This document shows positions 1-43,652 of a stretch of DNA of 43,652 nt, piece after piece. Origin of the DNA: a virus. Lineage: Duplodnaviria > Heunggongvirae > Uroviricota > Caudoviricetes. The stretch covers positions 1-43,652 of IMG/VR virus record IMGVR_UViG_2617270938_000005. One strand, 5' to 3'. Positions within the stretch are counted from its first letter, which is position 1; the number at the start of each line of letters is the position of its first letter. The position numbers and the translations under genes are program-made. The notes below the pieces were generated by a model. The model was not told where the DNA came from. It ran no database searches and worked only from the letters and a program-made list of their open reading frames with translations.

Positions 1-753
1 TTAAATGTTTTTGCCTTTCAGCTGATAATAATTTTTGTAATAGGTGTAAATAGTTGCCATTTCAACATCCGTTATTGCCCTAGATACAATCAGGCATGCC
101 CGCATGAAGATAGTGGCAGTCGTGGCTCCCTCGACAGAACCGCCCAGCAGAATTTTTGACGAAGGTACAGCATAAGGAGTCGTCGCTGCGGTGCGGGTTG
201 CTGACTGTGATGTGCGTGGCAGATCAAGCTTAGTCAGCATTGATCCGCTACCGTTGTCTCGCACAAACCGACTGACTGCCATTTCGCCATCAATTGCGGC
301 AGTAGACGGGATAAGGTCGGCCTGTTGTGCTGCACCTGCTGCAGTCAACCATTTAGCTCTCCACGCTGTAGCCGTAGTTTGTGTACCACGAGTACGCTGT
401 GGCGCGTTCATCTGCACCCGGCCCACAACAGCACCAATTACCCCTGGATGGACAGCTATTGTCACCATTGTCAGATCGCTGCCGTTATATGCTGCTATGT
501 CGATGTTTGTATCCAGGTGGTTAGCCTCAGTGAGGCTGACGCCGTAATCACCAAGAACAGGAGAGCCAACAACGGACATAGCAGCTCCAACCCGGTTTCT
601 GGTTAATGATGCAGTGTCTTTTACGTCAAAATCAGCCTGCAGGATAATCCCCGGTATTAAAGCCGGAAGTTGGGTGATGTCGTTTGGATAAGGGTAAGTG
701 TCAAGGTAACGCGTGGCTGTCACACCGTTATCAATATAAAAGCGGGTAGTCAT
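1..753 (-). CDS. hypothetical protein at distal end of tail cluster (possible fibre/spike accessory)
   Basis: Complete 250-aa ORF, stop at 1-3, directly downstream of tailspike gene on same strand; no recognisable motif. Confidence 0.35.
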   Translation of the reverse strand: MTTRFYIDNGVTATRYLDTYPYPNDITQLPALIPGIILQADFDVKDTASLTRNRVGAAMSVVGSPVLGDYGVSLTEANHLDTNIDIAAYNGSDLTMVTIAVHPGVIGAVVGRVQMNAPQRTRGTQTTATAWRAKWLTAAGAAQQADLIPSTAAIDGEMAVSRFVRDNGSGSMLTKLDLPRTSQSATRTAATTPYAVPSSKILLGGSVEGATTATIFMRACLIVSRAITDVEMATIYTYYKNYYQLKGKNI

Positions 754-766
754 GATTTACAGTCCT

Positions 767-2989
767 TTAAAGCTGGATGGAGAAAACGCAAAGGTCGTTA
801 TAGAGAGGCAGGCCGGATAGTGACGTCCCTGTTTGGGAATCTCTGATACACCCGCGCGAACCGGTTACAGGGCCGGGGTTTTGTCCGGCAATCCCCTGGC
901 TTGCATAAGATATCGCCGTCGCAGTGGTAGAATCGGTCTTGGTGATAACTATTTTTGCTGCTGATCCGCTGCCGCTAACGGCTACCGAAGCAATTGTGGC
1001 CCCGGTCAGGACAAAGCCGTAGTTGCCTGGATCGGTAACCCTCGAGGTGTCAATCACGAGATCACCAACACAACCCGCCACTGGTATAGTGATTGTGGTT
1101 CCTGACTGCACAACACCAGACTCTATCGGCACAAGCGCGGATTTTGTATTGTCATTCAGCCACCCACCAACCACCGCGCCAATAACTTCGCCTTCTGTCC
1201 GATACCCTGCGCTGGTCAGATGCTCACCGTCTGAATACGGGCGGGCATACTGTGCGCTGGCAAGATGGATTAATGCGTTATCACGGGCTTCCTGATATTG
1301 TGCGATACCGATGTTATTAGTTTTGGTCGAACCGGCAGTTCCGCCGTATGGAATGGTATTAGATAACTGGCCTACAAACATGTGAAGCGACTGGCTTTTT
1401 CCTGTTGCCGCGTTAATGACAGACTCATACTGAGCACGGAGAGTCTCCATTGCGGCGCGATAACTGGATATAGATGTGCCTGCTGCTGCATTCTGGTTGC
1501 CGTGGATAAGCACCATTACGGGAACATACTGCATACCCAACTTTTCAGCCATGGCTACAGCTGACTGAATCATTTTCGTTGCACCAGTAAAAGTCGCTGA
1601 ACCGGATGAAATGTCTGCGATTGCAGTACCGGATGAGCACGCATCGGAAACCAGAACCGTATGCCCGGTGAGATCATGAATTTTAAACGCCATACCGCTT
1701 GATGGCGACTCCTGTCCAGGCCGCGTCCCAGCATTCTCCCGGCATGGGATGACAGCCTCAAGGAGCGATTCATTCAGCGTGTCATACTTAAAATCGACTT
1801 TCGGGCCGGTCTCAAACGAGAGTATGCCGTAATCTGCCTGCGCTGTTGTCGTTACAGGGCTTTGTGCTTGCGTTGAACCGCCTGCAGCAAGAGACTGACC
1901 AGTTATAATCAGGTGAATAAGAAAGCGCAATGACTCTCGCGCCCGGTAATTCCCGTCATAAGTGGATCGATAAGTGATGTAGTTGCCGCTGACATTCGAC
2001 AAATAACGCAAAAATTCCGCATATGCCACTGGCGCAATATTTGAAACTCCGGAGTCGTTCGTGATCTGAGTTACATCGCTGCCATCTACCGCAATGATAT
2101 TTCCATCAACTGAAGCAACCATTGGGAATTCAGAGGCGTCATCATCAGGTGTGTCATCGCCCACCTGCTCCACGGTACCATCTGTGCGAACTCGCCGAAA
2201 AATTCTCCCCTGTCCGTCCATATGTATTTCAGAATAGTCACTGACACTGTCATCATCAGCAAACCACGTGGTCAGGCTGCCATGTGTCAGATTGCCAAGG
2301 GCAGAAATGTTAAATATTTCTTCACCAGTGGCGCGCATCTGGCAGACAAATCCTCCACCTGCAATTTGCACAAGCTCAATCCCTGAACCAATCATCAATG
2401 CCGGAAACTGGCTCGTGCCATCGGTATAACGGCGATAAACGGCATGCCCTACACTATCAAGAATGAGCTCAGCAATATCTGGGTATGCATCGGTAGTCTG
2501 AGCAGCACCGAAAGCCATAATTTTCGCCAGTTCAGTGGCAACCAAATCTCTCAGCGCGTCAACATATCCAGCAGAAATCATCCTGCGACCGGTTGGCTGC
2601 AACGTTCCGCCAACGTTCATGACCTCGATCGCGAGGGCGCTGTCATCCGGGCTGCGATAATAAGTAGTGCTCCCCTCGGGGATATTAGCAATATCTGCCT
2701 GTGCCGCGGCCAGTGTCATATACTGCCGGCTGAGAGGGATCAGGTTCTGCCTGGTTTCCTCAACTACAGCATCCCTTTCTTCTTGCGAGGTTTCAAAGTC
2801 TGCTTGCTGCTGCGTTAGCTGGTTGTCCGCCTTAACATTAACGCCATGCAAAGTATCTAACTGTTCGCCCGTGCGTGTGGTAATGGTTTCATCACTGCTA
2901 TTAACGAACTTGTCAATAGACTGCATATTATCCCATGCATCAGGCATGGATGCAGACGGCACAGGATTGCCGGTATCGTATTCACTCAT
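767..2989 (-). CDS. tailspike/tail fibre protein with putative esterase-like domain
   Basis: 740-aa ORF at end of tail module; central motif LIITGQSLAAGGS resembles the GQS(N) block of SGNH/sialate O-acetylesterase-type hydrolases. Confidence 0.5.
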   Translation of the reverse strand: MSEYDTGNPVPSASMPDAWDNMQSIDKFVNSSDETITTRTGEQLDTLHGVNVKADNQLTQQQADFETSQEERDAVVEETRQNLIPLSRQYMTLAAAQADIANIPEGSTTYYRSPDDSALAIEVMNVGGTLQPTGRRMISAGYVDALRDLVATELAKIMAFGAAQTTDAYPDIAELILDSVGHAVYRRYTDGTSQFPALMIGSGIELVQIAGGGFVCQMRATGEEIFNISALGNLTHGSLTTWFADDDSVSDYSEIHMDGQGRIFRRVRTDGTVEQVGDDTPDDDASEFPMVASVDGNIIAVDGSDVTQITNDSGVSNIAPVAYAEFLRYLSNVSGNYITYRSTYDGNYRARESLRFLIHLIITGQSLAAGGSTQAQSPVTTTAQADYGILSFETGPKVDFKYDTLNESLLEAVIPCRENAGTRPGQESPSSGMAFKIHDLTGHTVLVSDACSSGTAIADISSGSATFTGATKMIQSAVAMAEKLGMQYVPVMVLIHGNQNAAAGTSISSYRAAMETLRAQYESVINAATGKSQSLHMFVGQLSNTIPYGGTAGSTKTNNIGIAQYQEARDNALIHLASAQYARPYSDGEHLTSAGYRTEGEVIGAVVGGWLNDNTKSALVPIESGVVQSGTTITIPVAGCVGDLVIDTSRVTDPGNYGFVLTGATIASVAVSGSGSAAKIVITKTDSTTATAISYASQGIAGQNPGPVTGSRGCIRDSQTGTSLSGLPLYNDLCVFSIQL

Positions 2990-3047
2990 GGTCGCCCCAA
3001 TAAAAAACCGACCATAAGGTCAGTTTGCTTTCTGGTAATTTAGTGAC

Positions 3048-3245
3048 TTAATTCTTGCTATTTATTTTTGAATATTCTTTATCATCGTAAAATAGCCCGT
3101 CTGCCTTGTTATAAAACATCCCTGGCTGGCAAAATACACTTTCAGGATATTCGATAAGTTCAGCACCATCATATTCATAACCGCTTTCCGCAATTATGAT
3201 GTTTTTAACTATTCCACTTTCAATGACTGCGTAATTACCTGCCAT
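3048..3245 (-). CDS. small hypothetical protein (possible tail fibre assembly factor)
   Basis: 65-aa ORF between fibre and tailspike genes, AT-rich. Confidence 0.3.
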   Translation of the reverse strand: MAGNYAVIESGIVKNIIIAESGYEYDGAELIEYPESVFCQPGMFYNKADGLFYDDKEYSKINSKN

Positions 3246-4114
3246 TATGCGTACTCCTCAATGATGACATAGCCGTTAGCGCCCTTCCCTGATGCCCTGG
3301 CGATTGAGTCATATGATGCGCCAGCACCACCTCCACCAGGGAAAAATCCATCATCACCGGATGAACTAACGTGTGGAAGGCCACCATAACTACTGTGCGA
3401 TGCGCCACCTACACCACCCAGGCTTACACCAGATCCACCCTGTCCTCCCTGACCAGCCACTGAGAATATTGTCCCAACAGATGGAGCTCCCGGAATTCCG
3501 CCAGCAGAATTACCAGCAGAGTTTCCGCCCTTACCACCACCTGCTGAGATACCCAGCGCGGTAATGGTAGTGTCTCCCCCATCACCGCCATTTCCTGCAC
3601 TCCCTGCAGCAACTGCCGCACCACCAGCGCCAATAACGATATTCGCCCCATTAATGGTGCTTACGTCATATAATCCCTCAACATATGCACCACCCGCCCC
3701 ACTAGGCGCACCAGTCCCTGCGACGTCTGTCCCCTTACCCCCGCCGCCTGCACCCCATGCCTTGATTCTGACTTTTTTAGTGCCAGCAGCTTTTACCCAT
3801 GCTCCGCTAGCGGTAAAAACCTGAATGCGGAGCAGGCGTCCTTCTGCCTGATTATTAAGTGCGGACTTGAGAATATTTAGTAACGTGGCAATGTTTCCAT
3901 TATCCAGGACATCGCTTCCTGTGCTATCCGCCATGAATTGTGCAAGGACGGCAGCAATTGTAGAGGATTGCCGTAGTGCTTTATTTACTTGTGCTGACGA
4001 GGCTTTGCCGGAAAGAAAACCAGATGCCAGTACAGATAGCGCTTCATAATCAGCCTGTGATAATACGTTTGCCCCGCTACCAGTAGCGAAGGGTTTAAAA
4101 TCGTTAGTCGCCAT
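3245..4114 (-). CDS. tail fibre protein, glycine-rich repeats
   Basis: N-terminus MATNDFKPFATGSGANVLSQADYEAL is fibre-like; long G-rich repeat tract; start taken at second Met abutting upstream gene. Confidence 0.55.
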   Translation of the reverse strand: MATNDFKPFATGSGANVLSQADYEALSVLASGFLSGKASSAQVNKALRQSSTIAAVLAQFMADSTGSDVLDNGNIATLLNILKSALNNQAEGRLLRIQVFTASGAWVKAAGTKKVRIKAWGAGGGGKGTDVAGTGAPSGAGGAYVEGLYDVSTINGANIVIGAGGAAVAAGSAGNGGDGGDTTITALGISAGGGKGGNSAGNSAGGIPGAPSVGTIFSVAGQGGQGGSGVSLGGVGGASHSSYGGLPHVSSSGDDGFFPGGGGAGASYDSIARASGKGANGYVIIEEYA

Positions 4115-4887
4115 TAAAATCTCTCTCCCCATGACCCGCGGTCGAAGCCAGCGATATAGTCATTTTCGATATCGAAGCCAAAAAACTGATAACCATCACT
4201 GACGGTCTCTATTTCACGGACACGAACCCCTGCGGCTTTAACCGTCATATAACCGTTCCGAATCGCCCACCATAGCTCGCTGTTAACATGGTCAATCGGG
4301 TTAATGTCATAGCGCGAAGGCACGTAACCTGCCGGTAATGCGATAAAGGGGCCTTTATTGACGGCGCTATCCAGAATTAACCGGTCTATTTCACTTAGGG
4401 CTACCGATGGGTCACCGAGTATCCAGATGGAAATCGACATATCCTGGTTGTCGACAATAGCCATGCGGATCCCGGACCCGGCAAGGGCGGCATCAAGAAT
4501 TGAAGGCAGCGAATCGTTCTGACCATCCCAGTTGTTTATTGCCACTTTCACCTTCAGCATTAGCCGATATATTTCATCGCTTAGATCGATAAAACCGTCG
4601 TTTGGGTCATATGGTCCCTGCCAGACCCCCTGATCCCAGCCAACCCGTTCGGTGTCCCACGAAAAATAAATCCCGGTTACCGGTGTTGCCACGCGACGGG
4701 AACGACCAACCCATTCGCCTACAACGTCAAGCTGCACGCCAATGGCGGTATCAATATCAAAATCGGGTATTAGCCGTGACATTGCATCGGAAACATCGCT
4801 CAGTGGCCTGGTGGACAGGTCAACGTGTGCAAAGAACTTTGGTTTACCGGCGTGGTAGTTTGTTATGCGGTCAGTGTATCTGCTCAT
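4114..4887 (-). CDS. tail/baseplate protein (gpI-like)
   Basis: 257-aa ORF coupled downstream of baseplate J-like gene. Confidence 0.45.
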   Translation of the reverse strand: MSRYTDRITNYHAGKPKFFAHVDLSTRPLSDVSDAMSRLIPDFDIDTAIGVQLDVVGEWVGRSRRVATPVTGIYFSWDTERVGWDQGVWQGPYDPNDGFIDLSDEIYRLMLKVKVAINNWDGQNDSLPSILDAALAGSGIRMAIVDNQDMSISIWILGDPSVALSEIDRLILDSAVNKGPFIALPAGYVPSRYDINPIDHVNSELWWAIRNGYMTVKAAGVRVREIETVSDGYQFFGFDIENDYIAGFDRGSWGERF

Positions 4888-6080
4888 GAGACCACCAGAT
4901 TAATATTGCTGACGGCGCAGGATGCTGACTGGTCAAAGGCAATATCCACGTTTGCCGCGGCTACGCCACCGGCAGACGTCCCGATCAGCAACTCGGTAAT
5001 GTCGTAATACCTGGCATTACCACCACTGACAACACCAAGGTTAGCCGGTGAGTAAACGCGACTGAGAAGAACGCTGGCGCCGATTGCCAGTGAGTTAATG
5101 TAGGCAGATACAGCCGCCTTTATCTCTTCGCCAACCTGGGATGTGTAGCCCGTAAGAGGTTCGATAGTGATTTTGACGTAAATGGGTACATCGACCGGCC
5201 TTGAAAAACCTACCGGGTGAGGGTTTCCGTACTTATCAGGCACAACAATCACCGTACTACCGTAGGGTGTTACGCCCTGCCCTTTCACACCACGAATGCT
5301 GTTTGCAATGACCGTCGCATCACCACCTTCTACAATGGCGGCGATTGAGTGCGGAGGCAGGCCATTTGCATCAGTGGTATCTGTATCGTTCTCATACAGC
5401 TTGTGTCGCGTTACGCCGCTGATATTTGCTATCGCGCCATCTACCGCCTCAAACGGCGTCAGAGACGGTAAAGCAACGCTCTGTGATTGCCGGACACGCA
5501 ATTCAGCATTTGTTTCGGCAGCAACGCCTACCGTAGCCGCTTGCGGGTTAGTTACTGATACCCAACCACGTGTCGGGGTGTTTATCTTATTGACTGCCCC
5601 GGCAGGGGCCGCCACAGCGCCAGCAACAGAACACGTCGCTGTAGCAATAACCGTCCCATCAATACCAATTGTCACCTGAGCAGGAAGATTCCAGATGATG
5701 CCGTTGGCATCTTTCACAGAGCCGTTTGTGATTAACGTTCCGGCCTCACCTTCGATCAGCTCATCGACCGTAGAATTTGTCGCAGCCCGGCGAGCGATGC
5801 CGTTAATTTTGACGTTACTGGTTAATGCATCGTCCAGCGCCGTCGACGGAGAAAATGACCGGTAAACAGAAATGGCCGTGTTGTTGGCATCATGAATGGC
5901 CAGAGCCACCAGAGCGACCATCTGGCCGTCTTTGCTGTCCGGGTCGAGATAGGCATCACTGCCATAAATCTGCTGAAAATAGCTAATCAGGGTGCTGAGT
6001 ATCGTCTGATAATCAGGCGCACTTATCCCCTCAGCGGTTACCGTTGCCGATAAGCCGAGTGTGTCGAGGTCCAGAGCCAT
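4884..6080 (-). CDS. baseplate J-like protein
   Basis: 398-aa ORF in baseplate position; size and position as in Mu/P2-type baseplates. Confidence 0.55.
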   Translation of the reverse strand: MALDLDTLGLSATVTAEGISAPDYQTILSTLISYFQQIYGSDAYLDPDSKDGQMVALVALAIHDANNTAISVYRSFSPSTALDDALTSNVKINGIARRAATNSTVDELIEGEAGTLITNGSVKDANGIIWNLPAQVTIGIDGTVIATATCSVAGAVAAPAGAVNKINTPTRGWVSVTNPQAATVGVAAETNAELRVRQSQSVALPSLTPFEAVDGAIANISGVTRHKLYENDTDTTDANGLPPHSIAAIVEGGDATVIANSIRGVKGQGVTPYGSTVIVVPDKYGNPHPVGFSRPVDVPIYVKITIEPLTGYTSQVGEEIKAAVSAYINSLAIGASVLLSRVYSPANLGVVSGGNARYYDITELLIGTSAGGVAAANVDIAFDQSASCAVSNINLVVS

Positions 6081-6436
6081 TACGCCTCCGAAGTTACTGT
6101 GGTTGTCCCGTAGATGGTTTCCACCGTTGCTGTGAACGTTACACGGCGCGTGGTACCGTCAACGGTGGTGTTAAATGCAGTGATTGAGCTAACCCCCTGC
6201 GTTTCTAGGATCCGCTTACGGATAGCGAGGTTGTAGGTATCCGGCCTTTGCTTACCCAGAACGGACTGAATCCATGGCGTACCTTCTGTGGTGTCCAGAA
6301 ACCACTGACCGTACCAGAGCAGGAAGCGCGTTTTAATGGCCTGCGCTACAGCCTCGGGTGAGTTAACCAGCCAGGTATCATCGCCCTGACCGAAGGTGTA
6401 ATCCCCATCGTCATCTTCTCGACGGTATCGCATATC
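6080..6436 (-). CDS. baseplate protein (gpW/gp25-like)
   Basis: Small ORF between V-like and J-like genes; start taken at internal Met abutting upstream gene. Confidence 0.4.
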   Translation of the reverse strand, partial: DMRYRREDDDGDYTFGQGDDTWLVNSPEAVAQAIKTRFLLWYGQWFLDTTEGTPWIQSVLGKQRPDTYNLAIRKRILETQGVSSITAFNTTVDGTTRRVTFTATVETIYGTTTVTSEA

Positions 6437-7088
6437 ATCCTCCGAGTGGTGCTGTACTGCTGCCACCAGGCTCAACGCCACCATGCGTATGCTTATCAAC
6501 GATTGAGCCATCCACCAGTTGCAGGCGGCCGTCCGAGAGAATTTTAAGCCCGTTCAGGTTAAAACCTCCCGGCGCCGTGCCGTTGATAGCTCCACTGGCA
6601 GGATTAAGGCTCAACTTTGTTTCCCCGTCATCACTGCGCAGCTCTACCGCACTGGTGCTGATACCGCCGATTTTCTTCGCCTGCGACTGCGGGCCGACAA
6701 TGCAGAAGGCATCGGATAAATCATGCATGCGCTCGTCTACTGGCTCCTGAATACCTCCACTTTGCCACCAGAAATCAATACAGCGGTCTGCAAAGATAAC
6801 AAGGCATTCATCACCAGGCTTAACAGGAAAAGTCAGCGTACAGCCTCCGCCACGAGGGAAAACGACAGGAACGTCCACCAGCAGTGGGAGGTTTACCGAT
6901 ACCTGGGTGCCGGATTCGTCCTTCTCTGCGCCTTTAATGGCTGGCTGAACAACAGCGGTGACAGCATCCGGATCAAACGACTGGACGATGCCGGGCATAG
7001 AAACACGCAGCGCCGACATGACAGAGCCAGCAAGTCTTACATCGGCCTGTTCTTTGTTACCAAGTTGAGCGCTTAAAGAAACTGGCAT
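6435..7088 (-). CDS. baseplate assembly protein V-like (spike)
   Basis: 217-aa ORF, position and Gly-rich C-terminus consistent with gpV-type spike. Confidence 0.45.
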   Translation of the reverse strand: MPVSLSAQLGNKEQADVRLAGSVMSALRVSMPGIVQSFDPDAVTAVVQPAIKGAEKDESGTQVSVNLPLLVDVPVVFPRGGGCTLTFPVKPGDECLVIFADRCIDFWWQSGGIQEPVDERMHDLSDAFCIVGPQSQAKKIGGISTSAVELRSDDGETKLSLNPASGAINGTAPGGFNLNGLKILSDGRLQLVDGSIVDKHTHGGVEPGGSSTAPLGG

Positions 7089-7104
7089 TCATATGTCTCC
7101 AGAA

Positions 7105-7130
7105 AGTAAAAAACCCAGCCGAAGCTGGGT
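7105..7130 (-). terminator. rho-independent terminator after ant
   Basis: Hairpin ACCCAGC-CGAA-GCTGGGT with T-run on minus strand (plus A-run 7108-7113). Confidence 0.6.
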
Positions 7131-7148
7131 TGTCGCGTTGGTTATCTG

Positions 7149-8063
7149 TCAGTAGTTATGTACTGAAGGAGGTAATTCTTTATTCTTAAGTCTCATCCAT
7201 GCGGAAAGATTCGCTGGTCCGTCTGGCTCATTGATATCAACATCTCGTGTGTGATTGATTAAAACGTCTCTCGCCATTCCGATAACATACGAGAATTCAT
7301 GACCGTAGTCGTAGCATCTGCCGGAATAGTTCGATTGAATTTGTTTTAATGCCGGATACAGTTCGCGGAATAATGCCTGTGAACGGTTGGCATAATCCCA
7401 TAACCATACAAGGCTGTTTGCTTCTTTTGCAGAAAACTCGTTTGCTTTCTTCTCTTGTTTGCCAATGAACTCACCTTCAAGTGGAACTCGAGCTGCAAGT
7501 GACAGTGCTTCTGTAAACTGCTCCTCACTGATTTCTTTGTATGAACATCCAAAATGGGATTTCAGTGACGACCACATGGTGATCATCGCCTTCGCCTGTT
7601 TTTCTTTTGGCAGAGACTGACCGCGACTCATGACGAGTTGTTTAATAGCTTCCTGCTGTTCAGTGGTGATTTTACCAGGCAACGCCTTTTTAGCTTTCGG
7701 TGTATTTCCGTAAGACCCCGTTTTACGAATGGATGGCAAAACTTCAGCTGTTACCCATTTGCGGAATTTGTGCGGGACTGAACCTTTATTGACGGCATCA
7801 CGGCAGCGCAGAACCAATGTATACATACCTGATTCGCTCACAATGCTTAAATTCTGCTCACCACCAAGGGTGTAACTTAAAGTTACTCCCTTCTCATCGT
7901 CATCAAGTGCAGTAAGCGCCTTGCGTGAGTTAGTCAGGGCTAAAGCATCACAAACATCTTTTGCTACAAACCACGGCTCACCGCACTTGTTGATGACGCG
8001 GATTTCACTGTCGCCGAATTTGAAGATGGTGAAATCGTTTTGTGCCTTTGCTATACTTTTCAT
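7149..8063 (-). CDS. ant: antirepressor (Bro-N domain)
   Basis: N-terminal [16 protein letters not shown]...[11 protein letters not shown] matches Bro-N/antirepressor N-domain (cf. P22 Ant). Confidence 0.75.
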
Positions 8064-8095
8064 GTCAATATTTCCCGATCAGATTTGTTGATGTA

Positions 8096-8136
8096 GAAGC
8101 CTCGCCAGTTCCCGCTGTCGGGGCTTCGTTATTTTT
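8096..8136 (+). terminator. hairpin plus T-run in arc-ant spacer (possible sar-like antisense RNA terminator)
   Basis: GAAGCC...CCCG-CTGT-CGGG...GGCTTC hairpin followed by GTTATTTTT on plus strand; no plus-strand gene upstream. Confidence 0.35.
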
Positions 8137-8296
8137 AGAGAGCATTCCGCATTTTCTCCCGGTACTTCAACCACCAAGCTAATCCTTGAACCAACACTGA
8201 GTTTTCTGACATTCCCTCTTCCTCTGCAATGCGCTTAACTTCTTCCTTAAAGCGGTACGGGTAGCGAAGAGTTGTCTTTACTTCATTCTTTTCCAT
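8135..8296 (-). CDS. arc: Arc-like ribbon-helix-helix regulator
   Basis: 53-aa ORF (same length as P22 Arc) with AAGGAG RBS, immediately upstream of ant, divergent from mnt-like gene. Confidence 0.5.
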   Translation of the reverse strand: MEKNEVKTTLRYPYRFKEEVKRIAEEEGMSENSVLVQGLAWWLKYREKMRNAL

Positions 8297-8318
8297 GCTG
8301 TCTCCTTATTTCATAATG

Positions 8319-8333
8319 AAGGCAAATTGCCTT
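8319..8333. promoter_or_regulatory. 15-bp palindromic operator AAGGCAA-A-TTGCCTT in divergent arc/mnt promoter region
   Basis: Perfect inverted repeat between TTGACT (-35, minus strand) and the arc start. Confidence 0.5.
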
Positions 8334-8352
8334 TAGAGTCAATTTACCATGA

Positions 8353-8382
8353 TTGCACATGAAGTCAAGTTGCCTCTACAAT
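8353..8382 (+). promoter_or_regulatory. candidate sigma70 promoter for mnt-like gene
   Basis: TTGCAC - 18 nt - TACAAT, about 20 nt upstream of RBS GAGGTGA and ATG 8404. Confidence 0.45.
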
Positions 8383-8403
8383 GATTTTTATTTGAGGTGA
8401 GTT

Positions 8404-8727
8404 ATGTCAGAAAAATTTCCCAGCCAAATGCAAGACAAGTTCACCGTGAGGTTTCCTGACGGATTGCGCGATGCTATAGCTGAACGAGCTAAACGTAATG
8501 GCAGATCAATGAACTCAGAGATTGTGCAGATACTGGAAGATGCCTTGAATGCAGAAAATACTCTTGGGGAAATAGCAGATAAAATTAACAGCGTCTCGGT
8601 TCCGCTAAATGTTGATGCGCTAGTTCAACTTCAAGCCCAGGTTATCGCCATGCAAAAAGAAATACAGGAAAAGTTCAGAGAGCAGAACGAAAAGTTGAGA
8701 GAACTGCTAAACAAAAAACCCACCTGA
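8404..8727 (+). CDS. mnt: Mnt-like repressor (RHH)
   Basis: RNGRSMNSEIVQILEDAL closely matches P22 Mnt ANGRSMNSELLQIVQDAL. Confidence 0.7.
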   Translation: MSEKFPSQMQDKFTVRFPDGLRDAIAERAKRNGRSMNSEIVQILEDALNAENTLGEIADKINSVSVPLNVDALVQLQAQVIAMQKEIQEKFREQNEKLRELLNKKPT

Positions 8728-8734
8728 CGGTGGG
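8711..8734 (-). terminator. rho-independent terminator (mainly minus strand)
   Basis: CCCACC-TGAC-GGTGGG hairpin with T-run on minus strand (plus A-run 8713-8718), after the 8752 gene stop and overlapping mnt stop. Confidence 0.6.
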
Positions 8735-8751
8735 TTACGGAGAGGGCAAGA

Positions 8752-9087
8752 TCATTTAACCTTTCGGCAATCGTACGTCCAAAATTCCCGAGGCTCGTCC
8801 ATATTTTTGCGGATAACTTCAACGTTGAGGATCGCTTTTTTGTTTCGTTTGATGTAGTCCATACCTAACCAACGTCCAGTATTAGGATCAGGTAACATCC
8901 ATTGCATCATGACGTTATCGAAATCGTCTTTTTGTTTCAAAAAGGTCATTTTTTGTGTTTCTGGCTTTTGACCATTGATGTGCATGAGGCCATCATTGCC
9001 AGCATCAAAGCGGAATGGTCCGCACTGCGTTGCCGCCGAAACGGTTAACGGCAGGGCCAAGAATAAACAAAAAAATACTTTTTTCAC
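8752..9087 (-). CDS. small secreted protein (signal peptide), moron-like
   Basis: MKKVFFCLFLALPLTVSA-A signal peptide with AXA cleavage site; ATGA start/stop overlap with upstream tail gene. Confidence 0.5.
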   Translation of the reverse strand: MKKVFFCLFLALPLTVSAATQCGPFRFDAGNDGLMHINGQKPETQKMTFLKQKDDFDNVMMQWMLPDPNTGRWLGMDYIKRNKKAILNVEVIRKNMDEPREFWTYDCRKVK

Positions 9088-10121
9088 TCTACATCTCCGA
9101 CTTTGTCCAAAGTGCCTTTTGCCAATAGTTCTTTGCCACCTTTAGCCAGGCAAAGCAGGTCCATATACCACGCCTGCCCGCGAGTATCGCCAGTATAGTC
9201 AATGCTGCCGACAATGTAATCACCATCGGTATTGATTGCCGCCAGCTGCGACCCGGGAAGCCCATCGACATAGATGTTACCGTCTGTGGTACTTTCGCCT
9301 AAGATACCTGGTGACTGGCCAACCTGGTCATTACCGAGAGCCTGACGATATACAGAGGCCTGATCCAGCCTGATAAGCCCACCAAGCTTAATATTCGGGT
9401 TTATCAGACAGCGCACATTTACCCCGGCGCCCATCGTCTGCTGAGGCATACCGATCAGGCCCGTATTGGCGTTCAGTACAATCGCTTCCTGTATGTACTT
9501 ATCATCAGGAACAATATGCACCTGGTTGTTTTCGTACCACCAATTAGCCTTACATTGCCCTGCAAGGCTGTACATCAGGCGTCCAGTGTTCTGATAAATA
9601 GTGCGGCCGCGGGGGAATACAGTTGGACCAAAATCCGGCCTGCTTCCCTCTGTAATGCCATAAGGGCTAAGGGACTGCATACCCAAATCAAACAGGTCAG
9701 CATGCTTCCAGCCTGCCGATACTGTCGTTTTCACGCTGGCGTTGAGATGCCCCTCCCAGCCATCAATACACTGGATGAGCACCCAACTATCGGTGACGTT
9801 ATCTTTTCCGGTAACGGTAAAGCGAATATCACCGTTAAAGATGATCCCCACATTTTTATCAGGATAGTTACCACTGCTGTCTGCTGTGCCGTTATACCCG
9901 GCAATAGCCCTTACACGAGTAAACTCTTTACCCATGATCCGGTTTTGTGTCTCCGGCGACAGATTGTAGATTTTGAAGTTACCCACGAATCCGTTAAAGA
10001 TAGTCGCGGGCATCTTCTGGATATTAAACGTCACCTTAAAATCCGACAGCGAAACACCATCACCCTTGTCGTCAATAAGCTGCAGCTCAAAGTGCCGCAT
10101 CCAGTTCTGAGACATAATCAC
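9084..10121 (-). CDS. tail/baseplate hub protein (putative)
   Basis: 345-aa ORF in baseplate position downstream of tape measure region. Confidence 0.4.
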   Translation of the reverse strand: MIMSQNWMRHFELQLIDDKGDGVSLSDFKVTFNIQKMPATIFNGFVGNFKIYNLSPETQNRIMGKEFTRVRAIAGYNGTADSSGNYPDKNVGIIFNGDIRFTVTGKDNVTDSWVLIQCIDGWEGHLNASVKTTVSAGWKHADLFDLGMQSLSPYGITEGSRPDFGPTVFPRGRTIYQNTGRLMYSLAGQCKANWWYENNQVHIVPDDKYIQEAIVLNANTGLIGMPQQTMGAGVNVRCLINPNIKLGGLIRLDQASVYRQALGNDQVGQSPGILGESTTDGNIYVDGLPGSQLAAINTDGDYIVGSIDYTGDTRGQAWYMDLLCLAKGGKELLAKGTLDKVGDVE

Positions 10122-10420
10122 TCCGTTACTGCGTAGAGATGGCTTTTAATGCCGAGGTCGGTTTGGGTTGGATTATCATTTGCTGGGTCGTCGCAATTGA
10201 CATAGAGCGAAAAGCCAAGCCCGAGATAGCGATACTGAGCCAGCAGGTTGGCGCCGGTGATAAGCGGGATCCCCTTTATCAGGTCGGCCCCGGTACTGTC
10301 CATAATATCCAGACACCAGAAAGCAGCACGCCAGGTGACAGCCATTTGCAGGCTTTGACCTGCAACAGATATGGAGAATCGCTGGTTTTCTGGTGATAGA
10401 GGGATTTCTGAAACAGCCAT
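10118..10420 (-). CDS. hypothetical tail protein
   Basis: 100-aa ORF translationally coupled within tail module. Confidence 0.35.
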   Translation of the reverse strand: MAVSEIPLSPENQRFSISVAGQSLQMAVTWRAAFWCLDIMDSTGADLIKGIPLITGANLLAQYRYLGLGFSLYVNCDDPANDNPTQTDLGIKSHLYAVTE

Positions 10421-11020
10421 TTAACCTCCCGAGATGAAACCGACAAACCGGCTTATTAGCGACTCATCTTTCGGAGTCGGTGTCTTTACTCCTGAATTTT
10501 GCACCGCTGACGTGTTTACCCCCTCTTTCATGTTTTCCTTCGCTGCCACGCTGACTGTCTGCGTTTGGCTGGTGATTATTTCCCTCAGTGTAACTGTCGC
10601 CATCAGTACGTTTTCGCTGGTACGTTCGGTCGTCACATCCAGAGAGCGGATCACCATATTGGTATAAAGACGCTTCCCGGTGGTTACATCAAGCAACTGC
10701 CTTTCCTGCTGCATTTTGAGCAGCTCAGCATAGACTTCCTTAGGCCCCATGTTGTTAAGGGGCGTAGACAGCCCGATGCCTGCTGTATCATAAAAATCCA
10801 GCAAGGAACCACCACCAGCAAAGCCTATCTCCATAACGACTTCTGACGGGCGCCGATATGCATGGTCTGCAATGAACCCTGTTCCTGCGCTTGTAGGCCT
10901 TTCAACTGGATGCTCTGTCACCTCCAGAGCATCGCTATGACGCTCTGAAACCACCACATCGGGTATCATCAGACCAATACGGCGGCTCCGCTGCTGGAAA
11001 AGGGTTGAAAGAATATCCAT
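10421..11020 (-). CDS. tail protein downstream of tape measure (DNA-circularisation-like position)
   Basis: 199-aa ORF abutting tape measure stop. Confidence 0.35.
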   Translation of the reverse strand: MDILSTLFQQRSRRIGLMIPDVVVSERHSDALEVTEHPVERPTSAGTGFIADHAYRRPSEVVMEIGFAGGGSLLDFYDTAGIGLSTPLNNMGPKEVYAELLKMQQERQLLDVTTGKRLYTNMVIRSLDVTTERTSENVLMATVTLREIITSQTQTVSVAAKENMKEGVNTSAVQNSGVKTPTPKDESLISRFVGFISGG

Positions 11021-13020
11021 CAGCTCGGCCCCCTGGTTAGTTGCTGGGTAGCGCGTGCATTAACGTTGCCCTGGCTTTCAGAGACGATTTTCCCCGCCTC
11101 TCTCGGATCGCTGACACCAGAAATGTTGATAACGGTATTCTGGTTCAATGTCGCGCCAGCCCCCGGCATATTGCTCAACACCTTCGGGATATATTGCCTG
11201 GTTTCCTGCGGCATCAGCGCCATGCCGTATTTCTGCACGTTACCGATCCCCCAGTTATACGAGGCCAGAGCTTTACCCAGATCTCCGCCGTTCTTCTGCA
11301 GGAGCATCGATAGATATCGCGCCGCCGCTTCCGCTGACTTGATCGGGTCGAAGACATCATTCCCGCGTAGCCCCATATCCCGAGCGGTGCCAGGCATAAA
11401 CTGGAACATTCCCTGTGCGCCGGCACCGGATACAGCGAACTGATTTCCCCCTGATTCAGTGATAGCGACACTTCGCAGAAGACCAGAAGGAAGGTTATAC
11501 ATAGCCTCCAGCTTACCCATCATCGGGGCCATCCATCCAAGCAACTGAGCGCCAGCTTTTGAAGGTGACGGTCGTTTCACTGATTGTCCGTACTGCGTGG
11601 CATCACCATTCCACCAGTCAACAGCCTTATCCCATAACCCCTGCCCGACAGAGGCGGCACCCTGAATAATCGGGCTATCACTCCACGCTGCGGCTGCGCC
11701 TTTAAGCGAATCCCATGCGCCTGAGAAATCGCCACTAATAACCTTTCGCAGAGCGTCCACCAGCGAACCAAGGATTTTGATTGAACTGCGGACGCTTTCG
11801 ATAATCTGGTCAAACAGCCATTTGCCATTAAATTTCGACGTATCGATATTAATGAATTCAAGGAATCGCTTACCCAGATCGACGATGGCAGAGCCAAGGT
11901 CTTTAACCTTCAGATAGATGCCACTAAAGTCCTTACTCAGGCTGGCAAAAGCCTTTTGGGCATATTTGATACCCGGCTCCCATTTCCCCCAGTCTATGAG
12001 CGACTGGCCGCCTTCTTTCCACGTACGGTAATCGTCGTAGAGACCTATCAGCGCGGCTCCCAGCATAAAGACACGGCCAATGGGCGACATCGCAAAGGCG
12101 GTATTCAGAAGGCGCCATGCAACCATCAATGCGCCAAATACCTCAATAACTTGTCTGGTTTCGGTACCGAGTGATTTCCACCAGTTGATAATGTCCCCTG
12201 TGAGCTGTATCAACCGATAAACCACCCGGCCAATGATTTCACCAAACCACAGGACACCTTTGACACCAGCAGTGATAGCCCCTTCAATTTTCGGGAAATT
12301 CTCCATGATCTGACGGCGCAGGCGGTCCAGCGAGCCCGTCAGACCATCGGCCAGACTGGAACCGATTTTGTCCCGCGCCATACCGGCCATTTCGCCGAGG
12401 GAACGGAGTGAGGTCATAAACCTGTTAGACGCAGCAGCAGCCTGTTCAGGATTGAACCCGATGGCCTTTTTCATCGCGTTGTACTGGCCCATGTACTCAC
12501 CAATACCACGGCGCATTGCCATCAGGGTATTTTCATCAATACCCAGCATCTGTGCGTACTGGTTTGCACGGTAGTACGGCATGCTGCTAAGACGCTGGCC
12601 GACGCCGGTAAAGATCGTCGCCATATCCCGCATGTTGCCGCTGGCATCACGCGTTTGAACCCCCAGCCGGTTCAGGAAACCCTCAGCGCCGGGATTGTTA
12701 CGCATGAACCTGGCAAGATTTTCGAGAGAGCCGCGGGCCCCGTCGACACTGCCGCCAACCTGACTAACCGCATACCCAATCTGCTTAATGCCCTCCACCG
12801 TCGCGCCTGTGCGCTGAGAGGCCCAGTACAGGTCGTCGAGACCGCTGGCAATTTTCGCGGTGAATGCAACGACGGAAAGTGCCGCCGCCTCAACTTTGAC
12901 GCCCAGTTCAATCGCTTTAAGCGTTGTCCCGGCAACGACGGCATCGAATTTTCTGGCGCCAGCCTCATCAACTTTGAACCCAAGCGAGATCAGAAAGTCC
13001 TTGAGCGTTTCAGCGTTCAT
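11020..13020 (-). CDS. tail tape measure protein with C-terminal lytic transglycosylase (SLT) domain
   Basis: 666-aa ORF after frameshifted chaperone; C-terminal AITESGGN...GMFQFMPGTARDMG...YNWG is SLT-like. Confidence 0.8.
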   Translation of the reverse strand: MNAETLKDFLISLGFKVDEAGARKFDAVVAGTTLKAIELGVKVEAAALSVVAFTAKIASGLDDLYWASQRTGATVEGIKQIGYAVSQVGGSVDGARGSLENLARFMRNNPGAEGFLNRLGVQTRDASGNMRDMATIFTGVGQRLSSMPYYRANQYAQMLGIDENTLMAMRRGIGEYMGQYNAMKKAIGFNPEQAAAASNRFMTSLRSLGEMAGMARDKIGSSLADGLTGSLDRLRRQIMENFPKIEGAITAGVKGVLWFGEIIGRVVYRLIQLTGDIINWWKSLGTETRQVIEVFGALMVAWRLLNTAFAMSPIGRVFMLGAALIGLYDDYRTWKEGGQSLIDWGKWEPGIKYAQKAFASLSKDFSGIYLKVKDLGSAIVDLGKRFLEFINIDTSKFNGKWLFDQIIESVRSSIKILGSLVDALRKVISGDFSGAWDSLKGAAAAWSDSPIIQGAASVGQGLWDKAVDWWNGDATQYGQSVKRPSPSKAGAQLLGWMAPMMGKLEAMYNLPSGLLRSVAITESGGNQFAVSGAGAQGMFQFMPGTARDMGLRGNDVFDPIKSAEAAARYLSMLLQKNGGDLGKALASYNWGIGNVQKYGMALMPQETRQYIPKVLSNMPGAGATLNQNTVINISGVSDPREAGKIVSESQGNVNARATQQLTRGPS

Positions 13021-13623
13021 TAGCCTCTCTCCATTTCGCTATACGGTTTTCGTTATCGGCTTTCAGGTCCAGCCAGTCATTCATACGGGCAATATCAGCC
13101 AGGTCTACTGATCCATCTTTCAGGGCGGTGTAAGGGATAAGCCCGGCATCCACCGGGCGCATCAGGAAATCCTCACCTTCTGGCATGGATTCCAGGACAG
13201 GACCTATGGCTGGGTAGGCGTCCCGCTGCCGGGGAGTTCTTTCAAAAAATTTCCCAGGCTGTCGGCGACCACCCGCGCCACCAGCTGCAGCATCGTGAAC
13301 AGGTCGATATCGTCGAACATCAGCGCGCCCTGATCGAATACCTTCGTCCAGCCCTTTTCGTGCTGGCGGGAAACGACGCTCAGACACGGATGAATCACCG
13401 CGTTAACGTCCTCGTCCGGCAGCGCGGCCAGCGTATCGGCAATTTTCGGCAGTACGCTTTCCAGCACTGCACCAGAGTTACCCGCAGCGGCCTGCGCTTT
13501 CAGCGTGGAAAATTCGCTAACGAGCCCAGCCAGCACCGGCAGCAGCTTACGGCTTACCTTCAGTTGCTGGAATACGTCGAGTTTGGCGGTTCGATAATTA
13601 ACGCCTTTGATTTCAAATTCCAT
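13010..13623 (-). CDS. tail assembly chaperone -1 frameshift fusion product (GT-like)
   Basis: Slippery run GGGAAATTTTTTG (plus 13243-13255) near the end of the G-like ORF; the -1 frame continues as FFERTPRQRD... to a stop at 13010. Confidence 0.55.
13204..13623 (-). CDS. tail assembly chaperone (G-like)
   Basis: 139-aa ORF between tube and tape measure genes. Confidence 0.6.
   Translation of the reverse strand: MEFEIKGVNYRTAKLDVFQQLKVSRKLLPVLAGLVSEFSTLKAQAAAGNSGAVLESVLPKIADTLAALPDEDVNAVIHPCLSVVSRQHEKGWTKVFDQGALMFDDIDLFTMLQLVARVVADSLGNFLKELPGSGTPTQP
13243..13255 (-). other. programmed -1 ribosomal frameshift slippery site
   Basis: Overlapping X_XXY_YYZ heptamers G_GGA_AAT, A_AAT_TTT, T_TTT_TTG in zero frame. 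Confidence 0.55.
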
Positions 13624-13626
13624 CCG

Positions 13627-14070
13627 TTAAAACTCCCCCAGCAGCTGGTCAATCTTGCCGCAGTCAAAGACCCAGGAAACCGTATTGCCGACTTTGGCGT
13701 TAGCGTGATCGGGTTGCTTCTGGAAAGCACAAGAACGCGCTGTAGTGGTATCACCTGATACTTTGTTGCGAATGACGATGACGTTATTGCCCCACGTCGC
13801 CGAGGACAGGCTCTGTGCGTTGTACATCAGCGAGAGCTTTTTGTTTACCGGGGAGGTTTTCAGCAAAGTTACCGTGATAGTGCCGCTCTTACCGGCGTGC
13901 AGGCTGTGCATCACCTCACCATCGGCGCCGACGGTCATGGTGTTTTTTGCCTCGGTCATCGCAACCGTAATACCTTCTTCGGAGTTCGCCGAGCCGTAGC
14001 CCAGATCGATACTGCCGGTTGGGCCCGTCAGGGATGCCGAGACGTCAATAAAACTATAGGTTCCGCTCAT
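13627..14070 (-). CDS. tail tube protein (putative)
   Basis: 147-aa ORF between sheath-like gene and chaperone, as in contractile tails. Confidence 0.5.
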   Translation of the reverse strand: MSGTYSFIDVSASLTGPTGSIDLGYGSANSEEGITVAMTEAKNTMTVGADGEVMHSLHAGKSGTITVTLLKTSPVNKKLSLMYNAQSLSSATWGNNVIVIRNKVSGDTTTARSCAFQKQPDHANAKVGNTVSWVFDCGKIDQLLGEF

Positions 14071-14079
14071 GGTCGCTCC

Positions 14080-15225
14080 TTATCGCACCACATTGATCTG
14101 CACGTCGGCATAGTGAATGGCACCCGCCAGTTTGATCGCCGCCTGAATCACCGGCGACTTACGCGCTTCCCTGTCGGACTGCGCCTGGTTTTCTACTGAA
14201 TCGGCGTGGACGTAGTAACCCTTGGTCAGTGTGTCACCTGATTCAATCTGGCCGATCGGGCCGCCATTCCATACACCCGGAGCCACCAGGCCGTTATTAA
14301 CCGCCTGATCCAGTGAGGCTTCGACGTTGGTCATTAACCGGGTTACGCCTGCGTCGGTCTGCGGGATTTTGGTGGCCGAGGTGTAAAGCAGGTTATAGAG
14401 ATTGGTCTGAACGTAGTTCTGCAACCAGTCGAGCCCGTGGCGCTCGTCGAAGAAGTCACCGTTCGCCATGACACCCTGTTGCAGGATCGCCGTGTCGTTG
14501 GCGTAGTACACGAATACATTGCAGTTTTTTGCATCAAGTGCCGATGCCTGGCTGACTGTCAGTGTTTCATACCCGACACCCGGCTCCTGCTTAAACTTGA
14601 GCGTAATCGCGGTATTACTGCCATTGAAATTAACCGTGAATGCCCGGCCAAATGCAGATAACGCAGCGTATTTATTACCCGATGAATACTGAATAAAACT
14701 GCGTGAATATCCGGCGGTTTTCAGTTTTGATGCCAAATCATCGCTGGATGCAGTCTGCAGGCATTTCTCATCGCTTGTCGTAATCGCCAGAATACGGCTT
14801 ACAGAAGAGGATTCGATCGCCGCAGCCACTTTCAGCCAGTCTGCATCCGGAATATCTTCATCGTCTGCAATCCCCAGTCCATACCATGAAGTATAATCGA
14901 GCATGGCATTCACAGCCTGCTCCAGCGTCTCAGGCGTGGCCTGTTCGCTGTCTCCCTTCGTTTTCACCCAACGACCAACAAAAACCTCCTGAGGTTTCGG
15001 TGATTGTGAGAAAAACACCTGCGCAGCCTTATATTCTGGTGATTCCACGCCAAAATCTTTTCCAATATCTTCCGCGGCAGAATAACGGCGAATGCGCTCA
15101 CTTACCGGAATGATTGTGGACGGGCCGAGAATGAGTAATGCACCAAAATTTCGCCCTGATGCTGCACGCGGCGACATGATCACATCAACATTAACAACGT
15201 TTGATACAGGCAAGCCCTGTGCCAT
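14080..15225 (-). CDS. tail sheath protein (putative)
   Basis: 381-aa ORF immediately upstream of tube gene. Confidence 0.5.
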
Positions 15226-15228
15226 AGC

Positions 15229-15852
15229 TTAATCTCCGAAAAAGATGACTGGTGCTTCCACCAGCGATTTAATACCGTACTGGCGGATGATTTTGCGGCG
15301 CAGGTCAACGCTGATATCGTACCGGCGCACCCACTGGTTATTGATGAGTTCGGGCAGATTGAGGATCCGCCCATGCTGCAGAAATGTCAGGCCTGAGCGG
15401 TTGAGCTCGTCATTGTTCTGCGAGACCAGCAGACCGTCACGAAAGCGCGTGGCCATTGCCATCCCCTGCGGGCCATAGAAGCACAAGATCAGGCTCACGG
15501 TCTCATGCGACCACTGTTCGGTGTTCTCTTCGCCCTGCACGTACGCCGGGTTGAAGTCCTCCTGAATGCCGGTGATACCGAACGCGCACCAGGTGGTGCC
15601 GTTTTTGGGTATCTGCTTTTGCGGGTCAGTCCAGCGTGGGTAAACCAGCGTGGCAGCCTGCCCTGTCACACCCCGTATCCAGCGGCTGATTAGCCGTTCC
15701 AGATCCTCATCGTAGGGCGGTGAATCACCGACGGGGGTCAGATATCCCGCCGTTGTGCTGTCGTTACTCAATTGGCGTTCCCCCGTCGAATTCCAGAAGC
15801 TCGCAATGCGCCTGAACGAACCCGGCACCGTACGCCGTATACGGGTCGACAA
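15229..15852 (-). CDS. hypothetical virion protein (tail completion?)
   Basis: 207-aa ORF; 5' end overlaps upstream ORF so true start uncertain. Confidence 0.3.
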   Translation of the reverse strand: MSTRIRRTVPGSFRRIASFWNSTGERQLSNDSTTAGYLTPVGDSPPYDEDLERLISRWIRGVTGQAATLVYPRWTDPQKQIPKNGTTWCAFGITGIQEDFNPAYVQGEENTEQWSHETVSLILCFYGPQGMAMATRFRDGLLVSQNNDELNRSGLTFLQHGRILNLPELINNQWVRRYDISVDLRRKIIRQYGIKSLVEAPVIFFGD

Positions 15853-16149
15853 ACGTCACACGATAATCTCGCCCGCGGTAGGTTACGATATCGGCATCTA
15901 ATCCGGGTTGCCCCTGAGTCAGCCTGAACTGCGTCACGATGAGAATGGCCCCGTTGATGTTCTGTCCGGCGGCCATACGCTTCGCTTCCAGTGAACGGTC
16001 GACGGTTACGACACCAGAGAACGGAATAGCCTGCGCGGTATTGGTCGGAAAATTATCTTCGTCCACTGTCTGCACCTGTCGATAACACACCAGAGACAGG
16101 TCGACAAAGTCCGGATCAAGCAGAACATCCGTCACATCGAGAAACGGCA

Positions 16150-16150
<1 letters not shown>
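15764..16150 (-). CDS. hypothetical head-tail joining protein
   Basis: 128-aa ORF in connector region. Confidence 0.3.
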
Positions 16151-17331
<1,181 letters not shown>

Positions 17332-17361
17332 TCATGAGCGGCCCTTTCGGGCCGCCGCAGG

Positions 17362-18303
17362 TTAGATGCCGTCGACGTAGGCCAGAGTTTCCGGATAAAC
17401 CGGCTCTACTGCACCCAGCTTGCCGTAATAGGTTACGAGCTGATACAGGCCGCGATACTGGATCGGCACGCTCATCAGCGGAACCATCGGGAAGCGAACG
17501 TATTTCTTGTCGTTGGTGTAGAACATCATGCGATCAGAGTTCGACACGCCACGACCTTTCGCCCATTTCACCGGACGGATGTTCAGAGGACGCCCGTTCT
17601 GGTGGTATGCGATGGTGTTGGTTTCCAGATAGGTCAGCAGGGACTGGTTACCAGCGCTGGATACGATGGTGCTTGCCAGCAGAGAGAACTGCTCCGGCGG
17701 GATCAGCATGTCCGTCGGTACCATGGAGTAAGCTGAGTTGGCCCACGCAGCACTCAACCCGGCATTAATGCTCGCCCGGATTTCGTCAGCGGTGGAGGTC
17801 GCCCAGGTCTTCGCGGCGTTGGTCGGCGTTACCTGCGTCAGGTTCAGCAGGCCTTTAACGTTCAGACCGGAATCGCCGATATAAACCTGCTCGTCCGTGT
17901 CCATGTTCCACTTCAGCTGCATGCCGTCGTACTTCTGCGTGTCGATCGGGCGACCAACCTGCGCAGCTGCCTGCAATTCAGGAACGGTCCAGCCAAGCTC
18001 CATACCCCACAGTGTGAGCGGGAAGCCAGTTTTTGCGATGTCGACGTTAAGGCCAGCCATCGCGGTCGCGGCTTTGCTAAGCCAGTTTTTACCGTTAGCA
18101 TTCGGCGTACCGGCAGCAGCAAAAGTGGTGTTAGTGAACGAGCTGATCTCATCAGCAATAGACACGTCTTCACGCAACTGGATATCGCGCGACCAGGTGA
18201 AATTCACCAGCGGCAGATTCAGTGTCTGATCGAGACGCTCCAGCTCATGGACAAGAAAGGCACCAGTGCCGTCGACTGTCGCCTGGTCAAATGTCATTGG
18301 CAT
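17362..18303 (-). CDS. major capsid protein (putative)
   Basis: 313-aa ORF downstream of scaffold/protease and decoration-like genes. Confidence 0.55.
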   Translation of the reverse strand: MPMTFDQATVDGTGAFLVHELERLDQTLNLPLVNFTWSRDIQLREDVSIADEISSFTNTTFAAAGTPNANGKNWLSKAATAMAGLNVDIAKTGFPLTLWGMELGWTVPELQAAAQVGRPIDTQKYDGMQLKWNMDTDEQVYIGDSGLNVKGLLNLTQVTPTNAAKTWATSTADEIRASINAGLSAAWANSAYSMVPTDMLIPPEQFSLLASTIVSSAGNQSLLTYLETNTIAYHQNGRPLNIRPVKWAKGRGVSNSDRMMFYTNDKKYVRFPMVPLMSVPIQYRGLYQLVTYYGKLGAVEPVYPETLAYVDGI

Positions 18304-18314
18304 TTGCGATTTCC

Positions 18315-18809
18315 TTAAATATTGAAGGCCAGCTCAATGTTGCCGCTGGTGTCGCCAGGGCCATTGAAGTAAGCGTTAGTGATCTGGACGGTATTCGAGC
18401 CATCAGCGGCGGCAAGGAACGCGCCGAGAGGGCTTGAGGCGGATGGTGTGGCCACTCGCATGTAGACCGGGCCATGCAGAGCAACGCTGGATGCATCCGC
18501 GCCGATGTTTACCGTGACGTAACCACGTACCAGGCAATCGCCGGTGAAGTTTTTACCGCTGCCTACCTGCTGGACTTTATCCGGCTGGCTGGCGGTCGGA
18601 TACGGACGAACATAAATGCCCACCAGCTCCGACGCTGTATCGCTCGCAGCGATTGGCACAAATTTCCCGGAGGAAATCTTGCCGCCAAGGCCGTAAGCGG
18701 GGAAAAGGTTGGAGGAGTCCAGCAGCTGAGGTTCAACCGTCAGATCCTGCGGACGAGAAATTGCCCCGGCGATGCCCGCTGGCATCCGGTAAAGAAATGT
18801 ATTACCCAT
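18315..18809 (-). CDS. head structural/decoration protein (putative)
   Basis: 164-aa ORF between scaffold-like and capsid genes. Confidence 0.3.
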   Translation of the reverse strand: MGNTFLYRMPAGIAGAISRPQDLTVEPQLLDSSNLFPAYGLGGKISSGKFVPIAASDTASELVGIYVRPYPTASQPDKVQQVGSGKNFTGDCLVRGYVTVNIGADASSVALHGPVYMRVATPSASSPLGAFLAAADGSNTVQITNAYFNGPGDTSGNIELAFNI

Positions 18810-18812
18810 TGG

Positions 18813-20015
18813 TTAGCCTCGTTTAGACCAGAATTCCTGCGCGGCCTGATTCATACCGGCAATGGTTTTAACAGTGGTGGCAGTCTGCGTTTGCAGGCTG
18901 TCGACGGTTTTGGTATTGCGGTTTTTCGCCAGCTCAGAAACAGCCGTGAAAGCCATATCTACCGTGGCTTTTTTCAGCTTGCTGATATCGGCATCACCGA
19001 CAATAGAGCGCACCAGAGATTGATCGGCAGAGGCGAGCACCTGACGCTTGAATGCTGTCGGCTTCGCCTTCTCTGGCAACTGGATGCCTGGCTGAATCAG
19101 ATCGGCACGGTAAGCGGCGTCGCCGGTAACCTTACCCTCTTCTTCCTTTTTCTCCTCTTCGTCCTCGGCATCGCCGGTTCCAGGAGCAGTTGCCGCAGGC
19201 GTGAGTTTGGCCACCGCCTCAATCAGCGCCTTACCCCATGCAGGAATTTCTTCCTCGGCATCGCCGGTACCAGGCAATGCCGGGCCGGGAAGCGGATTTT
19301 GCGGCGCAAGGTTGATGACCACTCCGCCAGGTGTCATAGAGGTCGATACGTCGTTATCGCCCGTGACATCATCAGGCGGGTTATCAATGAGACTTGCCAT
19401 TTCGGCAGCGTCCCCGGTTTTACGGGCCTTCAGGAGCCGGGTAAACCAGTTTTTAGTAGTGCTTGGCATAGAATCCCCTATTGCACAACGGAAACCGGCC
19501 CGCCCGTTAGGGACAAGGGCCAGATGGTTAGCGGTAATCGCAGATTGCTTTGCGAGACCAGGTGAAATTTGTTCGTAATCGGCGTCGTACCCGCAGCTGA
19601 CCTCATCATCACCATCATCAATGGCCTGCAGGGCTTCCGGGGTTTTAACGATGACATCAGCCAGCAGCAGATCGGTTTTATCGTCCGTGCCACGTCGTAC
19701 GTTCTGGATGTGCCCGTGAGCCAGCTGGCGCCAGTTGTCAGGGGTAACAAAGATGATCTGCCCGTCAAAATCTCGCGGATGGCCGATAGTAACTGCCATG
19801 CCTTCGAATGACGCCATGGCTCGCTCGCTGAACACCTCTTCTGGCATCCGGCGTACGATGACTTTCCCTCTGTCGTTTGGGACAAGCTCAGGCCGCTCTG
19901 TGGCGTCGTACTCCTGCTCACCAGTCCTTGCGATCGGGACGTCCTTAAATAGGACTGACCCATCAGCAAGTTGAAAGCGGGTATTACCCAGGCGGGTTTT
20001 AAAGAAATATTTCAT
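18813..20015 (-). CDS. prohead protease/scaffolding protein (putative)
   Basis: 400-aa ORF with acidic, Ala/Pro-rich middle region, located between morphogenesis protein and capsid. Confidence 0.4.
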
Positions 20016-20035
20016 GGATTACCTGCTGAATTGCG

Positions 20036-20065
20036 GGCAAAGAAAAGGCCGCTGAATAGCGGCCT
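20036..20065 (-). terminator. rho-independent terminator after moron
   Basis: GGCCGCT-ATTCA-AGCGGCC followed by TTTTCTTT on minus strand. Confidence 0.65.
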
Positions 20066-20070
20066 CGTTG

Positions 20071-20493
20071 TTAGTTACTATTTAATCTTTCTCGTAATAT
20101 CTTGGCTTTCTCAAGCTTTACTTTTGCCGATTCGAGAGTTTCTCTTGCTTGTTGCACCCTCCTGGCATCCTTGTTTGGATTACTTCCACGCCCTCCCCAG
20201 TCCGGGCTAGATATCCTTTCCCAAGCTTGTTTTGCGGATAATAAATAGCGTTCAGCACCTTCCACATCAGAGGCATTTCTTAACCACTCTAAATAGAACT
20301 TGGTAGCTTCTTCACAATTTTTTAAGAAATTCTCAATATCAGATTTTCTTGTTTTCCCCGTTGGCAGCGAGAATGGGCACCATTCAGATTGCTCTAGGGG
20401 TCTAAAATACCAAGAATATACCCATTGCCCGTTGATAAAATCGCGTTCATGGGTGAATTCTAACCCGTTAAGCTTATGTATGTTTTGCTTCAT
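20071..20493 (-). CDS. hypothetical protein, moron inserted in head module
   Basis: 140-aa ORF in visibly AT-richer segment with its own downstream terminator; no recognised family. Confidence 0.5.
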   Translation of the reverse strand: MKQNIHKLNGLEFTHERDFINGQWVYSWYFRPLEQSEWCPFSLPTGKTRKSDIENFLKNCEEATKFYLEWLRNASDVEGAERYLLSAKQAWERISSPDWGGRGSNPNKDARRVQQARETLESAKVKLEKAKILRERLNSN

Positions 20494-20517
20494 TTGCTAT
20501 CCCTATCGAGTTGTTAC

Positions 20518-20534
20518 TAATGCATTATGCATTA
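20518..20534. promoter_or_regulatory. 17-bp perfect palindrome TAATGCAT-T-ATGCATTA upstream of moron
   Basis: Perfect inverted repeat overlapping stop of the head morphogenesis gene, 25 bp upstream of moron start. Confidence 0.4.
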
Positions 20535-21314
20535 TTTTCTAAACTCAGGGATCTGCACTTCTGGCCAGCAATCGCAGTTCGGCAGGCATCCGGCGTGTCC
20601 GGTCATGCCGTCAAGAGTTGGCGGGTTATCCCAGCGCACAAATTTATCTTTCATTCCTCGGTGCGATGGCCTGGTACCAGCCCCCTTGATGCGCCACCAG
20701 TACCCCTCAGAGCCAACTGACAGCGCCCGAGCCTGAGTTAATGCGGTAGTTGCACGCCCTATCTCAGTGCGGGCTATCATCCGCGCCCTGCTGGCCGCCA
20801 CGTCACCGGATTGCATGATCATCTCGTAAAGCTGATCGGGGCGCTCACCATGGATGACAGCCTGTATCGCACGCTCCTGAATTTCTCTTATTCTTCCGGC
20901 CGCCTCTAATGGCAGAGACTTCATGTAGCGAATCTGCCGATAAACGATGTCTTGCGCCACCATGCCGACAGGAGTGTTACCAATCACGTCACGCAGACCA
21001 GCGGATATTTCTTCCGAAACAGAGCGCCACTGATTCCACTCTTCTCGCTCCACCTGGGCAAACATCTTTCGACCGACCATTTCTGCCCAGTCGTCGATCA
21101 CCCCGGAGTAGTCAACAAGCGATTTAGCAATGCTCTCAGCGCTTGCCTGTGAACCATCGTAGGAACCCGTGACGATTTGATTTATCTGGTCGACTATCGC
21201 CAGTAGGCTTTTCTGATACTGGACCTCCGATCGGCGGCGGAGGGCTGGTTTCAGATTCAGTCTCCTGCCACTGTTTCGCCGCATTCTGGATATCCTCATC
21301 GCTAATTGAAGCAC
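20532..21314 (-). CDS. head morphogenesis protein (Mu F / SPP1 gp7-like)
   Basis: C-terminal motif ...GHAGCLPNCDCWP typical of gp7/F family; 5' end overlaps portal so start uncertain. Confidence 0.6.
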   Translation of the reverse strand: MLQLAMRISRMRRNSGRRLNLKPALRRRSEVQYQKSLLAIVDQINQIVTGSYDGSQASAESIAKSLVDYSGVIDDWAEMVGRKMFAQVEREEWNQWRSVSEEISAGLRDVIGNTPVGMVAQDIVYRQIRYMKSLPLEAAGRIREIQERAIQAVIHGERPDQLYEMIMQSGDVAASRARMIARTEIGRATTALTQARALSVGSEGYWWRIKGAGTRPSHRGMKDKFVRWDNPPTLDGMTGHAGCLPNCDCWPEVQIPEFRK

Positions 21315-22587
21315 CGATGCCGGTAACGTCAGACAGCTCGCGCAAATCTGTCAGAGCAGCAGCCGGCGACATGCCCAAATCACGCACCGCGGTTGCAAGA
21401 GCGGTAGTTGTGTTGGTTGCCACCGTGGAGCGATCGGTGTCGCTCATCTGCCACAGGGGGTTAAACTCAAAGGTGAAATCTTGCGGCAACGGCTCGCCAA
21501 ACTCTGAGCGATGCAGTACATCGAATAACAGGCGGATGTGAGGCCGTAAATCTCGCTCCTGAAGCGTTCCAACGTCGTCGTAGTAGTTCGCGAGGTCAGC
21601 GTCACCGGTTGAAAAGCCCTTCGGTGACTGGCGGAACAGACGGACAAGAGGAATGCCAACAGCACCCGCGATATCCTCTTTAAACTCGCTAAGCAGGTCA
21701 GACAGGCCCGCGAAAGAATAGGAATGTGTTTCAAATTCGTCCTCCGAATCAAACAGGGACATACCCTCGTTCGTCTGGTACTGGCGAACTAACTCCATTT
21801 GTTTAACCAGCGCTTCGAATGGTTTACCGCCCATGGCGATAATTTCACGCAGCTTTTTAATCTTTGCCGTTCGCAGATGTGCCTTGTAGGCAAGCTGGGC
21901 GGCGCCGACGCTGGTGCTATCGTAGGAAGTCAGGCGATCGAAGATGCGCTCGACAATGGACATGCCCCACTCGTTTTCGGTGATTTTCTGCTGGTAGGGC
22001 AGTTTCACACCATCCATGCGAATCAGTCGGCTGTGGTGAACGGTCCACGCAGGAAGCCCCTGCGCCGTCGTCACGATGTCATAGAATTCTGGCTTGCCGA
22101 GATTGGGGCCAAGCGCCTTAATGCGCCTGGTGAGCTGTGGGTTAATCATCCAGCGGTCAAGTACAGCCAGACCTTTAAAGCTGCCCTTGCCAACCTTATC
22201 CAGCACCAGCGGCGTCAGCGGTGCCTGACCTTCAATCAGAATCAGCGCCCCCGCCCCGCCATACAGCCGGGACCATTTCAGCGTCTCGTTGATGCAATCC
22301 CAAAGCTGAAGCTCATCGAACCGTGATTCCAGAATGCCACGACGTTTCGGGTCAATCTCACTGGTGATCCGCACGCCCTTTTTGGTCATATCGTCCGCTT
22401 TCGAATCGACTGCAGCGCCAATAATCCAGGAGGAACGATAAGCCCACTCGATGAGCAGGCGGTTTCGGCTGGTATAGTTCGCCCTGTAGGTCGATGCGGC
22501 ATGCTGGTTAGGCTGCTGCATACCGACACGGGCAACAAAGTTATCGTACGAATCCGCCGTGGCGACTCGTCCTGTTTTCTTCGCCAT
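21136..22587 (-). CDS. portal protein
   Basis: 483-aa ORF downstream of terminase genes with acidic C-terminal tail. Confidence 0.6.
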   Translation of the reverse strand: MAKKTGRVATADSYDNFVARVGMQQPNQHAASTYRANYTSRNRLLIEWAYRSSWIIGAAVDSKADDMTKKGVRITSEIDPKRRGILESRFDELQLWDCINETLKWSRLYGGAGALILIEGQAPLTPLVLDKVGKGSFKGLAVLDRWMINPQLTRRIKALGPNLGKPEFYDIVTTAQGLPAWTVHHSRLIRMDGVKLPYQQKITENEWGMSIVERIFDRLTSYDSTSVGAAQLAYKAHLRTAKIKKLREIIAMGGKPFEALVKQMELVRQYQTNEGMSLFDSEDEFETHSYSFAGLSDLLSEFKEDIAGAVGIPLVRLFRQSPKGFSTGDADLANYYDDVGTLQERDLRPHIRLLFDVLHRSEFGEPLPQDFTFEFNPLWQMSDTDRSTVATNTTTALATAVRDLGMSPAAALTDLRELSDVTGIGASISDEDIQNAAKQWQETESETSPPPPIGGPVSEKPTGDSRPDKSNRHGFLRWFTGKR

Positions 22588-22824
22588 GGTGACTATTCTC
22601 CGGCTTTTTCGGTACTCGTGGCGGATAGGATAATTTGTTAAAAAACGACCCGATTTAACATAATGACTGTTACCCGCACCAGCCGGATCCCTCCCATGAT
22701 GAAATGTCCGCCAAAGGCTTATTTATCGGGGTTAAGTGGCTAAAAGCGCGTGAATAAAACATGCATAAACAGGGTCGAAAAATGAATAGCGTGAATTTTG
22801 CGTGAAACGGTTATTTCCAGGTAT

Positions 22825-24225
22825 TTAGCTGTTTCCCAGCGCTTCCCAGATATCCATTGCCGTATCGGTTGGAGCAAACGCCATGATGAACGCGTCGGCC
22901 ACGTTCGGCGATGGTACGTCACGCTTGGCGAGGTCTTTCTTGCTTTCCACCATCACGCGCCCGTTTTTGTCAAAATCACGGTGCGGCGTGGTAAGTTCCA
23001 GCTTGAGCTTTTCCAGCAGCGGACAGGATGAGTCAATACTAATCAACTCATCTACCGGGTACTGCTCGCCGTTCTTTACCGCGTTGAAGGTGTTACGGAA
23101 GCGATCCGCTACCAGCCACCAGGCTTGCGCTTTGAGGTTGGCGAAAAAATCTTTGTTCGGGATGCCAATGTATTCGTAGTCCGGCTCATTCACACCAGCG
23201 CCAGCGTTGAAACGCTGATAGTTGATGCGGGATGCGTTCATGTTTTCGCGCTTACGATCCTCATTAATTTCTGAGAATTTCGCGCCAGCAGATGCCCCAA
23301 CGCCGATTGAGTCGTAGACGATATCAGCATCGCGCTCCAGTGCTGCCTGATACGTACGCTGGCAGCTCTTCAGCAATTCGTCTTCTTTCGCCTTCCACTC
23401 ATCCGCCCAGTACACGACGGAGCCGTGGCGATAGACGTTAGCGCACCTATCGGCGCCGCTATCGGCAACGTCGAAGCCAATACGCTTACGCCCGCTTGGC
23501 TCGAAATTCAGGATTTTGTGGGCATCAACAGCCGCCTCAATCCATGACAGCTTGATAATGGCCGCATCATCATCCGACTCTGGCACGCCTTCGTAGACAT
23601 GCTTAAACCCATCCGGATCCCGGCGCTTAGCGGCTTCGATAACCTTCAGCATGGTGTCGGACAAAAAGGGGTTTTCATCGTAGTTGATTTTGCGTATCAG
23701 CGTATCTTCTGGCGGGTCGACCACAAAGTTACGCCAAACGAAATCAGTCACCAGTCCGGGGTTAAAGATAAACCAGCACTCTGAGCCCTCTTTACGGATG
23801 GTAGGCTCCAGTATCTTCCACTGGTATTCCGTCAGCGCGTGGGCCTCTTCAAGCCACAGAACGTCGATACCTTCCAGAGACTTAATCTCTTCAATGTTGC
23901 GCCAGAGCCCATAAAACACGAATTCAGACCCGGTCACCCGGTTAATGATTTTGTTGTTCAGAATGCGGAAACGATGCCGCAGGCCAAAGCGGTCAATCTG
24001 AATTTTGAGCAGGGTATACACCGACTCTTCAATTTTGTTCTGGATCTGACGTGCACAGCAAAAGCGCAGGCTGTATTTATTCGACAGAAATATGGCGATG
24101 CCAGCGGCATCCCATGATTTTGACGATGACCGACCACCATAAAGCACTTTGTTACGCGCCTGCGTCGTCCAGAAGCTACGCAGGACCGGATTCAGCGTCG
24201 GTTTGGATGTCAGAGTAGAAGTCAT
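22825..24225 (-). CDS. terminase large subunit
   Basis: ATPase motifs (LYGGRSSSKSWDAAG Walker A-like) and nuclease C-domain; start uncertain (24225 to 24333). Confidence 0.8.
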   Translation of the reverse strand: MTSTLTSKPTLNPVLRSFWTTQARNKVLYGGRSSSKSWDAAGIAIFLSNKYSLRFCCARQIQNKIEESVYTLLKIQIDRFGLRHRFRILNNKIINRVTGSEFVFYGLWRNIEEIKSLEGIDVLWLEEAHALTEYQWKILEPTIRKEGSECWFIFNPGLVTDFVWRNFVVDPPEDTLIRKINYDENPFLSDTMLKVIEAAKRRDPDGFKHVYEGVPESDDDAAIIKLSWIEAAVDAHKILNFEPSGRKRIGFDVADSGADRCANVYRHGSVVYWADEWKAKEDELLKSCQRTYQAALERDADIVYDSIGVGASAGAKFSEINEDRKRENMNASRINYQRFNAGAGVNEPDYEYIGIPNKDFFANLKAQAWWLVADRFRNTFNAVKNGEQYPVDELISIDSSCPLLEKLKLELTTPHRDFDKNGRVMVESKKDLAKRDVPSPNVADAFIMAFAPTDTAMDIWEALGNS

Positions 24226-24952
24226 TGAGGTCACGCTCTCCGTTGCCATCATCAATACCTGCATCACGGCGAAGACGATCGGCCTCCAGCGACACCTTGT
24301 CAGTAGCAGCCTTGCGATAGTCCGTATCAGCAAATATTTTGCCTACCGTCGCAAGCGTGCCGACGATGGACTCAATACGAACGGTATTGCGCATCATCGC
24401 CTTCTCGGCGGCGCTGATATTTTCCATCAACACCTTTCTTTCCTGGTCCCCTTCAGCATCTTCCAGCTTGGTCAACCACCGGCCAATATTCTCTGCGGCG
24501 ACAAGGTTGTTAGCCCGAAGGCGAAATAATTCGTCTTCGAGTGTCAACGCTTTCGCGTCTTCAATGACCTCATCTTTGAGCAGAAGGCGCCGGGCGTAAC
24601 CACCATGCTTTAACGCCTGCTGGTTGCCGGGTTGGAATGGGTTGGTCGGCGGATCGGTACGCACCCCGCGTATCGGTTTCGTATCTGGTGGAGGTTCGGC
24701 TTTTGCTTGCGTACTTTTTTGCGTACGGCCAGCGCTGGCAGGCTTTTCGCTGGTACGCACCTTGCTCTTTTGCGTACCACTTTGCGTACCATTTTTGCGT
24801 ACCTGCGTACCGCTATTGCGTACCCAGTCAAATTTTTTAGCCCTCTTCCTGATAGCCCCTTCAGTAACGCCGTATTTATCGCCTATATCACGGAGACTAA
24901 GGACTCCGGCCCGGTATGCCGATTCGATGGCCTCCCAGTCCGGTTTTGCCAT
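24176..24952 (-). CDS. terminase small subunit
   Basis: N-terminal HTH (LSLRDIGDKYGVTEGAIRKRAKKF) and position upstream of large terminase. Confidence 0.6.
   Translation of the reverse strand: MAKPDWEAIESAYRAGVLSLRDIGDKYGVTEGAIRKRAKKFDWVRNSGTQVRKNGTQSGTQKSKVRTSEKPASAGRTQKSTQAKAEPPPDTKPIRGVRTDPPTNPFQPGNQQALKHGGYARRLLLKDEVIEDAKALTLEDELFRLRANNLVAAENIGRWLTKLEDAEGDQERKVLMENISAAEKAMMRNTVRIESIVGTLATVGKIFADTDYRKAATDKVSLEADRLRRDAGIDDGNGERDLNDFYSDIQTDAESGPA
24708..24823. repeat. array of 7 direct TGCGTAC(C) repeats plus one inverted copy inside the small-terminase gene
   Basis: Copies at 24708, 24720, 24771, 24783, 24796, 24804, 24817 and inverted at 24753; they encode GTQ tripeptides. Confidence 0.7.
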
Positions 24953-25009
24953 AATTTTGTCCTCGCCTTGACATTATCGAGCCACCTCTGGAAGTGGCTC
25001 TGTAATACC

Positions 25010-25477
25010 TTACTTCAGGCATTGCGTGGTGATGTATTCCTGCAGCGCCCTCAATGCTGTTTGGTCGCTGACGATTCCGGACCGGATACCGAGAACGTTT
25101 CGTCCAGCAACTGCAGAGAGTTCGACGGTGGCATCATTGCCCATGCTGGCGGCGCCGGTGGTTTGGGTTGCGGCTGACACTGGACACTTGCCTTTGACGA
25201 GCACCCGACCACCATTATCAAGCTTGCGCTGCAGAGCATCATTTTCAGCTTTTGCATCGGCTAACTCCTTCGTGTATTTAGCATCGAGTGCATCAGCATC
25301 ACGCTGGCGCTGCTGCATGTCAGTAATGGTGGCGGTCGCCTGCTTCAGCTCACTGACTTTTTTATCGCGCTGTTCTTTGTAGGCGATGGCGTTATCACGG
25401 TAATGATTAACAGCCCATGACAGGCAAACGATGATGCAGATAACCAGAGCTGAGATAATCGCGGTTACTCTGCTCAT
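25010..25477 (-). CDS. Rz: i-spanin Rz
   Basis: N-terminal TM segment plus coiled-coil periplasmic domain; lambda Rz-like. Confidence 0.85.
25051..25257 (-). CDS. Rz1: o-spanin Rz1 (embedded in Rz)
   Basis: MQKLKMML...VVGCSS lipobox, proline-rich, embedded in alternate frame of Rz. Confidence 0.7.
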
Positions 25478-25950
25478 ACCTCAATCTCTCTGACCGTTCC
25501 GCCAGCCTCTTTGAATTTTGCAATCAGGCTGTCAGCCTTATGCTCGAACTGACCATAACCAGCGCCCGGCAGTGAAGCCCAGATATTGCTGCAACGGTCG
25601 ATAGCCTGACGAATATCACCGCGGTCAATCATCGGTAAAGCGCCACGCTCTTTAATCTGTTGCAGTGCCACAGCGTCCTGGCTTTTCGGAGAGAAGTCTT
25701 TCAGGCCAAGCTGCTTGCGGTAGGCATCCCACCAACGGGAAAGAAGCTGGTAGCGTCCGGCGGCTGTTGATTTGAGTTTGGGGTTTAGCGTGACGAGTTT
25801 GCGAGGGTGATCGGAGTAATCAGTGAATAGCTCTCCGCCAACAATGACGTCATAACCATGATTTCTGGTTTTCTGCCGTCCGTTATCAGTTCCCTCTGAC
25901 CACGCCAGCATATCGAGGAACGCCTTACGTTGATTATTGATTTCCACCAT
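25474..25950 (-). CDS. R: endolysin R (lytic transglycosylase)
   Basis: Near-identical to remembered lambda R sequence. Confidence 0.9.
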
Positions 25951-26257
25951 CTTCTATTCCGGCTTTTTTAGCAGCGAAGCGTTTGATAAGCGAACCAATC
26001 GAGTCAGTACCGATGTAGCCGATGAACACGCTCGTTATATAAGCGAGATTGCTACTTAGTCCGGCGAAGTCGAGAAGGTCACGAATGAACCAGGCGATAA
26101 TGGCGCACATCGTTGCGTCGATTACTGTTTTTGTAAACGCACCGCCATTATATCTGCCGCGAAGGTACGCCATTGCAAACGCAAGGATTGCCCCGATGCC
26201 TTGTTCCTTTGCCGCGAGAATGGCGGCTAACAGGTCATGTTTTTCTGGCATCTTCAT
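25934..26257 (-). CDS. S: holin S
   Basis: [20 protein letters not shown]... dual-start motif; lambda S-like. Confidence 0.9.
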
Positions 26258-26372
26258 GTCTTAGCCCCAATAAGGGGATTTGCTCTATTTATTTAGGAAT
26301 AAGGTCGATTACTGATAGAACAAATCCAGGCTACTGTGTTTAGTAATCAGATTTGTTCGTGACCGATATGCA

Positions 26373-26402
26373 CGGGCAAAACGGCAGGAGGTTGTTAGCG
26401 CG
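26373..26402 (-). terminator. GC-rich hairpin terminator downstream of tRNAs
   Basis: 10-bp stem GGCAGGAGGT/ACCTCCTGCC followed on minus strand by GTTTTG. Confidence 0.5.
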
Positions 26403-26499
26403 ACCTCCTGCCACCCGCTTTCACGAAGATCATGTGTAGAAGGCCGCAGCGTAACTATCACTGATGAATTCAGGATAGCCAGTGGCTACGGCTCAGTTA

Positions 26500-26575
26500 T
26501 GGTGCTGTTTAACGGACTTGAACCGCTACCCATTCGCTTACAAGGCGACCGCTCTACCATTGGAGCTAAAACAGC
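26500..26575 (-). tRNA. tRNA, anticodon UGU (Thr)
   Basis: Manual cloverleaf: acceptor GCTGTTT/AAACAGC, D-stem GCTC/GAGC with GG, anticodon loop CTTGTAA, T-loop TTCAAGT, encoded ACCA 3' end. Confidence 0.65.
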
Positions 26576-26580
26576 ATGTT

Positions 26581-26655
26581 TGGCGGGACAGCGTGGACTC
26601 GAACCACGATAAGAAGGTTAACAGCCTTCCGTAATCACCTTTATACGACTGACCC
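26581..26655 (-). tRNA. tRNA-like, anticodon GUU (Asn), with stem mismatches
   Basis: Anticodon arm GAAGG-CTGTTAA-CCTTC, T-arm CGTGG-TTCGAGT-CCACG, CCA end; one T-T mismatch each in acceptor and D stems. Confidence 0.5.
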
Positions 26656-26659
26656 AAAT

Positions 26660-26700
26660 AAAAAAAGCCACCGTTGCAACTTAAGAGTCACTAACGGCAG
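26660..26700 (-). terminator. candidate tR'-like hairpin plus T7 run downstream of the late promoter
   Basis: Minus strand GCCGTT...AACGGTGGC followed by TTTTTTTATTT. Confidence 0.35.
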
Positions 26701-26711
26701 CTTACCTTCTA

Positions 26712-26741
26712 ATTATGGCTAAATGGATAATTGCATGTCAA
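26712..26741 (-). promoter_or_regulatory. late promoter pR'-like
   Basis: Minus strand TTGACA - 18 nt - CATAAT overlapping the 3' end of Q. Confidence 0.55.
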
Positions 26742-27237
26742 GGCCTTTAACAGCAACATGCTTAACTTTCTCAACACGTTTACGCATTTTGAAAGCATTT
26801 TGCATTGGCTGGTACAAAACAAATAACGACGCTTTCAGGATGTCGTCAATTTCGTTTCTACAGGTTGCCAGTGAAGGTTTTCTCCATCCCTCGCCACCAC
26901 GTCCACACATCTTGCGTGGCTTTGCAGTCGCGTGATAGTAGGATGCAATTGCTCGCTTAGATGAACCATGAGCGTAGTAGCTGAGGAGGATGCCAAAGGC
27001 TTTCTTGTCAATGTACATGACGGAATCGACGACCTGAGAAATCAACATTCCATCATCATCATTACACATTGGCCTTGTCATAACTCTTCCCGGCTCTACG
27101 CTCTCCATGAACTTCGCTATTACGCTGCTCATGCGCTTTTCCAGGCGGCCTGAATAAACCCATGCGCCCCACAGTTCAAGCCATCCATTCAGCCAATCGT
27201 GCTGTTCTTTGGTGAGGTTTAGTTCTCTTATACCCAT
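26719..27237 (-). CDS. Q: antitermination protein Q (phage 21/82-type family)
   Basis: Position upstream of lysis genes; [10 protein letters not shown] motif resembles the WGAW motif of Q82-type antiterminators. Confidence 0.65.
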
Positions 27238-27899
27238 GCGCCTTCTCCCTGTACCTGAATCAATGTGAGGTTTCCGCAGAACACTGCGCCGGTATCGATA
27301 TACATCTGGTTGGCAAATTTGAGTGGTTTCACTGCTGGCGTATGACCAAAGATGAACGTGTCCGCGCCTTTGATTTCTTTCACGATCCCGTCTTGTGAGT
27401 TGCCGATTCGTTCGCGGTTCCAGATTACCTGCTGAGGATCAACTGGCTTTCCAAATTCGTATTCGTTACAAGGATAATCGGCGTGGCAGATGACATATTT
27501 TTTACCTTTGCTCACCAGTTCGATGATTAACGGAAGTTCTTCTGCTTTATGGGCAAGAGCTTTAGCCAGAATCTCTTTGTCGTAATCGAGATTAAAGAAC
27601 CAGCCACCGCCATTAAGCAGCCAGTGATTAACGTTTCCACGCTCTGATAAGCCATCAATCATCATTTGCTCATGGTTTCCACGTACAGCTCTGAACCAGG
27701 GGAATGTGATTAATTCCAGGCATTCAACGTTCTCTGCACCACGATCAACCAAATCGCCCACCGAGATAAGCAGGTCTTTTTTGTTGTCGAATCCAATCGT
27801 ATCCAGTTTGTTCATCAGGTTCGTGTAGCATCCGTGCAGATCGCCAACTACCCAAATATTTCGGTATTTGCTGCCATCAATTCTTTCGTAGATATTCAT
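27228..27899 (-). CDS. ninI: Ser/Thr protein phosphatase (lambda NinI-like)
   Basis: Metallophosphatase motifs GDLHG, GDLVDRG, GNHE. Confidence 0.85.
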
Positions 27900-28507
27900 G
27901 CAGCCTCACTTCTGCTGTTTCGCAGTTTTTTAAGTTTCTGTTGATACTCCGCCTTGATGGTCCTGCACTCTTCGACAGTCCAGCGATGGCGGTTATGGTT
28001 TGATTCGATTTCGTCTACTGCTTCCTGCCCGATGCGGTTAATCAGTTCGACGCGATACGGAACGAGATTTCCGCTTTTGTGCTGGTTGCACACCACGCAT
28101 TGCTTGTGAATATTGCGTTCATCAAATCGGAGTTGAGGCGCCGCAGCAGTTGTCCGGTAATGCCCGGCATCCCACTGAGCAGACGTGAGCGTTCCGCACG
28201 AGATACATGGTAAGTCGCGGTCTCTTTCTCTGATGAAGGCGTTTACGGCTTGTTGGGCTTGTTTAATCCAGTAACTGCGGGGCTTTAAGGCGAGTTTTCG
28301 AATCTTAAGTTTATCTTTCTGTTTCTGATCCTCTCGTCGTCGTTTCTTCTCTGCTGCTTTTTCCGCTTTTTCGCGTTCTTTACTTCGTCGTTCGAGTGCT
28401 ATCTTGGTTCCACACTCTGGAGAGCACCACCACTGATTAGCGAATGCAGGGTGAAACCATTCCCGACATTCATCGTTTTTACATCGTCTTCGCGCTGGTT
28501 TAGCCAT
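27896..28507 (-). CDS. ninG: NinG/Rap recombination protein
   Basis: Near-identical to remembered lambda NinG. Confidence 0.85.
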
Positions 28508-28670
28508 CGTCTTCTTCCTCGTACATTGAGCTATTCGGATCGCTCATCAGTTCTGCGCAGCAGTGCTCACACACGTGAACTTCCAGCACATGCAGCTTCT
28601 GACCGCAGTTAGCGCACGTTAAAGCTCGCTCGACACTTCCTTGTTCGTAACTTCGATTTTGGTCAATCAC
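28500..28670 (-). CDS. ninF: NinF-like small zinc-finger protein
   Basis: GTG-start 56-aa [13 protein letters not shown]...CANCGQ...CEHCC, overlaps ninG start; not in ORF track (under 60 aa). Confidence 0.6.
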
Positions 28671-28849
28671 CTTGTTTTCCTCGCACGTTCTCTAAGCCAC
28701 CGGATATCCCACAGGTGAGCCGTGTAGTTGAAGGTTTTTACGTCAGATTCTTTTGGGATTGGCTTGCGTTTATTTCTGGAGCGTTTCGTTGGAAGGTATT
28801 TGCAGTTTTCGCAGATGATGTCGGTGAAACTTCGTCGCTGTCGCCTCAT
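28667..28849 (-). CDS. ninE: NinE-like protein
   Basis: [23 protein letters not shown]...; ATGA overlap with ninB stop. Confidence 0.6.
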
Positions 28850-29286
28850 GCCGCCCTGTCTCCCCATCTTGCTTTCCACTCCAGAGCCAGTCGCGCTTCG
28901 TCTGACCACTTAACGCCACGTTCTGTACCGAATGCCTGTATAAGCTCTAATAGCTCCGCAAATTCGCTTACTCGCATCCTGCTGGTTGACTGGCCTATTA
29001 CCACAAAGCCATTCCCGGCAAGGTTAGGAACAACGTCCTGCTGCTTTAATGCTGCGGTAAACACACACTTCCAGCTTTCTGCATCCAGCCAGCGACCATG
29101 CCATTCAACCTGACGAGAGACGTCACCTAAGCAGGCCCATAGCTTCCTGTTTTGGTCTAAGCTGCGGTTGCGTTCCTGAATGGTTACTACGATTGGTTTG
29201 GTTGGGTCTGGAAGGATTTGCTGTACTGCGTGAATAGCGTTTTGCTGATGTGCTGGAGATCGAATTTCAAAGGTTAGTTTTTTCAT
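28846..29286 (-). CDS. ninB: NinB (Orf) recombination mediator
   Basis: [31 protein letters not shown]... near-identical to lambda NinB. Confidence 0.9.
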
Positions 29287-29359
29287 GACTTCCCTCTCCC
29301 CCAAATAAAAAGGCCTGCGATTACCAGCAGGCCTGTTATTAGCTCAGTAATGTAGATGG

Positions 29360-29650
29360 TCATCTTTTAACTCCATATACCGCCAATACCCGTTTCATCG
29401 CGGCACTCTGGCGACACTCCTTAAAAACCAGGTTCGTGCTCATCTTTCCTTCCCGTTCTTCCCTGGTAGCAAACCGGTAATACACCGTTCGCCAGACCTT
29501 ACCTTCGATAACCAGAAGACCTGCCCGTGCCATTTTAGCCGCGGCCTGATTTATGCTGGTTACTGTTGCGCCTGTTAGCGCGGCAACGTCCGGCGCACAG
29601 AAGCTATTATGCGTCCCCAGGTAATGAATAATTGCCTCTTTGCCCGTCAT
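29360..29650 (-). CDS. ren: Ren protein
   Basis: Near-identical to lambda Ren. Confidence 0.85.
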   Translation of the reverse strand: MTGKEAIIHYLGTHNSFCAPDVAALTGATVTSINQAAAKMARAGLLVIEGKVWRTVYYRFATREEREGKMSTNLVFKECRQSAAMKRVLAVYGVKR

Positions 29651-30348
29651 ACACTTGCTCCTTTCAGTCCGAACTTAGCTTTGATTTCTGCGATCTTCGC
29701 CAGAGCCTGTGCACGATTTAGAGGTCTACCGCCCATGACAGGAAGTTGTTTTACTGGTTCAGGGATCGCCTCACCACGGTTAATTCTCGCAGTCATATGG
29801 ACAAGCTCATCTGCGGCCTTACGGCGTAATTCCGCATCAGTAAGCGCATTGGCCCGCATGTTCTGATACAGGTTGGTAACCAGCCAGTAGTGCGCGTTTG
29901 ATTTCCACGGATAAGACTCCGCATCCGGATACAGGCCTCGCTTCCGGCAATACTCGTAAACCATATCAACCAGCTCGTTGACGTTTGGCAGTCCGGCGAT
30001 AACGGATGCTTCTTCCCGGCACCATGCAACAAACTGCCCGGGTGATGGCAGAAATGGTCGATTCTGCCGACGGGCTACGCGCATTCCTGCGTTAACCTGT
30101 TCCATTGTGGTGATCCCGTTTTCCCGGAAAGCCAGAACCCACTGGCGGCGGATTTCGTTCAGTTCGTTCTGGTCACGGTTAGCCAGGCTCGCCGGGAAAG
30201 TTGCCAGTAACTGGCTGAACACACCGTTGATGATCTGCGCTACCTGCTGTACCTGCGGCTTTTCGTCGTACTGTTCCGGCATGTTGTTGGCGATCCGACG
30301 CATCTGCTCACGGTCAAAGTTAACCATCTGTGCGGCGATGTTTTTCAT
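29647..30348 (-). CDS. P: replication protein P (DnaB loader)
   Basis: Near-identical to lambda P. Confidence 0.9.
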   Translation of the reverse strand: MKNIAAQMVNFDREQMRRIANNMPEQYDEKPQVQQVAQIINGVFSQLLATFPASLANRDQNELNEIRRQWVLAFRENGITTMEQVNAGMRVARRQNRPFLPSPGQFVAWCREEASVIAGLPNVNELVDMVYEYCRKRGLYPDAESYPWKSNAHYWLVTNLYQNMRANALTDAELRRKAADELVHMTARINRGEAIPEPVKQLPVMGGRPLNRAQALAKIAEIKAKFGLKGASV

Positions 30349-31244
30349 AGATCCACCCCGTAAATCCAGTCTGTGTTTGTCAGGTCGAGTTTTGGTTTGC
30401 TTGCTGTCACGACTGCCTGTTGCTTGTTACGGTTGATTTCGAGCTGGGTCCACTTGTCGCGGAGTTTGGCCGGACTCAGCACGTTACCGGACCAGAAGTT
30501 GTCCTGGCAGGCCCAGCGGAAAAGCACACACATATCGCGGTGGTTACGTCCGTCACGTTCACGCATCAGGCGGATATCGTTAGCCCACCCAGCAAAATTC
30601 GGTTTTCTGGCTGATGGCGCGATGGTCTTCACCATGTCAAACATCCACTCTGCGGCGGTCAGGTCTTCTGCTGTTCCCCACTTGCTGCCGCTCTGAATTG
30701 CAGCATCCGGTTTAACCACAGAAAGATCGTTTTCTGGCTGGTCAGAGGATTCGCCAGAATTCTCGGACGAATAATCTTTTCTTTTTTCTTTTGTAATAGT
30801 GTCTTTTGTGTCCCCCTGTTTTGAGGGATAGCAATCCCCCAATTTGAGGGATGTTTTATCCCTCGTTTTAGGGGATTTTCCCTCGTTTTGAGGGATACAC
30901 CATTCTGAGATGTTTTTATTTGGTCCAAACATGCCGCCTTGCTGCTTGATAATATTCATTCTGACGAGTTCTAACTTGGCTTCATTGCACCGTTTGACAG
31001 GTAACTTTGTAATCTCGCTAAGTTGAGAATCGGTGATTCTGTCCATTGGTTTATTCCACCCATAGGTTTTACGCAGAATGGCAAGCAGCACTTTAAACTG
31101 TCGCTTGGTCAGATCTGCGCCCGAATAAGCCTCAAGCAGCATATTTGATAGTCTGGCGTAACCATCATCGAGATCTGCCACATTACGCTCCTGTCCGGCA
31201 AAGTTACCTCTGCCGAAGTTGAGTATTTTTGCTGTATTTGTCAT
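30345..31244 (-). CDS. O: replication initiator O
   Basis: Near-identical to lambda O; contains ori iterons. Confidence 0.95.
   Translation of the reverse strand: MTNTAKILNFGRGNFAGQERNVADLDDGYARLSNMLLEAYSGADLTKRQFKVLLAILRKTYGWNKPMDRITDSQLSEITKLPVKRCNEAKLELVRMNIIKQQGGMFGPNKNISEWCIPQNEGKSPKTRDKTSLKLGDCYPSKQGDTKDTITKEKRKDYSSENSGESSDQPENDLSVVKPDAAIQSGSKWGTAEDLTAAEWMFDMVKTIAPSARKPNFAGWANDIRLMRERDGRNHRDMCVLFRWACQDNFWSGNVLSPAKLRDKWTQLEINRNKQQAVVTASKPKLDLTNTDWIYGVDL
30770..30900. repeat. ori-lambda: four iterons (TCCCTCAAAACGAGGGA-like) plus AT-rich region inside O
   Basis: Plus strand CCCTGTTTTGAGGGATA, CCCCCAATTTGAGGGAT, ATCCCTCGTTTTAGGGGAT, CCCTCGTTTTGAGGGATA adjacent to T-rich tract. Confidence 0.85.
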
Positions 31245-31276
31245 AATGACTCCTGTGGATTGATCCAGTAATTCCC

Positions 31277-31573
31277 TCAGAATTGCATATCAATTTGCTT
31301 AGAGTCCCCGGCGGCCACCGGGGATTTTTTCTTTGTGATTCCATCAAGCGCATACTTAAAAGCCCTACTAATCGGACTGATGTCTGATGCCATTCCGAAA
31401 GCACACAAGACTGAAGCAATAAATCTCCAGTCCGTTCTGCTTATCTTCGATTCATGACAGCCAATCATCTTTGCCAGACCGCGCTGAGTAAGCGTTGACA
31501 GGTTGATAAGTAAATCTGTTTCTGCGCGATCAACGTCGCGCTGTGATAGTTTGCTGTAACTTGTTCGTTCCAT
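31277..31573 (-). CDS. cII: transcriptional activator CII
   Basis: C-terminus KKKSPVAAGDSKQIDMQF resembles lambda CII KKRPAATERSEQIQMEF; position after cro/nutR. Confidence 0.8.
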   Translation of the reverse strand: MERTSYSKLSQRDVDRAETDLLINLSTLTQRGLAKMIGCHESKISRTDWRFIASVLCAFGMASDISPISRAFKYALDGITKKKSPVAAGDSKQIDMQF

Positions 31574-31676
31574 TTCTTAAGATTTCCAATAGTGAATAGC
31601 TAGTTGAAAGGTATACGTGGAAACGCATATGGCCTTAGTTGGTCAGATATCTTTGAACTCGCTTTTCAGCGACGTA

Positions 31677-31703
31677 GGACGAATGTCCGTTGTTACAAAG
31701 AGC
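31677..31703 (-). promoter_or_regulatory. nutR (boxA GCTCTTTGTAACAACG plus boxB hairpin GGAC-AUUC-GUCC)
   Basis: Between cro stop and cII; matches nutL arrangement at 34344-34371. Confidence 0.55.
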
Positions 31704-31714
31704 GGCTCCGCTTA

Positions 31715-31930
31715 TTAAGCGGCTTTGTGTTCCGGCGGGAACACGTCATCAAGACTTACTTTTGCGCCTAACTTATTTAGGCACGCAACAAGAGCACGGC
31801 ATGTTTTAAGGTCTGGGAAGCGACGACCAGATTCCCAATGTCCGATAGCTCCCTGTGTGCATCCAACTGCCTTAGCAAGTGTTGTTTGAGAGATATTCAG
31901 TGACTCTCGATATTTTCGTAGGTTGCTCAT
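31715..31930 (-). CDS. cro: Cro repressor (HTH)
   Basis: 71-aa HTH protein divergent from cI; start at MSNLRKYRESL with GGAGGG RBS. Confidence 0.8.
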   Translation of the reverse strand: MSNLRKYRESLNISQTTLAKAVGCTQGAIGHWESGRRFPDLKTCRALVACLNKLGAKVSLDDVFPPEHKAA

Positions 31931-32040
31931 ATGCCCTCCATAGTAACCTCGAATAAAAAATACAATATGTACTTTCCAAATACAAGCAAAAATACACATT
32001 GTGCATGGATGGTTCCAGTACAGAGCGTAATAATAAGGAC
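31931..32040. promoter_or_regulatory. oR/pR/pRM region with TACAnnnnTGT-type operator repeats
   Basis: Repeats tacaatatgtact (31961-31973) and tacacattgtg (31993-32003); related sites in oL; candidate pR TTGTAT-17-TATTTT on minus strand. Confidence 0.5.
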
Positions 32041-32700
32041 ATGAAAATGAAATGGTATGAACTGGCTAGATCCAGAATGAAAGAGCTCGGCATAACTCAA
32101 GAGAAGTTAGCCGAAGAGCTAGGTATGACGCAGGGTGGGATTGGACACTGGTTGCGCGGATCTCGTCATCCATCTCTTAGTGATATTGGTGTGGTGTTTA
32201 AATACCTTGGTATTGATAACATATCATTCAACCACGACGGGACATTTTCACCTGTTGGCGAATACTCATCGGCCCCAGTTAAAAAACAATATGAGTACCC
32301 TGTATTTTCTCATGTTCAGGCTGGGATGTTCTCTCCAGAACTCAGAACCTTTACCAAAGGCGATGCGGAGAGATTGGTAAGCACAACCAAAAAAGCCAGT
32401 GACTCTGCATTCTGGCTTGAGGTTGAAGGTAACTCAATGACCGCACCAACAGGTTCCAAACCCAGTTTTCCTGACGGGATGTTAATTCTGGTTGACCCTG
32501 AGCAAGCTGTTGAGCCCGGCGATTTCTGCATAGCCAGACTTGGTGGTGATGAATTTACCTTCAAGAAACTGATCAGGGATAGCGGTCAGGTGTTTCTACA
32601 GCCACTAAACCCACAATACCCAATAATCCCATGCAATGAGAGTTGTTCCGTTGTGGGGAAAGTTATCGCTAGTCAGTGGCCTGAAGAGACGTTTGGGTGA
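32041..32700 (+). CDS. cI: CI repressor (HTH_XRE plus S24 LexA-like peptidase domain)
   Basis: N-terminal HTH; AG cleavage site; GNSM ... FKKL Ser/Lys dyad. Confidence 0.9.
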
Positions 32701-32746
32701 CAAGAAGCACAGGTATTAACAATAACTTTCATGGTGATACGAATCA

Positions 32747-33289
32747 GTGGCTAAAAAAGGCGACTTTAAGCCTACCCAGAAAGAGGTTGACCAAGCTATT
32801 ACTCGCTTGAAAAAAGTAACTTTTAGCGGAGTTACATGGACCGGAAGTGAGGGACGAACCCCAATCTGGTTTAAATTGGATCTCAAAGCTTTTGATGAAA
32901 TTGGCAACCCAATCACAGGCATAAGATTTATGCTTCACTGGCGTCCTCCTATCGTTGAAGGGGTGGATATAGTGAAGATTTCATTTGTGATGTTTCTTCA
33001 TGACAGGCGCATTTACGCGCTTGATCCGTACCCTGCGGATAACAAGCCACACCGTAATAAATCTATAGTGAACCATCCAGATTTTGTTGAGGTGGCTCGA
33101 GGTCCTCACTATCACATGTACTTCGAATCAGCTGGGGAAGAAATTGCACTTAAGCTTGAAACGAACATCAAGCCAGATGATTTTTTTGGCTACTGGAATT
33201 ATTTTTGCGAGGCGCTTAATATCATATATGAAGGCAGCCCACCTTTACCTAATCAAGATAAATCAGGTCAGTTATCATGGGAAATGTAA
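32747..33289 (+). CDS. hypothetical protein A of cI-linked two-gene cassette (rexA position)
   Basis: 180-aa ORF with GTG start 46 nt after cI stop; no recognisable family; overlaps downstream ORF by 13 nt. Confidence 0.5.
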   Translation: MAKKGDFKPTQKEVDQAITRLKKVTFSGVTWTGSEGRTPIWFKLDLKAFDEIGNPITGIRFMLHWRPPIVEGVDIVKISFVMFLHDRRIYALDPYPADNKPHRNKSIVNHPDFVEVARGPHYHMYFESAGEEIALKLETNIKPDDFFGYWNYFCEALNIIYEGSPPLPNQDKSGQLSWEM

Positions 33290-34053
33290 CGTGTTCAACA
33301 GTCATATCTAAGCTCGGGTTTGAATGCCACCCAATGAGCGACACGTTGCTGCGCGTTATTAGTCCATTCACATACTACGATGATTGTGAGCAGATAAGTG
33401 TATTCGTTCAAGAGATGAGTGGTCAGTATAGGGTTACAGACTACTGCGATACATTGATGAATATTGAATCACGCGGCATCCACCTGACTAAAAAGAAAAT
33501 TGATCTGATCAGGTCATCACTCGCTTCGCAAGGAATTTCATTAAATGACTCTGGAGAGATATCTGCGTGGGCAGATGAGTCGTCCGTTGGACAGGTAACT
33601 GCAAATGTTATTCGTGGTGGGATTCTTGCATCCGCCCAAACTGCTGATTGGTATGCTGAGGTCAAAGACGATAAGTTCGAAAAATGTGTAATCAGTTACT
33701 TAAAATCAGCAGGGCTTGGGAAGCGACTAGTCTTAAAGGAAAAAGTGAAAGGTATTAGTGGGCATAACATTACTGTTCCGTTAACGCTAAGGAATGAGTC
33801 TCGACTAATACCACCAAAACGCGGGTTTACGGTAAGCCTTGCCAGCAGTAAGGGATGGAATACTGCCCACTCAACAGTTGGGAAGATTGTTGACTTAAGT
33901 CAGGTCGTTCCTGACATAAACAATAGATTTGTAATAGTTGACAGCGATGGGTTAACACCTGAGCTACAGCAACTATCATTACTATTTAATGATACCGCAC
34001 GAGTGTTGCCATTCCATACCAGAGACTCTTGGATTGAGTCTCTGGTAGCCTAG
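33277..34053 (+). CDS. hypothetical protein B of cI-linked two-gene cassette (rexB position)
   Basis: 258-aa ORF (alternative start at Met 33334); followed directly by terminator; no recognisable family. Confidence 0.5.
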   Translation: MGNVTCSTVISKLGFECHPMSDTLLRVISPFTYYDDCEQISVFVQEMSGQYRVTDYCDTLMNIESRGIHLTKKKIDLIRSSLASQGISLNDSGEISAWADESSVGQVTANVIRGGILASAQTADWYAEVKDDKFEKCVISYLKSAGLGKRLVLKEKVKGISGHNITVPLTLRNESRLIPPKRGFTVSLASSKGWNTAHSTVGKIVDLSQVVPDINNRFVIVDSDGLTPELQQLSLLFNDTARVLPFHTRDSWIESLVA

Positions 34054-34083
34054 AAAAACCCGGCCTCAGCGCCGGGTTTTCTT
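34054..34083 (+). terminator. rho-independent terminator closing the cI operon (timm-like)
   Basis: CCCGGC-CTCAGC-GCCGGG hairpin followed by TTTTCTTTG. Confidence 0.75.
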
Positions 34084-34224
34084 TGCCTCACCCCCCACCT
34101 AAAGACACATAACCAAATGTATTTATTGAAAAATAAATAGATACAACTCACTAAACCACGCAATTCTGATCTCTCCTTACATCGCCGAGGCGATACACCC
34201 ACGCTAAAAAACAACACTATTAAA

Positions 34225-34297
34225 TACAAAGTGTTATAAAAAATCACCCCATTTTAGAACAAATCGTATTGACCCAATAAAGTACATATCGTACTAT
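34225..34297 (+). promoter_or_regulatory. oL/pL: TTGACC-17-TACTAT promoter with overlapping palindromic operator AGTAC-ATATC-GTACT
   Basis: -35 at 34269-34274, -10 at 34292-34297; operator 34281-34295 and tacaaagtgtta at 34225-34236. Confidence 0.6.
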
Positions 34298-34343
34298 TTA
34301 ACCGTCAGCAGGACGCTGGAAGCCAAACGGAACAGACTGGCAG

Positions 34344-34371
34344 GCTCTTTAAACAACGTCGAACTCTCGAC
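34344..34371 (+). promoter_or_regulatory. nutL (boxA GCTCTTTAAACAACG plus boxB hairpin GTCGA-ACTC-TCGAC)
   Basis: Between pL and N; parallels nutR. Confidence 0.55.
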
Positions 34372-34487
34372 TACGTGGCTGAAAAGCCAGATCACCCAAC
34401 CACATGAGCTGTGGGATGCAATGCCGAAGCAACCGTCTCAGGAGGAGCTTCGAGATTGCATCACCAAAGTTTATTCGGGAGGAATCT

Positions 34488-34760
34488 ATGTCCAGAAAAA
34501 CAGAATTTAAAGGCACCTCAGCTTCTCGTCGTAGAGCTCGTCGCGCAAACCTGCAAAGTCAGGAGGCGATTAGCTCCGACAAGCTACACAGACCAACCCC
34601 CTCTCGAGTGGTCTTGCAATGCAAGCGCAAACCAGCAATGAGAGCAGAAGTAATAACACTGACAACGTTGACCAGAAAATATGAAGGCTCAACTTGTCTT
34701 CCAAATGTAGCTCTTTACGCGGCAGGCTACAGGAAATCAAAACAACTGACAGCAAGGTGA
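34488..34760 (+). CDS. N: antitermination protein N (P22 gp24-like)
   Basis: Arg-rich motif SRRRARRANLQ; C-terminus LPNVALYAAGYRKSKQLTAR matches P22 gp24 LPGVALYAAGHRKSKQITAR; GGGAGG RBS. Confidence 0.8.
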   Translation: MSRKTEFKGTSASRRRARRANLQSQEAISSDKLHRPTPSRVVLQCKRKPAMRAEVITLTTLTRKYEGSTCLPNVALYAAGYRKSKQLTAR

Positions 34761-34818
34761 CTTGTGTTGGTCGCCAGAAAACGAAGGGCAAATCCATCGC
34801 ATTAATCTGAGGTGGCCC

Positions 34819-34983
34819 ATGAAGAACAGCATCAAGTGCCCGGTATGCGGTCGTGACTTCGATCCACGCACTCCGGTCTGCCACATCAGCAAGTATCACC
34901 AGTCAGCGAAGAACTGCGAGCTGGAGAAGATACGCGATGCCCGGCGGCAATATTTCAAAGTAACAGCGAGTGAGGTTCGGTGA
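34819..34983 (+). CDS. small zinc-ribbon protein
   Basis: 54 aa with CPVCG...C..H motif. Confidence 0.35.
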   Translation: MKNSIKCPVCGRDFDPRTPVCHISKYHQSAKNCELEKIRDARRQYFKVTASEVR

Positions 34984-35321
34984 TGGAAAATAAAACGGCT
35001 AACGGGATGTACGTACTGCGTGGTGAGCTGAAAAAGGGACTGATAGCGGAGCTGGTAAAGGCATACGACCAGCTGACTCAGGAGTCAGAAAAATTAAAGA
35101 TCCTCGGACTCAGGTATAACACCCCTCGACGCATTGTTTATGGCTTTATGTATGAGGTTGCAGCATTAACCGTCAAGGAAATTATGTTTAAAACTGAGGG
35201 TGGCTTTTACATCCCACAGGATGACTTCGAATCGAGCGACGATATCGATTCATTAGCCAAAGAGATCATCGATGTAATTGACTGTAATGGCGCATTCCTT
35301 GAGCGCCTTCTTAAGGAGTAG
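34983..35321 (+). CDS. hypothetical protein
   Basis: 112-aa ORF, TGATG start/stop overlap. Confidence 0.35.
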   Translation: MENKTANGMYVLRGELKKGLIAELVKAYDQLTQESEKLKILGLRYNTPRRIVYGFMYEVAALTVKEIMFKTEGGFYIPQDDFESSDDIDSLAKEIIDVIDCNGAFLERLLKE

Positions 35322-35323
35322 CC

Positions 35324-35515
35324 ATGAAAAAACTGTATGAAAAACTCCCGGTCGTAGTGCAGGGGTCATTTTGGGTCTGCTTATCACTGCGGCCATTCTT
35401 CTGTCTACCCCGCCAGTCGTCATGTTTCTTCGTTGGTGGTTCAGAGTTTGGGGTGTCTGATCGGCGCAAGCATTACGCACAGAACGAATCGAGCGGGTCG
35501 AGTGGCCTGCGGTGA
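35324..35515 (+). CDS. small hypothetical protein
   Basis: 63-aa ORF with AAGGAG RBS. Confidence 0.35.
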   Translation: MKKLYEKLPVVVQGSFWVCLSLRPFFCLPRQSSCFFVGGSEFGVSDRRKHYAQNESSGSSGLR

Positions 35516-35535
35516 ATAAACAAAGGGGTGAGGGT

Positions 35536-35718
35536 ATGGAAAATTTGGACAATGAACTGAAAAGAGTAGTTCAGGAACTGGCCAATGAAGAAGGCATCAG
35601 TTTTGCCGATGCCGTGGACGTTTCGATTAAGACGCTTCGTTACGAAATTCAGCATAGAAAGTCTTTTAATGGGTCGCCTGACCCCGATGGAGGCGCATCA
35701 GGAGTAGAGGTACGCTGA
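35536..35718 (+). CDS. small hypothetical protein
   Basis: 60-aa ORF with GGGTGAGGG RBS. Confidence 0.3.
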   Translation: MENLDNELKRVVQELANEEGISFADAVDVSIKTLRYEIQHRKSFNGSPDPDGGASGVEVR

Positions 35719-35864
35719 CCAAATATCGAAGCGGCAAACAAAAATCGCTGGGGTTTGACGATTGGTGTAACTGGATAGATAGATACGGAACTTGGTGGGA
35801 TAAATAACAGGTAACTTAAGCGTATTTACTTTCGCAGCAAACCACTTATTTGAGAGGAATTAAT

Positions 35865-36488
35865 ATGTCATCAATCCGCTTAACTACGAGAATGAAAGAG
35901 AAAATCGCTCGTAACGCTTTAATTAAGTCTGGGGTTTTCACTGAACTTGAAGAAGTAACAAAGTTAAAGAACCAGCTTGCACTTGACGCCAGAGTTATTG
36001 CGTTTGGCGGTAAAAAGAAAACTGAGGAAGTGGATCAGTTATCATCCAAGTTGGTAGCTATAAGTGAAGAACTTGAAAAGATGGGATGTTCATTTTACTC
36101 ATACGATGTTAGTTCTACTTCAATTTATCTGACTGTATCTGGCAGAAGGGTTGGATGGCATTCATATGGGAAAGACGGCAACGGCGAAGATATATTGCTC
36201 CCTACTCCGACAAAAGATAAATGCATGTTTGACGCAGAGCACGAAATAACAAAAAGGTTTGATGAAATCTGCGCATTGCAACAAAAACTTGAAGTCAGGA
36301 AAAAGGATATCGAATCAAATGTATGGGCTGCTTTGAACTCAGTCACAACAGTTAAGCGACTTATTGAAGTTTGGCCTGAAAGCAAAGAATTGCTACCAGA
36401 AGAAGCAGATAAAGCAAGTACAGCACTTCCTGCTTTACGGGTAGAAGATTTGAATAAGATGATTGGACTTCCTTCCGAGGCCGCATAG
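35865..36488 (+). CDS. hypothetical protein
   Basis: 207-aa ORF with GAGAGG RBS. Confidence 0.4.
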   Translation: MSSIRLTTRMKEKIARNALIKSGVFTELEEVTKLKNQLALDARVIAFGGKKKTEEVDQLSSKLVAISEELEKMGCSFYSYDVSSTSIYLTVSGRRVGWHSYGKDGNGEDILLPTPTKDKCMFDAEHEITKRFDEICALQQKLEVRKKDIESNVWAALNSVTTVKRLIEVWPESKELLPEEADKASTALPALRVEDLNKMIGLPSEAA

Positions 36489-36620
36489 TCGGCCTTTACT
36501 TTTGGCATAAACAACAGAATAAACACTGCACTGTGTATTCATTCCAACGAGTGAATACACGGAGCAATGTCGCTCGTAACTAAACAGGAGCCGACTTGTT
36601 CTGATTATTGGAAATCTTCT

Positions 36621-36648
36621 TTGCCCTCCAGTGTGAGGGCAATTTTTT
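36621..36648 (+). terminator. rho-independent terminator (tL-like) inside pL operon
   Basis: TTGCCCTC-CAGTGT-GAGGGCAA followed by TTTTTT; next gene starts 13 nt later. Confidence 0.7.
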
Positions 36649-36660
36649 GACGGAGGATAT

Positions 36661-37629
36661 ATGAGTGAAGTAACAGATTTAGTTGTTATTGAAAAATCAA
36701 ATGCAATGACTGTATTTCAGTCTGCCGACCAGATTGAAGAAATTCTCCAAAAGGTTGAACGTGAAGTTATGTCCTTTGTGCCTGATGTTACAACGGCAAA
36801 GGGCAGAAAGGAGATCGCTTCTCTGGCGTATAAAGTTGCGCAGACGAAAACATATCTCGATGGTCTTGCCAAAGACCTTGTTGCTGAACTGAAGGAAATT
36901 CCAAAGCTAATTGATGCTAACCGTAAGACAGTGCGTGATCGCCTTGATGAGCTGAAAGCCAAGGCGCGCCAGCCTCTTACTGATTATGAGGAAGAACAGG
37001 CGAGGATTAAAGCCGAAGAAGAAGCTAAGGCAGCAGCTGAAGCTCTCGCAAAGCAAATTGAGTCTGACCATGAAATAGCGATTTTGATGGATCGCGAATT
37101 TGACCGCCAAAGAGAAGAGGCAAGACTCAAAGCTGAGCAGGAAAAGCGAGAGCATGAAGAACGCTTAAAAAGAGAAGCTGAAGAGAAAGCCAGAGCTGAA
37201 GCCGAAGCAAAGGCAAAAGCCGAAATTGAAGCAGCAGCAAGGCGAGAAGCAGAAGCTAAGGCCGCAGCGGAACGTGCAGAGCGTGAACGCATTGAAGCCG
37301 AGCAACGAGCACAGCGCGAAGCAAAAGAGGCAGCAGGACGAGCTGAAAGAGAAAAGCATGCGGCAATTGAAGCAGAACGCCGTAAAGCACAGGAGGAGGC
37401 AGAACGAATCCGTCGCGAGGCTGAAGCAAAAGAGCAAGCCAGAATCGCAGAAGAAAAAAGAATCAAGGACGAAGAAGAGCGCAGAGCAAAGGATAAAGCT
37501 CACCGGAAAGAAGTAAATAACAAAATACTTGCTGACCTTATCAAGGTTGGCGCATCAGAAGATGTTGCTAAAAATATCATAATAGCCATCGCAAAAGGCG
37601 AAGTATTCGCAACAAAAATAACCTACTAA
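36661..37629 (+). CDS. hypothetical protein with long E/A/K/R-rich coiled-coil
   Basis: 322 aa; central region of AEAKA/EEAER-type charged repeats. Confidence 0.45.
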   Translation: MSEVTDLVVIEKSNAMTVFQSADQIEEILQKVEREVMSFVPDVTTAKGRKEIASLAYKVAQTKTYLDGLAKDLVAELKEIPKLIDANRKTVRDRLDELKAKARQPLTDYEEEQARIKAEEEAKAAAEALAKQIESDHEIAILMDREFDRQREEARLKAEQEKREHEERLKREAEEKARAEAEAKAKAEIEAAARREAEAKAAAERAERERIEAEQRAQREAKEAAGRAEREKHAAIEAERRKAQEEAERIRREAEAKEQARIAEEKRIKDEEERRAKDKAHRKEVNNKILADLIKVGASEDVAKNIIIAIAKGEVFATKITY

Positions 37630-37653
37630 TAAAACCAACATAAGGAACCACCC

Positions 37654-37785
37654 ATGATTTACGCAATCGCGGGAGGCGCTCGCATGGGTGCCTTCCAATT
37701 AAATGAATCTTTACTTGAACGAATCACCCGTAAATTACGTGACGGATGGAAAAGAGTTGAGGTCTTATTATGCGCAATGAAATAG
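37654..37785 (+). CDS. cIII: CIII (FtsH inhibitor)
   Basis: MIYAIAGGARMGAFQLNESLLERITRKLRDGWKRVEVLLCAMK; lambda CIII core ESLLERITRKLRDGWKRL conserved; not in ORF track (44 aa). Confidence 0.75.
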   Translation: MIYAIAGGARMGAFQLNESLLERITRKLRDGWKRVEVLLCAMK

Positions 37786-37922
37786 CCATCAATCACCAGA
37801 TGCTTCGTGCGGCACAAAACAAAGCAGTAATAGCCAGATTTATTGGTGATTCCAAAATGTGGCTTGAAGCAAATAAAGAGATGAAATCAGCTATCAACCT
37901 TCCATGGTATCGCAGGAAATGA
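37770..37922 (+). CDS. kil: Kil-like protein
   Basis: 50-aa ORF overlapping cIII end, as in lambda; ...ARFIGDSKMWLEA... reminiscent of Kil. Confidence 0.5.
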   Translation: MRNEIAINHQMLRAAQNKAVIARFIGDSKMWLEANKEMKSAINLPWYRRK

Positions 37923-37997
37923 GTTTTACAGATAACTGGTCAGACGAAGAATTCATTCGTCAGATGAAAGAATTAATCGGTAACGAAGGAGATATTC

Positions 37998-38168
37998 ATG
38001 TCACTTGCAACCACAGTGAAGGAGAGCAAGTTACAGAGACGCATGTACACGCAGAAAGCTCTCTGGTATCGCCATAATGGCGACCGCGAAGGAATGCGGG
38101 TATGCCTTAATTTGTCCCGAGTCGAAGTATTAAATCAGCGTTATTTCCTTGGGCCGTGTCCATTCTGA
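37998..38168 (+). CDS. small hypothetical protein
   Basis: About 56-aa ORF with AGGAG RBS; end coordinate approximate. Confidence 0.3.
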   Translation: MSLATTVKESKLQRRMYTQKALWYRHNGDREGMRVCLNLSRVEVLNQRYFLGPCPF

Positions 38169-38176
38169 GGTGAATT

Positions 38177-38884
38177 ATGGATTTGAATAAATTCGATGAG
38201 CCATTCAGCCCTGAAGATATCGAATGGCGAATACAGCAAAGCGGTAAAACACGCGATGGCAAAGTGTGGGCTATGGTGCTGGCTTATGTCACGAACCGGG
38301 CAATCATGAAACGCCTGGACGATGTTTGCGGCAAAGCAGGATGGCGCAATGAATACCGCGATATTCCCAACAACGGCGGCGTTGAATGCGGCATATCAAT
38401 AAAGATTGATTCCGAATGGGTAACCAAATGGGATGCTGCTGAAAACACGCAGGTAGAAGCCGTCAAAGGTGGTCGTTCCGGTGCAATGAAGCGCGCTGCC
38501 GTTCAGTGGGGAATCGGTCGGTATCTGTATAACCTTGAGGAAGGTTTCGCACAAACATCTCTCGATAAAAAGCAGGGATGGCACAGGGCAAAACTCAAGG
38601 ATGGAACAGGATTTTACTGGCTCCCTCCATCGCTGCCGGGATGGGCAATACCAGCATCAGATAACAAACCATCACCAGAAAATACCAACCAGAAATCTCC
38701 ATCGGTTGACTGCGAACAAATCCTGAAAGACTTCAGCGATTATGCGTCAACAGAAACTGACAAGAAAAAACTCATCGAGCGTTATCAGCGTGACTGGCAA
38801 TTAATGGCTGGCAATGAGGAGGCGCAGGCTAAATGCGTTCAGGTAATGAACATCAGAGTTAACGAACTAAAACAGGCGGCATAA
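38177..38884 (+). CDS. Rad52-family single-strand annealing protein
   Basis: N-terminal SPEDIEWRIQQSG...VWAMVLAYVTNRAIMKRLDDVCGKAGWRNEY is Rad52/Sak-like; lies in the recombination slot next to ssb. Confidence 0.65.
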   Translation: MDLNKFDEPFSPEDIEWRIQQSGKTRDGKVWAMVLAYVTNRAIMKRLDDVCGKAGWRNEYRDIPNNGGVECGISIKIDSEWVTKWDAAENTQVEAVKGGRSGAMKRAAVQWGIGRYLYNLEEGFAQTSLDKKQGWHRAKLKDGTGFYWLPPSLPGWAIPASDNKPSPENTNQKSPSVDCEQILKDFSDYASTETDKKKLIERYQRDWQLMAGNEEAQAKCVQVMNIRVNELKQAA

Positions 38885-39358
38885 ATGTCAAGCAGAGGCG
38901 TAAATAAGGTGATTATCCTTGGTCGGGTAGGACAAGACCCGGAAGTTCGATACTCACCATCAGGAACAGCGTTCGCTAACCTGACAATAGCCACGTCAGA
39001 ACAATGGCGAGATAAAAATACTGGCGAGCAAAAGGAATTGACTGAATGGCACCGCGTGGTAATGAGCGGGAAACTGGCAGAAATTGCCAGCGAATATCTG
39101 CGAAAAGGCTCTGAGGTTTATCTTGAAGGTAAATTGCGGACAAGAAAATGGCAGGATCAAAGCGGACAGGATCGGTTCACTACCGAAATCATCGTGGGCG
39201 TTGGTGGAACCATGCAAATGCTTGGTGGCAAGCAAGGAGGCAATGAACAGTCTTCACCTCAGCGAAATAACGGTCAGCAACAAAGACAGCAACCTCAGCA
39301 GCAGGGAAATCACAGCGAACCACCTATGAACTTCGACGATTCGGATATTCCGTTCTAG
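38885..39358 (+). CDS. ssb: single-stranded DNA-binding protein
   Basis: OB-fold N-terminus, Gln/Gly-rich linker, C-terminal DDSDIPF tail. Confidence 0.9.
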
Positions 39359-39367
39359 GAGCTGAAT

Positions 39368-39847
39368 ATGAAAATCTGCTCAAGATGCCATCAACAGAAG
39401 GAAGAAAGGGACTTTCAAATCAGAAGAGCATCCAGAGATGGATTAACTGCCGCTTGCCGGGCTTGCCTGGCTGAATACGACAAAGAACGCGCTGGATTGC
39501 CACATCGAGTATCAGCAAGGAGAGAATATCAATCATCGGAACGCGGAAGAGAACGGTGTAACGCAGCCAAAAAGCGGTTCATTCAGAGCAACCCATGGAA
39601 AAGAAAAGCCCACATCATTGTGGGTAATTTTTTGCGCGACGGTAAGCTAATCCGACCACCACAATGTGAGTGCTGCGGATCAGAATGTAAACCACAGGCG
39701 CACCACTGCGACTACAGCAAACCAACCGATGTGATGTGGCTCTGCAAGTCATGTCATGCCGAGTGGCACAAACATAACAAACCTATCTACCCAGACGAGG
39801 AACCAGTAACTCTCCCCTTCCCTCGTCACGCTATTCACGCAATTTAA
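39368..39847 (+). CDS. HNH endonuclease-like protein
   Basis: Cys clusters and HHCDYSKP...WLCKSCHAEWH HNH-type motif. Confidence 0.5.
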   Translation: MKICSRCHQQKEERDFQIRRASRDGLTAACRACLAEYDKERAGLPHRVSARREYQSSERGRERCNAAKKRFIQSNPWKRKAHIIVGNFLRDGKLIRPPQCECCGSECKPQAHHCDYSKPTDVMWLCKSCHAEWHKHNKPIYPDEEPVTLPFPRHAIHAI

Positions 39848-39860
39848 TCAGGAGAAAATC

Positions 39861-40154
39861 ATGCCAGCGCCTCAGTATGGTGCGGATGACCCGCGCCGCT
39901 GTTCCGGCAAATCCGTATCGGAGGTGCTGGATAAATTCAGAAAAAACTACGATCGGATAATGTCGCTACCGCAGGAAACGAAAGAGGAAAAGGAATTTCG
40001 CCACTGTATATGGCTTGCAGAGAAAGAAGAACTCGAGCGAATTTACCAGACATCAATCCGACCATTCCGCAAAGCCACATATACCCACTTCCCTGAAATT
40101 GACCCGCGCCTGCGTAATTACCGCTCACGCTATGGCGCTATCAGTAATGACTGA
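39861..40154 (+). CDS. hypothetical protein
   Basis: 97-aa ORF. Confidence 0.3.
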
Positions 40155-40165
40155 GGAATTTACCA

Positions 40166-40329
40166 TGAGAGGACTTGCATACAATCCCGGTATTCTTCCG
40201 GCAGAAATGATTATTCGCCAACGCGTAAAGCCAATGCCATCGAGAGAGGAATTGCTTAAGAGAAATTCTTTTCCATCAGTGAATCAAAACAAATATCTGA
40301 ATGCAATGTGGCGGAGTGGGAAGAAATGA
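40166..40329 (+). CDS. small hypothetical protein
   Basis: 54-aa ORF inside the 40015..40329 frame; start chosen at internal ATG to avoid overlap with upstream gene. Confidence 0.25.
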
Positions 40330-40952
40330 AACAAATGTCACTAATTGAGATGGATGGATTCCTGAAAGGTAAATGCATCCCACGAGATTTAAAGGTTAAC
40401 GAAACAAACGCTGAATATCTGGTGCGTAAATTTGCTGAAGCGGAGGCCAAGATTTTGGCGCTGGCCGAAGACCAACAGAAAGCGATTGAGTCAATTAAGC
40501 AGGCTGATTCGGCTGTTAAGTTGGCACACGAGAAGTTTTCGGCGCTGGCGGCGGAGAATGTGGCATTGCGTGAAGTGGTTGAACGCATGATAAACCAATT
40601 TGCAATGAGCGGTATTTCTCCAGAGGAGAAGTCAATCAATCCCGCAGCGTCGCTCATGTTTGATGCTAAATCAGCACTGTCTATGTCAGCAACCGACGCC
40701 TTCACGGCTGAAATTCGGGCGGAGGCTCGCAACGAGGGGATTAACTATACCGCAAGTCGTCTTGCTGCTGCTTTCAACCACGGATTTATCAATAAGTCTT
40801 TACGTGAAGTTTTCGACGTTACGCGCATGATTCTGTCAGCGAAAGAAGAGTTGGCTAATGAACCGCATCCGATTGATGGCCTGTCTGGTGAATATGCGGA
40901 GAAATCCCTAGAAGAATGGGCGGAACAGATTCGCAAAGGAAGCAGCCAGTGA
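40308..40952 (+). CDS. hypothetical protein (coiled-coil)
   Basis: 214-aa ORF. Confidence 0.4.
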
Positions 40953-41224
40953 ATATCGACACCACGATAACGCTCGATACGGCCCTAAATACCGGTCTGG
41001 CACTTCTCGGTTGGCTTTACATCATGTCCCGTACATGGCGATGGCTGGGTTCCATTTTCCTGAAACAGTGGAAAAAACGGCGCAAACAGGAACTGCGCCA
41101 GAAGGCATTAGAAGCGTTCTATGACGCATTTGAACTTGGCAGCATTGAACCAGGCACAACAGCGAGGATAGCGACAAAAGGCGACCTGATGATAGTGATG
41201 TTCAGACAGGAGAAAACAAAATGA
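40916..41224 (+). CDS. small membrane protein (putative)
   Basis: Hydrophobic segment LALLGWLYIMS followed by basic stretch; true start uncertain. Confidence 0.3.
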   Translation: MGGTDSQRKQPVNIDTTITLDTALNTGLALLGWLYIMSRTWRWLGSIFLKQWKKRRKQELRQKALEAFYDAFELGSIEPGTTARIATKGDLMIVMFRQEKTK

Positions 41225-41445
41225 CAGAACAGACGATGACAAATCGCGAACTTGTGGATGCCGCGATTGAACTTGCTGGCGATTTTTATTCCATGATGGG
41301 TTACGAGCATCGACCTGGTTTTAAGTATTGGGAGTCACCGCATCCGCAAGAACAACAGGTGTTTGAAATGGCTTGCCGTGCTTTTGAGTTTATTCGCGGT
41401 TCTGATGTGATGGACGCCGTTGCCGACTTGGAGGATGAAGAGTGA
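41221..41445 (+). CDS. hypothetical protein
   Basis: 74-aa ORF, coupled. Confidence 0.3.
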   Translation: MTEQTMTNRELVDAAIELAGDFYSMMGYEHRPGFKYWESPHPQEQQVFEMACRAFEFIRGSDVMDAVADLEDEE

Positions 41446-41849
41446 ACAAGATTGACTATCAGGCACTGCGTGAAGCGGCAGAGAAAGCCGGTGAAGATAA
41501 GTGGCAGGCTAAAAAAATAAATGGTGATTTTTTTGTTATTCGTCACGGTAGTTATACAAGACAGCATGGCTACACATCGTATCAACCCATTGCGGAGATT
41601 GATTGTAAGCCAGTCCGGGATTTTGTTGCCAAGGCTAATCCGGCTACCGTGCTGGAATTACTGGATGAACTGGAAGCAGCAAAAAAGCGCATTGCAGAAC
41701 TGGAAGCGCGGGAAATATCGCTCCCGGAACGTAGCAGCATGCTTCATCGAACAGATTTTCACGATGATTACCAAACGGTAATGGCATACAAAGTTTCTGA
41801 AGTCATCGCTGCAATCCGCGTCGCTGGCATTCGCATCAAAGGAGAGTGA
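41442..41849 (+). CDS. ead/Ea22-like protein
   Basis: N-terminal IDYQALREAAEKAGEDKW resembles the conserved start of ead/Ea22-like prophage proteins. Confidence 0.5.
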   Translation: MNKIDYQALREAAEKAGEDKWQAKKINGDFFVIRHGSYTRQHGYTSYQPIAEIDCKPVRDFVAKANPATVLELLDELEAAKKRIAELEAREISLPERSSMLHRTDFHDDYQTVMAYKVSEVIAAIRVAGIRIKGE

Positions 41850-41850
41850 T

Positions 41851-42114
41851 ATGGCAACTTTGACAAAAAAAGAACAAGCATGGTTGAGCGAATTACAGGA
41901 CGTTCTTGATCGCTGCCCATCACCGAAAAAAATTGGTTTTTACACCATTGGCGATAAAAGCATTTACCTGTATGACCTGCGCCGCATGGATGAAATCATG
42001 GAGGCTCTTGATAATCGTTCGTCGATGGATTGGTGTGTTGCTGTCCATGATATGAATGCAGGGTTTGATGAAAAGATTTTGTTCCCCTCATCAGTTGAAA
42101 GCACTGCGGGTTAA
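41851..42114 (+). CDS. hypothetical protein
   Basis: 87-aa ORF. Confidence 0.3.
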   Translation: MATLTKKEQAWLSELQDVLDRCPSPKKIGFYTIGDKSIYLYDLRRMDEIMEALDNRSSMDWCVAVHDMNAGFDEKILFPSSVESTAG

Positions 42115-42124
42115 GGAGTAACAC

Positions 42125-42658
42125 ATGACCACTATTACCAAAGAACGTATTGAATTGTTCATTAAAAATCCGCTTTATAACGGGCTTACCCGTGGCGAAC
42201 AAATGGAACTGGCACGGATTGCACTGGCATCGCTGGAAGCAGAGCCTGTAAGCCAAACTTACAACTTGCCAGAATTAATCGAAGGCATGGAAGTTTCCAT
42301 TGATGTAAGCACTTGTGATGCTGATTTCGGTAATCGCTATTTCGGCACCGTCACCGAGGCGTTAGAACTTGATACAGCCAAGAATGGTTACATCCTCCTG
42401 GTTCAGGACGCAGAGCCAAACTTCGATGTAAATGGCAACTCTCCGGTAACTCCGGATGGTTGGATAAGCTGTAGTGATCGAATGCCGGAAGACACCAAAA
42501 TGTTACTGGCATTTAGTCAAGGTGAAATCGTGGCAGCATATTGGAACTGGGTTGTAAATCCAATTGATTACAAAAAATATAGAGCTTTCACGTATTTATC
42601 AGGAAATATCTTGGATGACGTAACTCACTGGATGCCGCTACCAGAGCCTCCACTTTGA
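42125..42658 (+). CDS. DUF551-like protein
   Basis: C-terminal ...HWMPLPEPP typical of DUF551. Confidence 0.5.
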   Translation: MTTITKERIELFIKNPLYNGLTRGEQMELARIALASLEAEPVSQTYNLPELIEGMEVSIDVSTCDADFGNRYFGTVTEALELDTAKNGYILLVQDAEPNFDVNGNSPVTPDGWISCSDRMPEDTKMLLAFSQGEIVAAYWNWVVNPIDYKKYRAFTYLSGNILDDVTHWMPLPEPPL

Positions 42659-42754
42659 AAGCGAAGCTTATACATATCTTTTACATCAGCAATCTATTGT
42701 TAATCTCCAATCAATGTTACGTTGTCATCTCACTCATGCTTTGGAGGTAGTGAT

Positions 42755-42934
42755 ATGTCTTGTCCAAAATGCGGTTCTGGAAATATTGCAAAAGAAAAAA
42801 CAATGCGTGGATGGTCTGGTGATTATGTGTGCTGCGATTGCGGATACAACGACTCTAAAGACGCATTTGGAGAGCGTGGTAAAAACGAGTTTGTCAAAAT
42901 TAATAAAGATCGCGAAGGCAACGGAAAAAGCTAA
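42755..42934 (+). CDS. small zinc-ribbon protein
   Basis: MSCPKCGSG...CCDCG with GGAGG RBS. Confidence 0.4.
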   Translation: MSCPKCGSGNIAKEKTMRGWSGDYVCCDCGYNDSKDAFGERGKNEFVKINKDREGNGKS

Positions 42935-42999
42935 TTTATTTATTCATATATGAAAACAATGTAACCAATATTCGAATTGAAGAACTGAAAGAACACCAA

Positions 43000-43022
43000 G
43001 CCGCCTGATGGCGGTTTTTTAT
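43000..43022 (+). terminator. rho-independent terminator
   Basis: GCCGCC-TGAT-GGCGG followed by TTTTTTATT. Confidence 0.6.
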
Positions 43023-43034
43023 TGGAGACAAGAA

Positions 43035-43379
43035 ATGTCAGATTTGGCTATGAAGGTTTTGAAATGGCAATCGACTGGCGATGTTGGCATCAGTAGCGCA
43101 ACTCTTGCCTCAATCGCATGTGGACTGAAAAAGAATATCTATGGTCATCACTTCGGCGCTCCACATGACGCAGCAGACTTCCGGCGATGCGTTGCACTTG
43201 TTGAGCAGATTCCAGAAATCAGAGATTCATTCGACAAGGTTGCAAAGCGCGTTCCGGCATTCAAAGAAATCCTCAACGAATGGGATTCACTCGTTGCTCT
43301 GTTGAAGTCTGAAATGAAGACGTACGGGAACAAAGCACCAGAGACTTACAGAAGAATCAGCGAGCTACGCAAGGACTAG
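43035..43379 (+). CDS. hypothetical protein
   Basis: 114-aa ORF starting 13 nt after the terminator, GGAG RBS. Confidence 0.4.
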   Translation: MSDLAMKVLKWQSTGDVGISSATLASIACGLKKNIYGHHFGAPHDAADFRRCVALVEQIPEIRDSFDKVAKRVPAFKEILNEWDSLVALLKSEMKTYGNKAPETYRRISELRKD

Positions 43380-43420
43380 CCACAGCCTCACACTCGATGA
43401 GGCCTGTTCATATCTGATAG

Positions 43421-43447
43421 AGCCGCTATATGGCGGTTTATTTTTGC
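43421..43447 (+). terminator. rho-independent terminator
   Basis: AGCCGC-TATATG-GCGGTT hairpin followed by TATTTTTG. Confidence 0.55.
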
Positions 43448-43460
43448 CTGGAGAATTAAG

Positions 43461-43652
43461 ATGACCGATACCAGCCTGATTCCTGAGAAAGAAGTGATGA
43501 ACAAGCTCGGTGTTTCATCACGTCAGACAATCTGGAACTATACCAAACGGCACGGATTTCCGAAGCCAGTCAGAACCCACCCCAAATCATACCTTCGTGA
43601 AGCTGTTGAAGGGTGGATTCTTAACGGTGGCGTTAATCAGAAATGCTCCTGA
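43461..43652 (+). CDS. xis: excisionase/AlpA-family DNA-binding protein
   Basis: LIPEKEVMNKLGVSSRQTIWNYTKRHGFPKP matches AlpA/Xis HTH; last gene before window edge, int expected beyond. Confidence 0.7.
   Translation: MTDTSLIPEKEVMNKLGVSSRQTIWNYTKRHGFPKPVRTHPKSYLREAVEGWILNGGVNQKCS

Follow-up and report, generated by a model that had tools for sequence, protein, structure and literature searches.

The region between the Q and S genes of this viral DNA is, with high probability, the switch for late genes in a mosaic lambdoid prophage and belongs to the phage 21/Sf6 type. The window, by which we mean the whole analysed stretch of 43,652 nucleotides, contains all of the elements described here, and all of them lie on the minus strand. 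The late control region proposed in a first-pass annotation of this DNA, comprising Q, pR', tR', two tRNA genes and a holin gene, agrees with what curators have annotated in GenBank for homologous DNA. What is established here is the presence of the sequence elements, their homology to elements that have been annotated or characterised, and the action of structural selection on the tRNAs. The features are as follows.

27899..27228, minus strand: ORF for a NinI-like phosphatase.
26719..27237, minus strand: ORF for the Q antiterminator of the Q21 family, 172 aa (Pfam PF06530 at 90 bits).
461 bp, in minus-strand order: intergenic stretch from Q to S.
26712..26741, minus strand: pR' late promoter, TTGACA-18-CATAAT, 11/12 consensus matches.
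26717..26732, minus strand: putative Q-binding element of two 8-bp direct repeats, by alignment to the phage 21 Q-binding element (QBE).
26705, minus strand: putative +1 (G), aligned to the annotated phage 21 late start, 7 nt past the -10 hexamer.
26698..26704, minus strand: predicted sigma-dependent pause element TAAGCTG (+2..+8), identical to the annotated phage 21 element.
26660..26703, minus strand: tR' intrinsic terminator, by fold and by identity to phage 21.
26581..26655, minus strand: tRNA-Asn (GUU) with G73 and encoded CCA (ARAGORN; Rfam, 55.3 bits).
26500..26575, minus strand: tRNA-Thr (UGU) with G1-C72, C2-G71, A73 and encoded CCA (ARAGORN; Rfam, 61.2 bits).
26443..26492, minus strand: hairpin A, a stem-loop of about 20 bp directly 3' of tRNA-Thr (leader fold, z = -6.4).
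26356..26427, minus strand: hairpin B, first read as a 'second terminator' (fold; homology to lambda 45030-45069).
25934..26257, minus strand: ORF for S, a lambda-type holin/antiholin and the first late protein gene (Pfam PF05106).
25950..25474, minus strand: ORF for lambda-type R.
25477..25010, minus strand: ORF for lambda-type Rz.

This module is known from earlier work and has been annotated widely; as annotated it is of little significance. A megablast search of phage records with the 1011-bp Q-to-S segment gave 181 matches. Full-length identities of 97-98% were found for Escherichia phage Bas106, HF4s and Shigella phage Sf6, and identities of about 96% for many Salmonella P22-like phages, including BTP1 and SPN9CC. 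A 306-bp query (26745..26440, from pR' to just past hairpin A) matched 1021 of 5426 complete E. coli genomes, so that the module is present in about a fifth of them. In hundreds of these genomes the NCBI pipeline labels both tRNAs together with an 'antiterminator Q family protein'. The arrangement has already been described for Sf6, ST64T, PS3, phage 21, SfI and L, and the papers on SfI, L and phage 21 place these two tRNA genes behind Q as well (PMC3636060; PMC8022706; PMC9119081). Besides Sf6 and phage 21, BTP1 and further phages carry an annotation of it.

The late promoter had been recognized in the first-pass annotation as a near-consensus TTGACA-18-CATAAT sequence overlapping the end of Q, and this was borne out: the -35 hexamer TTGACA (26741..26736) and the -10 hexamer CATAAT (26717..26712) are separated by an 18-nt spacer that spans the Q stop codon TAG (26721..26719). 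It is the sole match of at least 11/12 positions on either strand of the 43.6-kb window. As 0.58 such matches are expected according to first-order Markov simulations, the motif alone is not significant. What counts for the credibility of pR' is its position together with its homology to annotated late promoters; in the alignment it occupies the same coordinates as the annotated pR' promoters of Sf6 and HK75.

Within the promoter spacer and reaching into the -10 hexamer, the repeat AATTATCC (26732..26725) is directly followed by the repeat ATTTAGCC (26724..26717), with six of eight positions alike. They align column for column with the two subsites QBEu (ATTGAGCA) and QBEd (AATGAGCA) of phage 21, which were annotated from Yin et al. 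2019 (OL657228), while the sequences themselves differ. This alignment suggests that the two repeats may serve as the binding site of Q. Homology to phage 21 starts only at +2, and further upstream the window resembles Sf6 and HK75; correspondingly, the -10 hexamer is CATAAT here and AACACT in phage 21. The start site, the pause and termination at tR' are taken by homology and are thus putative for this DNA.

The predicted Q protein is 85% identical to Q of phage 21 over 162 aa and matches the structures PDB 6JNX and 6P18 with E = 1e-92. Residues 1-93 hardly differ from Q21, residues 94-162 have diverged from it, and an additional tail of 10 aa follows. The earlier designation of this protein as a Q of the '21/82 type' was therefore right as far as phage 21 is concerned, but the reference to phage 82 found no support and makes the label imprecise. 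Since the C-terminal half of Q and the direct repeats both depart from phage 21, the protein is a member of the Q21 family that probably has Sf6-type DNA specificity, a specificity that is proposed from the co-variation of the repeats with the divergent C-terminal half. The same point has been made for Q of phage L, where a different target specificity is expected (PMC8022706). The lambda type that had been assigned to the downstream genes S, R and Rz held up as well: S belongs to Pfam PF05106, and from lambda 44942 onward, which corresponds to window position 26502, the S side is 97.7% identical to lambda.

A hairpin followed by seven T residues had been noticed downstream of the promoter, and folding of this sequence supported it as tR'. 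The stem extends from 26703 to 26665 with a core G-C stem at 26701..26667, and the T7 run occupies 26666..26660, giving the GC-rich hairpin and seven U residues typical of an intrinsic terminator. Its folding energy is -20.2 kcal/mol (z = -5.4), and none of 200 shuffled sequences folded as well. From +2 (26704) through the U-run every base is identical to phage 21, including the terminator, for which Guo, Kainz and Roberts 1991 (PMID 1704887, PMC207295) is cited in record OL657228; tR' is also annotated in the Sf6 and HK75 records. A simple terminator scan of the minus strand reported neither tR' nor hairpin B, the former because of a bulge in its stem and the latter because of its 10-nt loop and only four U residues. 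Both hairpins were thus folded directly instead of being judged by the scan rules.

ARAGORN identified exactly two tRNA genes in the window, with the anticodons tgt and gtt, and thereby accepted both minus-strand candidates whose anticodons had been read as UGU and GUU from folding by hand. The Rfam scores given above compare with a gathering score of 29 for RF00005, and nothing besides the two tRNAs was found by Rfam in the window. Compared with E. coli asnT, tRNA-Asn is identical at 44 of 76 positions and retains GUU, G73 and CCA; tRNA-Thr shares 49 of 76 positions with thrU and retains G1-C72, C2-G71, UGU and A73. In E. coli, the identity elements are the GUU anticodon and G73 for tRNA-Asn, and G1-C72, C2-G71, G35 and U36 for tRNA-Thr. 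All of these synthetase identity elements are present in the two sequences, and the transcripts are predicted to be charged. In comparison with phage 21, tRNA-Asn differs by one D-loop base only and tRNA-Thr is identical at 73 of 76 positions. In the window the pair 5:68 of tRNA-Thr consists of U-A, compared with G-C in phage 21 and Sf6, which is a compensatory change; a further difference from both phages concerns base 26 between the D and anticodon stems. Among the homologues, compensatory pairs of tRNA-Thr occur at 5:68, 3:70 and 6:67.

The Rfam alignment confirmed the two mismatches that had been seen in tRNA-Asn, one in the acceptor stem (U4:U69) and one in the D stem (U13:U22), which had led to the suggestion that this tRNA might be degenerate. 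To this extent a decaying or non-functional relic could be considered, the more so as the minimum-energy fold of the bare sequence contains no cloverleaf and is no better than that of shuffled sequences (z = -1.5). We therefore compared homologous copies by a pattern search of IMG/VR, in which positions 3-7 and 65-69 were left free and most other positions were fixed and which covered at least 119 contig stretches. Among the matches listed, about 125 phage contigs provided 14 distinct variants of tRNA-Asn. U4:U69 was retained in about 120 of these about 125 copies, and the rare variants were U-C, U-G and G-U, some of which restore a G-U wobble. U13:U22 was invariant in the about 125 listed copies, a figure to be read with the search pattern in mind, which fixed most positions outside the acceptor stem. 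A pair at 13:22 that is not of the Watson-Crick type is common in tRNAs. At 6:67, 7:66 and 28:42, both sides change among the matches listed and the bases still pair; overall, 91% of the cells are paired, compared with 36-53% in slid controls, and the observed covariation score was reached by none of 500 shuffles. With an Rfam score well above the 29-bit threshold and with GUU, G73 and CCA all in place, a relic is very improbable. The U-U mismatches have been conserved in a tRNA that is under structural selection, with no sign of degeneration in the sequences compared, and the suggestion of degeneracy had to be dropped.

The tRNA genes form a cassette whose composition and surroundings vary. 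Asn and Thr occur together in 99 of 126 copies sampled from IMG/VR among the matches listed; other copies carry Asn alone or additional genes for Phe(gaa), Arg(tct) or Gly(tcc), and phage L contains Leu(taa). In the sampled copies the cassette is found behind tR' hairpins of the phage 21, Sf6 and lambda types, and the junction always consists of a sequence ending in TTTTTTATTT directly followed by GGGTCAG. This constant junction behind varied terminators identifies the tRNAs as a mobile insert that is bounded on the left by the U-run of the terminator, and a self-contained mobile cassette of this kind documents recombination at that U-run. Only 4 nt separate the U-run of tR' from tRNA-Asn, and a promoter scan detected no other promoter-like site on the minus strand from the interior of Q to S. 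From both observations we infer that the tRNAs need read-through of tR', so that their expression would depend on Q.

The codon usage of the phage offers a weak and non-discriminating explanation for the cassette. ACA codons, with 12.5 per 1000 in the late and 13.2 per 1000 in the early genes (19% and 31% of the Thr codons, respectively), are moderately enriched, but Asn codons, at 44-46 per 1000 in the genes of the window, are not clearly so. For SfI, 17.3 ACA codons per 1000 compared with 7.1 in the host were reported, and the rationale for tRNA-Asn was called unclear (PMC3636060). As the GUU tRNA is not rare and Asn codons are not clearly enriched, codon supplementation poorly explains the presence of tRNA-Asn.

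A different role might be counter-defence, in which the cassette would supply nuclease-resistant copies of tRNAs that are destroyed by anticodon-stem nucleases of the host, such as AriB of PARIS, rather than supplementing codons. Belukhina et al. identified Thr(UGU) and Asn(GUU) as belonging to the three main tRNA targets of AriB, and showed that a change of U39 abolishes cleavage and that the T5 versions of the three tRNAs neutralise PARIS (PMC12409363). Positions 36-41 read UAAGCG in tRNA-Thr and UAACCU in tRNA-Asn of the window, compared with UAAUCA and UAAUCC in the host, so that both phage tRNAs are without U39. G39 is present in five of five phage Thr(UGU) genes examined, tandems of Asn followed by Thr exist also in P1 and an N4-like phage, and counter-defence would explain why a tRNA-Asn that is not rare is carried at all. 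However, the cassette is without tRNA-Lys(UUU), the main target of AriB, which was required for escape in the T5 work (PMC12409363); ARAGORN found no tRNA-Lys in the window, and none was present in the cassette variants sampled. In tRNAs that are only 58-64% identical to the host copies a difference at position 39 would probably arise by chance, and tRNA-Asn of P1 retains UAAUCA. The other members of the cassette, Phe, Arg-UCU, Gly-UCC and Leu-UAA, suit a supply for rare or A/U-rich codons, and a published link of lambdoid phage tRNAs to PARIS was not found in the literature searched. On balance we consider a counter-defence role unlikely. It is equally improbable, in our estimate, that the Q-gated Asn and Thr tRNAs act as spare tRNAs with which temperate lambdoid, P1 and N4-like coliphages could finish late translation after destruction of the Thr(UGU) and Asn(GUU) tRNAs of the host by an AriB/PARIS-like Toprim nuclease. 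If this were true, G39/C39, compared with U39 in the host, and U4:U69 would be determinants of evasion instead of neutral drift or adaptation to codon usage. The finding of the AriB targets in 2025 offers a testable rationale for the conserved U4:U69 of tRNA-Asn and for the choice of Asn and Thr.

Between the tRNA genes and S the transcript would contain a structured leader. Hairpin A is common to phage 21 (98% identical) and lambda, and a Klebsiella variant carries a compensatory change from C-G to U-A. Homology to lambda resumes just upstream of this hairpin, and at about 26428 a mosaic boundary is followed by a leader common to many phages, with about 73% identity in P22, ES18 and SE16. In lambda, the stretch 44781-44941 was considered as a relic tRNA and this was dropped, since inspection of the sequence by eye showed only AACAGCAC to be shared with the 3' end of tRNA-Thr. 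Hairpin B contains an apex stem of a perfect, GC-rich 10 bp (GGCAGGAGGT, 26412..26403, paired with ACCTCCTGCC, 26392..26383) with the 10-nt loop CGCGCTAACA, and is followed by G-UUUU (26381..26378) and GCCCG. The apex is nested in a longer helix of 7+6+10 bp, and the extended element has a folding energy of -28.2 kcal/mol (z = -3.6).

The 10-bp GC-rich hairpin ahead of S had been taken for a terminator. As a conserved hairpin it stood up to the comparison, but its role as a canonical terminator is doubtful. Only four U residues follow the stem, and no U-run is present in the homologues of P22, ES18 and SE16. According to this interpretation hairpin B would be a second intrinsic terminator that stops polymerases leaking through tR' ahead of the lysis genes. 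The very stable stem with its adjoining G-UUUU and the position between the tRNAs and S speak for it, and phage L has, at the corresponding place, an unrelated hairpin with a U-run that carries a terminator annotation. In 1983, Luk and Szybalski reportedly found terminators in tandem in the late leader of lambda. On the other hand, the four U residues are sequestered as a bulge in the longer conserved helix, and P22-type leaders keep the hairpin and its invariant loop but carry UGAUCUG in place of the U-run. Moreover, the central pair of the stem is a standard pair in only 43 of 149 copies, while the other nine are paired in 78-100% of these copies (78% for the loop-closing pair 10 and 92-100% for the rest). 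The conservation in leaders without a U-run and the frequent mismatch of the central pair make the terminator role doubtful, and the records of lambda, Sf6 and HK75 contain no terminator annotation for this hairpin. A second intrinsic terminator is thus possible, though not probable. Hairpin B was also considered as the equivalent of lambda tR', which was rejected because the alignment places lambda tR' at 44720-44780, a segment with no counterpart here; the lambda sequence matching hairpin B (45030-45069) lies about 250 bp downstream of lambda tR'.

Alternatively, hairpins A and B might not be terminators but elements for processing or stability of the late leader RNA, for example RNase III sites. 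In that case, they would divide the precursor of the tRNAs from the lysis mRNA, whose 5' end they would also determine. With about 20-23 bp each, both hairpins are long and irregular helices of the size that RNase III needs. The loop sequence GCGCTAACA of hairpin B is invariant across lambda-type and P22-type leaders, including those of P22, ES18 and SE16; pairs 5 and 10 show compensatory changes in P22 and ES18, and one more compensatory pair is found in the middle tier of the helix. Together with the one compensatory change in hairpin A, this speaks for processing or stability elements, but the covariation is thin, as it comes from six sequences, and the frequent mismatch at pair 5 of hairpin B is not explained by processing. 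According to Daniels et al. (1988), RNase III sites exist in lambda late RNA in vivo. Taken together, processing or stability elements seem a reasonable possibility that nevertheless falls short of an even chance. For hairpin B, either weak tandem termination in lambda-type leaders or a role in RNA processing or structure is conceivable. An ORF of 50 aa (26461..26309), in which the entropy of third positions is about three times higher, was rejected as the cause of the variable sites in hairpin B, because it is without a start codon in lambda, contains a frameshift in the P22 type and is preceded by a stop in SE16. The holin leader of lambda and P22 thus contains conserved long helices, for which termination, RNase III processing or control of translation are candidate roles.

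From these elements the following working of the switch can be proposed. RNA polymerase with the host sigma-70 factor would start at pR' (+1 = 26705) and pause at the sigma-dependent pause element. In the absence of Q, it would stop at tR' (26666..26660) and release an RNA of about 40-46 nt. Once Q has accumulated, it would bind to the pair of direct repeats located in the spacer of pR' and load onto the paused polymerase, where it may narrow the RNA exit channel, as in the Q21 structures, so that terminator hairpins cannot form. Transcription would then proceed along the structured leader, past hairpins A and B, to S, R, Rz/Rz1 and the virion genes, which extend over about 24 kb. Host tRNA-processing enzymes would presumably cut the tRNAs from this late transcript, and the tRNAs would thus be supplied mainly during late, Q-dependent expression.

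Lambda follows the same logic of a constitutive promoter, a sigma-dependent pause and a terminator overridden by Q ahead of S, R and Rz, and its close identity to the window downstream of 26502 includes hairpins A and B. However, lambda Q belongs to an unrelated family, the terminated RNA is 194 nt long in lambda compared with about 45 nt predicted here, and no tRNAs are located between tR' and the leader in lambda. Some IMG/VR contigs contain the same tRNA cassette directly behind a lambda-type tR'.

In Stx phages (pR', StxS, tR', ileZ-argN-argO, stx), tRNAs are likewise located between tR' and the first late protein genes, and lysogens produce a short, terminated RNA from pR' (PMC7547250). 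These tRNAs are different ones and have their own mapped promoter between tR' and the tRNA genes (PMC7547250), whereas the corresponding gap in the window is the 4 nt mentioned above. The PARIS-neutralising tRNAs of T5 (PMC12409363) share the UGU and GUU anticodons with the cassette and the tRNAs of the window differ from those of the host at positions 39 and 41, on either side of the place where AriB cuts between 40 and 41. The T5 set includes a tRNA-Lys, which the window does not contain, and the phage of the window is a temperate one with apparently Q-gated expression and putative resistance of its tRNAs.

Phage 21 (OL657228; Yin et al. 2019) has the same Q family, order of elements and spacing, with hairpin A after the tRNAs, and is 98% identical to the window over the stretch that starts at +2 and comprises the pause element, the terminator and both tRNAs. 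Its 2022 record OL657228, which draws on experiments for these elements, annotates the -35 and -10 hexamers, the QBE subsites, the start, the pause element, the terminator and both tRNAs. It differs in the repeats (ATTGAGCA/AATGAGCA compared with AATTATCC/ATTTAGCC in the window) and in the -10 hexamer (AACACT compared with CATAAT). The window Q has a divergent C-terminal half and is 10 aa longer than Q21. The genes downstream are the lambda-type S, R and Rz in the window but pinholin S21 and a SAR endolysin in phage 21. HK75 shares Q, pR' and tR' with the window but is without the tRNAs, and lambda sequence follows its U-run.

The closest counterpart is Sf6 (AF547987; Casjens et al. 2004), which is 97.3% identical over 1011 bp and contains effectively the same module. 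Its record lists a 'putative late promoter, nearly identical to phage 21 late promoter', a qut site and a 't R' terminator', as well as tRNA-Asn and tRNA-Thr 'similar to phage 21' and genes like S107/S105, R, Rz and Rz1. Differences between Sf6 and the window concern one base of a repeat, one D-loop base of tRNA-Asn and the pair 5:68 of tRNA-Thr. In the window, this Sf6-type module is joined to a different, contractile-tail-like set of structural genes.

The cassette of tRNA-Asn and tRNA-Thr behaves as a mobile module. Among the IMG/VR matches listed (loci L009-L127), it occurs behind tR' of the 21, Sf6 and lambda types, and its junction always lies at the U-run. The comparison also included phage HK75 (locus L005) and the Stx2c phages Nil2 and 1717 (matches H80 and H84). 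HK75 is devoid of the cassette, though its Q, pR' and tR' are the same as those of the window. In both Stx2c phages, a 21-type tR' is followed by no more of tRNA-Asn than its initial ~24 nt; the annotation of Nil2 places an IS-like insertion at this point.

The order tRNA-Asn(GUU), then tRNA-Thr(UGU) was also observed in two unrelated coliphages, P1 (L234, 625-778) and an N4-like phage (L235, 237-486). The tRNA-Thr of the window is identical to the P1 and N4-like copies at 58-60 of 76 positions, compared with 49/76 for E. coli thrU. Every phage tRNA-Thr copy examined carries C31-G39 at the site of the host's A31-U39.

Downstream of the cassette, the following elements were compared:

26443-26492, minus strand: hairpin A, a stem-loop of ~20 bp directly 3' of tRNA-Thr
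26408 and 26387, minus strand: pair 5 of the hairpin 26412..26383
26350-26358, 26318-26327 and 26276-26285, minus strand: GAACAAAUC, GGAUUUGUUC and GAGCAAAUCC, conserved pairing blocks of the S leader

Hairpin A is shared with phage 21 (98% identical) and has a counterpart in lambda (44945-45000), but the flanks differ in both cases. A Klebsiella prophage variant shows a compensatory change from C-G to U-A. Hairpin A carries no annotation in the records compared; a role in processing or stability is possible.

The stem of the hairpin 26412..26383 is conserved in 149 copies apart from pair 5, where both bases are hypervariable and mostly mismatched (A.C 51, G.A 23, U.C 18, A.A 13; paired in only 43). 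Both fall on the third base of codons in a 50-aa ORF (26461..26309). This ORF is not supported as the reason for the variability, its start codon being absent in lambda and its frame shifting in P22-type leaders.

Within the S leader, GAACAAAUC pairs with GGAUUUGUUC in a conserved hairpin, and GGAUUUGUUC has an alternative possible partner in GAGCAAAUCC, which adjoins the known stem-loop ahead of the S start (CCCCUUAUUGGGG). The latter covaries with P22 CCUCACGGUCGUGAGG. All three blocks are invariant between lambda-type and P22-type leaders. This invariance, together with the alternative pairing, hints at alternative structures that could govern holin translation.

The window has mosaic character, combining Q21/Sf6 late control with lambda lysis genes and, downstream of these, a contractile-tail-like structural set:

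1-24952, minus strand: virion gene block with similarity to Klebsiella prophages

Annotations in this block include baseplate J-like and XkdK-like proteins, and hence it is not the lambda or P22 morphogenesis module. Klebsiella prophages and Wanchaivirus PDP110P2 are 92-95% identical to it.

Follow-up and report, generated by a model that had tools for sequence, protein, structure and literature searches.

The nin region in the window, the whole 43.6-kb stretch of viral DNA that was analysed, is very probably an ordinary mosaic variant of the lambdoid ninR that has been catalogued before, with joints that existed as alleles beforehand and did not come about by deletion from a parent resembling lambda. 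It is a known arrangement, which classic phages and many RefSeq prophages carry and which is annotated in them. The ninR consists of closely packed, non-essential genes that lie between the replication genes and Q. It contains two variable slots, each directly after a gene end of sequence GGCNGCATGA. The slot after ninB, empty in the window, holds ninC-ninD in lambda and a dam methyltransferase in most E. coli prophages, while the slot after ninG, also empty in the window, holds ninH in lambda. Both empty-slot joints would then be alleles circulating among lambdoid phages and prophages, most likely united in the window genome by homologous recombination in the flanking, ~97%-identical nin genes. 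Shuffling, acquisition and elimination of ninR genes are the norm in this region (PMC4118853).

Gene layout of the nin region

Open reading frame listing and Pfam searches gave the minus-strand order O, P, ren, tR2, ninB, ninE, ninF, ninG, ninI and Q (Table 1), followed downstream of Q by tRNA-Asn, tRNA-Thr and then a lambda-type S holin. The products of ninB, ninE, ninF, ninG, ninI and Q all scored above the Pfam gathering thresholds. The block thus sits where a lambdoid ninR is expected, within the early-right operon and between O/P/ren and Q, the late antiterminator, and NinB is followed by NinG, in keeping with the rule that an Orf/NinB mediator lies upstream of a Rap/NinG or RusA resolvase in ninR (PMC4118853). 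The product of ninI carries a calcineurin-like metallophosphoesterase domain and is highly similar to lambda orf221 (95.5% amino acid identity over 221 residues); its C-terminus is 2 residues longer than that of lambda as a result of the Q21-type joint. At the start of ninG, the first ATG of lambda is ACG in the window, and translation begins at the second Met.

Table 1. Positions of the nin block, its neighbors, terminator regions and joints in the window
Feature	Position	Strand	Description and match
O	30345-31244	-	ORF listing and translation
P	29647-30348	-	ORF listing and translation
ren	29360..29650	-	Last gene before nin block; 96/96 aa and 291/291 nt identical to lambda ren
tR2 intrinsic terminator	29303..29333	-	GC hairpin and T-run in ren-ninB spacer; 31/31 match to 'TR2 Rho-independent transcription terminator' of phage O276
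ninB (orf)	28846..29286	-	Recombination mediator, 146 aa; Pfam NinB 184 bits; 145/146 aa identical to lambda
ninB-ninE joint	28846..28855	-	GGCGGCATGA; ninB TGA overlaps ninE ATG; slot holds ninC-ninD in lambda, dam in many prophages
ninE	28667..28849	-	60 aa, ATG start; Pfam NinE 143 bits; 54/60 aa identical to lambda
'tR3 terminator region' of phage O276	28749..28779	-	Inside ninE; 30/31 match; C-rich, G-poor stretch
ninF	28500..28670	-	56 aa; Pfam NinF 47 bits; 54/56 aa identical to lambda
ninG (rap)	27896..28507	-	Branched-DNA / Holliday-junction endonuclease, 203 aa; Pfam NinG 302 bits; ~196/204 aa (96%) identical to lambda
'tR4 terminator region' of phage O276	28239..28279	-	Inside ninG; 41/41 match; C-rich, G-poor stretch
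ninG-ninI joint	27896..27905	-	GGCTGCATGA; ninG TGA overlaps ninI ATG; slot holds ninH in lambda
ninI	27228..27899	-	orf221-type Ser/Thr protein phosphatase, 223 aa; Pfam Metallophos 61 bits; ~210/221 aa identical to lambda
Q antiterminator, phage-21 type (Q21)	26719..27237	-	Pfam Phage_antitermQ 90 bits; downstream end of early-right operon

The genes form a tightly packed chain with overlapping stop and start codons, by ATGA at ninB/ninE, GTGA at ninE/ninF, 8 nt at ninF/ninG, ATGA at ninG/ninI and 10 nt at ninI/Q. Such a "chain of interlinked genes", linked by ATGA motifs, characterizes all lambdoid nin regions (PMC8022706, citing Kroger and Hobom 1982). Every reading frame is intact and the overlaps are functional, which argues against an assembly or sequencing artefact that collapsed the nin region, and the identical arrangement occurs in independent complete genomes and phage isolates; we consider the likelihood of such an artefact to be next to negligible.

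Comparison with lambda

Alignment of the window to lambda (NC_001416, blastn) gave three colinear blocks, each free of gaps, with identities of 98.5%, 96.8% and 97.7%. Lambda positions 41085-42096, which span ninC and most of ninD, and 43044-43232, which span ninH, had no counterpart in the window, so that ~1.0 kb and ~0.19 kb are missing relative to lambda, and in-register homology to lambda is restored by codon 2-3 of both ninE and ninI. When lambda NinC, NinD and NinH were searched against the window in full and in six frames (tblastn, E up to 10), no match was better than E = 0.1, and the one notable match consisted of the 8 NinD residues that overlap ninE. An earlier note on this DNA had described a reduced nin region lacking ninC, ninD and ninH, with ninB abutting ninE, ninG abutting ninI and the remaining genes near-identical to lambda. 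The search found no homologue of the three missing proteins in any frame, both abutting pairs are joined by a 4-nt ATGA stop/start overlap, and the identities of the retained nin products to lambda (Table 1) agree with the rest of that description, which is therefore confirmed. The interval it gave, 27896-29286, covers ninB to ninG and leaves ninI outside.

The lambda ninR (NC_001416 40,644-43,889) shares with the window its position between ren and Q, tR2, the packing by ATGA overlaps, and the genes ninB, ninE, ninF, ninG and ninI at 93-98% nucleotide identity, whereas it differs in its additional ninC, ninD and ninH, its GTG-start ninE allele and its Q. No similarity was found between the Q of the window and that of lambda, and at the DNA level the match of the window to phage 21 and phi458 extends through Q.

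The two joints and their boundary motif

Both joints lie exactly at gene boundaries. The end of ninB runs into ninE as GGGCGGC-ATGA-GGCGACAGCG, and the end of ninG runs into ninI as GAGGCTGC-ATGA-ATATCTACG. The 10-mer GGCNGCATGA occurs twice in the window, both times exactly at these ninB and ninG ends, and in the 8.3-kb lambda locus it is found only at the ends of the same two genes, where the extra genes of lambda sit. As a count, two occurrences are not significant (0.6 expected in the window, with 14 of 100 shuffles reaching 2); it is the positions of the motif at both joints that are informative. Related gene ends that encode Ala-Ala-stop/Met are found in lambda at ninC (GAAGCTGCATGA) and ninI (AAGGCGCATGA).

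That modules are exchanged by crossover at short conserved boundary sequences is a long-standing idea, and a motif that marks both slots and flanks dam fits it. Since GGCNGCATGA marks both variable slots in lambda and in the window and also flanks the dam cassette, this Ala-Ala-stop sequence overlapping the next Met might act as a dedicated short-homology crossover site by which dam, ninC-ninD and ninH are swapped in the two nin slots, with the compact genome representing the 'empty cassette site' state. We regard a dedicated site of this kind as rather unlikely.

The same joints in other phages and E. coli genomes

Both joints were found in phages 2B8 and phi458 and in a prophage of E. coli 5CRE51, matching the window at the nucleotide level save for one A/G polymorphism. 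Phages 2B8 (NC_049952) and phi458 (OP434518) carry ren-ninB-ninE-ninF-ninG-ninI in a single gap-free alignment of 97-98% identity, although 2B8 differs in having a lambda-type Q joint. In the 5CRE51 prophage (NZ_CP021175), RefSeq annotates ren, NinB, NinE, NinF, NinG, the phosphatase, Q, tRNA-Asn, tRNA-Thr and a lambda-family holin, as in the window. The nin blocks of all three, 5CRE51 included, align to that of the window in one gap-free piece and differ from it by point differences only. Direct reading of the sequence showed the ninG-ninI joint in 2B8, phi458 and three E. coli prophages.

Two classic phages each share part of the arrangement. Phage 21 (AJ237660 / OL657228) has the ninB-ninE ATGA joint save for one A/G polymorphism, and is annotated accordingly; it also has the ninE-ninF-ninG order, a Q21-type antiterminator, and tRNA-Asn and tRNA-Thr downstream of Q. 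It differs in that a 10-codon ninH remnant is fused to the last few ninI codons, leaving it without ninI, whereas in the window ninI is complete and a remnant of ninH is absent; the phage 21 lysis genes encode the S21 pinholin, compared to the lambda-type S107 holin of the window. Phage 434 (OL657226) matches in one piece across the ninG-ninI joint, has no ninH and carries the dam-linked ninE allele, but dam lies between its ninB and ninE.

The frequency of each joint was estimated with 60-bp junction probes searched by megablast against 5,426 complete E. coli genomes, under an E-value cut-off at which half-matches cannot merge into a full-length match and with matches counted only where they spanned 80% of the probe or more. 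By these counts, which are approximate and depend on megablast sensitivity, the direct ninB-ninE joint was present in 56 genomes, the lambda-type ninB-ninC joint in 118 and dam-ninE in 1,118, while the direct ninG-ninI joint was present in 735 and the lambda-type ninG-ninH joint in 444. The ninH-less joint is therefore commoner than that of lambda in E. coli genomes. The slot after ninB is most often occupied by a dam methyltransferase and has also been seen to hold an IS element, and the empty ninB-ninE joint is its rarest state, with dam-ninE 20-fold commoner. Roughly 2,300 E. coli genomes gave a match to the block, and among the best 40 at least 11 complete genomes, that of 5CRE51 being one, matched all 2.2 kb of it in one piece. 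Because 2B8, phi458 and the 5CRE51 prophage share both joints, phage 21 shares ninB-ninE, phage 434 matches across ninG-ninI, and the joints occur in these 56 and 735 genomes, they are most probably circulating mosaic alleles.

The state of the slots before this circulation can be pictured in another way, in which the empty slots are ancestral and ninC-ninD, dam and ninH are later, moron-like cassette insertions in other lineages. Alternative cargo of unrelated kinds occupies the slots (ninC-ninD, dam or an IS element in one, ninH in the other), as is typical of insertion hotspots, and the empty ninG-ninI joint outnumbers ninG-ninH; however, the empty ninB-ninE joint is the rarest state of its slot, and the lambda cassettes overlap the coding sequence of their neighbors (ninD/ninE by 34 nt, ninH/ninI by 23 nt), which points to co-adapted joints and not to simple insertions. 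We view ancestral empty slots as a possible but doubtful history.

Allele of ninE and the dam cassette

The window ninE begins ATGAGGCGACAG, and dam-linked ninE alleles begin ATGAGACGACAG. Over its length the window gene is identical to dam-linked alleles at 180 of 183 nt, compared to 171 of 183 for the ninD-linked, GTG-start allele of lambda. No microhomology able to yield the window joints was found between the ninB-ninC and ninD-ninE boundaries of lambda, or between its ninG-ninH and ninH-ninI boundaries. Judged by these alleles, lambda is not the parent of the window arrangement, because the 5' end of ninE is of the dam-linked and not the ninD-linked type, and it is not the direct parent because its own boundaries lack microhomology.

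The dam-linked allele raises the alternative that the ninB-ninE joint is recurrent, arising by loss of dam through recombination between repeats, and that the window represents a relatively recent loss. The dam cassette is flanked by GGGCNGCATGA, an ~11-bp repeat; in dam-carrying prophages the ninB end reads GGGCTGCATGA and the dam end GGGC[A/G]GCATGA, a near-perfect direct repeat around dam. A crossover within it would give exactly the ninB-ninE joint of the window, where GGGCGGCATGA is followed by the dam-linked ninE allele. The 20-fold excess of dam-ninE over the empty joint would also suit recurrent loss, as would the existence of the empty joint in two variants, ATGAGG and ATGAGA, but the two variants are equally explicable as polymorphism after a single origin. 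In addition, the window ninB is closer to the alleles of lambda and 5CRE51 (434-436 of 441 nt) than to two dam-linked ninB alleles (414-422 of 441 nt), which counts against a recent loss. We therefore consider recent dam loss improbable, and favor a joint that was already circulating as a mosaic allele.

Terminators and antitermination

The earlier note had suggested natural deletions akin to nin5, with possible consequences for tR2/tR3 termination and Q expression. In lambda, the nin5 deletion leads to N-independence. It removes lambda positions 40,503-43,307 (PMC3349717), which by lambda gene coordinates places its endpoints in the 3' end of ren and inside ninI and eliminates tR2 together with ninB to ninH. 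The window resembles nin5 in its shortened P-Q interval and its loss of non-essential nin genes, but it keeps tR2, ninB, ninE to ninG, and the tR3 and tR4 regions intact, and its ren and ninI are complete.

The ren-ninB spacer, including tR2, is identical to lambda at all 73 nt, and a terminator scan placed the tR2 hairpin at 29334-29311. Promoter and terminator scans of the region gave nothing besides tR2 above shuffled expectation. The tR3 and tR4 regions, whose positions rest on the depositor's annotation of the lambda-type phage O276 and on a C-minus-G composition profile and not on primary mapping data, are also retained (Table 1). By the same profile, the lambda nin transcript is strongly C-rich and G-poor only at the ninB 5' end, in ninE and in ninG, and no such stretch was found in lambda ninC, ninD or ninH.

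An N-type antiterminator (PF25694, 110 bits) is encoded in the window as well, and downstream of cro a nutR-like site was read by eye, in which a boxA-like CGCTCTTT precedes a boxB-like hairpin, TCGCTGAAAAGCGA. At the sequence level, then, the window has the tR2 and tR3/tR4 regions that N-modified RNA polymerase reads through in a lambdoid ninR. The nin genes are predicted to be translationally coupled and transcribed from pR, with N/nutR antitermination reading through the terminators so that Q would be expressed as in lambda. The pR-to-Q distance would be shorter by ~1.2 kb, the only regulatory effect that we infer. With these three terminator regions and an N-type antiterminator present, the suggested change in termination or Q control is not supported by the sequence, though the loss of 1 kb of translated RNA ahead of tR3 might still alter how Rho loads.

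These observations bear on the view that spontaneous, lineage-specific nin5-like deletions from a lambda-like ancestor removed or weakened the nin terminators and altered Q expression or N-dependence. Such deletions would account for the ~1.0 kb and ~0.19 kb missing between flanks that are 97-98% identical to lambda, in a region known to tolerate deletions (PMC10695390). However, the retained terminators (tR2 being 100% identical), joints that lie at gene boundaries where nin5 ends inside ren and ninI, the lack of microhomology at the lambda boundaries, a ninE 5' allele that is not that of lambda, and the occurrence of the same joints in phage 21, 2B8, phi458 and tens to hundreds of E. coli genomes, with phage 434 matching across ninG-ninI, all weigh against it. 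Deletion from a lambda-like ancestor is thus highly improbable, and the nin5 comparison made in the earlier note is not supported.

Implications

NinC is a PAPS-reductase-like protein, and NinC and NinH are dispensable accessory proteins. NinH is a Fis-like protein that binds and bends DNA (PMC7166090), NinB/Orf and NinG/Rap are recombination functions (PMC4118853), and plaque formation does not require the nin genes (PMC10695390). In the prophage, the accessory functions of NinC, NinD and NinH are predicted to be absent, and the recombination pair, the phosphatase and a lambda-like N/terminator/Q logic to be kept.

Modular mosaicism is well documented in lambdoid phages, and the nin region of the window adds one further case, which matters mainly for correct annotation. 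The GGCNGCATGA boundary motif, which stands at both variable slots and flanks the dam cassette, is the one point of mild interest. For E. coli prophages, lambda is not the reference ancestor of this region, as the ninH-less joint is commoner than the lambda joint and the slot after ninB usually holds dam and not ninC-ninD.

The ninI–Q junction and late region

Comparison of the 3' end of the nin region with that of lambda showed ATGG in place of ATGA at the ninI|Q joint of the window, which makes NinI 2 aa longer than lambda NinI. Phage 21 differs at the same place (window 27228-27250). In its nin-region record (L005, positions 4899-4955), a ninH remnant of 10 codons is fused to the final ~17 nt of ninI (GGGAGAAGGCGCATGGG), directly before Q21. 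The window keeps intact the ninI-Q21 joint of a ninH-ninI-Q21 arrangement, whereas phage 21 retains only the last ~17 nt of ninI, and from this fusion phage 21 looks like a deletion derivative of that arrangement. Farther upstream, the first ATG of the Met-Met start of lambda ninG reads ACG in the window (28508-28510, minus strand), so NinG must start at the second Met and is 203 aa long; the ninF product, whose gene overlaps this codon, is left unaltered by the substitution.

Late control and lysis are of hybrid type: the phage-21-type Q is paired with a lambda-type S107 holin in place of the S21 pinholin of phage 21. The tRNA pair of the window recurs, as the same pair, at the equivalent place in both phage 21 and the prophage of E. 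coli 5CRE51, which shares the ren-ninB-ninE-ninF-ninG-ninI arrangement. A sigma-70-like match at the 3' end of Q lies near the position annotated as the late promoter pR' in phage 21.

Features of the window outside the nin genes
Feature	Position	Strand	Description
Late-control and lysis modules	25934-27237	-	phage-21-type Q gene, then lambda-type S107 holin
tRNA-Thr(TGT) and tRNA-Asn(GTT)	26500-26655	-	between Q21-type antiterminator and lysis genes
Sigma-70-like match	26712-26741	-	TTGACA-18-CATAAT, 11/12, top-scoring in region; 3' end of Q gene
nutR-like site	31659-31704	-	boxA (CGCTCTTT) and boxB-like hairpin (TCGCTGAAAAGCGA), downstream of cro
Two genes, 180 and 258 aa	32747-34053	+	immediately downstream of cI-like repressor
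N-type antiterminator	34404-34760	+	PF25694, 110 bits

Early region and virion module

The N-type antiterminator carries a motif rich in Arg, and its C-terminus is P22-N-like. The genes of 180 and 258 aa occupy the position held by rexA/rexB in lambda. Their matches to PDC-M24A/B, a candidate defence system in PADLOC, were weak (E 4e-4 and 6e-7). In Pfam, DUF1828 scored above its gathering threshold and DUF6978 fell short of it. The two genes may form a cassette for exclusion or defence carried by the prophage.

The structural half (1-25000) is unlike that of lambda; over ~75% of its length it showed ~94% identity with Klebsiella prophage-type phages. Baseplate J, an XkdK-like protein and a PBSX-type terminase are among the products annotated in those phages. 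It follows that the window is a mosaic in which a lambda-type early region is joined with a different virion module.

Follow-up and report, generated by a model that had tools for sequence, protein, structure and literature searches.

In the N/nut antitermination system of phage lambda, a tryptophan of N stacks on the boxB loop and the extruded base of that loop helps to recruit NusA. The N-nut system of phages H-19B and 933W is said to have been described by Neely and Friedman in 1998 and 2000, and the boxA of H-19B is reportedly, in their work of 2000, degenerate and dispensable, antitermination there being independent of NusB and S10. The nutR of H-19B holds two hairpins, and NusA and Rho protect the spacer while N protects the boxB loop (PMC3526286); the oligonucleotides of the Sen laboratory give its spacer as CACAATGGACATTCGTCCTACG and its boxB as TACGTCGCTGACAAAGCGAGTCCC, GGACATTCGTCC being labelled nutR spacer and the hairpin that follows it "nutR boxB" (PMC3526286). 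The AUU of the lambda nutR spacer, CACAUUCCA, is critical if NusA is to bind, and the same source quotes CGCUCUUA / UGCUCUUUA as the boxA consensus (PMC2724277). The looped-out C of the P22 boxB loop GACAA contacts the N peptide (PMC12550061), and a novel BoxB specificity has been predicted for the Salmonella phage epsilon34 (Villafane et al. 2008, PMC2629481).

The window analysed here is a stretch of 43,652 nucleotides, of which positions 31677-34371 read as a lambdoid-prophage module for immunity and early antitermination, oriented opposite to that of lambda. The control region, made of a repressor, operators, an N antiterminator and two nut sites, is of an ordinary and very common lambdoid-prophage type: more than 60 deposited phages match the module at 96-100% identity (2851, 1717, Stx1/Stx2 converting phages), and it is present in some 14% of the complete genomes of E. 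coli. A cI of at least 95% identity occurs in 63 phage records, and an N of at least 95% identity in 60. The immunity type is that of phages 2851, 1717, YYZ-2008, Stx2 II and Stx1-converting phage, which have the same cI, cro, oR, oL, nut sites and N and whose DNA is 96-97% identical to ours, the cassette in the rex slot excepted. As an earlier reading made from the sequence alone had proposed, the replication and nin genes are essentially those of lambda (97-98% identity) and the immunity and antitermination module set in this backbone is not: the lambda cI DNA-binding domain, the lambda Cro and 17-bp operators are all absent from it. The block 29294-31705, with cII (31277-31573, minus strand; Pfam Phage_CII, 2e-31) and the nutR-tR1 stretch, is 96.5% identical to H-19B by blastn. 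The rexAB slot is occupied by a two-gene cassette (32747-33289 and 33277-34053, plus strand, within an element at 32747-34085) that is part of the cI operon and stands outside the nut and operator logic. Its genes belong to PHROGs 2017 and 1960 and match Pfam DUF6978 (weakly) and DUF1828 as well as PADLOC PDC-M24A and PDC-M24B (both weakly); no DNA match to the cassette was found in the phage collection searched, and a terminator-like hairpin with a T-run, read by eye and not reported by the promoter scan described below, lies 3' of it at 34059-34085.

Considered as a whole, the nut anatomy, the pairing of N with a tetraloop boxB and the operators are best explained, with a probability that we put at roughly 0.85, by nut sites of the H-19B type in which N would recognise GAAA hairpins and by a separate set of cI/Cro operators. 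Both nut sites were found with the composite pattern GCTCTTT-N2-3-ACAACG-N10-14-TACG-NN-GCTGAAAAGC, which matches exactly twice in the 43.6-kb window, at 34344-34387 (plus strand) and 31703-31661 (minus strand), and never in 100 shuffles; both matches are oriented with the transcript, downstream of pL in one case and of cro in the other, and bear out the nutL and nutR positions given by the sequence-only reading. The nutR site (31659-31704, minus strand), whose minimum-energy fold holds both of its hairpins, consists of boxA CGCTCTTTGTAACAA (31704-31690), the spacer hairpin GGAC-ATTC-GTCC (31688-31677), which matches the H-19B "nutR spacer" oligonucleotide, the linker TACG (31676-31673) and the putative boxB TCGCT-GAAA-AGCGA (31672-31659), which is the H-19B "nutR boxB" oligonucleotide minus one C. 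The nutL site (34344-34389, plus strand), supported by the same pattern and by folding, consists of boxA GCTCTTTAAACAA (34344-34356), equal to the rrn boxA consensus with an additional A, the spacer hairpin GTCGA-ACTC-TCGAC (34358-34371), the linker TACG (34372-34375) and the putative boxB TGGCT-GAAA-AGCCA (34376-34389). The boxA-like stretches, GCTCTTTGTAACAACG at 31703-31688 (minus strand) and GCTCTTTAAACAACG at 34344-34358 (plus strand), are thus each followed directly by a short hairpin, and the boxA sequences GCUCUUUAAACAA and CGCUCUUUGUAACAA are related to the consensus quoted above. The second pair of the boxB stem is G-C in nutL and C-G in nutR, a compensatory change. An Rfam scan of 30500-36000 at E<=1 returned two chance matches only (snR191 and U4) and no nut or boxB family. 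Between nutL and N, the leader at 34390-34487 (plus strand) contains a long imperfect hairpin (about 34404-34475; 161-nt fold of -55.7 kcal/mol, z = -3.85) that may, only by analogy with the lambda N leader, have a regulatory role.

Which of the two hairpins is boxB was answered differently by the sequence-only reading, which took those directly after boxA, with loops AUUC and ACUC, for a new four-nucleotide-loop boxB recognised by a P22-like N. These hairpins are present as it described them, they are stable for their size (-3.8 and -4.3 kcal/mol), and a hairpin is kept at this position in 72 of 73 distinct nut sites of the family. Yet the loops AUUC and ACUC have no motif in common, and the spacers of the family use at least 7 distinct stems and over 20 distinct loops, unrelated in sequence, whereas the loop of the downstream hairpin tracks the arginine-rich motif of N perfectly. 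Conservation among relatives with the same N, which the reading had itself proposed as a test, speaks against it at both sites: in phages with an N of at least 97% identity the nutL spacer loop is ACTC, CTC, ACAC, GCAC or ATC, varying freely in 80 loci with the same N where the nutL boxB is invariant, and H-19B, 933W, mEp234 and SPN9CC, despite their different arginine-rich motif, have exactly the same nutR spacer hairpin. In H-19B, moreover, the identical sequence is labelled spacer, and what N protects is the hairpin after it. These comparative data already contradict the AUUC/ACUC assignment, which we consider very improbable; the putative boxB elements are the GAAA hairpins past TACG, and the AUUC and ACUC hairpins are in all probability the spacer dyads of H-19B-type nut sites. 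The GAAA hairpins lie four bases beyond the spacer hairpins, just outside the interval 31677-34371, which is bounded exactly by the outer edges of the latter and so excludes both. The contrast that had been drawn with the GAAAA loop of lambda is backwards, since the boxB core CUGAAAAG is one A short of the lambda core CUGAAAAAG; the loops are GNRA tetraloops, one base shorter than that of lambda.

The N antiterminator (90 amino acids; 34488-34760, plus strand) matches Pfam N_peptide PF25694 over residues 1-90 (E=1e-31) and PHROG 271, and its start was set by a GGAGG Shine-Dalgarno sequence and by homologues that begin M(T/S)R(R/K)T; no sequence in the PDB matched N at E<=10. Its arginine-rich motif, FKGTSASRRRARRANLQS at about residues 8-25, contains SRRRARRANLQ. 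A lambda-like RP..L..RKP motif follows at about residues 33-53 and aligns with a segment of lambda N that we take to be the NusA-binding region, and the C-terminus, CLPNVALYAAGYRKSKQLTAR, is of the P22/H-19B type. The closest characterised full-length relative is the N of H-19B (42% identity), ahead of P22 gp24 (40%), the match to lambda N being local. In the alignment to P22 gp24, lambda and phi21 that had been suggested with the label "P22-gp24-like N", that label holds for the C-terminus, of which the last 24 residues are 79% identical to P22 gp24 by tblastn, and for the 40% overall, but not for the RNA-binding motif, which appears closest to that of lambda and then phi21: hand counts on the alignments give 8/14 identities to lambda, 7/14 to phi21 and 5/14 each to P22 and H-19B. 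Recoding at the N stop would give a lambda-like tail, VTCVGRQKTKGKSIALI, but was judged not to be functional; the DNA right after the stop is unrelated in many phages that carry this N, so that the tail looks like a relic of a mosaic junction.

Set against the described systems, the locus is closest in architecture to H-19B and 933W, with which it shares the order boxA, spacer dyad hairpin, UACG and 5-bp boxB, an identical nutR spacer (GGACAUUCGUCC) and boxB stem (UCGCU/AGCGA), and an N that begins M(T/S)R(R/K)T.FKG and ends alike; at nutR, boxB departs from that of H-19B only by the loss of the loop C. It differs from them in having a GAAA tetraloop at both sites instead of the pentaloop GACAA, RRRARRANLQ instead of RRRERLKAKALANG as arginine-rich motif, an N 37 residues shorter in the middle, and unrelated cI, cro and operators, and boxA, degenerate in H-19B (GGUGAAUAUACAA, CGCUAUUUUCACAA), is near-consensus here. 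Phage epsilon34 shares the motif class (GRRRERRAALQ in gp43), a tetraloop boxB at both nut sites and an identical nutR boxB 14-mer, annotated "putative NutR - boxB" in its record, but its N has 120 amino acids and an H-19B-type central region, its nutL boxA and spacer are of the H-19B type (GAUUC...GAAUC), and its repressor and operators are different. With lambda the locus shares the boxA-spacer-boxB logic, the arginine-rich motif (against residues 5-18 of lambda N), a near-identical boxB core (CU-GAAA-AG for CU-GAAAA-AG), the RP..L..RKP motif and tripartite oR and oL placed over pR/pRM and pL; it differs by the missing fifth loop base, a Glu in place of Trp18 of lambda, the extra spacer hairpin and the P22-type C-terminus of N. 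In P22, finally, the motif TRRHERRRKL is associated with a GACAA pentaloop (motif GNAKTRRHERRRKLAIERD, boxB GCGCUGACAAAGCGC), and both motif and loop differ from ours; an E. albertii N with a P22-type arginine-rich motif has a nutL without a spacer hairpin between boxA and boxB.

The boxB loop co-varies with the arginine-rich motif of N across the family. IMG/VR scans gave 66 distinct nutL/N pairs with no exception: all 24 tetraloop pairs (GAAA or GCAA) have an N of the RRRxRRAxLQ type, and all 42 GACAA pairs one of the RRRERLKAKAL type. These pairs are related sequences and not independent events, about 13 motif variants being found with tetraloops and 7 with pentaloops. The loop class is the same at all sites in 182 of 183 loci having at least two sites. 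Our window, 2851, STEC1589 and epsilon34 combine RRRxRRAxLQ motifs with GAAA or GCAA at both nut sites, and H-19B, 933W and mEp234 combine RRRERLKAKALANG with GACAA at both; SPN9CC, whose motif is of the latter type, shows GACAA at nutR, but its nutL lacks a clear GACAA hairpin and has an odd loop (GCTC-CGTCAAC-GAGC) that fits neither class cleanly. In the boxB stems, covariation is seen at the two outermost pairs (UGGCU, UCGCU, CGGCU, AGGCU, UAGCU, CAGCU). The MAFFT alignment of nut sites misplaced the one-base loop gap, and stem pairs were counted by custom scripts instead; a scan of genome contigs with the N alignment returned 11 loci, some on contaminant contigs, and gave lambda- and P22-type motif/loop pairs too few for statistics.

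It is tempting to propose, at what we regard as even odds, that N proteins with the lambda-like but tryptophan-free motif RRRxRRAx(L/V)Q and a GNRA-tetraloop boxB (GAAA or GCAA, with no looped-out base) would form a distinct specificity class, heterospecific to lambda, P22, phi21 and H-19B/933W and present in many Stx1/Stx2 phages and in the E. coli genomes counted above; the literature searched gave no experimental characterisation of it. The opposite view, that this N and the N of lambda or of H-19B/P22 cross-recognise each other's boxB through a shared GNRA-like fold, and that GAAA against GACAA is neutral drift which goes with the motif through shared ancestry, seems to us rather unlikely. 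It would fit the closeness of both motif and boxB core to those of lambda, the inner stem GCU...AGC common to all boxB classes, and the tolerance of the lambda N peptide for a GAAA tetraloop in vitro, as reportedly found by Legault and colleagues in 1998. It sits badly with the absence of crossovers among the 66 pairs and the concordance of 182 of 183 loci, with the invariably joint change of nutL and nutR, for which it is difficult to account unless selection acts, with the lack in RRRxRRAxLQ of the tryptophan that stacks on the lambda loop, and with the contact made by the looped-out C of P22, which shows that one class at least does recognise the extra base.

The role of the spacer hairpin is a related question. 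Deletion of the H-19B dyad is said to have had little effect, and its unbalancing to have inactivated NUT (Neely and Friedman, 2000), which favours an anti-misfolding role. A competing pairing does exist in the nutL of the window: in the minimum-energy fold of this RNA taken alone, boxA is paired to the 3' half of boxB (-15.1 kcal/mol; the two-hairpin fold has -12.8 kcal/mol). This counts against our preferred reading, in which boxB there would need co-transcriptional folding or an occupied boxA. That the hairpin is instead a required protein-binding element, a loading platform for NusA or Rho and not a mere insulator against boxA-boxB mispairing, is doubtful in our opinion; the protection of the H-19B nutR spacer by NusA and Rho (PMC3526286) and the match of the nutR loop region ACAUUC to the lambda nutR spacer, with its AUU critical for NusA (PMC2724277), point that way, but nutL spacers are devoid of an AUU-containing motif and spacer loops are hypervariable across the family.

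The cI repressor (217 amino acids; 32047-32700, plus strand; Pfam HTH_3 and Peptidase_S24; alternative ATG at 32041) combines the C-terminal domain of lambda cI (about 99% identity) with another HTH, one peculiar to this immunity type, its N-terminal 78 residues being about 30% identical to lambda cI. It has in common with Cro (72 amino acids, HTH_3 type, 4e-12; 31715-31933, minus strand) the recognition-helix motif TQG(G/A)IGHW; in the literature searched we found no operator or immunity study of this cI and none on the VT1-Sakai nut sites. The shared operator element AGTACATAT(T/C)GTA noticed by the sequence-only reading is indeed present in oR and oL, the core being TACA-N3-YGTA, but the TACAnnnnTGT motif of its title is not, with no match in oR/oL and 2 elsewhere against 3.9 expected by chance. 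Our predicted cI/Cro sites follow ARTAC-N5-GTAYT: oL (34223-34295) would consist of oL1 AGTACATATCGTACT (34281-34295, no mismatch), oL2 AGAACAAATCGTATT (34256-34270, one) and oL3 AATACAAAGTGTTAT (34223-34237, two), and oR (31959-32031) of oR1 AATACAATATGTACT (31959-31973, none), oR2 AATACACATTGTGCA (31991-32005, two) and oR3 AGTACAGAGCGTAAT (32017-32031, one), oR2 and oL3 thus being weak matches. They are supported by their enrichment in oR/oL, by their position over promoters and by the pattern of natural variation. With at most one mismatch the window has 5 sites, 4 of them in oR/oL, and with at most two it has 52, of which 6 fall within oR/oL, that is, within 206 of 43,638 positions. The promoter pL found by a promoter scan (34269-34297, plus strand; -35 TTGACC, 17-nt spacer, -10 TACTAT) overlaps oL1 and oL2, and a pR read from the sequence (31957-31985, minus strand; -35 TTGTAT at 31985-31980, 17 nt, -10 TATTTT at 31962-31957), a poor consensus match below the scan threshold, would be placed with respect to oR1 just as pL is to oL1. 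In 51 relatives the oR half-sites are conserved, the flank 31974-31978 is hypervariable and a G-to-A change in oR3 stays within R; changes in oL1 are rare and mostly fall in the central N5 or the R position, and conservation is poorer in the outer half-sites of both oL2 and oL3. Operator spacings are 25-26 and 32-33 bp, against about 23-24 bp for the annotated operators of lambda. An extra operator at 31979-31993 was rejected (3 mismatches, with a half-site that varies among relatives).

In the working model that we favour, cI and Cro, through their common recognition helix, would bind the three 15-bp operators at each of oR and oL, which overlap pR, pRM and pL, and the transcripts from pL and pR would carry nutL and nutR, respectively. 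In each nut RNA the consensus-like boxA would be the NusB/S10 site and would be followed by the free-loop spacer hairpin, UACG and the 5-bp boxB stem with its GAAA tetraloop, to which the arginine-rich motif of N (SRRRARRANLQ) would bind; NusA would be contacted by the central part of N, and RNA polymerase by its P22/H-19B-type C-terminus, and the resulting termination-resistant complex would read through tR1 and the leftward terminators. Spacer hairpins would then characterise the nut sites of the H-19B/933W family without being the specificity element.

For annotation, this means that motif-based nut calls that take the first hairpin after boxA for boxB would be wrong in this large family of Stx and lambdoid phages. 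N-dependent readthrough would be the first step to Q and stx expression in the many Stx phages with this exact N/nut pair; the medical relevance of the module is only indirect. The tetraloop specificity, its only mildly novel point, offers a natural test of the part played by the extruded boxB base in assembling the N-NusA complex, one that would refine the textbook mechanism and add no new one. If such a class is true, the extruded base would be dispensable in a natural system, perhaps through compensation by the spacer hairpin and a consensus boxA.

Both nut sites lie where the sequence-only reading had placed them, with its motifs present at each: nutR contains GCTCTTTGTAACAACG followed by GGAC-ATTC-GTCC (31703-31677, minus strand), and nutL contains GCTCTTTAAACAACG and GTCGA-ACTC-TCGAC, which share one G (34344-34371, plus strand). 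That reading had taken these AUUC- and ACUC-looped hairpins for boxB, and the interval it considered (31677-34371) ends precisely where both of them end. Four bases further on stands a second hairpin, the intervening bases being TACG at both sites: TCGCT-GAAA-AGCGA at nutR (31672-31659, minus strand) and TGGCT-GAAA-AGCCA at nutL (34376-34389, plus strand). The composite boxA, N10-14, TACG, NNGCTGAAAAGC matches twice in the window, at nutR and nutL, and never in 100 shuffles. Five lines of evidence favour the downstream hairpin; the first hairpins are spacer hairpins, and boxB proper is the hairpin with the GAAA tetraloop, just beyond that interval.

The window and H-19B are 96.5% identical from ren through cII and tR1 to the nutR spacer, and the Sen-lab oligonucleotide table (PMC3526286) labels CACAATGGACATTCGTCCTACG 'nutR spacer of H-19B' and TACGTCGCTGACAAAGCGAGTCCC 'nutR boxB'; given these labels and this identity, the AUUC hairpin is the spacer hairpin of H-19B, identical at every base, while the second nutR hairpin is the H-19B boxB without the C of its loop. 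H-19B nutR has two hairpins, NusA and Rho protecting the spacer and N the boxB loop (PMC3526286). H-19B, 933W, mEp234, SPN9CC, epsilon34, STEC1589 and the window all have one and the same nutR spacer hairpin, even though two different arginine-rich motifs occur among their N proteins. When hairpin conservation was checked among relatives with the same N (80 IMG/VR loci, N at least 97% identical), the loop of the first nutL hairpin proved variable (ACTC, CTC, ACAC, GCAC or ATC) and the downstream boxB invariant, which goes against the first hairpin as boxB. With regard to the arginine-rich RNA-binding motif of N, the window, 2851, STEC1589 and epsilon34 combine RRRxRRAx(L/V)Q with a GAAA or a GCAA loop at nutL and nutR; H-19B, 933W and mEp234 combine RRRERLKAKALANG with GACAA at both sites; SPN9CC has the motif type of H-19B, GACAA at nutR and an odd loop at nutL. 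Two IMG/VR pattern scans found the first motif type in 24 of 24 distinct tetraloop nutL/N pairs and the H-19B type in 42 of 42 distinct GACAA pairs, with no crossover of motif and loop among them. The loop class is also uniform within 182 of the 183 loci having at least two sites. The sole mixed case is an IMG/VR contig (L202, 1509-1790, plus strand) whose two tandem nut-like sites share a strand and are separated by 227 nt; the boxB of one has a tetraloop (CAGCT-GAAA-AGCTG), that of the other a pentaloop of H-19B type (GCGCT-GACAA-AGCGC). The boxB stem covaries at its two outer pairs (UGGCU, UCGCU, CGGCU, AGGCU, UAGCU, CAGCU), and its inner part, GCU...AGC, is fixed. The 14-mer TCGCTGAAAAGCGA, identical to that of the window, is annotated 'putative NutR - boxB' in the epsilon34 GenBank record, and a novel BoxB specificity had been predicted for this phage from its divergent N terminus (PMC2629481).

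Across 73 distinct nut sites of the superfamily, the spacer hairpin is conserved in structure and not in sequence: 72 of them keep a stem, 4 bp or longer, that ends directly before UACG, and among these stems are seven or more unrelated sequences (GGAC, GGTGA, GTCGA, GAUUC(A/G), GGCC, GAAGAU, GGUGAA), with more than 20 different loops. Neely and Friedman (2000) reportedly described the H-19B dyads and saw NUT inactivated by disruption of one arm, restored by a compensating change and tolerant of deletion. In the minimum-energy fold of nutL alone (34344-34389, plus strand), boxA (GGCU.CUUU) pairs with the 3' half of boxB (AAAG.AGCC), at -15.1 kcal/mol for the isolated RNA against -12.8 kcal/mol for the two hairpins; the two-hairpin fold is the one adopted by nutR and by the corresponding sites in H-19B, epsilon34 and STEC1589. 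This predicted competition at nutL is in keeping with an anti-misfolding role of the spacer hairpin. In nutR, the loop region (ACAUUC) is similar to CACAUUCCA, the NusA-binding spacer of lambda nutR (PMC2724277), a likeness that makes a role of NusA at the nutR spacer possible. Judging from boxA, which is near the rrn consensus here and degenerate in H-19B, the dependence on NusB/S10, which H-19B reportedly lacks, may differ between the two phages.

The claim of a P22-like N acting on a boxB unlike that of lambda is wrong as far as RNA recognition is concerned. The likeness to P22 gp24 (40% identity, E=1e-12) lies mostly within the last 24 residues, but the RNA-recognition part is closer to lambda: by hand count over 14 positions, the motif shares 8 with lambda, 5 with P22 and 5 with H-19B, and the boxB core CU-GAAA-AG is the CU-GAAAA-AG of lambda less one A. 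The same hand count gives 7 of 14 for phi21 N. The local alignment with lambda N covers the N-terminal half, with both the arginine-rich motif and an RP..L..RKP motif corresponding to the NusA-binding region of lambda N; compared with H-19B N (42% identity, E=2e-24), the N of the window is without 37 central residues. Since the solved boxB complexes cited in a survey of GNRA motifs (PMC12550061) are pentaloops (lambda, and P22, whose looped-out C touches the peptide) or a hexaloop (phi21), a natural true tetraloop is a small structural variant. We found no experimental work on a natural tetraloop boxB in the literature searched. A shifted frame over the N stop codon (34757-34810, plus strand) reads VTCVGRQKTKGKSIALI up to a stop and is similar to the C-terminal ends of lambda N and phi21 N; two Lonsdalea N homologues (L101, L102) hold both C-terminal motifs within one frame. 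Recoding was rejected, many same-N phages having unrelated DNA directly after the stop, and the tail looks like a relic of a mosaic junction. The N leader (34390-34487, plus strand) is predicted to form a long, imperfectly paired hairpin (161-nt fold, z = -3.85), reminiscent of the lambda N leader, which is processed by RNase III and controls N translation.

The map of the window is reversed relative to lambda. P (29647-30348), O (30345-31244), cII (31277-31573, Pfam Phage_CII) and cro (31715-31933, Pfam HTH_3) lie on the minus strand, and cI (32047-32700, Pfam Peptidase_S24 and HTH_3), two extra genes in the rex slot (32747-33289 and 33277-34053), pL (34269-34297) and N (34488-34760, Pfam N_peptide, E=1e-31) on the plus strand. 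Shortly before the nutR boxA, the cro stop codon falls within a perfect 6-bp hairpin, CCGCTT-ATT-AAGCGG (31708-31722), which a scan lists as terminator-like on the plus strand. As the sequence-only reading had it, the replication and nin genes are essentially lambda: identity is 97-98% over the nin genes and over ren-P-O as far as 31338, and 93% (DNA) over the part encoding the cI C-terminus. Specific to this immunity type are the nutR boxA, cro, oR, the cI N-terminal domain, oL, pL, nutL and the N-terminal part of N. A lambda-type oop unit (31219-31335, plus strand; promoter TTGAGT, 17 nt, CATAAT; terminator 31301-31335) runs antisense to the 3' end of cII, and the lambda homology of the replication arm stops just beyond its terminator.

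The cI protein is chimeric: residues about 80-217 are ~99% identical to the lambda C-terminal domain, which serves oligomerisation and cleavage, and are joined to an HTH domain unrelated to that of lambda (only ~30%); the '70%' relatives HK244 and mEp234 carry lambda-type cI. Both cI and Cro contain TQG(G/A)IGHW. An operator core shared by oR and oL had been correctly recognized, but the motif TACAnnnnTGT proposed for it has no match in either, the true spacing being three bases. The common operator, ARTAC-N5-GTAYT, occurs without mismatch at oR1 (31959-31973) and oL1 (34281-34295), with one at oR3 (32017-32031) and oL2 (34256-34270), and with two at oR2 (31991-32005) and oL3 (34223-34237). 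Four of the five window sites with at most one mismatch lie inside oR/oL, as do six of the 52 with at most two, within 0.5% of positions. Among 49-51 relatives, nearly all changes in oR1-3 and oL1 are located in the flanks, N5 or the R position; oL2 and oL3 are more variable in their outer half-sites. oL1 lies between the pL hexamers, overlapping the -10; oR1 would have the same geometry with a weak putative pR (TTGTAT, 17 nt, TATTTT), and oR3 would overlap the -10, and oR2 abut the -35, of a candidate pRM. Given the lambda C-terminal domain of cI, lambda-style cooperative binding might persist with different operators, despite spacings (25-26 and 32-33 bp) that differ from those of lambda.

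The two overlapping genes at 32747-34053 (plus strand), which occupy the place of rexAB between cI and pL, are followed by a terminator-like hairpin (34059-34085, plus strand). They match Pfam DUF6978 and DUF1828, PHROGs 2017 and 1960 and, weakly, both components of PADLOC PDC-M24 (A, E=3.8e-4; B, E=6e-7), and they look like a candidate defence cassette carried by the prophage. A megablast comparison with 50,697 phage records gave matches to both flanks but none to the DNA of the two genes. Without this cassette, the module is 96-97% identical to 2851, 1717, YYZ-2008, Stx2 II, an Stx1-converting phage and phages of the PA series, 2B8 and E212. At 95% identity or more, cI is found in 63 phage records and N in 60, and N has 451 relatives in IMG/VR. 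Among 5,426 complete E. coli genomes, pL-nutL-N is present in 759 and nutR-cro-oR-cI(N-terminal) in 773 (coverage at least 80%), and the exact arrangement including the cassette in 13. N/nut sequences of E. coli type, among them an N with 97% identity to that of the window, also stand on short contigs in assemblies that represent non-enterobacterial species in GTDB (L092, L095, a 'Segatella copri' MAG; and L093, 'Xanthomonas pisi', 394 bp), probably through binning error or contamination. The module is real but unremarkable, a lambdoid control region whose immunity type is known and widespread, and in which the tetraloop boxB and its N motif look, from their sequences, like a separate N specificity class, a candidate of modest novelty.

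What the first reader, a model, noticed from the sequence alone, without database searches (positions are those of the whole stretch)
32747..34083. Uncharacterised two-gene operon in the rexAB slot, co-transcribed with cI and closed by a terminator before pL
Directly downstream of cI on the same strand are two overlapping ORFs (180 aa with GTG start, then 258 aa; 13-nt overlap ATGGGAAATGTAA), then a strong terminator (34054-34083), then pL/oL and nutL. This is the architecture of lambda cI-rexA-rexB-timm-pL, meaning the pair would be expressed from pRM in the lysogen. Neither protein resembles RexA/RexB, SieB or any family I recognise, and neither has obvious transmembrane segments. The segment looks AT-richer than the flanking cI gene, consistent with a horizontally acquired cargo module. 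The rex position is a known slot for prophage-encoded exclusion and defence genes, so this is the best candidate for a previously undescribed lysogen-protective system.
Basis: partly seen in the sequence, partly recalled or inferred. Interest (0 to 1): 0.85.

Follow-up and report, generated by a model that had tools for sequence, protein, structure and literature searches.

The report
Repressor-linked two-gene prophage cargo cassette
Two overlapping, strongly conserved genes of unknown function sit right after the prophage repressor, where phage lambda keeps rexAB; they are a good but untested candidate for a lysogen-protecting anti-phage system, and distant copies in other bacteria look like ordinary inherited chromosomal genes.

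Summary
In detail: cI, ORF A (32747-33289, GTG start, 180 aa), ORF B (33277-34053, 258 aa, 13-nt overlap), a strong terminator, then pL/oL, nutL and N. Both ORFs are real genes (pN 0.05-0.19 against pS 0.6-0.85).

A and B overlap in 91 of 92 enterobacterial loci, downstream of at least nine unrelated repressor types. The same order recurs in temperate phages of Pseudomonas, Burkholderia and Helicobacter. About 5.6% of complete E. coli genomes carry one of two alleles, including Nissle 1917 and O104:H4. The same cI allele is followed by other cargo in other phages.

One caveat: in Achromobacter and Bordetella the pair sits at a fixed site beside dapA and yciO and diverges like those genes. Defence is the best-supported reading (about 0.45) and is unproven.

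The parts
31715..31930 (-). cro-like HTH repressor gene, divergent from cI
   Evidence: HTH_3 at E 9e-12; annotated at the equivalent position in NZ_CM128549
31931..32004 (.). cro-cI intergenic region (oR/pRM/pR equivalent); holds ATATGTACTTT at 31965-31975, the reverse complement of the operator-like site inside pL
   Evidence: shared 11-mer between the two control regions; promoter function is inferred
32005..32700 (+). cI-type repressor (HTH_3 plus Peptidase_S24), identical to WP_001302016.1
   Evidence: Pfam E 3e-28 and 2e-10; RefSeq annotation
32747..33289 (+). Gene A: 180 aa, GTG start, mostly beta, with a conserved R88, D93, H102-x-N104, G-x-H121-x-H123 constellation and a disordered conserved C-terminal tail (S-G-Q)
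33277..34053 (+). Gene B: 258 aa. The N-domain (about 1-122) is DUF1828 with a type III secretion chaperone / DUF2170-like fold. The C-domain (about 125-258) has a restriction-endonuclease-like alpha-beta-beta-beta-alpha-beta fold with a conserved S161-G162-H163 ... G-K203-x-x-D206
33277..33289 (+). 13-nt A/B overlap ATGGGAAATGTAA, suggesting translational coupling
   Evidence: sequence; an overlap of 13 or 4 nt in 91 of 92 related loci
34052..34086 (+). Intrinsic terminator closing the cI-A-B unit (equivalent of lambda timm)
   Evidence: -21.1 kcal/mol, z -4.6; conserved with alternative stems in related loci
34269..34297 (+). pL-like promoter TTGACC-17-TACTAT with the operator-like AAAGTACATAT (34279-34289) between the hexamers
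   Evidence: function is inferred
34344..34371 (+). nutL-like site: boxA-like GCTCTTTAA followed by a boxB-like hairpin GTCGAACTCTCGAC
   Evidence: assignment by resemblance to the lambda nut sites
34488..34760 (+). Antitermination protein N
   Evidence: PF25694 at E 7.6e-32; RefSeq annotation

Best explanation
A and B form an obligate, translationally coupled two-gene accessory cassette. It sits in the repressor-to-pL slot and is read through from the repressor promoter, so it is made in the lysogen. It is a remote enterobacterial branch of the DUF6978/DUF1828 pair that PADLOC lists as the untested candidate defence system PDC-M24.

The most likely function is a two-component anti-phage (exclusion or abortive-infection type) module. 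In this model B couples a chaperone-like protein- or peptide-binding domain to a divergent restriction-endonuclease-fold effector domain. A is a probable metal-binding beta protein that acts as B's partner, either as regulator or co-effector, and may dock through its conserved disordered C-terminal tail.

Shown: the genes, their coupling, their conserved position, the folds, the remote homology and purifying selection. Inferred: expression from pRM, the A-B interaction, nuclease activity and the anti-phage role.
For: - Architecture: it is identical to lambda cI-rexA-rexB-timm-pL.
- Pairing: A and B are adjacent with overlapping stop and start in 91 of 92 enterobacterial loci. They are paired in all 26 betaproteobacterial loci with enough downstream sequence and in 3 of 3 other phages.
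- Position: the cassette follows at least nine unrelated repressor types, seven S24-type and two short repressors, one of them with HTH_3. The same order occurs in phages of Pseudomonas, Burkholderia and Helicobacter.
- Terminator: a hairpin follows B in nearly all of the related loci.
- Slot turnover: the same cI allele is followed by an NYN-domain protein, by two other unknown proteins or by a 41-51% identical A'B' allele.
- Precedent: the literature places rexAB and bstA in this slot (PMC8585504).
- Candidate-system match: both proteins hit PDC-M24A/B, and the ev017 allele of B matches PDC-M24B over its full length at E 4.7e-10. PDC-M24 was nominated because it occurs embedded in BREX, DISARM or type I RM loci. 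Seven of nine candidates from the same approach that were tested gave protection.
- Selection: purifying selection is strong.
- Prevalence: 61 plus 241 of 5,426 complete E. coli genomes, always on the chromosome and never on plasmids.
Against: - No experiment exists on any member. PDC-M24 is explicitly untested.
- The homology is remote. A scores below Pfam's DUF6978 cut-off, and only 3 of 32 A-family members hit that model.
- B lacks the canonical D...(D/E)xK motif. Family-wide only S161, H163 and D206 are invariant, with G162 and K203 nearly so. Nuclease activity is therefore uncertain.
- In about 23 Achromobacter and Bordetella species the pair sits at one syntenic site next to bamC-dapA-yciO. 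It diverges at housekeeping-like rates: A and B are 64-81% identical against 73-90% for the flanks. That is unlike the patchy turnover typical of defence genes.
- Other betaproteobacterial copies lie among metabolic and housekeeping genes rather than in defence islands or prophages.
- Neither the A-B interaction nor expression from pRM has been tested.
Confidence: 0.45

Rival explanations
1. The pair is a toxin-antitoxin-like or addiction module. One protein is toxic and the other neutralises it, which stabilises the prophage or the chromosomal locus. Any phage exclusion would be a side effect.
For: It is a compact two-gene operon with overlapping stop and start and strict co-occurrence. One partner has a nuclease-like fold and the other a conserved His cluster. 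It is stably retained at one chromosomal site in Alcaligenaceae. B's N-domain resembles chaperone-type binding modules.
Against: There is no match to any known toxin or antitoxin family in Pfam, NCBIfam or PADLOC. Neither protein has a recognisable DNA-binding autoregulatory domain. Both are large for a type II pair. There are no plasmid copies, although addiction modules are common on plasmids.
Confidence: 0.2
2. The pair has a cellular, non-defence role such as nucleic-acid processing, repair or stress handling. Temperate phages picked it up as a lysogenic-conversion cargo.
For: Inheritance is vertical and syntenic, with housekeeping-like divergence next to dapA, bamC and yciO in Achromobacter and Bordetella. 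Other copies lie next to RNase G, an ABC transporter or an ornithine cyclodeaminase gene. Purifying selection is very strong.
Against: The position immediately downstream of unrelated repressors is strikingly conserved in phages of at least four bacterial orders. The cassette alternates with other cargo in a known exclusion-gene slot. Remote relatives are embedded in RM, BREX or DISARM loci. The A family is rare, at 42 clusters among 1.84 billion representatives.
Confidence: 0.2
3. The pair is an accessory of the lysis-lysogeny switch. It would modulate repressor stability, induction or superinfection immunity, rather than act against unrelated phages.
For: It is tightly linked to the repressor gene across very different phages. 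In E. coli Nissle 1917 the prophage that carries the A'B' allele contributes to resistance against lambdoid phages, and the authors call the responsible element an unidentified factor (PMC5987069; locus).
Against: It works with at least nine unrelated repressor types, including non-S24 repressors, which argues against a specific repressor partner. The same cI functions with entirely different cargo or without this pair. The chromosomal copies in Betaproteobacteria show no phage or repressor genes among the few neighbouring ORFs that were scanned.
Confidence: 0.1

Closest known systems
PADLOC phage defence candidate PDC-M24 (cassette FAM_00129>>FAM_00065; DUF6978-like plus DUF1828 proteins; Payne et al. 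2024 preprint)
   Same: It is a two-gene cassette in the same order, with a small protein followed by a protein of about 255 aa. Both window proteins hit the corresponding models. The ev017 allele of B matches PDC-M24B end to end.
   Different: The homology is remote: E 4e-4 for A, and only the N-domain of the window's B matches, at E 6e-7. Only a minority of the A family hits PDC-M24A or DUF6978. The context here is the prophage repressor slot, not an RM, BREX or DISARM locus. PDC-M24 itself has never been tested.
Phage lambda rexA-rexB
   Same: Both lie between cI and pL on the cI strand and are closed by a terminator. Both are two genes presumably made in the lysogen (PMC8585504).
   Different: There is no sequence similarity. 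Neither A nor B has a membrane-spanning segment, whereas RexB is described as an ion channel (PMC8585504). The predicted folds are different.
BstA of Salmonella prophage BTP1
   Same: Both are lysogeny-expressed genes immediately downstream of diverse prophage repressors, a synteny conserved across taxa (PMC8585504).
   Different: BstA is a single protein with a DNA-based self-immunity element called aba. No homology to it was found with Pfam or PADLOC. No aba-like element was looked for here.
Restriction-endonuclease-fold (PD-(D/E)xK) effectors of defence systems, such as Can2/Card1, NucC and type II restriction enzymes of the NgoMIV/Cfr10I group
   Different: There is no canonical D...(D/E)xK. 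The conserved residues are S-G-H at the start of the second core strand and G-K-x-x-D in the following helix. The N-domain is chaperone-like, not CARF. No profile-level sequence match to any solved structure was found.

Membership tests
Lambda RexAB | Located between cI and pL, on the cI strand, and closed by a terminator before pL | tested here: met
Lambda RexAB | Sequence homology to RexA and RexB | tested here: not met
   No RexA/RexB hit in Pfam at E<=1, nor in PADLOC, NCBIfam or PHROGs
Lambda RexAB | A membrane-spanning effector (RexB is a multi-pass membrane protein) | tested here: not met
   Highest 19-residue hydropathy is 1.22 for A and 0.79 for B
Lambda RexAB | Exclusion of T4 rII and other phages in the lysogen | not testable with these tools
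   Needs plaque assays
PADLOC PDC-M24 (DUF6978-like plus DUF1828 candidate system) | B component matches the PDC-M24B / DUF1828 models | tested here: met
   DUF1828 at E 2.6e-10, above the cut-off. PDC-M24B at E 6e-7 over the N-domain only. The ev017 allele matches over its full length at E 4.7e-10.
PADLOC PDC-M24 (DUF6978-like plus DUF1828 candidate system) | A component matches the PDC-M24A / DUF6978 models | tested here: inconclusive
   E 4e-4 (PADLOC) and 7e-5 (Pfam; 23.6 bits against a cut-off of 29.6), over the C-terminal third only. 3 of 32 family members hit DUF6978 and up to 6 of 32 hit PDC-M24A.
PADLOC PDC-M24 (DUF6978-like plus DUF1828 candidate system) | Two adjacent co-directional genes, with the A-type gene upstream of the B-type gene | tested here: met
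   the cassette is written FAM_00129>>FAM_00065
PADLOC PDC-M24 (DUF6978-like plus DUF1828 candidate system) | Found embedded in BREX, DISARM or type I RM loci (the basis of its nomination) | tested here: not met
   The context here is a prophage immunity region. Distant copies lie among housekeeping genes.
PADLOC PDC-M24 (DUF6978-like plus DUF1828 candidate system) | Demonstrated anti-phage activity | not testable with these tools
   The authors state that the 145 PDCs are untested
PD-(D/E)xK nuclease superfamily (B C-domain) | Alpha-beta-beta-beta-alpha-beta core fold | tested here: met
PD-(D/E)xK nuclease superfamily (B C-domain) | Catalytic D ... (D/E)xK residues on the second and third core strands | tested here: not met
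   No invariant acidic residue on those strands. The invariant residues are S161, H163 and D206, with G162 and K203 nearly so. K181 is conserved only in Enterobacterales.
Type II toxin-antitoxin systems | Match to a known toxin or antitoxin family, or an antitoxin with a DNA-binding domain | tested here: not met
   No such hits in Pfam, NCBIfam or PADLOC
Type II toxin-antitoxin systems | Toxicity of one partner that is neutralised by the other | not testable with these tools
   Needs expression experiments

The most novel reading that the evidence does not exclude
A-B is a new family of lysogeny-expressed, two-component anti-phage systems. A chaperone-like sensor domain is fused to a restriction-endonuclease-fold effector that has a non-canonical His/Lys/Asp site. 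This effector works with a partner protein whose fold has no solved relative. The pair has been captured repeatedly into the repressor-to-early-left-operon slot of temperate phages across Gamma-, Beta- and Epsilonproteobacteria. It could be the unidentified factor behind the resistance of E. coli Nissle 1917 to lambdoid phages.
Probability: 0.35. Interest if true: 0.7.

Novelty: new variant of a known kind. Interest (0 to 1): 0.55.

Why it matters
The pair would add a mechanistically new member to the small set of exclusion systems known from the lambda rex slot (rexAB, bstA). It would also be the first functional data for a catalogued but untested candidate family (PDC-M24, DUF1828, DUF6978).

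It is experimentally convenient. It is about 1.3 kb, it has a native promoter context, and natural lysogens exist, including the probiotic E. coli Nissle 1917 and outbreak O104:H4 strains. About 5.6% of complete E. coli genomes carry one of the two alleles.

The conserved position after unrelated repressors in phages of four bacterial orders suggests a general rule for finding lysogen-expressed cargo. The vertically inherited Alcaligenaceae copies offer a test of whether such cassettes can become fixed host genes.

Tried and rejected
- Solved structures by sequence: profile searches with four alignments found nothing meaningful. The only hits were a designed repeat protein, FACT SPT16 and a reductoisomerase at E>0.1 or with no valid stretch.
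- Model coordinates: none were accessible, so I could not test whether the conserved residues cluster in space.
- Pfam on the B C-domain alone: no hit even at E<=10, so it is not a recognisable DUF1829.
- NCBIfam: nothing. Rfam over 31000-35500: nothing.
- Literature: searches for DUF1828, DUF6978, PDC-M24 and the protein accessions found no functional study.
- Tai: I had meant to check whether Tai corresponds to this pair. The look-up failed on a term-length error and I did not repeat it.
- Distant A relatives: two alignments were too divergent to give DNA search patterns. A narrower one worked.
- Plasmids: no B homologue.
- Internal promoter for B (like lambda pLit): promoter-like sites in the region are no more frequent than in shuffled sequence, 6 against 6.5 expected, so none is claimed.

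Full report
**Observation.**
- ORF A runs 32747-33289 (GTG start, 180 aa). ORF B runs 33277-34053 (258 aa). Both are on the + strand and overlap by ATGGGAAATGTAA.
- The upstream gene is a cI/LexA-type repressor with HTH_3 and Peptidase_S24 domains. It is divergent from a cro-like gene.
- The downstream gene is an N antiterminator (PF25694, E 8e-32).
- The 46-nt gap between cI and A holds no terminator-like site.
- The hairpin after B folds at -21.1 kcal/mol with a z-score of -4.6.
- A pL-like TTGACC-17-TACTAT lies at 34269-34297. It encloses an operator-like 11-mer whose reverse complement occurs between cro and cI. A boxA-like GCTCTTTAA and a boxB-like hairpin follow.
- The cargo is modestly AT-rich: 43.0% GC, against 46.1% for cI and 49.7% for the window, in the 3rd percentile of same-size windows.
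- Neither protein has a hydrophobic stretch long enough to span a membrane.
- Both ORFs are under strong purifying selection, with pN 0.05-0.19 against pS 0.6-0.85 in comparisons with diverged alleles.

**What the proteins are.**
- B carries DUF1828 at its N-terminus, E 2.6e-10, above Pfam's cut-off.
- A weakly matches DUF6978, E 7e-5, below the cut-off.
- Both belong to PHROG families of unknown function, 2017 and 1960.
- Both hit the two components of a single PADLOC entry, PDC-M24A at E 4e-4 and PDC-M24B at E 6e-7. A diverged allele of B from phage ev017 matches PDC-M24B from end to end at E 4.7e-10.
- PDC-M24 is one of 145 'phage defence candidates' that Payne et al. nominated because the cassette occurs embedded in BREX, DISARM or type I RM loci. 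The authors state that these candidates are untested.
- The link to that family is remote for A. Only 3 of 32 members of the A family hit DUF6978, and up to 6 hit PDC-M24A.
- The A family is rare: 42 clusters at 50% identity among 1.84 billion representatives.

**Structure.**
- A gives a confident model (pLDDT 87, pTM 0.83). It is mostly beta and its last ten residues are disordered.
- Across relatives down to about 20% identity, W31, R88, H121, H123 and F153 are invariant. K22, D93, H102, N104, P168 and Q175 are nearly so. This His/Asp cluster suggests a metal site, which is an inference.
- A's tail (P-x-P ... S-G-Q) is conserved in most but not all branches.
- B (pLDDT 82, pTM 0.53) has two domains.
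- The canonical D...(D/E)xK is absent. The family-wide invariants are S161, H163 and D206, with G162 and K203 nearly invariant.
- These residues lie where the catalytic Asp and, in the NgoMIV/Cfr10I group, a helix-borne acidic residue normally sit. That comparison rests on my own knowledge and I did not test it. Whether the domain cuts nucleic acid is open.

**Distribution and context.**
- The exact cargo is in 61 of 5,426 complete E. coli genomes, including O104:H4 outbreak strains.
- A second allele, 41% identical in A and 51% in B, occupies the same place after the same cI in phages ev017, ev207, PhiR57_1 and PhiR63_2.
- That second allele is in 241 of 5,426 complete E. coli genomes, including Nissle 1917 and the type strain.
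- In 92 enterobacterial loci every B has an A beside it. In 91 of them A and B overlap by 13 or 4 nt, and the remaining copy is disrupted.
- The nearest upstream gene falls into eleven sequence clusters. Seven are unrelated S24-type repressors and two are short repressors, one of which has HTH_3. In the last two clusters one extra gene lies between the repressor and A.
- A terminator follows B in nearly all of 39 distinct downstream sequences, with different stems.
- The same order, repressor then zero or one gene then A then B, recurs in Pseudomonas phage phPA-G, Burkholderia phage phi644-2 and a Helicobacter pametensis prophage. In phPA-G the A gene is unannotated.
- There are no plasmid copies.

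**The slot.** The same cI allele (96-98% DNA identity) is followed in other phages by:
- an NYN-domain protein (2B8, E212);
- a 283-aa unknown protein (2G7b);
- a 173-aa unknown protein (Stx2a phages);
- or the A'B' allele.

Owen et al. 2021 describe the cI-N interval as a hotspot of mosaic diversity that houses rexAB and bstA. They note that the repressor promoter is among the most active in a lysogen (PMC8585504).

**A complication.**
- A pattern-limited scan of one genome per species found A-B pairs in 26 betaproteobacterial loci.
- In about 23 Achromobacter and Bordetella species the pair lies at one syntenic site next to bamC, dapA and a yciO/Sua5-family gene.
- Between the two genera A and B are 64-81% identical, against 73-90% for the flanking genes.
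- This pattern is vertical inheritance under purifying selection. It is not that of a mobile cassette.
- In Accumulibacter and Paraburkholderia the neighbours are metabolic or housekeeping genes.
- The downstream flank in Alcaligenaceae is variable, so the pair may sit at the edge of a variable region. The pair itself is conserved.

**How it most likely works.** Shown: A and B are two translationally coupled genes. They form an obligate pair over very large evolutionary distances, and temperate phages place them where they should be transcribed together with the repressor. B combines a chaperone-like domain with a nuclease-fold domain.

Inferred:
- The pair is expressed in the lysogen.
- A and B form a complex, possibly with A's tail held by B's chaperone-like domain.
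- Infection by another phage releases or activates an effector activity, most plausibly nucleic-acid cleavage by B or a metal-dependent activity of A.

I put the anti-phage reading at about 0.45. The rivals are a toxin-antitoxin-like stabilising module (0.2), a cellular function carried as lysogenic-conversion cargo (0.2) and an accessory of the lysis-lysogeny switch (0.1).

Circumstantially, Bury et al. 2018 found that genes of the Nissle 1917 prophage that carries A'B' are upregulated on phage exposure. One cloned regulator only partly reproduced the strain's resistance, and the authors left an 'unidentified factor' in that prophage. A'B' was not examined (PMC5987069; locus).

**Comparison and novelty.**
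- The pair works like the rexAB and bstA class by position only. It is not a member of either.
- It is a remote relative of the untested candidate PDC-M24.
- B's C-domain belongs to the restriction-endonuclease fold but fails the catalytic-motif test.
- The finding is therefore a new variant of a known kind, lysogen-expressed cargo in a known hotspot. It is built from catalogued but uncharacterised protein families, one of which has a fold with no solved relative.
- It is a well-defined and easily testable candidate, not a demonstrated system.

Noticed in passing
L099-L121 (for example L099:7980-9277): Distant A-B pairs in about 23 Achromobacter and Bordetella species sit at one syntenic chromosomal site next to bamC-dapA-yciO. 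They diverge at housekeeping-like rates, and the downstream flank is variable.
   Followed up: partly
L012:1429-2286, L013:1401-2252, L014:1804-2325: The same cI allele is followed by other cargo in other phages: an NYN-domain protein with a weak HEC-09 / NYN PADLOC hit (2B8, E212), a 283-aa unknown protein (2G7b) and a 173-aa unknown protein (Stx2a phages).
   Followed up: partly
L123:2920-3504: An A-family ORF (E 4.5e-30 to the family profile) is unannotated in Pseudomonas phage VB_PaD_phPA-G. It lies between a 216-aa hypothetical protein and the B-like gene, downstream of the CI-like repressor.
   Followed up: yes
L126:5009-6315 (E. coli Nissle 1917, NZ_CP022686.1 4789150-4790456): The defective lambdoid prophage of Nissle 1917 next to icd carries the same cI protein plus the ev017-type A'B' allele. 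A 2018 study attributed part of the strain's resistance to lambda and Stx phages to this prophage, without identifying the full factor.
   Followed up: partly
L058:2588-3896: This is the only one of 92 loci where the pair looks degraded: A is truncated and a 289-nt gap precedes a shortened B. It is probably a pseudogenised copy.
   Followed up: no
L061:383-724 and L010:3895-4377: Some prophages stack an extra gene between the repressor and A. One is a DUF3024 protein of 113 aa. In Yersinia it is a 160-aa protein with a hydrophobic N-terminal stretch.
   Followed up: partly
window 1-24000: The left half of the window is about 94% identical to temperate Klebsiella phages such as P18-100 and ST11-VIM1phi8.3. 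The immunity region matches E. coli lambda-like and Stx phages, so the element is a cross-genus mosaic.
   Followed up: no
window 33240-33286 (A residues 166-180): The last 15 residues of A (P-L-P-N-Q-x-x-S-G-Q-L-S-W-E-M) are almost invariant in sequences that are otherwise only 60% identical. A G-Q-x-x-L tail persists in most relatives at 20% identity. This is more than the 13-nt overlap with B would require.
   Followed up: partly
window 34288-34510: RefSeq annotates a frameshifted small hypothetical ORF just upstream of and overlapping the start of N, across nutL. The longest ORF in the N frame (34404-34760) would extend N by 28 residues.
   Followed up: no
supplementary file 8 of 10.1101/2024.01.29.577857: The B-type family of PDC-M24 (FAM_00065) is also listed with a second partner family (FAM_01408, 15 instances). 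It also appears in a three-gene variant. B-type proteins may therefore pair with more than one kind of A.
   Followed up: no

Follow-up and report, generated by a model that had tools for sequence, protein, structure and literature searches.

In phage phi80 (Lula), whose genome was described by Rotman et al. in 2012, genetic work reportedly revealed that the Agt protein neutralises the toxicity of a phage nuclease inhibitor. To our knowledge, the functional evidence for the family of Agt, also named Mog, consists of this single genetic observation in phi80, given in GenBank notes, and nothing further on Agt or GamL was found in the literature. The phi80 record (JX871397, PHI80_40) labels agt 'anti-toxin for Gam; Mog (modifier of Gam)' and its neighbour gamL 'toxic without Mog', and the HF4s record draws the same link between Agt and Gam. 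A survey of lambdoid Rec modules published in 2025 did not count an Agt-like protein among their components.

The DNA analysed here is a stretch of 43,652 nucleotides from a virus, a lambda-like prophage (the window), in which a sequence-only reading had placed one block of six ORFs with no recognisable function between N and cIII, the position of ral, sieB and ea10 in lambda. Six ORFs of the claimed sizes (54, 112, 63, 60, 207 and 322 aa) are indeed located there on the + strand, as given by the ORF coordinates and the Pfam matches of N, cIII and kil, and each of them is preceded by a Shine-Dalgarno-like sequence. N itself likely starts at the ATG at 34488, which is preceded by GGAGG. The features of the region are the following.

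34269-34297, + strand: pL-like promoter from promoter prediction, 5′ of the nutL-like site
34344..34389, + strand: nutL-like site, with boxA-like GCTCTTTAA (34344-34352) and boxB-like hairpin TGGCTGAAAAGCCA (34376-34389)
34488..34760, + strand: antiterminator N (Pfam N_peptide, E 7.6e-32, residues 27-118 of the longer ORF)
34819..34983, + strand: 54-aa ORF with a single C2H2-type zinc finger (C7, C10, H22, H27), from PDB sequence matches
34983..35321, + strand: 112-aa acidic orphan ORF (PGAP call)
35324..35515, + strand: 63-aa ORF, a doubtful gene, with a poly-G tract at 35362-35365
35371-35460, + strand: 29-aa transmembrane-like peptide in an alternative frame inside the 63-aa ORF (maximum hydropathy 2.05)
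35536..35718, + strand: 60-aa acidic orphan ORF (PGAP call)
35865..36488, + strand: 207-aa Nmad5-family protein (PF18757, E 1.1e-70)
36477..36562, + strand: structured leader (RNA fold of 36470-36665, z = -5.9)
36621..36648, + strand: intrinsic terminator of the lambda tL2a type (hairpin and U-tract; Sf6 and mEp234 annotations)
36661..37629, + strand: 322-aa Agt/Mog-family protein (homology to Sf6 gene 33 and phi80 Agt)
37654-37785, + strand: cIII (Pfam Lambda_CIII, E 4e-15)
37770-37922, + strand: kil (Pfam Lambda_Kil, E 6e-19)
38177-38884, + strand: Rad52-like annealing protein (Pfam Rad52_Rad22, E 5e-26)
38885-39358, + strand: SSB (equivalent annotated in Sf6)
39368-39847, + strand: Cys-rich HNH-like ORF within the recombination module (38177..40154)
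39861-40154, + strand: Abc2, anti-RecBCD (Pfam Anti-RecBCD_p2, E 3.9e-61)

The equation of the interval with the lambda ral/sieB/ea10 position was borne out, given that across 72 related loci it behaves as a hypervariable accessory slot with ral among its alternative occupants, while the unity of the block was not, as the 322-aa gene belongs with cIII and kil to a conserved backbone outside the variable slot. In these 72 loci the genes 3′ of the Agt-like gene are conserved, with kil found there in 60, and those 5′ of it are hypervariable. The counterparts in Sf6 (gene 33), mEp234, HK544, IME10, CUS-3 and the Stx1a phages share 95-98% protein identity, the same leader and terminator and a cIII gene 3′, whereas the genes 5′ of them are wholly different (gene 36, ral and gene 34 in Sf6; sieB in the Stx1a phage); no experimental study of Sf6 gene 33 or of these counterparts was found in the literature. 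From N to Nmad5 the MEI008 prophage has the same DNA, and it also possesses a Rad52-SSB-Abc2 module, yet the Agt-like gene is missing from it, and in phage PDP110P2 a DUF2528-like gene substitutes for it. In relatives, the breakpoints of the mosaic were located at -183, -170, -144, -133 and -99 relative to the ATG of the 322-aa gene. The N–cIII interval is an ordinary lambdoid mosaic whose three modules, all within the delayed-early operon of pL, have been exchanged independently of one another. The first is a rare cassette in the hypervariable slot (the C2H2 zinc-finger ORF, the 112-aa and 60-aa acidic orphans and the doubtful 63-aa ORF), the second an Nmad5-family gene, and the third the conserved backbone, in which the structured leader and the tL2a-type terminator precede the 322-aa gene, with cIII and kil after it. 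Other lambdoid phages have ral, sieB and similar genes in the slot held here by the small-ORF cassette.

The small-ORF cassette is very rare, as one phage record has it and, among the 5,426 complete E. coli genomes, only 3 do, and tblastn of the 54-, 112- and 60-aa ORFs against phages returned PDP110P2 and one weak Klebsiella phage match and nothing else. The 54-aa ORF, which is annotated by PGAP in strain elppa10, matches designed and consensus C2H2 fingers in the PDB (E 6e-5 and 6.5e-4) as well as phrog_20899 (E 5e-7), in addition to sub-threshold Pfam matches to zf-Di19 and the Rad50 hook. The two acidic orphans each have a relative in one other phage record only, and found no match in Pfam, PHROGs, NCBIfam and PADLOC, nor, for the 112-aa ORF, in the PDB. 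The 63-aa ORF was not called by PGAP in two E. coli genomes with the same DNA, and its poly-G tract varies in length between relatives, from G4 in this DNA to G6 in MEI008 and to G6+TGGGG in elppa10, so that its frame after residue ~14 differs in MEI008; judged from these sequences, it is probably not a conserved gene.

The supposition that none of the six has a recognisable function fails for the 207-aa and the 322-aa proteins, which are an Nmad5-family member and a homologue of phi80 Agt, respectively. The Pfam match of the former scores 238.3 bits against a cut-off of 27 and covers profile positions 1-206 of 206; the protein also belongs to phrog_1965 (E 5e-83), and PGAP names it 'Nmad5 family putative nucleotide modification protein'. 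Iyer et al. reportedly predicted the Nmad5 family in 2013, the 'nucleotide modification' label having been taken from gene neighbourhood. No DNA-modification gene was found near it from 34.4 to 40.9 kb, where its neighbours are N, the small orphans, the Agt-like gene, cIII, kil, the recombination genes and Abc2. Its AF2 model (pLDDT 85.9) is a helical bundle with a beta-hairpin, for which the PDB gave no specific fold match and none that is enzyme-like. In Dhillonvirus, mutations allowing escape from Tmn map to nmad5, deletion of the gene does not abolish Tmn sensitivity, and the gene lies near capsid genes, in contrast to its place in the early operon here (PMC11846954).

The 322-aa protein is 97% identical to gene 33 of Shigella phage Sf6 (NP_958209), matches phrog_1376, and over its full length is 49% identical to phi80 Agt (E 7e-48), with 40% identity in the first 155 aa compared as the N-domain. 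It equals phi80 Agt/Mog in length (322 aa) and three-part architecture, and is encoded in the same early-left operon and orientation, 5′ of recombination genes; however, in phi80 agt stands directly before gamL-recT-exo, whereas cIII, kil and a 57-aa ORF intervene here, and the adjacent GamL partner of phi80 contrasts with a Rad52-like/SSB/HNH/Abc2 module devoid of Gam or GamL. The Agt-like family comprises 5,726 clusters at 50% identity (N-domain profile, E<=1e-3) and has no Pfam model, and the 322-aa gene is present in 530 of 5,426 complete E. coli genomes (~10%). Sequence and profile searches of the PDB, Pfam, NCBIfam and PADLOC gave no match for the family, and a structure search with the 322-aa model returned a best PDB E of 5.9 and only its own family in BFVD; no relative of known function was found by structure or sequence. 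A kinship with DUF1351, whose members adjoin recombinases in Gram-positive phages, is conceivable; a single look in phage 80alpha yielded no member. The protein P0093, which joins an Agt N-terminus to an Abc2 Pfam match, was rejected as evidence of kinship, being no more than an in-frame fusion that a deletion produced in a single prophage.

The protein consists of an N-domain (residues ~1-115, 36661-37005), a single long helix (residues 149-295, 37105-37545, in the AF2 monomer model) and a C-domain (residues ~278-322) ending in ...KITY. The model has a pLDDT of 82.6, with values mostly >95 in the helix. This three-part architecture is common to homologues from D3 and from Vibrio, Sinorhizobium and Serratia phages; V40, D42, T45, G48, R49, K63, K78 and P105 of the N-domain are invariant in the family, and the C-terminal residue is Y in 90 and F in 12 of the 113 full-length top matches. 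The central region is 57% charged and 25% Ala, with about one hydrophobic residue per 14-25 residues in the helix and an i/i+4 opposite-charge density of 0.33. It had been described as a coiled coil of AEAKA/EEAER-like repeats, and of this description the long charged helix stands. A classic coiled coil is not supported for residues 150-285, which lack a heptad a/d hydrophobic seam (0-2 hydrophobics in any window of 28 residues, without a constant register), and a spacer resembling a single helix was preferred; true DNA repeats are likewise missing, the gene showing a weak 6-nt periodicity alone (TRF score 36). The helix resembles ER/K SAH domains and TolA domain II in its E/R/K/A content, dense i/i+4 opposite charges, few hydrophobics and confident single-helix prediction, and its sequence and monomer model speak for a single α-helix rather than a coiled coil, though within an oligomer it may form an Ala-rich coiled coil. 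A rigid E/R/K/A helix of ~147 residues would then join two small end domains, measuring ~22 nm if continuous (1.5 Å rise per residue).

The leader before the 322-aa gene is the counterpart of the stretch annotated in Sf6 as 'bsq4 boundary sequence'. Its hairpin at 36477-36496 lies across the stop codon of Nmad5, and a 14-bp hairpin free of mismatches follows at 36531-36562 (ΔG -18.8, z -5.3); an Rfam search of 34000-38200 gave nothing meaningful. The terminator claimed directly 5′ of the 322-aa gene is real. It has an 8-bp stem with 5 G-C pairs (36621-36642) and a U6 tract (36643-36648), a ΔG of -13.2 kcal/mol (z = -3.4) and a spacing of 12 nt to the ATG, and each of the 81 related loci that were examined keeps its hairpin. 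In the Sf6 record the corresponding stretch, 97% identical, bears the label 'homology to phage lambda; tL2A', and the mEp234 record places a rho-independent terminator at the same site. A generic terminator scan gave no enrichment over shuffled sequences (9 found vs 8.2 expected). Like lambda tL2a before ea10 (ssb), the site is an intrinsic terminator within the pL operon, directly in front of the last gene ahead of cIII; the homology is the one stated in the Sf6 record. In lambda this position is held by ea10 rather than by an Agt-like gene. No sigma-70-like promoter was predicted between pL and the 322-aa gene, and the boxA/boxB read from the sequence 5′ of N would act by analogy with lambda nutL. 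Because the tL2a-type site is combined with no predicted internal promoter and with a nutL-like boxA/boxB before N, it is reasonable to infer that the 322-aa gene would be expressed through N-mediated read-through of the terminator.

Among the 162 loci whose flanks each extend >=3 kb, 149 carry, on the same strand and <=3 kb 3′ of the Agt-like gene, an annealing protein (ERF, RecT/Bet, Rad52 or Sak4); it is directly adjacent in 77, and in only 3 loci does one lie 5′ of the gene. Counted by lineage, a recognisable annealing protein was found 3′ in at least 8 of 14 (BLAST), and the Pfam families 3′ of the gene in 16 lineage representatives were YqaJ (6), ERF (4), RecT, SSB and NinB (3 each) and Rad52 (1); in several lineages Dam, lysozyme-like and unknown proteins are the immediate neighbours. 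In the window, cIII, kil and the 57-aa ORF separate the 322-aa gene from the recombination module, and no Gam or GamL was found (best tblastn E 0.75).

Tentatively, and with less than firm confidence, we propose that the 322-aa protein may be a delayed-early modulator of the recombination/anti-RecBCD module, which here involves Abc2. Its gene would be transcribed from pL only after N-mediated read-through, jointly with the recombination genes 3′ of it. The end domains could bind a host-nuclease inhibitor, which would be Abc2 in this phage, Gam in the Stx phages and GamL in phi80, and/or annealing proteins, and the protein might temper or redirect the inhibitor, such that RecBCD-type nucleases would be modified and the cell would survive. 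Since MEI008 has Abc2 but no Agt-like gene, and PDP110P2 a DUF2528-like gene instead, the Agt-like protein is not needed to tolerate Abc2. Also against the proposal stand the lack of Gam or GamL in the window, the lineage counts with their other immediate neighbours, the searches that gave no relative of known function, and the 2025 survey. A wider and more speculative possibility is that Agt-family proteins widely accompany the recombination modules of temperate phages in Proteobacteria, a role so far unrecognised, each being a long single-helix 'ruler' whose end domains might join or restrain nuclease inhibitors, annealing proteins or RecBCD/SbcCD, whichever of the non-homologous recombinases the phage carries.

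The conserved ends and the rigid helix, whose length varies between relatives (proteins of 322, 340, 354 aa and others) as it typically does in spacers and rulers, would also suit a structural tether or organiser, helical in the manner of KfrA, that links phage DNA or replication-recombination complexes to another cell structure and has nothing specific to do with nuclease inhibitors, and the invariant basic residues K47, R49, K63 and K78 of the N-domain could bind nucleic acid. We regard such a tether as unlikely, as no DNA-binding fold or motif was recognised in the protein, it has no membrane anchor, and the antidote phenotype in phi80 would be left unexplained. Still further from the evidence, and in our judgement very improbable, is a TolA-like cell-envelope protein, a reading carried by the NCBI/PGAP name 'cell envelope biogenesis protein TolA' and by a composition like that of TolA domain II; the resemblance is limited to the low-complexity E/A/K/R helix, and TolA identity was rejected given the lack of an anchor or signal sequence (maximum 19-residue hydropathy 1.18) and of a TolA Pfam domain in 10 family members. 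By its sequence, the 322-aa protein is predicted to be cytoplasmic.

The modulator reading also has to be set against the expectation, raised from the early-left position, that some or all of these ORFs, with the zinc finger, both acidic orphans and Nmad5 foremost, act early in infection as inhibitors of restriction-modification or other host defences, a view we consider possible but doubtful. Lambda, Sf6 and other relatives carry ral in this slot, and its hypervariability and the very rare cassette are as expected of arms-race genes; small acidic proteins are, moreover, typical of DNA mimics. In searches of Pfam, PHROGs, NCBIfam and PADLOC, the last of which covers defence systems rather than inhibitors, none of the ORFs, however, showed similarity to Ral, Lar, Ocr, Ard or a family with a known function, and no anti-restriction or anti-defence family was matched. 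Nmad5 is tied to defence through the Tmn escape mutations in Dhillonvirus, but there it acts as a sensed or escape determinant and not as an inhibitor (PMC11846954). For the 322-aa gene the anti-restriction expectation was not upheld, as its homology and the recombination genes that consistently accompany it make the recombination/anti-RecBCD module the better fit; this assignment is a leaning and not yet a confident one, and if firm it would count against the sequence-only reading. An anti-defence role of the small ORFs is possible, and the cassette together with Nmad5 offers reasonable candidates for anti-defence screening.

For the window itself little changes, as the N–cIII region remains a typical lambdoid mosaic and, of its genes, the largest shares 97% identity with Sf6 gene 33. 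The broader consequence concerns the Agt-like family, which, in Stx phages and thousands of other phage lineages, is mis-annotated as TolA. That it lies so strictly 5′ of annealing proteins of four unrelated kinds suggests that it serves temperate phages generally in dealing with host nucleases and recombination, and such a role would matter for prophage induction, for the biology of Stx phages and for recombineering tools.

A lambdoid (pro)phage makes up the window. Its early-left (pL) operon lies on the + strand, with six + strand ORFs between N and cIII (34819-37629), and the layout is as follows:

31999-32700, cI-type repressor
32747-34053, position of lambda rexAB (cI-pL interval), a pair of overlapping genes encoding 180 and 258 aa
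34269-34297, pL-like promoter, from promoter prediction
34344-34389, + strand, nutL, boxA/boxB-like, read off the sequence
3′ of the nutL-like site, + strand, N (Pfam N_peptide, E 8e-32)
3′ of the six ORFs, + strand, cIII, then kil (Pfam, E 4e-15 and 6e-19)
37904-38077, + strand, 57-aa ORF, 3′ of kil and 5′ of the gene for the annealing protein
3′ of the 57-aa ORF, + strand, recombination genes: Rad52-like annealing protein, SSB, Cys-rich HNH-like ORF (39368-39847, C-terminal tail ...PVTLPFPRHAIHAI) and Abc2 (Anti-RecBCD_p2, E 4e-61)

The pair at the rexAB position may be a prophage-encoded defence pair; PADLOC matched it weakly to PDC-M24A/B, a candidate defence system (E 4e-4 and 6e-7), and Pfam returned a DUF6978 match of 23.6 bits, under the gathering cut-off of 29.6 bits, and a DUF1828 match of 40.9 bits, over the 22-bit cut-off. 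Pfam searches returned no match for the 57-aa ORF, which is kept in 55 of 72 related loci irrespective of which recombinase comes next, or for the HNH-like ORF. The tail ...PVTLPFPRHAIHAI of the latter is the end of the SSB gene in relatives lacking the HNH-like ORF, and in the Shigella phage Sf6 record its equivalent and SSB have a 14-residue stretch in common; this suggests insertion of a mobile nuclease gene at the 3′ end of ssb (window 38885-39847).

All six ORFs (54, 112, 63, 60, 207 and 322 aa) are present at these sizes, each with a plausible ribosome-binding site. The sequence-only reading took them as one block without recognisable function, but two of the six are recognisable and one is doubtful, and the block puts together three separately exchanged modules. 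This division follows from three observations. Among 72 close relatives from IMG/VR, the region downstream of the 322-aa (Agt-like) gene is conserved (kil, 57-aa ORF, annealing protein, SSB, Abc2; the annealing protein being ERF in 32 loci, Rad52 in 28, Sak4 in 3 and RecT in 3) while the upstream region is hypervariable, with ral among its occupants; homology in the leader, the structured RNA 5′ of the 322-aa gene, has staggered starts, at nucleotide positions -183, -170, -144, -133 and -99 relative to the ATG, corresponding to the Sf6 'bsq4 boundary sequence'; and the four small ORFs (34819-35718) travel as a set, found in only 3 of 5,426 E. coli genomes and, among phage records, only in Wanchaivirus PDP110P2. 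No record with ≥80% of 34700-37700 was found among the E. coli genomes or the phage records searched. The N-cIII region is an ordinary lambdoid mosaic.

Within the small-ORF cassette, the 54-aa ORF encodes a single C2H2-type zinc finger (PDB sequence matches at E 6e-5 and 6.5e-4), and the acidic 112-aa and 60-aa ORFs, both predicted by PGAP in E. coli genomes with the same DNA, are orphans, with nothing found in Pfam, PHROGs, NCBIfam, PADLOC or PDB. The 63-aa ORF (35324-35515), absent from those PGAP predictions, is doubtful as a gene. Its poly-G tract (35362-35365) is G4 in the window, G6 in E. coli strain MEI008 and G6+TGGGG plus a 21-nt duplication in strain elppa10, and because the tract length varies, the MEI008 product diverges after residue ~14. 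An alternative frame, open in all three, encodes a 29-aa transmembrane-like peptide, and a single additional G would put the ATG at 35324 in frame for a 46-aa product containing a transmembrane-like helix (...VILGLLITAAILLSTPPVVMFLRWWFRVWGV). The length variation may reflect a contingency tract, gene decay or sequencing noise.

The 322-aa protein shares 95-98% identity with Sf6 gene 33 and the products of mEp234, HK544, IME10, CUS-3 and Stx1a phage genes. Of 5,426 complete E. coli genomes, 530 carry its gene, mostly under the name 'cell envelope biogenesis protein TolA'. We reject this name, as the protein has no hydrophobic segment and a TolA domain was found in none of ten sequences (itself and nine relatives). 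Its alignment with phi80 Agt is full-length (49% identity, E 7e-48), and on this similarity the protein almost certainly belongs to the Agt family. In the phi80 record, Agt carries the description 'anti-toxin for Gam; Mog (modifier of Gam)' and the adjoining gamL 'toxic without Mog'. The abstract of Rotman et al. 2012 reportedly gives the same account. The family's database entries are mostly truncated or frame-shifted within the E/A/K/R region and tagged 'partial'; short-read assemblies seem to fail at the repetitive GAAGC-rich DNA, and the broken copies probably contribute to the poor annotation. In one E. coli contig, an in-frame deletion that takes out cIII, kil and the entire recombination module joins Agt-like residues 1-80 to the last ~31 residues of Abc2, a product (P0093) named 'DUF2856 family protein' by NCBI.

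Homologues from E. coli, Pseudomonas D3, Vibrio, Sinorhizobium and Serratia phages have one layout in common, namely a conserved N-domain of ~115 aa (invariant V40, D42, T45, G48, R49, K63, K78, P105), a middle region of varying length, and a conserved C-domain of ~45 aa ending in Tyr (90/113) or Phe (12/113). The N-domain profile, searched against 1.84 billion representatives, recovered 5,726 50%-identity clusters (5,064 with E≤1e-10), and no relative of the family was found in Pfam, NCBIfam, PADLOC or PDB. The AF2 model (pLDDT 82.6) is all-helical, with residues 149-295 as one unbroken helix, and fold searches with it gave nothing informative. The long charged central helix read from the sequence is upheld (57% charged, 25% Ala), but not its description as a coiled coil, as the hydrophobic residues fall in no heptad register. 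Given this composition, the sparse (about one per 14-25 positions), off-register hydrophobic residues and the dense i/i+4 opposite charges, an ER/K single alpha-helix would fit the modelled segment better.

The internal terminator proposed before the 322-aa gene is borne out: an 8-bp stem with 5 GC (36621-36642) is followed by U6, ends 12 nt 5′ of the ATG, and has a deltaG of -13.2 kcal/mol (z -3.4; 36621-36648). Although the terminator scan overall showed no enrichment over shuffles (9 found, 8.2 expected), it is credible because it is present in 81 of 81 aligned related loci, the Sf6 record labels its 97%-identical stretch 'homology to phage lambda; tL2A', and the mEp234 record labels its terminator rho-independent; it is of a known, tL2a type. 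It forms the third and last hairpin of a strongly structured leader of 170 nt (z -5.9), in which another hairpin has a perfect 14-bp stem and a 4-nt loop but lacks a U-tract (36531-36562; deltaG -18.8, z -5.3). This 14-bp hairpin behaves as a sub-module of its own, the homology of 23 relatives beginning exactly at its 5′ base (-133) and that of 11 just 3′ of it (-99); an RNA processing site and a recombination boundary are both possibilities. PDP110P2 (OZ035745, 5100-5600) has the leader, terminator and ribosome-binding site of window 36600-36661, with a DUF2528-like ORF of 122 aa as the next gene in place of the Agt-like one, the homology breaking precisely at the start codon in a very sharp mosaic junction.

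Synteny was sampled over 205 loci, grouped into 16 lineages at 80% N-domain identity, and counted in the 162 loci with ≥3 kb on both sides. A recognisable annealing protein lies on the same strand ≤3 kb downstream of the Agt-like gene in 149/162, immediately adjoining it in 77, and upstream in 3. The downstream partner varies by phage among four mutually non-homologous families (ERF, RecT/Bet, Rad52 or Sak4), and Pfam counts 3′ of lineage representatives are concordant (YqaJ 6, ERF 4, RecT 3, SSB 3, NinB 3, Rad52 1). Annotated orders are Agt-GamL-RecT-Exo in phi80, Agt-like, Erf-like, Exo in D3 and phiLM21, and N-sieB-[322 aa]-cIII-kil-gam-bet-exo in an Stx1a phage; in Serratia phage Eta the neighbours are Exo VIII and Bet. 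By lineage, the association holds in at least 8 of 14, and in some the next gene encodes Dam, a lysozyme-like protein or an unknown protein.

As the best-supported reading, we propose a delayed-early role for the 322-aa protein as companion to the recombination/anti-nuclease module, the mechanism being tentative and put at somewhat under an even chance. The gene would be transcribed from pL through the tL2a-type terminator, as suggested by that terminator, the nutL-like site and the lack of any predicted promoter-like site between pL and the gene; the protein may then act as a modulator or 'antidote' of the module, a role to which the phi80 homologue and the synteny point. Against this reading, neither Gam nor GamL was found in the window, a recent lambdoid Rec module survey omits the Agt-like protein, and the MEI008 prophage, whose upstream DNA is 98.8% identical, has a module of Rad52, SSB and Abc2 but no Agt-like gene; together with the DUF2528-like gene in its place in PDP110P2, this shows that the protein is dispensable with Abc2. 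For the genes of the variable slot (the zinc finger, the two acidic orphans and the Nmad5-family protein, PF18757, of the 207-aa ORF at 35865-36488), an anti-defence role, as in the sequence-only reading, is a fair hypothesis. The one element of wider interest is the 'TolA-like' gene, whose family is very large, uncharacterised and mis-annotated, with ties to phage recombination modules.
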